IMG/VR virus record: IMGVR_UViG_3300030389_000479
Location: 1-25,518 of that record
Source: a virus
Lineage: Duplodnaviria; Caudoviricetes
Reading direction: 5' to 3' (one strand)
DNA length: 25,518 nt
The notes beneath the pieces were generated by a model. It ran no database searches. It was not told the DNA's origin and saw nothing but the letters and a program-made list of their open reading frames with translations. Within the stretch, counting starts at the first letter, position 1. The number at the start of each line of letters is the position of its first letter. Below, piece by piece: positions 1 through 25,518 of this stretch. The position numbers and the translations under genes are program-made.

Positions 1-131
1 GTGAGTTCGAAGTGATCAACTACATAGGGCATACCATGCTCTGAATAGTTGAGATAGTCACGACAAACTCGTACACTGTGCGTCAAGGAGTGCCACACAA
101 ATGTTCCTACATCCTCACAAGATTTCTTCAT
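1..131 (-). CDS. Hypothetical protein, running off the window edge (MKKSCEDVGTFVWHSLTHSVRVCRDYLNYSEHGMPYVVDHFEL...)
   Basis: Hand translation: ATG at 131-129 overlaps the end of the 115..510 gene, and the frame stays open to position 1. Confidence 0.6.
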   Translation of the reverse strand, partial: MKKSCEDVGTFVWHSLTHSVRVCRDYLNYSEHGMPYVVDHFEL

Positions 132-510
132 ACTTTTTGTAGTCTTTCTGCCAGAATGGTTTTTTATTTTCAGTCTTTGCTCCCAAATCTTGACCAGCAA
201 GTTCTGCGTTGTGATTGCTCATGATTTCTTTTTCGTAATCTTCTCGGAACATATACCTTGCAAAGTGAACTCCGTCTTTTGTTTCTCGGATTGCAATGAT
301 GTCTGCTCCTCGCTGGTTGAGATCATGTACTCTTGATGCTAGTCTACGGCATCCGAAAGCCAAAGCATCTTTGTCTGTAATAGAACCATGCAAGCGTATA
401 CATGCCAGAACTAATCCGCATTGTGTGTTTGCTCTTGGTTCGTTGAAGTAGTCTCGACCTATGTCATATTTCTGTAGGTCTTCCATATCTACTTTGGTAA
501 TAGTAACCAT
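115..510 (-). CDS. Winged helix-turn-helix DNA-binding protein (HTH_39-like)
   Basis: The segment TQCGLVLACIRLHGSITDKDALAFGCRRLASRVHDLNQRGADI matches the Q..(I/V)L..L...G.IT..EA...G..RLAAR(I/V).DL...G..I pattern of small phage wHTH proteins. TAATG coupling to the upstream gene. Confidence 0.75.
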   Translation of the reverse strand: MVTITKVDMEDLQKYDIGRDYFNEPRANTQCGLVLACIRLHGSITDKDALAFGCRRLASRVHDLNQRGADIIAIRETKDGVHFARYMFREDYEKEIMSNHNAELAGQDLGAKTENKKPFWQKDYKKYEEIL

Positions 511-881
511 TAGTTTACCTCCGTTACTGTTGTAGTAAATTGCAAGTCTTTGACTGGTGAGTCAGGACCACTCTCGATATGTATGTCAAGAGTGCGGCAT
601 AACTCTGGAGCATACACACGCTCGATTGTGCTGACGACTTTACCACTCTTGTCATAGAACTTGAGTGTGTAGTCATCACGCCAAGTTAGATCAACATCGA
701 CACGACCTTTGTGTATGAATCCATTGGTCTCCATTTTGATACCAGCTCTACGCTCTTTGGTTTCTGGTAGTGCATGGCAGTTGTGACCAACAATAACTCC
801 CCAGCAGTTCATTGCATTAGGGTCTGCATACTGAATCTGCTTTAGGATTTCTTTACAATAGTATAAGGTTTCGTTTGTCAT
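510..881 (-). CDS. Hypothetical phage protein (123 aa; likely start is the second Met, MTNETL)
   Basis: ORF-track 510..893. GGAG lies 6 nt before the ATG at 881. Same orientation as neighbours, with stop/start overlap to the next gene. Confidence 0.75.
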   Translation of the reverse strand: MTNETLYYCKEILKQIQYADPNAMNCWGVIVGHNCHALPETKERRAGIKMETNGFIHKGRVDVDLTWRDDYTLKFYDKSGKVVSTIERVYAPELCRTLDIHIESGPDSPVKDLQFTTTVTEVN

Positions 882-898
882 AGCTTTCTCCATTTATA

Positions 899-927
899 AG
901 TATAGTTAAATTAAGTAATAAAATCAA
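899..927 (-). promoter_or_regulatory. Sigma70-type promoter TTGATT-N17-TATACT driving the leftmost genes
   Basis: The minus strand reads TTGATT ttattacttaatttaac TATACT in an AT-rich intergenic gap. Predicted +1 is about 892-893, just before the GGAG/ATG. Confidence 0.7.
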
Positions 928-940
928 CTAGTTAAAATGT

Positions 941-973
941 CGTGTCCTATTTAATCGTATTTATTAGGACACG
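941..973. repeat. 9-bp perfect inverted repeat CGTGTCCTA / TAGGACACG (operator, terminator or processing hairpin)
   Basis: Arms at 941-949 and 965-973, between the stop of 981..1355 and the promoter at 899-927. Confidence 0.6.
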
Positions 974-980
974 GAACAAA

Positions 981-1355
981 TCATTGACCAGTCATTCGCT
1001 TCTTCATTGCAAGCAACTGGCTCTTGGCTGTCTCATCTAGTGAGCTCCCCTGACCGAAGCGATGATTGCGTCGTCTCTCGATCTCATTGTTAGCCCATAT
1101 CAATCCGCATTTCACACTGCAGAAGTTGCCAAACTTCATGATGTATTTACCAGTGTAACATTCAGTTACATAGTAAACCTTTCCATCATCTGAGTTACGT
1201 GGGGTTTCTTTTTTGATCGGTAGATTCCCACGATATTTTTCTCCAGGCTTTGTGCCATAGAATGTTTTTTTCTCAGCTTGTGCTGGTCGCTGACAGTTAT
1301 AGCAACGCACTTTATGAGATATAATTTTAGGATTAGATTGATCATCGTGTCGCAT
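981..1355 (-). CDS. Hypothetical protein with putative Zn-binding Cys motifs
   Basis: CYNC near the N-terminus and FCSVKC near the C-terminus. Overlaps the upstream gene end, as in an operon. Confidence 0.75.
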   Translation of the reverse strand: MRHDDQSNPKIISHKVRCYNCQRPAQAEKKTFYGTKPGEKYRGNLPIKKETPRNSDDGKVYYVTECYTGKYIMKFGNFCSVKCGLIWANNEIERRRNHRFGQGSSLDETAKSQLLAMKKRMTGQ

Positions 1356-1605
1356 TTAGATTACTCCCTTGATAAAGATACCAAGCTACGCCAGCCATCA
1401 TAGCATCGGTTAGCTTGTAGTATGTTCTTGATCGGTTATGTTTCAAACAGCAGACTTCATACATAGGTTTTTTGTTCTCGTCATAGGTATCCCATATTTG
1501 AATGTCACCATCTTTCTTTAGTCTGTAATATTCAACACTCGTTAACTCACTATCATACATACAATCCACACCATAGTGTTTGTATATTTCAAATAGCTTT
1601 AACAT
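1342..1605 (-). CDS. Hypothetical protein (87 aa, MLKLFEIY...)
   Basis: ORF-track 1342..1662, but AAGGAG precedes the ATG at 1605. The longer start would lie inside the hairpin element. Confidence 0.75.
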   Translation of the reverse strand: MLKLFEIYKHYGVDCMYDSELTSVEYYRLKKDGDIQIWDTYDENKKPMYEVCCLKHNRSRTYYKLTDAMMAGVAWYLYQGSNLNATR

Positions 1606-1631
1606 AGTCTTCTCCTTTTTAATTATGTTAG

Positions 1632-1722
1632 TCCGAAGAACACATGGCTTTCCAAGCGTCAAGGTCGGCGAAGCCGCCGAAGGGAAACCTTTACGCGAGA
1701 TGGAAAGACCTGTGTTATCGGA
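1632..1722. promoter_or_regulatory. Long imperfect intergenic hairpin with a branched tip of two C-GAA-G mini-hairpins (ssi/Frpo-like element or processing site)
   Basis: Nested pairs TCCGA/TCGGA, AACACA/TGTGTT, CTTTCCA/TGGAAAG, GCGT/ACGC and AAGGT/ACCTT enclose CGGC-GAA-GCCG and CC-GAA-GG. Confidence 0.6.
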
Positions 1723-1725
1723 AAC

Positions 1726-2073
1726 CTATTGTGACAATTCGCGAACAGCTTCACGCGTCATGTGATCAACAAACCAAGACATGAATGTTCCTTCTCGTGC
1801 CATTGAATGTACGAAACCTGATGAGTGTGATGCTGGATCATCTGCATATCTCATCCGATAGAACCAATTAGTTCCAAGCACATCGCATTTTTGTTTGTAA
1901 AAATATACATCAACTACTAAGTCTTCATGTTCATGATAGTGTTCACAGCTTGCATAGAAATCAACGTAGTCATCCTTCTCATAAAACTGTGGCACATACT
2001 GAATCAATTTGTATGGACGATTTAGTTTGTAGTTTTGCATTGCCAATTCTTGTGTCAATAATTTTAGTGTCAT
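1726..2073 (-). CDS. Hypothetical protein (115 aa)
   Basis: ORF with upstream GAG and an aromatic-rich, protein-like composition. Co-oriented with neighbours. Confidence 0.75.
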   Translation of the reverse strand: MTLKLLTQELAMQNYKLNRPYKLIQYVPQFYEKDDYVDFYASCEHYHEHEDLVVDVYFYKQKCDVLGTNWFYRMRYADDPASHSSGFVHSMAREGTFMSWFVDHMTREAVRELSQ

Positions 2074-2136
2074 GTTTGTAACTCACTTTCATTGATATTG
2101 ATTTTGTTTCATTTGGTCAGAAGTCGTGAAGCAATC

Positions 2137-2342
2137 TCGCGCCAACACCTAGTCACCCCAGTGGATCACCGAAGGTGATTAGTTAGCGCGATAGCATATA
2201 TTTCGCGAAGCGCAGATTAGACGCTGTCAGGCTGGCATTTAAGGGCATGGCATTGGGAGCCTGACAGCGTGCAACTCCCAGCGAGCGTCTATCAGCTCGC
2301 CGGGAGTTGCGACAATCTTAGATTGCAAATAATAAGATTGTT
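2137..2342. other. Cluster of back-to-back intergenic hairpins (structured RNA or ssDNA element)
   Basis: Stems at 2137-2146/2182-2191, 2165-2170/2174-2179, 2221-2233/2258-2270 (13 bp perfect), 2271-2286/2295-2310 (15 of 16) and 2312-2320/2333-2341. Confidence 0.65.
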
Positions 2343-2437
2343 AGGATGATGAACCCAGCGAAGATCAAGAAACCTGATAAGGTGTCGAGTATCTTCCATG
2401 CAAGGGATTTATTGTTACGATCATATCTTTTGTACAT
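2318..2437 (-). CDS. 39-aa single-pass membrane peptide MYKRYDRNNKSLAWKILDTLSGFLIFAGFIILTILLFAI
   Basis: Hand translation. AGGAG RBS, TAATG overlap with the upstream ORF, basic N-terminus and hydrophobic C-terminal helix. Below the ORF-track cutoff. Confidence 0.7.
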   Translation of the reverse strand: MYKRYDRNNKSLAWKILDTLSGFLIFAGFIILTILLFAI

Positions 2438-2601
2438 TAGTCAATCTCCTTTGATTCTTTGTAAGCAATCTCTTCTGCTGTCCATTCGGATGCACAGACG
2501 AAGATGCTTTGTTGCCAAACCTCGTCAGATGATTCATGATCTGCAAAGTTTATCATGTAGTCAAACTCTGCATCTCTGATTCGTTGTGTGGGATTAGCCA
2601 T
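2437..2601 (-). CDS. 54-aa acidic hypothetical protein MANPTQRIRDAEFDYMINFADHESSDEVWQQSIFVCASEWTAEEIAYKESKEID
   Basis: Hand translation. The start overlaps the end of 2594..2944, AGGAG lies upstream, and the stop overlaps the next ATG. Fills the gap exactly. Confidence 0.7.
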   Translation of the reverse strand: MANPTQRIRDAEFDYMINFADHESSDEVWQQSIFVCASEWTAEEIAYKESKEID

Positions 2602-2944
2602 CTACTTTCTCCTTCTTTTTACAGTTGACAATATTGTTTAGGAAAGCACTGAACTGTAGAACTATAGAGCCTTCAGTGTTGAAGATTCCTAGTGCCTCAT
2701 ATACTTGATGACCTCTTTGGTTTTGATCAAAGATGTATCTTGCAAATTTTGAGGCATGTGTTTTGTGAGCATTGAGAGTGAGTATGTATCTCAAAGCCTC
2801 TGTGAATCTTGGCTCGATGTATGCAAGGTCTTCATCGGTAGCGAAACCTTTTGCTAATATGTCTTGATGCATTGATGCAAGTGCGAACATGCAATCTTCT
2901 AGGTTATCGATTGCCTCATGATAATTTGTATCTGATATATACAT
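2594..2944 (-). CDS. Hypothetical protein (116 aa)
   Basis: ORF with AAGGAG RBS, co-oriented with neighbours. Confidence 0.8.
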   Translation of the reverse strand: MYISDTNYHEAIDNLEDCMFALASMHQDILAKGFATDEDLAYIEPRFTEALRYILTLNAHKTHASKFARYIFDQNQRGHQVYEALGIFNTEGSIVLQFSAFLNNIVNCKKKEKVDG

Positions 2945-2963
2945 TTGTAACTCCTTGATTAGT

Positions 2964-2989
2964 AGAGCCGACTCCGAAGAGCCGACTCT
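2964..2989 (-). other. 11-bp C(UUCG)G RNA hairpin between genes, with no U-tract
   Basis: The minus strand reads AGAGUCGGCUC-UUCG-GAGUCGGCUCU with two G-U pairs, which would be A-C mismatches on the + strand. Confidence 0.7.
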
Positions 2990-3001
2990 TGTTGATGTAA
3001 C

Positions 3002-3739
3002 CTACAGTTCTAGTTCTGTAGATGCTTTAGCTTTGAGACCAAGAGTCTTTTTGATCTCGTTAGCTTTAGCAGTTTGATCTTCCTTTACCTTTGTGGCAAA
3101 GTGTTGCTCAACCTTTTTGATAGTCTCAGGCTTGATGTAGATATCTCCATCATTGAGTTTCATGAACCAAGACTCTATCCAAGCTTGAAACATCTTCATC
3201 TTTACAACTGTCTCTGAGTTGTAGTTGATACGATCTTGCCTGTGATTAGCTTGACGTTCATCGAGTTGATCTTCAGCCAATGCTTTGTTCAGATTGTCCT
3301 GATCTTTCATGATCATCTGCTCAAGTCCAGTGATGGAGTTATAACTATCCATGCCAGTTGAGTTCCATAGATACTTTGGAAGTAATCTTTTGAAGCCATA
3401 CTGTCCGATTGGAACCATCTCGTCAGACTCGATGTACTCGTCATCGCCAATGCGCTTTTTGTGAACATGAGTCTTTTTACCAGCTGGATCAGCATCGATA
3501 TCAATCTGAAGATCATGCGGATTGTACCACTGACCCTCTCCCTCGAAGAACCATTCGATGTGTGCAAGCGACTTACCGATGTCCATGTCGGCGAACTGTT
3601 GATCCAAATCCTTACTCTTGGATTTGTGCATCTTGTCCAGTGATGGAGCGATGAACTTGGTACGAAAACTAGACAATTGAGAAGTACCAAATCTCAAGAG
3701 CTTTTCACATTCAGATACAATTTTAGATAGATTAGACAT
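3002..3739 (-). CDS. Hypothetical protein (245 aa), first gene of the leftward arm
   Basis: Long ORF with a strong AAGGAG RBS. Charged and probably helical. No motif recognised. Confidence 0.85.
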   Translation of the reverse strand: MSNLSKIVSECEKLLRFGTSQLSSFRTKFIAPSLDKMHKSKSKDLDQQFADMDIGKSLAHIEWFFEGEGQWYNPHDLQIDIDADPAGKKTHVHKKRIGDDEYIESDEMVPIGQYGFKRLLPKYLWNSTGMDSYNSITGLEQMIMKDQDNLNKALAEDQLDERQANHRQDRINYNSETVVKMKMFQAWIESWFMKLNDGDIYIKPETIKKVEQHFATKVKEDQTAKANEIKKTLGLKAKASTELEL

Positions 3740-3790
3740 TACTGTCTCCTTTTTAGTTAAGTTAAAATTTTGATAATACGTACACTATTT

Positions 3791-4770
3791 AATCAAAAAC
3801 AATGACCAATCCAGAACGAGAACCGATGGATATATAAAGGATTCCGACAAGGGAAAAACGAGGAGACAAATCTACCTGTCGAGGAGTATTTTCCAAACAG
3901 GTCTTAGGTATGGTTGGTTCGGTAAAAGACCTGTTTCTGTGTCGGAACGGCGAACGAAGTGTCTTGCGCCGATGAGAGAAAATCTCCCAGAATGATCAGA
4001 CGGCACACCAGCAATAGAAGTGCGTAGAAAGAGTACGTTCCGATGTGCCGAGAACCAACAGTATCATTTTCTCCAGTCCTTTTTATATCCACCCCTCTTG
4101 GGGTCTTGATCGGTTTTCGTTATGGGGAAGCGCATAGCGTAAAGCGTTGTTGCGCTGGGCAATTGGTGGGTCTTTTTTTTATTGATTGATAGAGGAGTCG
4201 TTAGGCGTTTGTGACAAAGGCGCTTGCGTCTTTGCTGGGACGCCGACCCTTTTCGTAGCACCTCCTGATCTGCGCCTATCAGCAGATCGAAAGCTGTAGA
4301 GCTTTTTGTGCATGCGTCTATCGGCATGTGCAAAAACCTACAGATTCCATGCGACCACAGAAGTCTTTGTTGGAGGTGCGGAGATTAGGGGAACGGTGGA
4401 TGTTCAGAACTGATACGGACAGAGCCATGTGGATGGTAGGCATGTCGTCTTCATCATGCCTTGCGTCCACATACAGCGGTATCTCGTCTGAATGATCAAA
4501 CTTTTCAGTCTGAAGTTTGTCGACTGCCGTTCGAGTACGGCATCGGCACCATCAGTTGCCCTACTGATTCGTGGTGTGCTGACGAGACAGCACGTCTGAT
4601 ACAGCGCGACAGAGTAACGAGCATGGTTGGTGTATTCTCATGAGCCAGACAGCGTTCTGGGAAAGATGGTTCGCCTCTATCGCGAACTTAAGTCTGTGAC
4701 TTCATCTTTTACAGGTTGTGGCTGGTGAAGTCTGCTGAGAATACAGCGTTCTGTCGATACGCTTTTTGTT
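3791..4770 (+). ncRNA. Candidate large (~1 kb), multi-domain structured non-coding RNA of unknown family
   Basis: No credible ORF. Many nested local and long-range helices, e.g. 3815-3827/4109-4121, 3828-3841/4077-4090, 4258-4265/4372-4379 and 4631-4640/4736-4745. G-U pairs favour the + strand. Confidence 0.6.
4745..4770 (+). terminator. Possible weak intrinsic terminator closing the structured region
   Basis: AGCGT-tctgtcgat-ACGCT followed by TTTTGTT. Confidence 0.35.
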
Positions 4771-4788
4771 GAATATGAAATTAATGTA

Positions 4789-4818
4789 TTGACAAGTAGA
4801 CAGAAAATACGGCACAGT
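4789..4818 (+). promoter_or_regulatory. Candidate promoter TTGACA-N18-CACAGT with AT-rich upstream element, before the terminase small subunit
   Basis: Perfect -35 at 4789-4794 and a degenerate -10 at 4813-4818. The ATG at 4826 has no SD. Confidence 0.5.
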
Positions 4819-4825
4819 TGACGGC

Positions 4826-5194
4826 ATGACACTTGTGAAGATAACCGAGAAACAGAAGAAGTTGGTTGATACGTTAGTAGCAAAAGGATGCAGTATCAAA
4901 CAAGCAAGTGATGAAGCTGGATACGCAAAGGGTGAATCAGGCAGAGTAACTGCTAGCAAGGCTTTGAGAACACCACATGTGCAACAGTACATGATGCAAG
5001 CAATAGCAGACAACATGAGTATAAATGCTACGAAAGCGTTGAATAAGATAGTACAGCTATCAAGCAATGCTAAGTCTGAATACGTTAGCCTTGAAGCTAG
5101 TAAAGATTTGCTTGATCGTGCTGGGTTTAAAGCACCAGATAAGGTGATGCATAGCCATGTTGGTAATGTCAATGTAAAGATTGATTTGTCTTGA
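4826..5194 (+). CDS. terS: Terminase small subunit
   Basis: N-terminal HTH pattern (TEKQKKLVDTLVAKGCSIKQASDEAGY...ASKALRTPHV), the ASKDLLDRAG motif, and position upstream of terL. Confidence 0.75.
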   Translation: MTLVKITEKQKKLVDTLVAKGCSIKQASDEAGYAKGESGRVTASKALRTPHVQQYMMQAIADNMSINATKALNKIVQLSSNAKSEYVSLEASKDLLDRAGFKAPDKVMHSHVGNVNVKIDLS

Positions 5195-5226
5195 TGCTTC
5201 TCTGTATACCATACGAGCTAGTGAAA

Positions 5227-5331
5227 GTATTTGCTTGTGACGCTTGCGGAGCGCGCAAATACACAGATATATATTGTCGTTGGCTTGCAATATCCTACTA
5301 ACGCAGTGGGGGGTAAAAATTGGCAAGCCAA
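5227..5331. repeat. Two inverted-repeat hairpins in the spacer downstream of terS
   Basis: GTATTTGC/GCAAATAC (5227-5234/5255-5262) and TTGGCTTGC/GCAAGCCAA (5280-5288/5323-5331). Confidence 0.55.
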
Positions 5332-5407
5332 TGACACGCAATGGTCTTGCCCTCACATTATTCTTGAAAAAAGCTCGTTATTGTTTTAAGCCTAGAAGAA
5401 AAGGAGC

Positions 5408-5746
5408 ATGAGTATGAGAGTTGGTGTAATGGTAGCTGGTCTACTGAAAAAGTTATTGCAAACAAAACAGAACGTAGATAGTCTTTCTGAAGAGGAGATA
5501 GTTCATGGCAAAGACACCACTGTGGCAACGCAAGGGAGGAAAGAATCCAAAGGGAGGGCTAAACGCGGCAGGAAGAGCGTCAGCTCGAAAACAAGGAATG
5601 AACCTCAAAGCGCCAGTAAAGTCAGGAGACAATCCTCGAAGAGCAAGCTTCCTAGCAAGAATGGGAAACATGAAAGGACCAGAAAGAGACTCAAAGGGAA
5701 AACCAACGAGACTTCTTCTAAGTCTAAGAGCGTGGGGAGCAAGTAG
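5408..5746 (+). CDS. Possible hypothetical protein overlapping the next gene in another frame
   Basis: AAGGAG at 5401-5406 is well spaced for the ATG at 5414. The first ~30 codons occupy otherwise empty sequence, and the remaining 242 nt overlap 5505..5816. Confidence 0.4.
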   Translation: MSMRVGVMVAGLLKKLLQTKQNVDSLSEEEIVHGKDTTVATQGRKESKGRAKRGRKSVSSKTRNEPQSASKVRRQSSKSKLPSKNGKHERTRKRLKGKTNETSSKSKSVGSK

Positions 5747-5816
5747 CAAAGCTGATGCTCGAGCGAAAGCAAAAGCTATTAGTAAACGCAACAAAGCAAA
5801 GAAAGGTAAATCATGA
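5505..5816 (+). CDS. Small very basic phage protein (DUF6321-like)
   Basis: GAGGAG RBS. WQRKGGKNPKGGLNAAGRAS...RRASFLARMG...RLLLSLRAWG resembles a widespread phage basic protein family (recall, not searched). Confidence 0.8.
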   Translation: MAKTPLWQRKGGKNPKGGLNAAGRASARKQGMNLKAPVKSGDNPRRASFLARMGNMKGPERDSKGKPTRLLLSLRAWGASSKADARAKAKAISKRNKAKKGKS

Positions 5817-5947
5817 AGACAATGGGTTCTATTCGAGATAAGAAGAATGGTAATGGTTTAACTGCCAAGCAAAAGACTTTACCAAAAGACCTTCAAGAAA
5901 AAATTATGAAGTCAAAGAAGAAAAAGAAACCTTTATATAAGGCGTAG
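5813..5947 (+). CDS. 44-aa Lys-rich peptide MKTMGSIRDKKNGNGLTAKQKTLPKDLQEKIMKSKKKKKPLYKA
   Basis: Hand translation. ATGA overlap with the previous stop and AAGG upstream. Fills the gap. Confidence 0.7.
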   Translation: MKTMGSIRDKKNGNGLTAKQKTLPKDLQEKIMKSKKKKKPLYKA

Positions 5948-5950
5948 GTC

Positions 5951-6118
5951 ATGGCAGTTAATGCGGCTGGTAACTATACCAAACCAAAAATGCGTAAAGC
6001 TTTATTCAACTCTATAAAAGCTAGAGCTGTTCAAGGTACGGCGGCTGGTAAATGGTCAGCACGAAAAGCACAACTCCTGGCTAAACTTTATAAGAAGCGT
6101 GGTGGTGGATATACCTAA
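5951..6118 (+). CDS. 55-aa basic protein, N-terminal half of a DUF5872-like domain (MAVNAAGNYTKPKMRK...GKWSARKAQLLAKLYKKRGGGYT)
   Basis: Hand translation. YTKP...WSARKAQLLA..Y...GGGY motif and TAATG overlap with the next ORF. Confidence 0.75.
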   Translation: MAVNAAGNYTKPKMRKALFNSIKARAVQGTAAGKWSARKAQLLAKLYKKRGGGYT

Positions 6119-6360
6119 TGAAGAAGTCACAGAGAAGCTTAAAGGCTTGGGGAGAACAAGACTGGCAAACCAAAAGTGGCAAGAAGTCTTCCGTGACTGG
6201 GGAAAGATATCTACCAAAGAAAGCAATCAAAGCTCTTACAGCAGAAGAGTACGCACGAACCACAGCAGAGAAAAGAAAAGCAAAGAAGAAAGGGAAACAA
6301 TTTTCTTCTCAACCAAAAGCGATTGCAAAAAAGACAGCACTCTATAGGAAATTTGCATGA
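6118..6360 (+). CDS. 80-aa basic protein, C-terminal half of a DUF5872-like domain
   Basis: SQRSLKAWGEQDWQTKSGKKS..TGERYLPKKA motif. Coupled at both ends. Confidence 0.8.
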   Translation: MKKSQRSLKAWGEQDWQTKSGKKSSVTGERYLPKKAIKALTAEEYARTTAEKRKAKKKGKQFSSQPKAIAKKTALYRKFA

Positions 6361-6560
6361 GCTTTATAAACAATCTCAAACCAGAAGAACATAGATATTT
6401 AAGACGCATAGTAAAAGAAATACACTTTCAATACTTTGATGAGAAACATGGAGCTTCTTTCGTCACTAATAAAATGCTAGATAATGTCATTGAGAATATT
6501 GGACCTGAGGTTGCAGAGGCAATGATTAAAACTGGTGTAGATAAAGGTGACAGAGTTTAA
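6357..6560 (+). CDS. Hypothetical protein (67 aa)
   Basis: ATGA overlap upstream, AGGA RBS, and overlap with the terL start. Confidence 0.75.
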   Translation: MSFINNLKPEEHRYLRRIVKEIHFQYFDEKHGASFVTNKMLDNVIENIGPEVAEAMIKTGVDKGDRV

Positions 6561-8067
6561 GTACAAGCCTGATGGCAATGTTCTAAAAAGTTTTATGAAG
6601 GATGATAGTTTTTTTCGTGGCATCCGTGGTCCAGTTGGTTCTGGTAAATCTGTTGGATGCTGTGTTGAGTTATTCCGAAGAGCATTAGAACAGAAACCAA
6701 ATGATGATGGAGTTCGGAAATCTCGATGGGCTGTTATCCGAAACACCAATCCCCAGCTAAGAACCACAACAATCAAGACATGGTTAGACTGGTTTCCAGA
6801 ATCAGACTGGGGTAATTTTCACTGGTCTGTTCCTTACACTCACCACATCAAAGTAAATGATCTTGACCTCGAAGTAATTTTTTTAGCGTTAGATAGACCA
6901 GAAGATGTAAAGAAGTTGTTGTCATTAGAACTTACTGGGATATGGATTAACGAAGCAAGAGAAATACCAAAGAGTATAGTTGATGCGTGTACTATGCGTG
7001 TTGGTAGATATCCAAGTATGCGAGAGGGTGGTGCTAGTTGGTCTGGTGTTATCTGTGATACTAACGCACCAGAAGAAGATCATTGGTGGGCTATAATGTC
7101 AGGTGAAGTTCCTATCCCTGATCACATTCCTCGAGAGCAAGCAACCATGTTAGTAAAGCCTGACAACTGGAAATTTTTTGCACAGCCTCCAGCCATGAAA
7201 GAACATATTAATGATAGAAAAGAAGTTACTTCTTATTCTCTGAATAAAGATGCAGAGAACCGAAAAAATATTTTAGAAACATATTATCCTAATCTGATAA
7301 GAGGTAAGACTAAGAACTGGATAGATGTTTATGTAATGAATAGGTTGGGATTGATTCAGGAAGGCAAACCAGTTTATCCTGACTTTCTTTCTGAAACTCA
7401 TGTAGCTGATGAAGAGATACCAGTTGCTGTTGGTATACCACTATATGTTGGGATTGACTTTGGCTTGACTCCTTCTGCTGTTTTTGGTCAGAAGGTAAGA
7501 GGTCGATGGTTGGTTCAAGCTGAGATTGTTGCTGTTGATATGGGTGTAGTTCGTTTTGCTGAGTTACTGCGACAAGAGATTGCGACACGATTCAATGGTC
7601 TTGATGTTTATATTTATGGTGATCCAGCTGGTGACTTCCGAGCGCAAACAGATGAATCAACTCCTTTTCAAATATTAAGAGGAGCTGGATTGAAAGCTGT
7701 GCCAGCTCCCAGTAATAGTGTTGACCTTAGATTGGAATCTGTTTCTTCTCAACTAACTAAGATGGCAGAGGGATTGCCAGCCTTTATGATTGATAGAAGA
7801 TGCGCTACATTAATCAAAGGTTTTCAAGGTGGTTATTGCTATAGACGTATGCAAGTATCTGGAGAAAGATATGATGATAAACCTGAGAAAAATATGTACT
7901 CTCATATCCATGATGCCTTGCAATATATGATGCTTGGTGCTGGTGAAGGACGCAGTTTGATGTCTGGACAGAAACCAGTCAAAGCTTTCAACGCAAGAAA
8001 AGGCTTTGATATTTTTAGAAGATCGCCTAATAATAAGAAAAGTAGCTCATTTTGGAATAGACTATAA
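6547..8067 (+). CDS. terL: Terminase large subunit
   Basis: Walker A GPVGSGKS, Walker B IWINEARE, motif III CDTNAP, and RNase H-like nuclease residues GIDFGLTP and HIHDALQY. GTG start. Confidence 0.95.
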   Translation: MTEFKYKPDGNVLKSFMKDDSFFRGIRGPVGSGKSVGCCVELFRRALEQKPNDDGVRKSRWAVIRNTNPQLRTTTIKTWLDWFPESDWGNFHWSVPYTHHIKVNDLDLEVIFLALDRPEDVKKLLSLELTGIWINEAREIPKSIVDACTMRVGRYPSMREGGASWSGVICDTNAPEEDHWWAIMSGEVPIPDHIPREQATMLVKPDNWKFFAQPPAMKEHINDRKEVTSYSLNKDAENRKNILETYYPNLIRGKTKNWIDVYVMNRLGLIQEGKPVYPDFLSETHVADEEIPVAVGIPLYVGIDFGLTPSAVFGQKVRGRWLVQAEIVAVDMGVVRFAELLRQEIATRFNGLDVYIYGDPAGDFRAQTDESTPFQILRGAGLKAVPAPSNSVDLRLESVSSQLTKMAEGLPAFMIDRRCATLIKGFQGGYCYRRMQVSGERYDDKPEKNMYSHIHDALQYMMLGAGEGRSLMSGQKPVKAFNARKGFDIFRRSPNNKKSSSFWNRL

Positions 8068-8078
8068 GGAGATTCGGT

Positions 8079-8375
8079 ATGTGTTTTGGTGGTGGTGGTA
8101 GCAGTCAACCTGAGAAAACAAGTCCAGTTGTTGACCAAGAACAAAAAGAAAAAGAGAAAGAAGAAAAGAAACGAACTATCGAAAGGCGGCAAGAAGAAAA
8201 AGAACGTACTATTGCACAAGAGCAACCAATAAAAACATCACTTACTTATGAGACTGGACCAAAGACTGGTCAGTCAGTTATGCGTGGCAGTAGAGGACGC
8301 AGAGCATTATACACTTCTGCTCGAGGTGGTATTGGATATAGAAGTCCAATGAGTGGTGGAGGAATGTACGGCTAA
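8079..8375 (+). CDS. Small virion-associated protein preceding the portal (MCFGGGG..., T7 gp7.3-like position)
   Basis: AAGGAG RBS. The MC-GG N-terminus is typical of this gene slot in podoviruses. Confidence 0.7.
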   Translation: MCFGGGGSSQPEKTSPVVDQEQKEKEKEEKKRTIERRQEEKERTIAQEQPIKTSLTYETGPKTGQSVMRGSRGRRALYTSARGGIGYRSPMSGGGMYG

Positions 8376-9931
8376 TGCATGATGAAGAAATTATAGATTC
8401 CTTTCTCAAAAAATACGAGAGAGCAAAATCAGTAAGGCAAAGATGGGAAAGTCTCTTTGATGAGTGCTATGAGTTTGCTCTGCCTATGCGACAAACCTTT
8501 GGAACAAATAGTATTGGCGAAAGAAGAGATGATAAAATTTTTGATGAGACTGCTGTTGTTGGTGTTCAGGAATTTGCATCAAGACTTCAGGCTGGTCTAG
8601 TTCCAAACTTTGCTCGATGGGCTGACTTTACTGCTGGTAGTGAAGTTCCGAAAGAACAAAAAGATGCTATCAATAATGAACTTGAAGAGGTAACTGATTA
8701 TGTCTTTGAGGTTATTCAGAACTCAAACTTTGGTCAGGAGGTTCATGAATCGTTTATGGACTTGGCAATCGGTACTGGTGTACTGCATGTCGAGGAGGGC
8801 GATGCTATTAATCCTATTAACTTTACAGCTCTGCCTCTTCCTCATGTTGTATTGGATGTTGGTCCTGACGATAGGATTGATCATGTATATAGAGAGAGGG
8901 ATATTCGGTACTCTGACATAATGGTTCTATATCCCAAAGCAACAATCAACTCTCGACTGCAATCTGTTATGACTGCTAATCCAGAGGGAAGAACAAAGGT
9001 ATTAGAAATAATATGTAAAGACTATTCTCAAATTAATGAAGATGCATACTTCTGTATTATCTTTGATATAAATACAAAGTGCATGTTGAAGTATGAAACT
9101 TTCAAAGGTACTGGTAGCAATCCTTTTATTTGTTTTCGTTGGAGCAAAGACCCCGGTGCAATCTATGGTCGAGGTCCACTTATCAATGCATTAAGTGCAA
9201 TCAAGACTACTAACCTTACAATAGAACTGATATTAGAAAATGCACAGATGGCTATATCTGGTGTTTATCAAATGGATGATGATGGTGTTATCAATCCAGA
9301 TACAATCAACTTAGTGCCTGGAACTGTAATACCTAAAGCACCAAACTCTGCTGGACTACAACCAGTTCAAGCCGCTGGATCATTTGATGTTGCTAATCTT
9401 ATTCTTTCTGATATGCGACTTAATATTAAGAGAGCATTGTATAATGACATGCTAGGAAATCCAGATCGAACACCAGCAAGTGCAACAGAGATAGCAGAAC
9501 GTATGGCAGATTTATCAAGACGTATTGGTTCGGCTTTCGGTAGACTCCAAGCAGAATTAGTTCAACCAGTTCTACAAAGAGTAGTATACATCTTGAAGAA
9601 GCAAGGACGTATTAACATACCAACAATCAATGGTAGGTCAGTCAAGGTTCGTTCTGTTTCACCACTTTCGCAAGCACAAGCTAATCAGGATATTACATCT
9701 ATCAATAGATTTTTAGAAATGGTTGGAGTGCGCTTTGGACCTGAGTTAGTAAATGTATTAATTAATTCAGAAGAGACAGCAATATACCTAGCTAAAAAAT
9801 TTGGTATACCAGAGTATCTACTAAGAGACCTAGAAGAACGTAAACAGATTATAGCTATGGCTCAACAACTACAACAACAACAAGCAATGATGCAACAACA
9901 AGGAACTATGGATGAACAAACTCAGCAGTAA
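8375..9931 (+). CDS. Portal (head-to-tail connector) protein, T7 gp8/BPP-1 type
   Basis: 518 aa. Motifs IFDETAV...FASRLQAGL, DLAIGTG, RWSKDPGAIYGRGP and SATEIAER, with a Gln-rich tail. Confidence 0.93.
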   Translation: MHDEEIIDSFLKKYERAKSVRQRWESLFDECYEFALPMRQTFGTNSIGERRDDKIFDETAVVGVQEFASRLQAGLVPNFARWADFTAGSEVPKEQKDAINNELEEVTDYVFEVIQNSNFGQEVHESFMDLAIGTGVLHVEEGDAINPINFTALPLPHVVLDVGPDDRIDHVYRERDIRYSDIMVLYPKATINSRLQSVMTANPEGRTKVLEIICKDYSQINEDAYFCIIFDINTKCMLKYETFKGTGSNPFICFRWSKDPGAIYGRGPLINALSAIKTTNLTIELILENAQMAISGVYQMDDDGVINPDTINLVPGTVIPKAPNSAGLQPVQAAGSFDVANLILSDMRLNIKRALYNDMLGNPDRTPASATEIAERMADLSRRIGSAFGRLQAELVQPVLQRVVYILKKQGRINIPTINGRSVKVRSVSPLSQAQANQDITSINRFLEMVGVRFGPELVNVLINSEETAIYLAKKFGIPEYLLRDLEERKQIIAMAQQLQQQQAMMQQQGTMDEQTQQ

Positions 9932-10181
9932 CATATCAAGTCTCGATGGATATCCTAGAGATAAGACTGACGATCAAAACATATCTTTAAATTTTGTTTC
10001 TCTGTTTAGCTCACCAGCTGGAGCAGAAGTATTAAAGTATTTACGCAGTGTAACAATAGAAGCTGTACATGGATCAGCTGTCACTAATGATACACTCCGT
10101 CATGCAGAAGGTCAGCGTTATATTGTTGGCTTAATTGAAAGACGTATTCAACATGGACATAAGGTAAAATCAAATGAGTGA
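9912..10181 (+). CDS. Small conserved protein between portal and scaffold (Bbp19-like)
   Basis: LFSSPAGAEVLKYLR...EGQRYIVGLIERRI pattern and gene position. Confidence 0.7.
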   Translation: MNKLSSNISSLDGYPRDKTDDQNISLNFVSLFSSPAGAEVLKYLRSVTIEAVHGSAVTNDTLRHAEGQRYIVGLIERRIQHGHKVKSNE

Positions 10182-10899
10182 AGAACAAACACAAGAAGCA
10201 CAACCACAAGAAGAACAGCAGACTATTGAAGTACCTCAAGAGTATGCTGATGAAAGACCGAAATGGTTACCTGAAAAGTTTAAGACTCCTGAAGACTTAG
10301 CTAACTCTTACGCAAACCTTGAGAGTAAGTTTGGTCAGAAAGAAGATGAGATACGCAATAGTGTTATGAAAGAGATTGAAGAGAAAGCGTATTCTGAAAG
10401 ACCAGCAACTGCTGGTGACTATGTTGTTCCTGACATCATTGATGCTGAAGAAGCTGTTGATAATGATCTTCTTGACTGGTGGGCTGATCATTCTTATGAG
10501 AATGGATTCTCTCAACAAGAGTTTGAGAATGGTATCCAAAAGTTTTATGAAGCAACAACTGGTGGATATAATGCAGATGCAGAGATGGAGCAGTTAGGTG
10601 ATAACGCACAAGAAAGAGTAGAAGCTGTTGGATTGTTTGTTGAGAAAACATTTAGTGAGGATACTCGATCTGCTATCGATGATCTTTGCTCAACAGCAGA
10701 AGGAATAAAAGCTATGGAGATTATAATGCACAATCTCAAAGAGAACCCTGTGTCTGGAACATCACAGCCAACGGCTACACTTACTGATGACAAGCTTCGA
10801 GAGATGATGAATGATCCTCGATACTATAGTCCAAACCAGCGTGATCCAGCCTTTGTCAAAATGGTTGATGAAGGATTTAGAAAGATGTATAACAGATGA
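10174..10899 (+). CDS. Capsid assembly scaffolding protein
   Basis: Highly acidic. RPKWLPEKFKTPEDLANSYANLESKFG and C-terminal MMNDPRYY...DPAFVKMV resemble T7 gp9-like scaffolds. Lies between portal and capsid. Confidence 0.85.
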   Translation: MSEEQTQEAQPQEEQQTIEVPQEYADERPKWLPEKFKTPEDLANSYANLESKFGQKEDEIRNSVMKEIEEKAYSERPATAGDYVVPDIIDAEEAVDNDLLDWWADHSYENGFSQQEFENGIQKFYEATTGGYNADAEMEQLGDNAQERVEAVGLFVEKTFSEDTRSAIDDLCSTAEGIKAMEIIMHNLKENPVSGTSQPTATLTDDKLREMMNDPRYYSPNQRDPAFVKMVDEGFRKMYNR

Positions 10900-11455
10900 C
10901 CAAAAAAAAAGTAAAGAAGCCGATAAAGTATTGACCTATATTAGAAGAGGCAACCTTGAGTTCAGACCATGTGTTGTATCTGATATTGATATTATTGTCG
11001 ATAACATGCGCTTACCTGATATCCGAGAGTGTGCATTGGTGGGGGTGACTCCCATGATTGCACTTAGAGTTCCCTTTGAAGAAAATGATTCAAGAGGTTT
11101 TACCATCACGCATAATAGTAAACCTATTGCAATGTGTGGTGTAACATCGATGGATAAGTATATGCATACTGGGAAGATATGGTTTCTTGGTACTGATGAG
11201 GTTGATGATATATGGAAATCTTTCTACAAACATAGCAAATTGATTCTTAGTTTTCTTGCTATCGGTTATGATATTGTAGAAAATTATGTGCCAGTTGACC
11301 ATGATAAGACTATTCGATGGCTTAAATGGATAGGGTTTGAGGTAGAAGATCAGCAGTATTTTATACATGATCATGAGTTTGTGCGAGTTTTCTATTGCAA
11401 TTTGAATAAATTTGAGTCTAATAATAGATTAAGTGAAAGACCCGTACTGCATTAG
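10896..11455 (+). CDS. T7 gp13-like (internal virion protein A / acetyltransferase-fold) protein; start codon uncertain because of an A9 tract
   Basis: MRLPDIREC..., IWFLGTD and ENYVPVDHDKTIRWLKWIGF motifs. The ATG at 10896 is one base out of frame with the body. The ORF-track start (10811) lies inside the scaffold gene. Confidence 0.7.
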
Positions 11456-11502
11456 AGAAGCCCACTACGGACAACTTCGTTGAAAATTGCAAAGGATAAT
11501 CT
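11438..11502 (+). promoter_or_regulatory. Structured leader motif upstream of the major capsid gene (two nested CCC...GGAYAA internal-loop stems)
   Basis: AGA-CCC...GGATAA-TCT encloses GAAG-CCC-ACTAC-GGACAA-CTTC. Confidence 0.45.
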
Positions 11503-11540
11503 GAAACGTAATTGAAACTTTAACTTTGATGGAGCTAATA

Positions 11541-12356
11541 ATGGCAAACACTATTGATACAGCCTTTATTAAGCAGTTCGAATCTGAAGTTCACCTTGCT
11601 TATCAGCGTATGGGTTCTAAGCTACGGAACACTGTGCGTATGGCAAACAATGTGACTGGTAGCGTTGTACGCTTCCAGAAGATTGGAACTGGTAGTGCGA
11701 GTACCAAGTCCAGAAATGGTCTTGTGACTCCAATGGAATTAGCACATACAACTGTTGAGGCGACTATGAGTGACTTCTATGCCGCCGAATATATCGACAA
11801 GTTGGATGAGCTAAAAATAAATATCAATGAAAGACAAGCAGTTGCTACTTCAGCGGCGGCGGCTCTTGGTCGTAAGACTGATGAGATACTCTATACAGCA
11901 ATGGATAGTGGTGCTAACTCAACTCAGATTCACGATACAAACAGTGCGCTTGGAAAAGCTGACTTGTTAACATTGTTCGAAACCTTCGGTACTGCAAACA
12001 TCCCTGAGGATGGTGGTAGATATCTTGCGATGCATCCAAAGGGTTTTGCTGATCTGTTTAACATAACAGAATTTGCATCATCTGATTTTGTTGGTGAGCA
12101 GAATCTTCCATTTGCTGGTGGTATGACAATGAAGTCTTTCTTAGGATTTCAAATCTTTTCAACTGCGGCTATCACAGCTGGAAAGAATATGGCTTACCAT
12201 ACAACATCTGTTGGTCTCGGTATTAACTCTGATGTTCAAACTGAACTTAACTATGTTCCAGAGAGAGCGTCACATCTTGCAACATCTATGATGTCTATGG
12301 GTGCTACTGTCATTGATGACAATGGTATCTATGAAGTCTTAGATAATAACACATAG
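11541..12356 (+). CDS. Major capsid protein (271 aa)
   Basis: MANTIDTAFIKQFESEVHLAYQRMGSKLRNTVR, YIDKLDELK and AAAALGRKTDEI motifs. GGAG before the ATG at 11541. Canonical gene position. Confidence 0.9.
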   Translation: MANTIDTAFIKQFESEVHLAYQRMGSKLRNTVRMANNVTGSVVRFQKIGTGSASTKSRNGLVTPMELAHTTVEATMSDFYAAEYIDKLDELKININERQAVATSAAAALGRKTDEILYTAMDSGANSTQIHDTNSALGKADLLTLFETFGTANIPEDGGRYLAMHPKGFADLFNITEFASSDFVGEQNLPFAGGMTMKSFLGFQIFSTAAITAGKNMAYHTTSVGLGINSDVQTELNYVPERASHLATSMMSMGATVIDDNGIYEVLDNNT

Positions 12357-12367
12357 GGGGTATTGAC

Positions 12368-12631
12368 ATGGCTTATAGTGCTAGTGGATTATCTCGATTA
12401 GCTGGTGCATCTAATCTTAACTTGTGGGCGTATACAACTACAGACGCTATTGGTACTGTAAATACCGCTGGTTATTTTAATGATGCCGCGAACATGCTAG
12501 CTGTTCGAGATGTTATTATGGTTGCTGATACAAACACTCCTACGACTCACTTTGTGACTGTTTTGTCAAACACTGGAACTGTAGTAGATGTATCTGATGG
12601 TACAGCTATTGCTGAAACAGACGGCGACTAA
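12368..12631 (+). CDS. Small virion structural protein (possible capsid decoration protein)
   Basis: 87 aa, Ala/Thr/Asp-rich, directly after the capsid gene with a GGGGG RBS. Confidence 0.65.
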   Translation: MAYSASGLSRLAGASNLNLWAYTTTDAIGTVNTAGYFNDAANMLAVRDVIMVADTNTPTTHFVTVLSNTGTVVDVSDGTAIAETDGD

Positions 12632-13218
12632 TGACTTCAACTGCGGCAGATAGCGCAATAGATATATCGAGTCGCGCTCTTATCTTGATAGGAGCTGAAC
12701 CGATAACCTCGTTCACTGATGGTACAACAGAATCATTAGTTGCTTCGAGTCTCTATGAAGATATCTGCCGTAGTGCATTATCTAATACACGCTGGAGGTT
12801 TGCATCAGACCAAGCTGTATTAAATAGACTTACTGATGCTCCTACTGGTCGATATGATTTAGCATATCAACTTCCTTCAGAGACACTTATTGTTCATGCG
12901 ATTACTGTTAATGATTCTCTTGTTCAGTATCAGATATATGGTGATATGGTTTTTGCTGATACATCTACGCAAGATTCTGTGATTGCTGACTATACATTCA
13001 GAGCAAGGGAAGAAGACTTCCCAAGTTATTTTACTGTTGCTCTTGAGTATGCACTTGCTTCAGCGTTTGCTACTTCTATTGCCAGAGATGGTAGCTTAAT
13101 GCAACTGATGACACAGATGGCAGATCGTGCAATGCTCAAAGCACGAAACATTGATTCACAACAACAAACAACTAGGGTAATCCCACAAACTAGATTCAGT
13201 GCATTTAGGAGAAGCTAA
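12631..13218 (+). CDS. Tail tubular protein A (T7 gp11-like adaptor)
   Basis: ISSRALILIGAEPITSF...WRFA...YQLP and FPSYF..AL..ALA patterns, plus size and position. Confidence 0.85.
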   Translation: MTSTAADSAIDISSRALILIGAEPITSFTDGTTESLVASSLYEDICRSALSNTRWRFASDQAVLNRLTDAPTGRYDLAYQLPSETLIVHAITVNDSLVQYQIYGDMVFADTSTQDSVIADYTFRAREEDFPSYFTVALEYALASAFATSIARDGSLMQLMTQMADRAMLKARNIDSQQQTTRVIPQTRFSAFRRS

Positions 13219-15482
13219 TGCAGAAAGCAAAAGTATCCGTCACGAATTTCCAGTTTGGAGAGATCAGTCCTAGTCTTATATCCAGAACAGATACAAAAGT
13301 TTACACTGCTTCTGCACAAAAGATTGAAAACTTCTTCTTGAGAGCAGAGGGTGGACTGATAAAGAGAGCTGGTCTTTCTAAGATATATGAATTTGATACA
13401 AGCATAGATGCTTCTAAGACTCAGCAACATAGACTTGTACCTTTTATATTTTCAGATGATGAGAGATACATTGTTTCTCTTGAGCATCAAAAGATAAGAG
13501 TCTTTCAGATTGATACAAACAATGCAGTTAGTTTAGCGGCAACTCTCACAGCAGATTCAAGTGGTGCTACTATACCTATTACTAATTTGAATATGCATGA
13601 AGTAACGTATGCACAATCTGGTGATGTTATGTTTATTGCGCACCAGACATTTATGGTTCGTAAGCTTGTGCGTACTGGTCTTACTTCATTTCAAATGGAG
13701 ACTAAGACATTTGATACGCAGTCTGCTGGTGCAAAGATTTATCAACCATATTTTCAATTTCAAGATTTGGGTGTTACTCTTGACCCTTCTGCTAGTTCTG
13801 GAAATGGTATAACCCTTACAACAAGTGCCTCATATTGGGATACAACTGGATCACAAACAAATGGTAATTATCTTAACTCAAAACATGTTGGTATTACTAT
13901 TAAGTATCATGATCAAGAAATAACTATTACATCAGTTCAGTCTGCAACTCAGGCAACTGGAAACTGTTTAGCTACACTAAAGAAAAGATTGAAGGTTGAT
14001 TCTTTTCGGACTGACAATGGCGTGGCTACAGTTACTGTGACGTTAGTTAATCATGGATTCTCAGCTGGTGATGCATTTGCAATTACAAACGCAAATACTG
14101 TTGGTGGTATATCTGGTAACAATCTAAATGGTAACAGAACAGTAGCAGAAGTAATTGATGATAATACATTCACATTTACCGCTGGTGGTAATGCGACTGA
14201 TTCAGTAGCTGGTGGTGGTACTCCCTTCCTTGAAACACATGCGCCAGCTACGAATTGGTCAGAGCAATCATACTCAGAGCTAAGAGGATATCCTGGAGCT
14301 GTAACATTTCATCAGAATAGACTATGGTATGGGGGAACTATCGCACAGCCAGATGGTCTTTGGGCTAGTAAGTCTAATGAGTTTTTTAATTTTGATATTG
14401 GTGATGCAAGTGATAATGATTCTATTGATATTACTGCCGCAATAGGAGAAGTAAATACTATACGTCATCTTGTATCTAATAGAGACTTGCAATGCTTTAC
14501 ATCAACGGATGAATTTATTGTACCAGCTTTTATTGAAAAGCCTACAACCCCTACAAATGCTACAATCAAAAGACAAACTTCTTTTGGTTCTGCTTTTGTA
14601 AAGCCTTATGTGTTTGATGGTGCAACTGTGTATGTGCAAACATCTGGTGAGATTGTAAGAGAGTTTCTATTTGATGATGGACAAAATGCTTATACTGGTC
14701 AACCGATATCAAGCCTTGCCTCTCATCTGATTAAGAATCCAATACAAGCCAGCACTCTAGCTGGTGGTATTGATCGTGCTGAAAGCTATTACTTTCTTGT
14801 AGATGCTGATGGAACTCTTGGCGTGTTCAATTCAAATAGAGGTGAGCAACGATACGGCTGGACACAGTTTACAAGTCAGGGTTCATTCCATTCTATTTGC
14901 ACAGTTGATACAAGAGTGTATGCTGTAGTTAAGTTTGATAAGGGAGATGGGACAAATAAATATATTCTCTGTGAGTTTGATACTAGCTTTAATACTGATA
15001 TGGCTAAAACATATTCTGGTTCTAACGGAGTCTTCAACGTCAGTGCTGACTTTGCTAACGGTGCAGTCCTCGATGTGGTCAGTGGCACTCATTATCTTGG
15101 TCAGTTTACTGTGGCTAGTGGCAACATCGATGTATCGGCTGTGGATAATTCTCTTTCATCAGCAGAGATAGGATTCAAGTTTGATGTCAATCTAAAAACA
15201 AATCCAGTTGATGCAATGACAGCAGTTGGACCTTTGAGTGGTGAGCCAAGAGGTATGAATAAAGTAATTGTAGATTTGAGCAATACTTTATCTGTATCAG
15301 TAAATAATAATAATCTTATTATACGTCAAGTAACAGATGATCTTAGTCAAGCTCGAACACCAGTAACTGGGAAAAGAGAGTTTAGATTACTTGGTTATTC
15401 AAAAGACCCTCAAGTTTCTATTAGTCAATCTGCACCTTTATCATTACAAGTAAATTCAATTATAGCGGAGGTAACATTCTAA
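13218..15482 (+). CDS. Tail tubular protein B (T7 gp12-like nozzle)
   Basis: TNFQFGEISP...R.D, GGLIKRAG, YAQSGDVMFIAH and GYPGAVTFHQNRLWYGG motifs. 754 aa. Confidence 0.88.
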   Translation: MQKAKVSVTNFQFGEISPSLISRTDTKVYTASAQKIENFFLRAEGGLIKRAGLSKIYEFDTSIDASKTQQHRLVPFIFSDDERYIVSLEHQKIRVFQIDTNNAVSLAATLTADSSGATIPITNLNMHEVTYAQSGDVMFIAHQTFMVRKLVRTGLTSFQMETKTFDTQSAGAKIYQPYFQFQDLGVTLDPSASSGNGITLTTSASYWDTTGSQTNGNYLNSKHVGITIKYHDQEITITSVQSATQATGNCLATLKKRLKVDSFRTDNGVATVTVTLVNHGFSAGDAFAITNANTVGGISGNNLNGNRTVAEVIDDNTFTFTAGGNATDSVAGGGTPFLETHAPATNWSEQSYSELRGYPGAVTFHQNRLWYGGTIAQPDGLWASKSNEFFNFDIGDASDNDSIDITAAIGEVNTIRHLVSNRDLQCFTSTDEFIVPAFIEKPTTPTNATIKRQTSFGSAFVKPYVFDGATVYVQTSGEIVREFLFDDGQNAYTGQPISSLASHLIKNPIQASTLAGGIDRAESYYFLVDADGTLGVFNSNRGEQRYGWTQFTSQGSFHSICTVDTRVYAVVKFDKGDGTNKYILCEFDTSFNTDMAKTYSGSNGVFNVSADFANGAVLDVVSGTHYLGQFTVASGNIDVSAVDNSLSSAEIGFKFDVNLKTNPVDAMTAVGPLSGEPRGMNKVIVDLSNTLSVSVNNNNLIIRQVTDDLSQARTPVTGKREFRLLGYSKDPQVSISQSAPLSLQVNSIIAEVTF

Positions 15483-15919
15483 TGTTCCAGTTTCTAGGTT
15501 TAATCGGTTCTGCTTTAGCGGCAAGTGCAACAATAGCTAGAGGTCAAGAAATAAAAAGGCAAAAAGAAGCAGAAGCCGCACAGATTGAGCAAGAAAGATT
15601 TCAGCGCAAGATACAAACTATGGAAGCGCATAATGATATACTTGATCAGTATGATGATGCTGTTGAAACAAATGAATCTCTTTTTGCTTTTATGAATAGA
15701 GATGATGATAATTCTCTGAGAAAATTTCGTGAATCTCAAGAAGCTTTAGCTGGTGAAGATACAAAGCGTATTGACTTCAAGGGAGTTGCAGAACGAGAGC
15801 AGTTGAGATTAAGAAGACTAAGTGCTTTGAGAGCTGGAGATGCGGCACTTAGAGCTTCACAGATAAGTGCATTGTCAACCCTTGCATCAGGCGCGGCAGA
15901 TTTTTATAAGAGTAGTTAA
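15482..15919 (+). CDS. Internal virion protein (gp14-like slot)
   Basis: Hydrophobic, Ala-rich N-terminus and coiled-coil body. First of three genes after tail B. Confidence 0.65.
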   Translation: MFQFLGLIGSALAASATIARGQEIKRQKEAEAAQIEQERFQRKIQTMEAHNDILDQYDDAVETNESLFAFMNRDDDNSLRKFRESQEALAGEDTKRIDFKGVAEREQLRLRRLSALRAGDAALRASQISALSTLASGAADFYKSS

Positions 15920-18903
15920 TGGTTGTAAAATATAAAAGACAAGTAAGAAGTGATCCTATTGGAGTTATAAGAGCAGATATGTCTGTTGCTAACTCTTTAG
16001 CTGAGACTGCAAACGCAATAGGCAAAATGTCTAATGAAGCTTTTAAGCTTGCGGCAGTTGAAGCAGAGAAGAAAGGATTGGAATATATCTCATCTAAATC
16101 TGATGCTGAGTTGTTCGGTATAGATGAAGAAGGTAAACCAGTAAACCTTGTCGATAAGCTAATAGCTGATCTACCAGCAAAAGGTTTTGGTATGACCAGC
16201 TCTGCTGTTATCAGACAAGAAGCTAGACGTAGGGTAAAAGAGATTGCTCTTCAAAAGATTGAAGCGTATGGAACTGAGATAAGAACTAAGTTTCCGTTTG
16301 GAGCAAATAAAGTTCGTGACCTTATGGGTGCATTTGTATCTGACTTAGCGGCACCATTTGGACCGGAGTATGGTCGATTAATAACTGACATCGGTACAAA
16401 GTATTCAAGTGGTTTAGTAAATAGTATTCATATAGATGCAACTAATAATGAGATTAAGAAAGCTGGCAACCTTCTCACTGCAGAAACAGCAAGAGATTTA
16501 AGTTACTCAGCAAGCACTCTTGGTGGCTCAAGTATGTTGACTGTGCGAAAAGCAATCGAAGCTATCAAGCAAGGTAAAGATGAACATCACAATGAAATTG
16601 TACAGCGTATAGATAACTCTTTTAATATTGGTCAAGCATCAACTACTGGTGCTAACTATACAGAAAAGAAAATCTCTAACATTGCTATGGCAAAGTTTGA
16701 GAATAAATTTAGAAAGCATCTCAAGACTCCTGAAGGACAAACACTTGCATACGCTGTTAATGCTGAGATATCTGGACGAGGTAGACTTGATCTAAAGAGT
16801 TTTGATGGACAGCCTCCTGAGATAAAAGAATATGCTGAACTGTTGGAGCATATTGATAATGCTGGTATGCGAGGAGCATTAAGACAAAATCTACAAAGAT
16901 TAATTGTTGCTGATAATAGAATCGATGCTTATGCATCAAGTCAGGCAAGTGCAGTTGTTACATCTCAGGAAAATATTATTGATGCTGAATCTGAAAGAAC
17001 AAAGATTGATTTACTTAACATAGGTAAAGTTGGAAGTAGACAATATAATGAGTTATCTAGGAATTTATCTAATGCTATTGGCACTGGTGATATTGCTGGA
17101 TTTACTGAAATCATTAGTAAAACAAAAGATGAGATTATAAATGCTCAACGTATTCCAACAAAAGAAATAAATGGAAAGACTGTAGCTGGTAGTAAAGCTA
17201 TTCTTACTGAAACACAAGCTTCTTCTGCTATCGGATATCTTAACGATGTTGCCGCTGATATGATTGCTACATATTCAGCTAGTCAATTTAAATATGAGAA
17301 CGGAACAGCTGATACACAAAAGATGTTAGCACTAGCTGAGATGTATAGAAGTGGTGGTCGAGGTGCAATGAAAGTTGCATCAAACTTAGGTTTTACTGAT
17401 AGACAAATGGCAGTAGCTCAACTTACTTCTAGTACTCAACTTAAACCAGTTGGTCCAGCAAATATGGAACGAGATGTTGTTGCTGGATTTGATAAAGACT
17501 TTAGAACTGCTATTGCTGTAAAGCTTGAGGCTGATGCAAGGAGAGCAGATCAAATACAGAAAGTAAATAAGACTCAACTTGAACTTGCAAAGACTGTAAG
17601 TCGTATAGCTCCAACAACTCCTAATGGTGAGCGTAATGATTATAGATTCTTCCAACCAACAGACAAAGAAAAGGAAGCGGCTGATATATATCTTGAGGGA
17701 AGATTCCCTGGCATTGATTTACAGAAAGCTTATTTTTCTGGAGACTTTCAAAGTGGAGAACTTCGAGAAGAAGTAGATCGTATGTTGTTTGAAAAGAACA
17801 TCATTCCTAAAAGCTTAGATGAAGTAATTAATTTTGTGTTTGAGGGTAAAGCGCAACCCTCAGAAATAAATGGTATAATTGATTTTTTAATCAAAGCTAG
17901 TTCTCCAGAGCCAGACATGTCTGGTAACTTTGATGAAGTGCATCGCCTAGATGATCTTGTTGGGAAAGAAAAAATGATTCTTATAAGAGAAGCCTATCGA
18001 GCATCACAACTCATTGGATCAAATGACCTTTCCCAAATTCTTCGCAACTTTAGTAACTTCAAACGAGAAGATAGAGGAGCGCAATATAAAACAATATATA
18101 GCGCAACATTTGGTGAAGCAGACACAGATGATAAAAGAGTAGCAAACATTGATAATAAACTTGCTGGGTTTGAGTCTATTGCAAATGCTGGTGGTAGAGG
18201 ATCGCATTTCTTCCGTGTAGTTAAAAATGCTTTACCATTTTACATGTATCAACAAGTAGTTGAAAGGCAGATGAATCCAAGAATAGAGGATGTAGAAAAC
18301 TGGGTTGATGGTTTAGTAAAGACTCACTTTCCAAAGACTGAAGACTATGTGCTGGATGTTTTTGCTTATGGTTCAAAGGATGGTGGATATAGATCACCAT
18401 TTGCATTAGCTCGACTTATGCCAGATCAAGAGATGAGAGAAGCTTTCCTTGAATATGTAGAAAGACAAATACTTAAAGTTGGTAACTACACTCTCACTAA
18501 CACTAATCATGATCGAGGAGAACTTGGTGAAAGAGATTTCTCGATGCGAGAAACTTTAGAAACTGCGCCAGCTAGTCCAGGAGTAAGTATAGGTTTAGCT
18601 GTAGCTGGAATGTTCTTTGATGCTCCAGAAGTTATTGCTCGAAAAGGTGCAGATACAACGGAAACAAATAGAAAGAAGATATGGCTTGCACCGCAATATG
18701 GTTCTGCACAAGCACCCTTTCTCAACTTAAGCGCACCTTTGAATCAGATGCAAGGCGCACGAAACTTAGTGTTCGATGTTGTGTATGCAGATAAGGGAGA
18801 GGTAAAGTATCTTATTGATCAAGATGAAAACAAACAACCTTATGTGGTTCAGTTTAGTATTGCTGAGTTTCTTGATGATTATTACGGAAGAATGGTTGAA
18901 TGA
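15919..18903 (+). CDS. Large internal virion/ejection protein (gp15-like slot, 994 aa)
   Basis: Long helical ORF in the canonical position. Function inferred from synteny only. Confidence 0.65.
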   Translation: MVVKYKRQVRSDPIGVIRADMSVANSLAETANAIGKMSNEAFKLAAVEAEKKGLEYISSKSDAELFGIDEEGKPVNLVDKLIADLPAKGFGMTSSAVIRQEARRRVKEIALQKIEAYGTEIRTKFPFGANKVRDLMGAFVSDLAAPFGPEYGRLITDIGTKYSSGLVNSIHIDATNNEIKKAGNLLTAETARDLSYSASTLGGSSMLTVRKAIEAIKQGKDEHHNEIVQRIDNSFNIGQASTTGANYTEKKISNIAMAKFENKFRKHLKTPEGQTLAYAVNAEISGRGRLDLKSFDGQPPEIKEYAELLEHIDNAGMRGALRQNLQRLIVADNRIDAYASSQASAVVTSQENIIDAESERTKIDLLNIGKVGSRQYNELSRNLSNAIGTGDIAGFTEIISKTKDEIINAQRIPTKEINGKTVAGSKAILTETQASSAIGYLNDVAADMIATYSASQFKYENGTADTQKMLALAEMYRSGGRGAMKVASNLGFTDRQMAVAQLTSSTQLKPVGPANMERDVVAGFDKDFRTAIAVKLEADARRADQIQKVNKTQLELAKTVSRIAPTTPNGERNDYRFFQPTDKEKEAADIYLEGRFPGIDLQKAYFSGDFQSGELREEVDRMLFEKNIIPKSLDEVINFVFEGKAQPSEINGIIDFLIKASSPEPDMSGNFDEVHRLDDLVGKEKMILIREAYRASQLIGSNDLSQILRNFSNFKREDRGAQYKTIYSATFGEADTDDKRVANIDNKLAGFESIANAGGRGSHFFRVVKNALPFYMYQQVVERQMNPRIEDVENWVDGLVKTHFPKTEDYVLDVFAYGSKDGGYRSPFALARLMPDQEMREAFLEYVERQILKVGNYTLTNTNHDRGELGERDFSMRETLETAPASPGVSIGLAVAGMFFDAPEVIARKGADTTETNRKKIWLAPQYGSAQAPFLNLSAPLNQMQGARNLVFDVVYADKGEVKYLIDQDENKQPYVVQFSIAEFLDDYYGRMVE

Positions 18904-21900
18904 AAAATATCAATGAGAGATTCTATACACCAACTCCTACTCTTCAGTATCATAAGGGATACCAGCAAGATTATAATGCAAACCCCACATGGACTGATAC
19001 TCTCAATGCAAACTTAGGATATCAATACAAATCATTCCTTAATGCAATGTATCTTGAATCTAAGTATGGAGATGTTGCTGTTGATGATTCTCTGAGTGTC
19101 ATTAACGAGATTAAAGGTACAGAATACGAACAGTATTATAATGATCTGAAGGACGCAAAGAACATGGATCATCTTAACGATATGAAAGTTCAGATTGATA
19201 AGATGAAACAACGTAGAGAAATATTATCAAATTCAAGTATATGGGCGCAACTTACAACTGGATTGTTTGATCCTTTGAATCTTGTAGCCTTACCATTTGG
19301 TGGACCAACTCTTGGTATTGCTCGATCAGCGTTCCGTGTTGGTCTTGGTGTGACAGCAACACAAGCTCCTATTGAAGTTGGTCGTCAGCTTTTTGATCCG
19401 ACTGCAACTAAAACAGAATCAGCTTTGAATCTTGGTGCCGCTTTTTTTGTAGGTGGTACGCTTGGTGGTTTGCAGTCTGTTGCTGGTAATGTTAGAGCAA
19501 ATACTATAAACAAAACTATTGCTGAGATAGATGAATTTACAAAGATTGTAAACTCAGTTGATCCTGATCAATCAGCAAAGATAGGTCAGAGAGCAGATCG
19601 TGTGTATGACATTACTGATGATGGCTTGCAAAGTTTAAGTATGCGTATGAATGAAACTCGATTTACTGATGAGCTTGTTGAAGAGCTATCTGATCCTGAC
19701 AAGTTAGTTGCGTACCTTAAAAAGAATTACACAGAGAAACAACTTAGAAATAATTTAACAAAGAAAAATGTAAGCGCATTAGCAAAAAAATTTGAAGGAG
19801 AAGCACAAGTAAGAAAGCTAGAAAAAGCTAATGGTGAAATGAAGAACCCATATAATCTAGCTGAGAATATATTTACTCGAAGCTGGTTCTATCGAGGAGT
19901 AACTAATCCATATAAGCGTGTGCTTCAAAATAAAGAGTACAGTCAAGAAACTAAATTAGATTTAATAAAGTTGATTGGCGATCATGGTACTGCTCTTGAA
20001 GGAAACTTCATGGGATATAAGATGCCACATAGCATTTATATTAAAGCATCTGAATATGAAAGTGAATGGGTGAAAGCACATGATCAACTGCTTGAGATTT
20101 ATGGTGAGATAACTGGTAAGGGTGTGCCAGTAGAATCAAAGATGGATTATAACTTTGGTCGTAAAAGGTATGATCAATGGTTAGAAGATACTTGGAAGAA
20201 GAGTGTAACTGACAATGCAAACATGACACCTCTTGAGAATAAAGCAAAGGATGTATGGAATAAATTCTTCAAGCAATGGGAAGATAGATTAGCAGAGACT
20301 GGACATTTAGCTACTGATGCCAGTCTGCGAAGACGTATTGATAAGTTGCGTTATGATCTTACTGATCCTAAAGATGGAGTTATTACACGCATTAATGAAC
20401 TAGAAAATATGAAGAAGCGTAATGCTGTACAGAGAAACGAACTTGAAGAATTAATTATTCTGAGAGATAGAATCCGCAGAGAATTAAGACAAGAAGAAAA
20501 TGCTTTGAAGTCTAAGCTTGGTGAGGATGGTGAACGCAAAGTATTTAAAGATGAAAACTTCTTTGCTCGATTCTGGAATAAGCAAAAGATCATTGAGCAA
20601 CGAGAGCAGTTCAAAGAAATACTAATGACTTGGTTTCAAGAGAATCCAAATGCTTTTGTTTACAATAAGAAAACAAAGACAGTTTCTTCTACTGAGTTAT
20701 CTAGGAATCCTGATGAGATAAGCAAAAGAGTTGATGAAGTTATTAATATGCTTATCGATGAGGGTGATCCTTTTAATCAGATATCGTATGGCTACAATAA
20801 ATCTAAGCACTTCCGACATAGGCTTTTAGATATTCCAAACAGTAAAGTATCTGAGTTTATTATTGCTAATCCAGTTCAGGTAATGATGACGTATACAAAT
20901 AGAACAGCGGCACAGTATGAGTTCTATAAAACATTTGGGTATCAAGACCCTGAGATAGTTATTGGTAAGATCATTGCTCGAGAGGCAAAGAATGGAGTTG
21001 GTAAGAAATCTCTTGATGCTTTGCGAAGAGACTTCTTGCACAGCTATGATAGAGTTGCTGGTATTGTTATACAGAACCCAGAATCTTTGAGTCTTAAGAC
21101 TGCACAAATACTGAAAGACCTAGCAACATTGAACTATCTTGGTAGTGCTGGTTTCTCGACTCTTCCTGATGCCGCAACTGTACTTATGCAAAATGAATTA
21201 GCTCCTTTATTTAAGCAGATGTTTCAAGTGTTGAGTAATAACAAAGTAAGAATGAACGCTATGGAAGGTAGGCTTTGTGGTGAGATGCTCGAAATACTGA
21301 AGGGTGATGTTCATCTTAGACTACAAGAAGATATGTTAAACAATCCATTTCAAGGAACGCTGTTTGACACAACAAAAGTAAAGAACATATTCTTCCAACT
21401 TAATCTCCTAGCTCCGATGACTAGAACATTTAAGATGATGTCATCAATGGCAAACTCTCATACAATCATTGACTATTCTATAAAGCTGGCTAATGGTAAC
21501 GCAACAGCAAAAGAAACGCAGTGGTTATTGCGTATGGGTATTGATAGGAAAGATGCATCGAAGATTAATAATATGCGGAAGAAAGGATTCATTGAGGACT
21601 CTGATGGTTTTTATCTTGCTAACTCAGACGCATGGGACGATCTTGAAGCTACTAAAATCTTTAGACGAACAATGAACGCTGGTATTAAGAACACTGTTCT
21701 TATGGGATCACCAGCAGATAAACCTTTGATAACAGATGGTGTTGTATATGTGCCAATGCGTATCGGTAGATTCATGGGTCTAACAGAGGATCGCCGTGTT
21801 CGAGGTTATGCTCGAGTAGAGAACGCAATACTTGGTTTACCTTTTCAATTTTATTCTTATTCTTTTGCTGCTCTGAATAAAATAACGACTCTTTATTCTC

Positions 21901-22364
21901 AGGGTGCGGTAACGAATAGGCTTGTTGGTATAGGTGCATCTATGGCTCTTGGGTATATGAGCTTAATGATAAAGTACAGAAACAATCCTTATATTCTGGA
22001 TGATATGAGTCTTGAAGATAAGATGTTACGTTCTTTTGATACATCTGGGTTGGCGGCTTTATACTCAGATATGTACTATACCTCTATACAAACATCTCTT
22101 GCTCTTGGTGGACCAGACCTAACAATGGGTTTAGTTTCTCCGAAGTTTCCGCAAGAGAAAGATTATATCGATGCGGCAACAGCTCCGCTAGGTGCTGGTG
22201 TGAGTGTAACTACAGATTTAGCAAGAGGTGCGGCTAAGTTTATTACTGGTGACTATGGTGAAGGGACGAAAGAATTTCTTGCTAACTTGCCTGGAGCTAG
22301 GTTATGGTTTATAAAAGATCAGGTAAACGATATGAGTCGCGCTATAGCTGGAAGAATGGATTAA
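18900..22364 (+). CDS. Large internal virion/ejection protein (gp16-like slot, 1154 aa)
   Basis: DPLNLVALPFGG N-terminal hydrophobic region and C-terminal FQFYSYSFAA with hydrophobic stretches. Synteny. Confidence 0.7.
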   Translation: MKNINERFYTPTPTLQYHKGYQQDYNANPTWTDTLNANLGYQYKSFLNAMYLESKYGDVAVDDSLSVINEIKGTEYEQYYNDLKDAKNMDHLNDMKVQIDKMKQRREILSNSSIWAQLTTGLFDPLNLVALPFGGPTLGIARSAFRVGLGVTATQAPIEVGRQLFDPTATKTESALNLGAAFFVGGTLGGLQSVAGNVRANTINKTIAEIDEFTKIVNSVDPDQSAKIGQRADRVYDITDDGLQSLSMRMNETRFTDELVEELSDPDKLVAYLKKNYTEKQLRNNLTKKNVSALAKKFEGEAQVRKLEKANGEMKNPYNLAENIFTRSWFYRGVTNPYKRVLQNKEYSQETKLDLIKLIGDHGTALEGNFMGYKMPHSIYIKASEYESEWVKAHDQLLEIYGEITGKGVPVESKMDYNFGRKRYDQWLEDTWKKSVTDNANMTPLENKAKDVWNKFFKQWEDRLAETGHLATDASLRRRIDKLRYDLTDPKDGVITRINELENMKKRNAVQRNELEELIILRDRIRRELRQEENALKSKLGEDGERKVFKDENFFARFWNKQKIIEQREQFKEILMTWFQENPNAFVYNKKTKTVSSTELSRNPDEISKRVDEVINMLIDEGDPFNQISYGYNKSKHFRHRLLDIPNSKVSEFIIANPVQVMMTYTNRTAAQYEFYKTFGYQDPEIVIGKIIAREAKNGVGKKSLDALRRDFLHSYDRVAGIVIQNPESLSLKTAQILKDLATLNYLGSAGFSTLPDAATVLMQNELAPLFKQMFQVLSNNKVRMNAMEGRLCGEMLEILKGDVHLRLQEDMLNNPFQGTLFDTTKVKNIFFQLNLLAPMTRTFKMMSSMANSHTIIDYSIKLANGNATAKETQWLLRMGIDRKDASKINNMRKKGFIEDSDGFYLANSDAWDDLEATKIFRRTMNAGIKNTVLMGSPADKPLITDGVVYVPMRIGRFMGLTEDRRVRGYARVENAILGLPFQFYSYSFAALNKITTLYSQGAVTNRLVGIGASMALGYMSLMIKYRNNPYILDDMSLEDKMLRSFDTSGLAALYSDMYYTSIQTSLALGGPDLTMGLVSPKFPQEKDYIDAATAPLGAGVSVTTDLARGAAKFITGDYGEGTKEFLANLPGARLWFIKDQVNDMSRAIAGRMD

Positions 22365-22367
22365 CAA

Positions 22368-24596
22368 ATGACAATATCAGTTTCAAATAATACACCTCGA
22401 GTATCATATACTGTAAGCGAGGGAGCTACTCAGACATCATTTACTGTCAACTTTGAGTTTTTTGCAGATGCAGACTTAAGAGTATTTGTAGATAATACAC
22501 TTAAAACTATCACTACTCACTACACTGTCTCAGGTGGCAATGGATCAACTGGTACAGTTACAATGAGTGTGACTGGAGCAAGTGGTGGATCGACTGTTGT
22601 AATTGTAAGAGCGATTGCACTTGAAAGAACTACTGACTTCCCTACTCAAGGTGCTTTTAATATTTCTTCTCTGAATACAGAACTGGATAGAATCATAGCA
22701 ATTCATGCTGATGTGGATGATACTGCGGAACGAGGATTAAGATTACAAGAATCTGATGATGCAGTTGCTACTACATTGCCTCTAAAAGATGCTAGAAAAG
22801 GTACGGTTCTTGCGTTCAATGCTACAAGTGGTGTGCCAGAAGCTGGACCAAGCATATCTTCTGTAACGACTGTAGCAACCCAGTCAGCCAATATAAATAC
22901 TGTCGCTGGTATCAGTGCAAATGTAACCACTGTGGCTGGTATACACGCAAATGTAACGACTGTAGCTGGTATATCGAGCAATGTTACGACAGTTGCTGGA
23001 GTTGCTAGTAATGTAACGACAGTTGCTGGTATTCATGCTAACGTCACAACAGTTGCTGGCATAGCTAGTGACGTAACAGCTGTCGCTGGTATCTCAAGTG
23101 ATGTTGCCGCTGTTGAAAATATTAAAGCAAATGTTACAACTGTTGCTGGAATATCAGCGAATGTAACTACTGTCGCTGGAATATCATCAAATGTAACAAG
23201 TGTGGCTGGCATAGCATCAAATGTAACTACAGTTGCTGGTATAAATACAACGCATTTATCTAATGTATCTGGTGTTGCTTCTAATGTTGCTCTTCTCGGC
23301 ACATCTGATGCTGTATCTGATATGAATACTTTGGCGGCAATCTCAAGTGACATAACATCACTAGCTAATTCTCTCGAGAAAACATACACAGTCACTGTTG
23401 CAAATCCTGGAAGTGGTAATGTATTTGTTCTTGATAGCTCTAATGCACCAGCTATCGAGATGTTCAGAGGTAATACCTATATATTTAATCAAACAGACTC
23501 AAGTAATGATGGACACCCATTGGTGTTTAAGAATGGCAGTTCTGCGTATGAAGTTGGTGTTACTTACTTTTTAAATGGTTCTGCAACTACACAATCAAAC
23601 TATGTAAATACAACGAACTTCAATGCTGGTCGTAGCTCTGGTGATAGAAAAGTACAGATAGAGGTTGCTACTTCTGCTCCATCTTCTGGATTGAGATACT
23701 ACTGCTATGTTCATGGTAATGGAATGGGTAATACAATCACAGTCAAGGATAGTAATATATCTTTGGTTGCTGGTTCGATTGCAAATGTAAATACAGTTGG
23801 TGGTGGATTAACAAATGTAAATACAGTTGCTGGCTCAATATCAAACGTAAATACAGTGGCAACAAATATTTCTGGTGTTAACTCATTTAATGAAAGGTAT
23901 AGAGTGGCATCATCTGCACCAAGTTCTAGTCTTGATGCTGGTGATTTATATTTTGATACTTCTCTGAATGAACTGAAAGCATACAATGGTAGTGCTTGGC
24001 AATCAACTGCACCATCTGCCGCTAATCAAACAAACATAAATATCGTTGCTGGTGAGATAACGGCACAAGAAGATTTAGGGTCTATTGCTAACGCTGTATC
24101 AACTAGCTCTGGTAATAATATAAATACTGTTGGCTCTAATATTACGAATGTAAATACAGTTGCTGGCATATCATCTAATGTGACTACTGTTGCTGGCATT
24201 GCTTCTAATGTGACATCGGTAGCTGGGGTTGCATCTAATGTAACTACAGTGGCAAATAATATATCTGGCTTAAATAGTTTTGCTGAAAGATATAGAGTCG
24301 CAAGTTCGCAACCATCGTCATCACTCGATGAAGGCGATTTATATTATGATACAACAGCAAACTCTTTGAATTATTATAATGGTTCATCATGGGTAGCTGT
24401 GGTAGCTGGTGCAATGACTTCGTTAATTGTTGATACTACACCACAATTAGGTGGCAACTTAGATGTAAATGGAAACTCAATAGTATCTGCATCAAACGGT
24501 GATATCACTATTGCTCCAAATGGTGCTGGTGAAATAAATTTAAATGGTACTGTCAATACTGACAACTTAACAATAGACTTTGGGAGTATAGCATAA
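22368..24596 (+). CDS. Tail fibre protein with a T7 gp17-like N-terminal attachment domain and decapeptide repeats
   Basis: N-terminus with TSFTVNFEFFADADLRVFVD...LNTELDR, tandem NVTTVAGISS repeats, and GDLY(F/Y)DT modules. Confidence 0.88.
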   Translation: MTISVSNNTPRVSYTVSEGATQTSFTVNFEFFADADLRVFVDNTLKTITTHYTVSGGNGSTGTVTMSVTGASGGSTVVIVRAIALERTTDFPTQGAFNISSLNTELDRIIAIHADVDDTAERGLRLQESDDAVATTLPLKDARKGTVLAFNATSGVPEAGPSISSVTTVATQSANINTVAGISANVTTVAGIHANVTTVAGISSNVTTVAGVASNVTTVAGIHANVTTVAGIASDVTAVAGISSDVAAVENIKANVTTVAGISANVTTVAGISSNVTSVAGIASNVTTVAGINTTHLSNVSGVASNVALLGTSDAVSDMNTLAAISSDITSLANSLEKTYTVTVANPGSGNVFVLDSSNAPAIEMFRGNTYIFNQTDSSNDGHPLVFKNGSSAYEVGVTYFLNGSATTQSNYVNTTNFNAGRSSGDRKVQIEVATSAPSSGLRYYCYVHGNGMGNTITVKDSNISLVAGSIANVNTVGGGLTNVNTVAGSISNVNTVATNISGVNSFNERYRVASSAPSSSLDAGDLYFDTSLNELKAYNGSAWQSTAPSAANQTNINIVAGEITAQEDLGSIANAVSTSSGNNINTVGSNITNVNTVAGISSNVTTVAGIASNVTSVAGVASNVTTVANNISGLNSFAERYRVASSQPSSSLDEGDLYYDTTANSLNYYNGSSWVAVVAGAMTSLIVDTTPQLGGNLDVNGNSIVSASNGDITIAPNGAGEINLNGTVNTDNLTIDFGSIA
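22890..23250 (+). repeat. About 12 tandem 30-bp (10-aa, NVTTVAGI[S/A][S/A]) coding repeats; shorter arrays near 23780-23870 and 24115-24260
   Basis: Directly visible in the translation, with diverged synonymous positions in the DNA. Confidence 0.9.
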
Positions 24597-25450
24597 TGGC
24601 AAAACTTTTAAAATTAAGGGGTGGCACAACTTCCCAACACGGTTCTTTTACTGGTGCTGAACGAGAAGTCACAGTAGATACCGATAAAGAAACATTAGTT
24701 GTGCATAATGGTTCACAAGCTGGTGGCTTTCCATTGGCAAGAGCTGATGGCTCTGGTACGTCAAACTTCACAATAACTGGCGAACTCGACTGTGCAACGT
24801 TAGATGTAAGTGGTGACGCTGATATAGATGGCACACTTGAAGCTGACGCAATAACGATTGGTGGTACTGCAATAGCATCTGTTCTAAGTCCAGTAGCTGG
24901 AAGCTCGAGCATTGTTACAACTGGTGCATTGAACAGCGGTTCTATTACGAGTGGCTTTGGCACTATAGATACCGGGTCATCTACAATTACAACTACTGGT
25001 GCTGTAACTGGCGGTTCTCTAGTAGCAGATAACATAACTATTAATGGTAATGATATCTCTAGCACAAACTCAGATGGTGACCTTTTATTTAAAGGAAATG
25101 ATGGTGGCTCAACTATAACAGCTCTTACGCTTGATATGTCAGAAGCTGGTGCTGCTACATTTAATAATAACGTAACTGCTTTTTCTGATGAACGACTCAA
25201 ATCAAATATTGAAACTATCGATGGTGGTTTATCAAAAATCCTTAGTATGAGAGGTGTTACCTATACTAGGGATGATATGGATAATGTCGGTGTTATAGCA
25301 CAAGAAGTAGAAAAAGTTTTACCACAAATAGTTCTTACTGCTGATGACGAAATGGGAACAAAGTCAGTTGACTACAGTAGGATTACTGCTGTTCTTATTG
25401 AAGCTGTCAAAGAACTTACCAAACGAGTTGAGGAACTGGAGAATAAATAA
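24596..25450 (+). CDS. Second tail fibre/spike protein with an Mtd-like N-terminal domain and a C-terminal peptidase S74 intramolecular chaperone
   Basis: N-terminal LKLRGGTTSQHGSFTGAEREVTVDTDKETLVVHNG...GGFPLA. C-terminal SDERLKSNI...GVIAQEVEKVLP...VDYSRITAVLIEAVKEL. Confidence 0.85.
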   Translation: MAKLLKLRGGTTSQHGSFTGAEREVTVDTDKETLVVHNGSQAGGFPLARADGSGTSNFTITGELDCATLDVSGDADIDGTLEADAITIGGTAIASVLSPVAGSSSIVTTGALNSGSITSGFGTIDTGSSTITTTGAVTGGSLVADNITINGNDISSTNSDGDLLFKGNDGGSTITALTLDMSEAGAATFNNNVTAFSDERLKSNIETIDGGLSKILSMRGVTYTRDDMDNVGVIAQEVEKVLPQIVLTADDEMGTKSVDYSRITAVLIEAVKELTKRVEELENK

Positions 25451-25518
25451 TGGCATTACAATCTAGTGGAGCAATAAGTCTTGATGATATGCATCAGGAA
25501 GTTGGTGCTAGTTCTGGT
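25450..25518 (+). CDS. Partial gene, probable tail-fibre-associated protein (MALQSSGAISLDDMHQEVGASSG...)
   Basis: TAATG overlap with the previous stop and open to the window end. The MALQSSGAISL start is typical of genes following S74-bearing fibres. Confidence 0.65.
   Translation, partial: MALQSSGAISLDDMHQEVGASSG

What the first reader, a model, noticed from the sequence alone, without database searches (positions are those of the whole stretch)
3791..4770. ~1-kb ornate structured element between the divergent early and late arms: candidate undescribed large phage ncRNA
Seen: in an otherwise gene-packed genome, about 1.08 kb lacks a credible ORF and is GC-richer (spot count 30/60 at 4261-4320 versus 17/60 at 7261-7320). 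Domain 1 (3791-4187) is closed by AATCAA/TTGATT, ACCAAT/ATTGGT, AACGAGAACCGAT/ATCGGTTTTCGTT (3815-3827/4109-4121) and GGATATATAAAGGA/TCCTTTTTATATCC (3828-3841/4077-4090). Its inner helices are TTCCGACA/TGTCGGAA, AAACAGGTCTT/AAGACCTGTTT, CGGCACA/TGTGCCG and ACCCC/GGGGT. Domain 2 (~4198-4620) has GCACCTCC/GGAGGTGC, GATCTGC/GCAGATC, TTTTTGTGCATGC/GCATGTGCAAAAA, GAACGGTGG/CTGCCGTTC, ATGTGGATG/CGTCCACAT and AGGCATG/CATGCCT. Domain 3 is closed by TGTATTCTCA/TGAGAATACA (4631-4640/4736-4745) around three hairpins. Non-canonical pairs are repeatedly G-U on the + strand (A-C on the minus), implying selection on a single-stranded + strand molecule. Known: phages carry large ncRNAs (GOLLD, ROOL), and phi29 uses a packaging RNA. 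Inference: one or two large RNAs transcribed toward terS, possibly acting in packaging, as a protein scaffold or sponge, or in anti-defence. I cannot match it to a family.
Basis: partly seen in the sequence, partly recalled or inferred. Interest (0 to 1): 0.9.

Follow-up and report, generated by a model that had tools for sequence, protein, structure and literature searches.

The report
Folded single-strand DNA switch, marine phage
A gene-free kilobase in a marine tailed phage is conserved as an elaborate one-strand fold that is likely DNA rather than RNA, and in many relatives it folds back onto the first early gene like a predicted single-strand promoter, which would mean these double-stranded phages pass through a single-stranded stage so far known from conjugative plasmids.

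Summary
The structure is real. All 15 helices exist, z is about -9.5, helices are rewritten with pairing kept across relatives, and mismatches point to the + strand. No Rfam family matches. But it looks like folded single-stranded DNA, not a large RNA. In 74 non-redundant terS-upstream intervals the hairpin loops are DNA-type (C-G-closed triloops 54 vs 12 shuffled, cGNAg 13 vs 0.9, GNRA 4 vs 2, cUUCGg 0). In 46 of 74 the + strand carries an imperfect, frame-broken sense copy of the leftward gene's promoter, RBS and first codons (G·T on + 421, on - 62), often with a -10 box in a bubble: the layout of plasmid Frpo single-strand promoters, with the + strand as template. The cultured Pelagibacter phage Hodr has it, plus ArdC, RecE and SSB. 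The window's own subfamily is a larger, branched, mosaic version with a conserved four-GG loop, no detectable gene copy and only a tentative promoter. No RNA data were available, so an RNA role for its domains is not excluded. How a tailed phage exposes this strand is open.

The parts
3002..3739 (-). First early gene, 245 aa, unknown function; predicted target of the folded-strand promoter
   Evidence: ORF; homologs in 27 loci; no PHROG, Pfam, Atlas or fold match
3745..3769 (-). Shine-Dalgarno and U-rich leader of the first early gene
   Evidence: sequence; similar leaders at 1586-1630 (D2)
3791..4187 (+). Domain 1: branched fold whose closing helices reach about 50 nt from the early start codon; candidate promoter module
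3815..4121 (+). Covarying long-range helices 3815-3827/4109-4121 and 3828-3841/4077-4090
   Evidence: five sequence versions, all paired; two-sided changes at columns 80-88
3859..3886 (+). Purine-rich internal loop CGAGGAG...CGAGGAG (tandem G·A type; likeness to the DNA GGA zipper is recalled)
   Evidence: CGAGGA in 27 of 74 intervals on +, 2 on -
3895..3936 (+). Hairpin whose loop holds four GG tracts (3907-3922): predicted two-tier G-quadruplex on a duplex
   Evidence: stem rewritten while the four GG tracts persist; found in 9 of 74 intervals and 19 of 24 window-family rows, several of them truncated
4106..4165 (+). Tentative folded-strand promoter top strand: -35-like TTGATC 4106-4111, branch hairpin 4129-4156, -10-like CAATTG 4160-4165 (invariant GGCAA, as in GGCACAGT of the terS promoter)
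   Evidence: conservation; not better than shuffles under a sigma-70 matrix (p 0.90)
4198..4620 (+). Domain 2: multi-branch fold with invariant unpaired words and two hairpins with (G)YCTATCR loops (4274-4281, 4316-4323)
4603..4768 (+). Domain 3: closed fold with a CTCTATC loop, replaced by a different closed fold in other members and absent in L014; followed by a T run
4789..4825 (+). Leaderless late promoter TTGACA-18-CACAGT-7-ATG for terS
   Evidence: conserved in window-family and sister loci
4826..5194 (+). Terminase small subunit, start of the late arm
   Evidence: PHROG 2538 E 1.8e-12; PF03592
1630..1720 (+). Second conserved long hairpin upstream of an early gene, capped by two C(GAA)G mini-hairpins
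   Evidence: 16 distinct sequences, covarying stem; G·T bias neutral, 13 vs 14
2074..2317 (+). Third structured early intergenic region with C(GAA)G triloops, a GTCTATCA loop and a G-tract loop
   Evidence: z -5.8 on +, -10.3 on - in 200-nt RNA windows; 11 sequences

Best explanation
The interval is an ORF-free, covarying + strand fold between the divergent early and late arms of a Hodr-like marine podovirus, and it is likely a single-stranded-DNA control region that would form when the + strand is exposed and would let host RNA polymerase transcribe the leftward early genes from that strand. Shown: the fold, its strand, its DNA-type loops, and in 46 of 74 relatives a fold-back onto the template of the first early gene. 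Inferred: the distal arm acts as a surrogate non-template strand, offering a -10 box in a bubble that the double-stranded form lacks and re-annealing behind the polymerase so that the RBS and start of the mRNA are released. The window's subfamily is a larger branched version whose promoter boxes are only tentative; its extra modules (four-GG loop, CTATC loops, tandem G·A loops) would be DNA docking or priming signals for conversion back to double strand. The most economical source of single strand is resection or strand loss at the first-entering genome end: if packaging starts near terS and runs rightward, this interval and the early arm lie at that end, with the + strand's 3' end leading (inferred; termini not determined).
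For: Fold-back: the 50 nt upstream of the left start codon find their complement in their own interval (top 4 of 74) in 54 of 74, the first 50 coding nt in 46 of 74, a terS-proximal control in 5 of 74; median extent -68 to +115, 43 of 46 past +40; confined to the interval (21% of windows score >=50 vs 0-0.4% in early and late arms, 48 loci). Mismatches in these duplexes: G·T on + 421 vs on - 62 (42 vs 2 sequences), G·A 314 vs C·T 118, G·G 107 vs C·C 11; foreign-pair baselines 1.9, 1.0, 2.0. Loops in perfect hairpins, stem >=5, 74 intervals: 433 vs 246 shuffled, cNNNg 54 vs 12, cGNAg 13 vs 0.9, sCNNGs 11 vs 1, GNRA 4 vs 2, GNYA 8 vs 1.2, cUUCGg 0. Controls: rRNA triloops 1 of 35 and GNRA 15 vs 1.9 at stem >=3; RNase P/tmRNA triloops 2 of 32, GNRA 6 of 12 tetraloops; window family 9 of 41 triloops, no GNRA among 9 tetraloops; F leading region triloops 8 of 30. 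d(GNA) and d(cCNNGg)/d(gCNNGc) are DNA-stable loops (PMC3201870, PMC13037366, passages). Top-strand sigma-70 score beats the double-stranded version in 44 of 68; TATAAT, GATAAT, CATAAT, TAAAAT sit in bubbles about 30-50 nt before the start codon in many loci. Hodr: TTGTTA-16-TATATT on the top strand, gene copy -67 to +147, ArdC, RecE-like exonuclease, SSB and RusA in its early arm.
Against: The window's own subfamily shows no gene copy (rank 29 of 73; ranks 32-62 for five of six members at arm 12-62) and its best promoter score is no better than shuffles. DNA folding z is the same on both strands. The sigma-70 matrix was ad hoc, 24 of 68 loci go the other way, and the loci are related, so p-values overstate. 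RNA and ssDNA control sets are small (6.4 kb and 2.6 kb), one RNase P row has unverified orientation, and F's template strand showed no G·T bias overall (4 vs 6; 5 vs 2 in two Frpo stems). ArdC was found in only 8 loci, 5 of 71 with long upstream arms. T runs follow helices at 4173-4181 and 4764-4768, as after RNA terminators. No single-stranded stage is documented for these phages and no expression data were available.
Confidence: 0.6

Rival explanations
1. One to three + strand non-coding RNAs, at least for the window-family domains 2 and 3, inserted beside whatever the relatives' fold-back does.
For: Ornate multi-branch fold with invariant unpaired words; RNA z -9.5 on + vs -6.1 on -; helices followed by T runs; the window family lacks the gene copy; GNRA mildly enriched at short stems (36 vs 24 at stem >=3, 15 vs 8 at >=4); GOLLD and ROOL are phage-borne precedents (PMC12286853, passages).
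Against: No conserved + strand promoter upstream of 3791 (alignment); no Rfam match; no GNRA or UUCG loops in window-family hairpins; two-base C-G-closed loops and triloops dominate; the interval is swapped wholesale between phages with identical terS while small motifs recur; the same loop motifs occur in the other early intergenic regions.
Confidence: 0.2
2. A single-stranded-DNA structure that serves only replication or packaging: a single-strand origin or primosome site for complementary-strand synthesis during rolling-circle replication, or a G-quadruplex packaging signal read by terminase, with no mRNA promoter role.
For: All the DNA-type evidence above; position next to terS; 43 of 74 intervals carry a G5+-N3-9-G5+ pair within 90 nt of the terS start, none a C version, and none of these has the TTGAC-type terS promoter, while the window family has a four-GG loop instead; mini-hairpins occur at G4 phage and ssiA priming sites (PMC13037366, passages); Frpo can also make primers (PMC12672017, passages).
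Against: The long duplex is anchored at the RBS and coding start of the first early gene, not at terS, and carries -10 boxes at mRNA-start distance; a priming signal has no reason to copy 100 nt of a gene.
Confidence: 0.15
3. The pairing works on the minus strand (a long 5' leader that hides the RBS of the first early gene) or as a cruciform or inverted repeat in double-stranded DNA.
For: Perfect helices are strand-symmetric; DNA z is equal on both strands; CTTCGG occurs 17 times on - vs 7.8 expected; region 2074-2317 folds better on - as RNA.
Against: G·T 421 on + vs 62 on -; the minus-strand CTTCGG words are the complement of + strand C(GAA)G triloops, and cUUCGg hairpins with stem >=5 number 0 on both strands; imperfect, bulged kilobase folds would not extrude from duplex DNA (inference).
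Confidence: 0.05

Closest known systems
Frpo/ssi single-stranded DNA promoters of F, ColIb-P9 and pESBL leading regions (PMC11541004, PMC12672017, passages)
   Same: Template strand folds into a duplex upstream of the RBS, with promoter boxes on the distal arm; linked genes include anti-restriction (ArdC) and SSB in Hodr; triloop-rich hairpins as in F.
   Different: Found in tailed podoviruses, not conjugative elements; in 43 of 46 fold-back loci the duplex runs more than 40 nt into the coding sequence, whereas the two F Frpo stems stop at -45; up to 1.3 kb, branched, mosaic, with G-quadruplex-type modules; no sequence likeness tested.
Single-strand origins and priming signals (phage G4 origin, RSF1010 ssiA; PMC13037366, passages; M13 and sso recalled)
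   Same: GCGNAGC/CCGNAGG mini-hairpins enriched on + (46 vs 12 on -, 18.9 shuffled).
   Different: Much larger, anchored on a gene start; no primase site tested.
N4 virion RNA polymerase hairpin promoters (PMC13037366, passages)
   Same: GNA-capped DNA hairpins read on the template strand in a podovirus.
   Different: N4 hairpins are short and read by a 3,500-aa virion enzyme; no RNA polymerase was detected in the window's large virion proteins, and the boxes here are sigma-70-like.
GOLLD, ROOL, OLE ornate RNAs (PMC12286853, passages) and phi29 pRNA (recalled)
   Same: Large, covarying, multi-branch, phage-borne; next to packaging genes like pRNA.
   Different: No Rfam match, no tRNA neighbours, no RNA-type loops, no universally conserved core across the lineage.

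Membership tests
Frpo-type ssDNA promoter | Template strand folds into a long duplex just upstream of the gene it drives | tested here: met
   54 of 74 intervals; window: only a short closing helix at -80 to -48
Frpo-type ssDNA promoter | -35 and -10 boxes on the distal arm, absent or misplaced in the double-stranded form | tested here: inconclusive
   top beats ds in 44 of 68 with an ad hoc matrix; clear in Hodr, L039, L034, L002; not significant in the window
Frpo-type ssDNA promoter | Folding strand is the template strand | tested here: met
   G·T 421 on + vs 62 on -; window family 56 vs 20
Frpo-type ssDNA promoter | Active on single-stranded, silent on double-stranded DNA | not testable with these tools
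   needs in vitro transcription
Frpo-type ssDNA promoter | Lies in the leading region of a conjugative element | tested here: not met
   context is a podovirus with terminase, portal, capsid and tail genes
GOLLD/ROOL/OLE or any Rfam RNA family | Covariance-model match at the gathering score | tested here: not met
   0 matches in the window; best E 0.13 at relaxed threshold; GOLLD 0 (controls also silent)
Large structured ncRNA in general | Covarying secondary structure on one strand | tested here: met
Large structured ncRNA in general | RNA-type capping loops (GNRA, UNCG) | tested here: not met
Large structured ncRNA in general | A discrete transcript | not testable with these tools
   no RNA holder listed
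Single-strand origin / primosome assembly site | Primer synthesis on the folded strand | not testable with these tools
   motif likeness only (GTGAGCG in 5 of 74, not in the window)
HTVC010P-type pelagiphages | Shares the element with HTVC010P | tested here: not met
   HTVC010P's divergent region is AT-rich with no strong fold-back; nearest isolate is Hodr, terL 64%, terS 58%

The most novel reading that the evidence does not exclude
A widespread lineage of marine tailed phages delivers or converts the first-entering part of its genome to a single strand (for example through the host's pilus and competence channel, or by deliberate strand removal) and runs its earliest programme from a kilobase natural DNA fold, with single-strand promoters, surrogate non-template strands and quadruplex-duplex modules, before the duplex is restored.
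Probability: 0.25. Interest if true: 0.95.

Novelty: new variant of a known kind. Interest (0 to 1): 0.82.

Why it matters
Tailed phages are taken to enter and act as double-stranded DNA, and single-strand promoters have been shown only for conjugative plasmids in the papers read here. A conserved fold-back on the template strand of the first early gene across a large marine lineage (about 1,800 stored IMG/VR stretches match the terS patterns) points to an unrecognised single-stranded phase, and one member, Hodr, is cultured on Pelagibacter HTCC1062, so the idea can be tested directly. It also gives ncRNA screens a practical check: covariation with G·U bias does not prove RNA, while loop types and fold-back onto a gene's template can flag DNA.

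Tried and rejected
Rfam: nothing at gathering score, best E 0.13; no tRNA or tmRNA. blastn of the element against 50,697 GenBank phages: one 40-nt chance match. Expression: no RNA holder listed; the single run X1, contigs of unknown kind, covered patches on both sides and inside and says nothing on expression. The metagenome scan gave 27 hits, 19 with terS, none a short element-only contig: uninformative. RNAalifold paired the terS promoter with internal invariant words, suggesting a dual-use promoter; rejected, because own-versus-foreign duplex energies were unremarkable (window ranks 17 and 25 of 67) and pair probabilities were 0.000. A gene copy in the window itself: not found. The 245-aa early protein: five close homologs only, no Atlas hit, model pLDDT 68, no fold match at E<=0.001 in PDB or BFVD. 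Virion proteins of 994 and 1154 aa: no PDB relative that suggests a helicase, nuclease or polymerase. Host: 8 GTDB hits lie in MAGs of mixed taxa, probably binned phage contigs, so no host is assigned. Cultured phages with more distant terminases (MEP301, Mwe-JY08, VA-RY-3) and HTVC010P/011P show no strong fold-back in the stretches scanned (best window scores 50-56, against 69-105 in Hodr). Genome ends were not determined; contig ends near terS were noticed but not tested. Rows dropped: 33 of 164 terS loci lacked enough upstream sequence or a left ORF; 6 of 74 were left out of the promoter score; L023 was left out of the protein alignment. No earlier notes on this genome or its sequence relatives.

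Full report
Context. The window is a 25.5-kb fragment of a podovirus: terS 4826, terL 6547, head-tail connector 8375, major capsid 11526 and tail genes on +, small early genes on -. The nearest annotated isolate is Pelagibacter phage EXVC031P Hodr (terL 64%, terS 58%), which has the same divergent layout. The host of the window's phage is not known.

Observation. All 15 named helices are present. The interval is ORF-free and GC-richer and folds far better than shuffles on both strands, as RNA and as DNA (z -6.1 to -9.9, 20 shuffles each), so energy alone separates neither strand nor chemistry. Thirteen close relatives align across it: 31 of 129 consensus pairs show two-sided changes, several helices are rewritten with pairing kept, and whole hairpins are deleted at their boundaries. 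Rfam gives nothing.

The element is a mosaic. Among 80 terS loci, phages with 100% identical terS share nothing with 3769-4764. From 164 terS-bearing sequences (window, Hodr), 131 had an upstream leftward gene with an RBS, and these collapsed to 74 non-redundant intervals of about 270-1300 nt. In the window's group terS has a leaderless promoter, TTGACA-18-CACAGT-7-ATG, so the element is not needed as a terS leader.

DNA or RNA. Perfect hairpins are strand-symmetric, so their loops report strand and chemistry. With stems of 5 or more pairs the 74 intervals hold 433 hairpins against 246 in shuffles; C-G-closed triloops 54 vs 12, cGNAg 13 vs 0.9 on + (4 vs 0.4 on -), s[CNNG]s 11 vs 1, GNRA 4 vs 2, GNYA 8 vs 1.2, cUUCGg 0. 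E. coli rRNA gives 1 triloop in 35 hairpins and GNRA 15 vs 1.9 at stems of 3 or more; four RNase P RNAs and one tmRNA give 2 triloops in 32 and 6 GNRA among 12 tetraloops, while ten window-family intervals give 9 triloops in 41 and no GNRA among 9 tetraloops. The F plasmid leading-region intergenic DNA gives 8 triloops in 30. d(GNA) triloops with a C-G closing pair and the d(cGNNAg), d(cCNNGg), d(gCNNGc) tetraloops are DNA-stable motifs, and the RNA version of the GCGAAAGC mini-hairpin melts at 39 C against 76.5 C for DNA (PMC3201870 and PMC13037366, passages). Against this: GNRA is mildly enriched at short stems (36 vs 24), the controls are small, one RNase P row has unverified orientation, and the intervals are related.

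Fold-back onto the first early gene. The 50 nt upstream of the leftward start codon find their complement in their own interval (top 4 of 74) in 54 of 74 cases, the first 50 coding nt in 46 of 74, and a terS-proximal control in 5 of 74. In those 46 the + strand carries an imperfect, indel-ridden sense copy of the gene's 5' region, median -68 to +115, 43 extending past +40; in Hodr it runs from -67 to +147, up to the terS start. The signal is confined to this interval. Mismatches are G·T on + 421 vs on - 62, G·A 314 vs C·T 118, G·G 107 vs C·C 11, against foreign-pair ratios of 1.9, 1.0 and 2.0; this order matches DNA mismatch stability as I recall it. The folded molecule therefore contains the template strand of a coding sequence. 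On the distal arm, -10-like words often sit in bubbles 30-50 nt before the start codon, and an ad hoc sigma-70 score is higher on the distal arm than on the double-stranded site in 44 of 68 loci. In a sister group (L009, L016, L020, L023, L024, L028) a TAnnnT word lies 6 nt before a conserved TCGTGTG-like helix whose partner is the early leader. This is the described layout of Frpo promoters (PMC11541004, PMC12672017, passages), except that two F stems stop at -45. Hodr's early arm encodes ArdC, a RecE-like exonuclease, SSB and RusA; ArdC was found in 8 loci and RecE in 34. That ArdC binds single-stranded DNA is recalled.

The window itself. Its subfamily has no detectable gene copy (rank 29 of 73). 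Domain 1 is closed by helices reaching about 50 nt from the early start codon, kept in shifting registers with an invariant GGCAA at the junction. A promoter TTGATC / branch / CAATTG would mirror the terS promoter's spacing and start on an A, but it scores no better than shuffles, so it is tentative. Domain 1 holds a hairpin whose stem is rewritten while four GG tracts persist in the loop, a predicted two-tier quadruplex on a duplex; 43 of 74 other intervals have instead a pair of long G tracts just before terS, never a C pair. CTATC-loop hairpins recur three times in the element and once at 2285. Two further early intergenic regions carry C(GAA)G mini-hairpins on +, though the 1630-1720 stem shows no G·T bias. 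A tempting re-pairing of the terS promoter with internal words failed two controls.

Mechanism. Shown: a + strand fold under selection, DNA-type loops, fold-back onto the early gene in most relatives. Inferred: the fold forms on single-stranded + DNA, host polymerase starts in it and runs leftward, and the distal arm displaces the mRNA start; other modules recruit proteins or prime the second strand. Inferred and untested: the source of single strand. If packaging starts near terS and runs rightward, the last-packaged, first-ejected end carries this interval and the early arm with the + strand's 3' end leading (general headful logic, recalled), so host resection or single-strand uptake would both expose the right strand; rolling-circle replication is a further option. 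Termini were not determined; for the related HTVC010P-type Skadi phages a 125-bp terminal repeat and lambda-like rolling-circle replication are reported (PMC10504331, passages), but HTVC010P lacks this fold.

Literature. Nine searches listed no paper on Hodr, on this element, or on single-strand promoters in tailed phages; I saw listings and abstract starts for these and passages of six papers (PMC11541004, PMC13037366, PMC10504331, PMC12672017, PMC3201870, PMC12286853), no supplements, and the library lacks most subscription journals. Unchecked notes of this scan report Frpo-like hairpins in two Bacteroidota prophages; they are leads, read after my own analysis.

Verdict. Real and unusual; probably a folded single-stranded-DNA control region (about 0.75 for DNA overall, 0.6 with the promoter role), RNA about 0.2. 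A new variant of the Frpo kind in a new setting, testable in a cultured phage.

Noticed in passing
43 of 74 intervals, e.g. L047, L069, L140, within 90 nt upstream of the terS start: A pair of G5-G8 tracts separated by 3-9 nt on the + strand, never as C tracts, and never together with the TTGAC-type terS promoter; possible G-quadruplex, packaging signal or RBS.
   Followed up: partly
window 2318-2437 (-): Unlisted 39-codon ORF with a hydrophobic C-terminal half, directly after the 54-aa ORF; read by eye.
   Followed up: no
window 1630-1720: Conserved long hairpin with two C(GAA)G mini-hairpins just upstream of an early gene's RBS, in 16 distinct sequences from several interval families.
   Followed up: partly
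window 2074-2317: Structured intergenic region sharing the GTCTATCA loop with the main element and a loop with four G tracts; mosaic among relatives.
   Followed up: partly
window 4789-4828: terS appears to be leaderless, with a -10 of the form CAnnnT conserved across the group.
   Followed up: partly
L197, first leftward gene, 437 nt upstream of terS: ArdC-like anti-restriction gene is the first gene of the early arm.
   Followed up: no
L081 (Hodr) reverse strand, about 11990-12530: The sense copy of the first early gene contains the terS promoter TTGACA-17-TATACT within it.
   Followed up: partly
window 4157-4169 with 4549-4561: Alternative 13-pair helix predicted with RNA parameters (p 1.0), competing with the domain-1 closing helix; possible switch.
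   Followed up: no
L126 and L128, 2-6 kb upstream of terS: Early arm of close relatives has a RecE-like exonuclease (tblastn) followed by genes that look like an annealing protein, SSB and a junction resolvase (by eye, recalled likeness).
   Followed up: no
L012, L032, L052, L060, L157, L174: Six contigs begin within about 70 nt of the terS start codon; could mark a genome end or only assembly breaks.
   Followed up: no
phages collection: ArdC homologs in 57 phage records, including HTVC011P and Roseobacter phage CRP-804 at the record's left end and the phiCbK group.
   Followed up: partly
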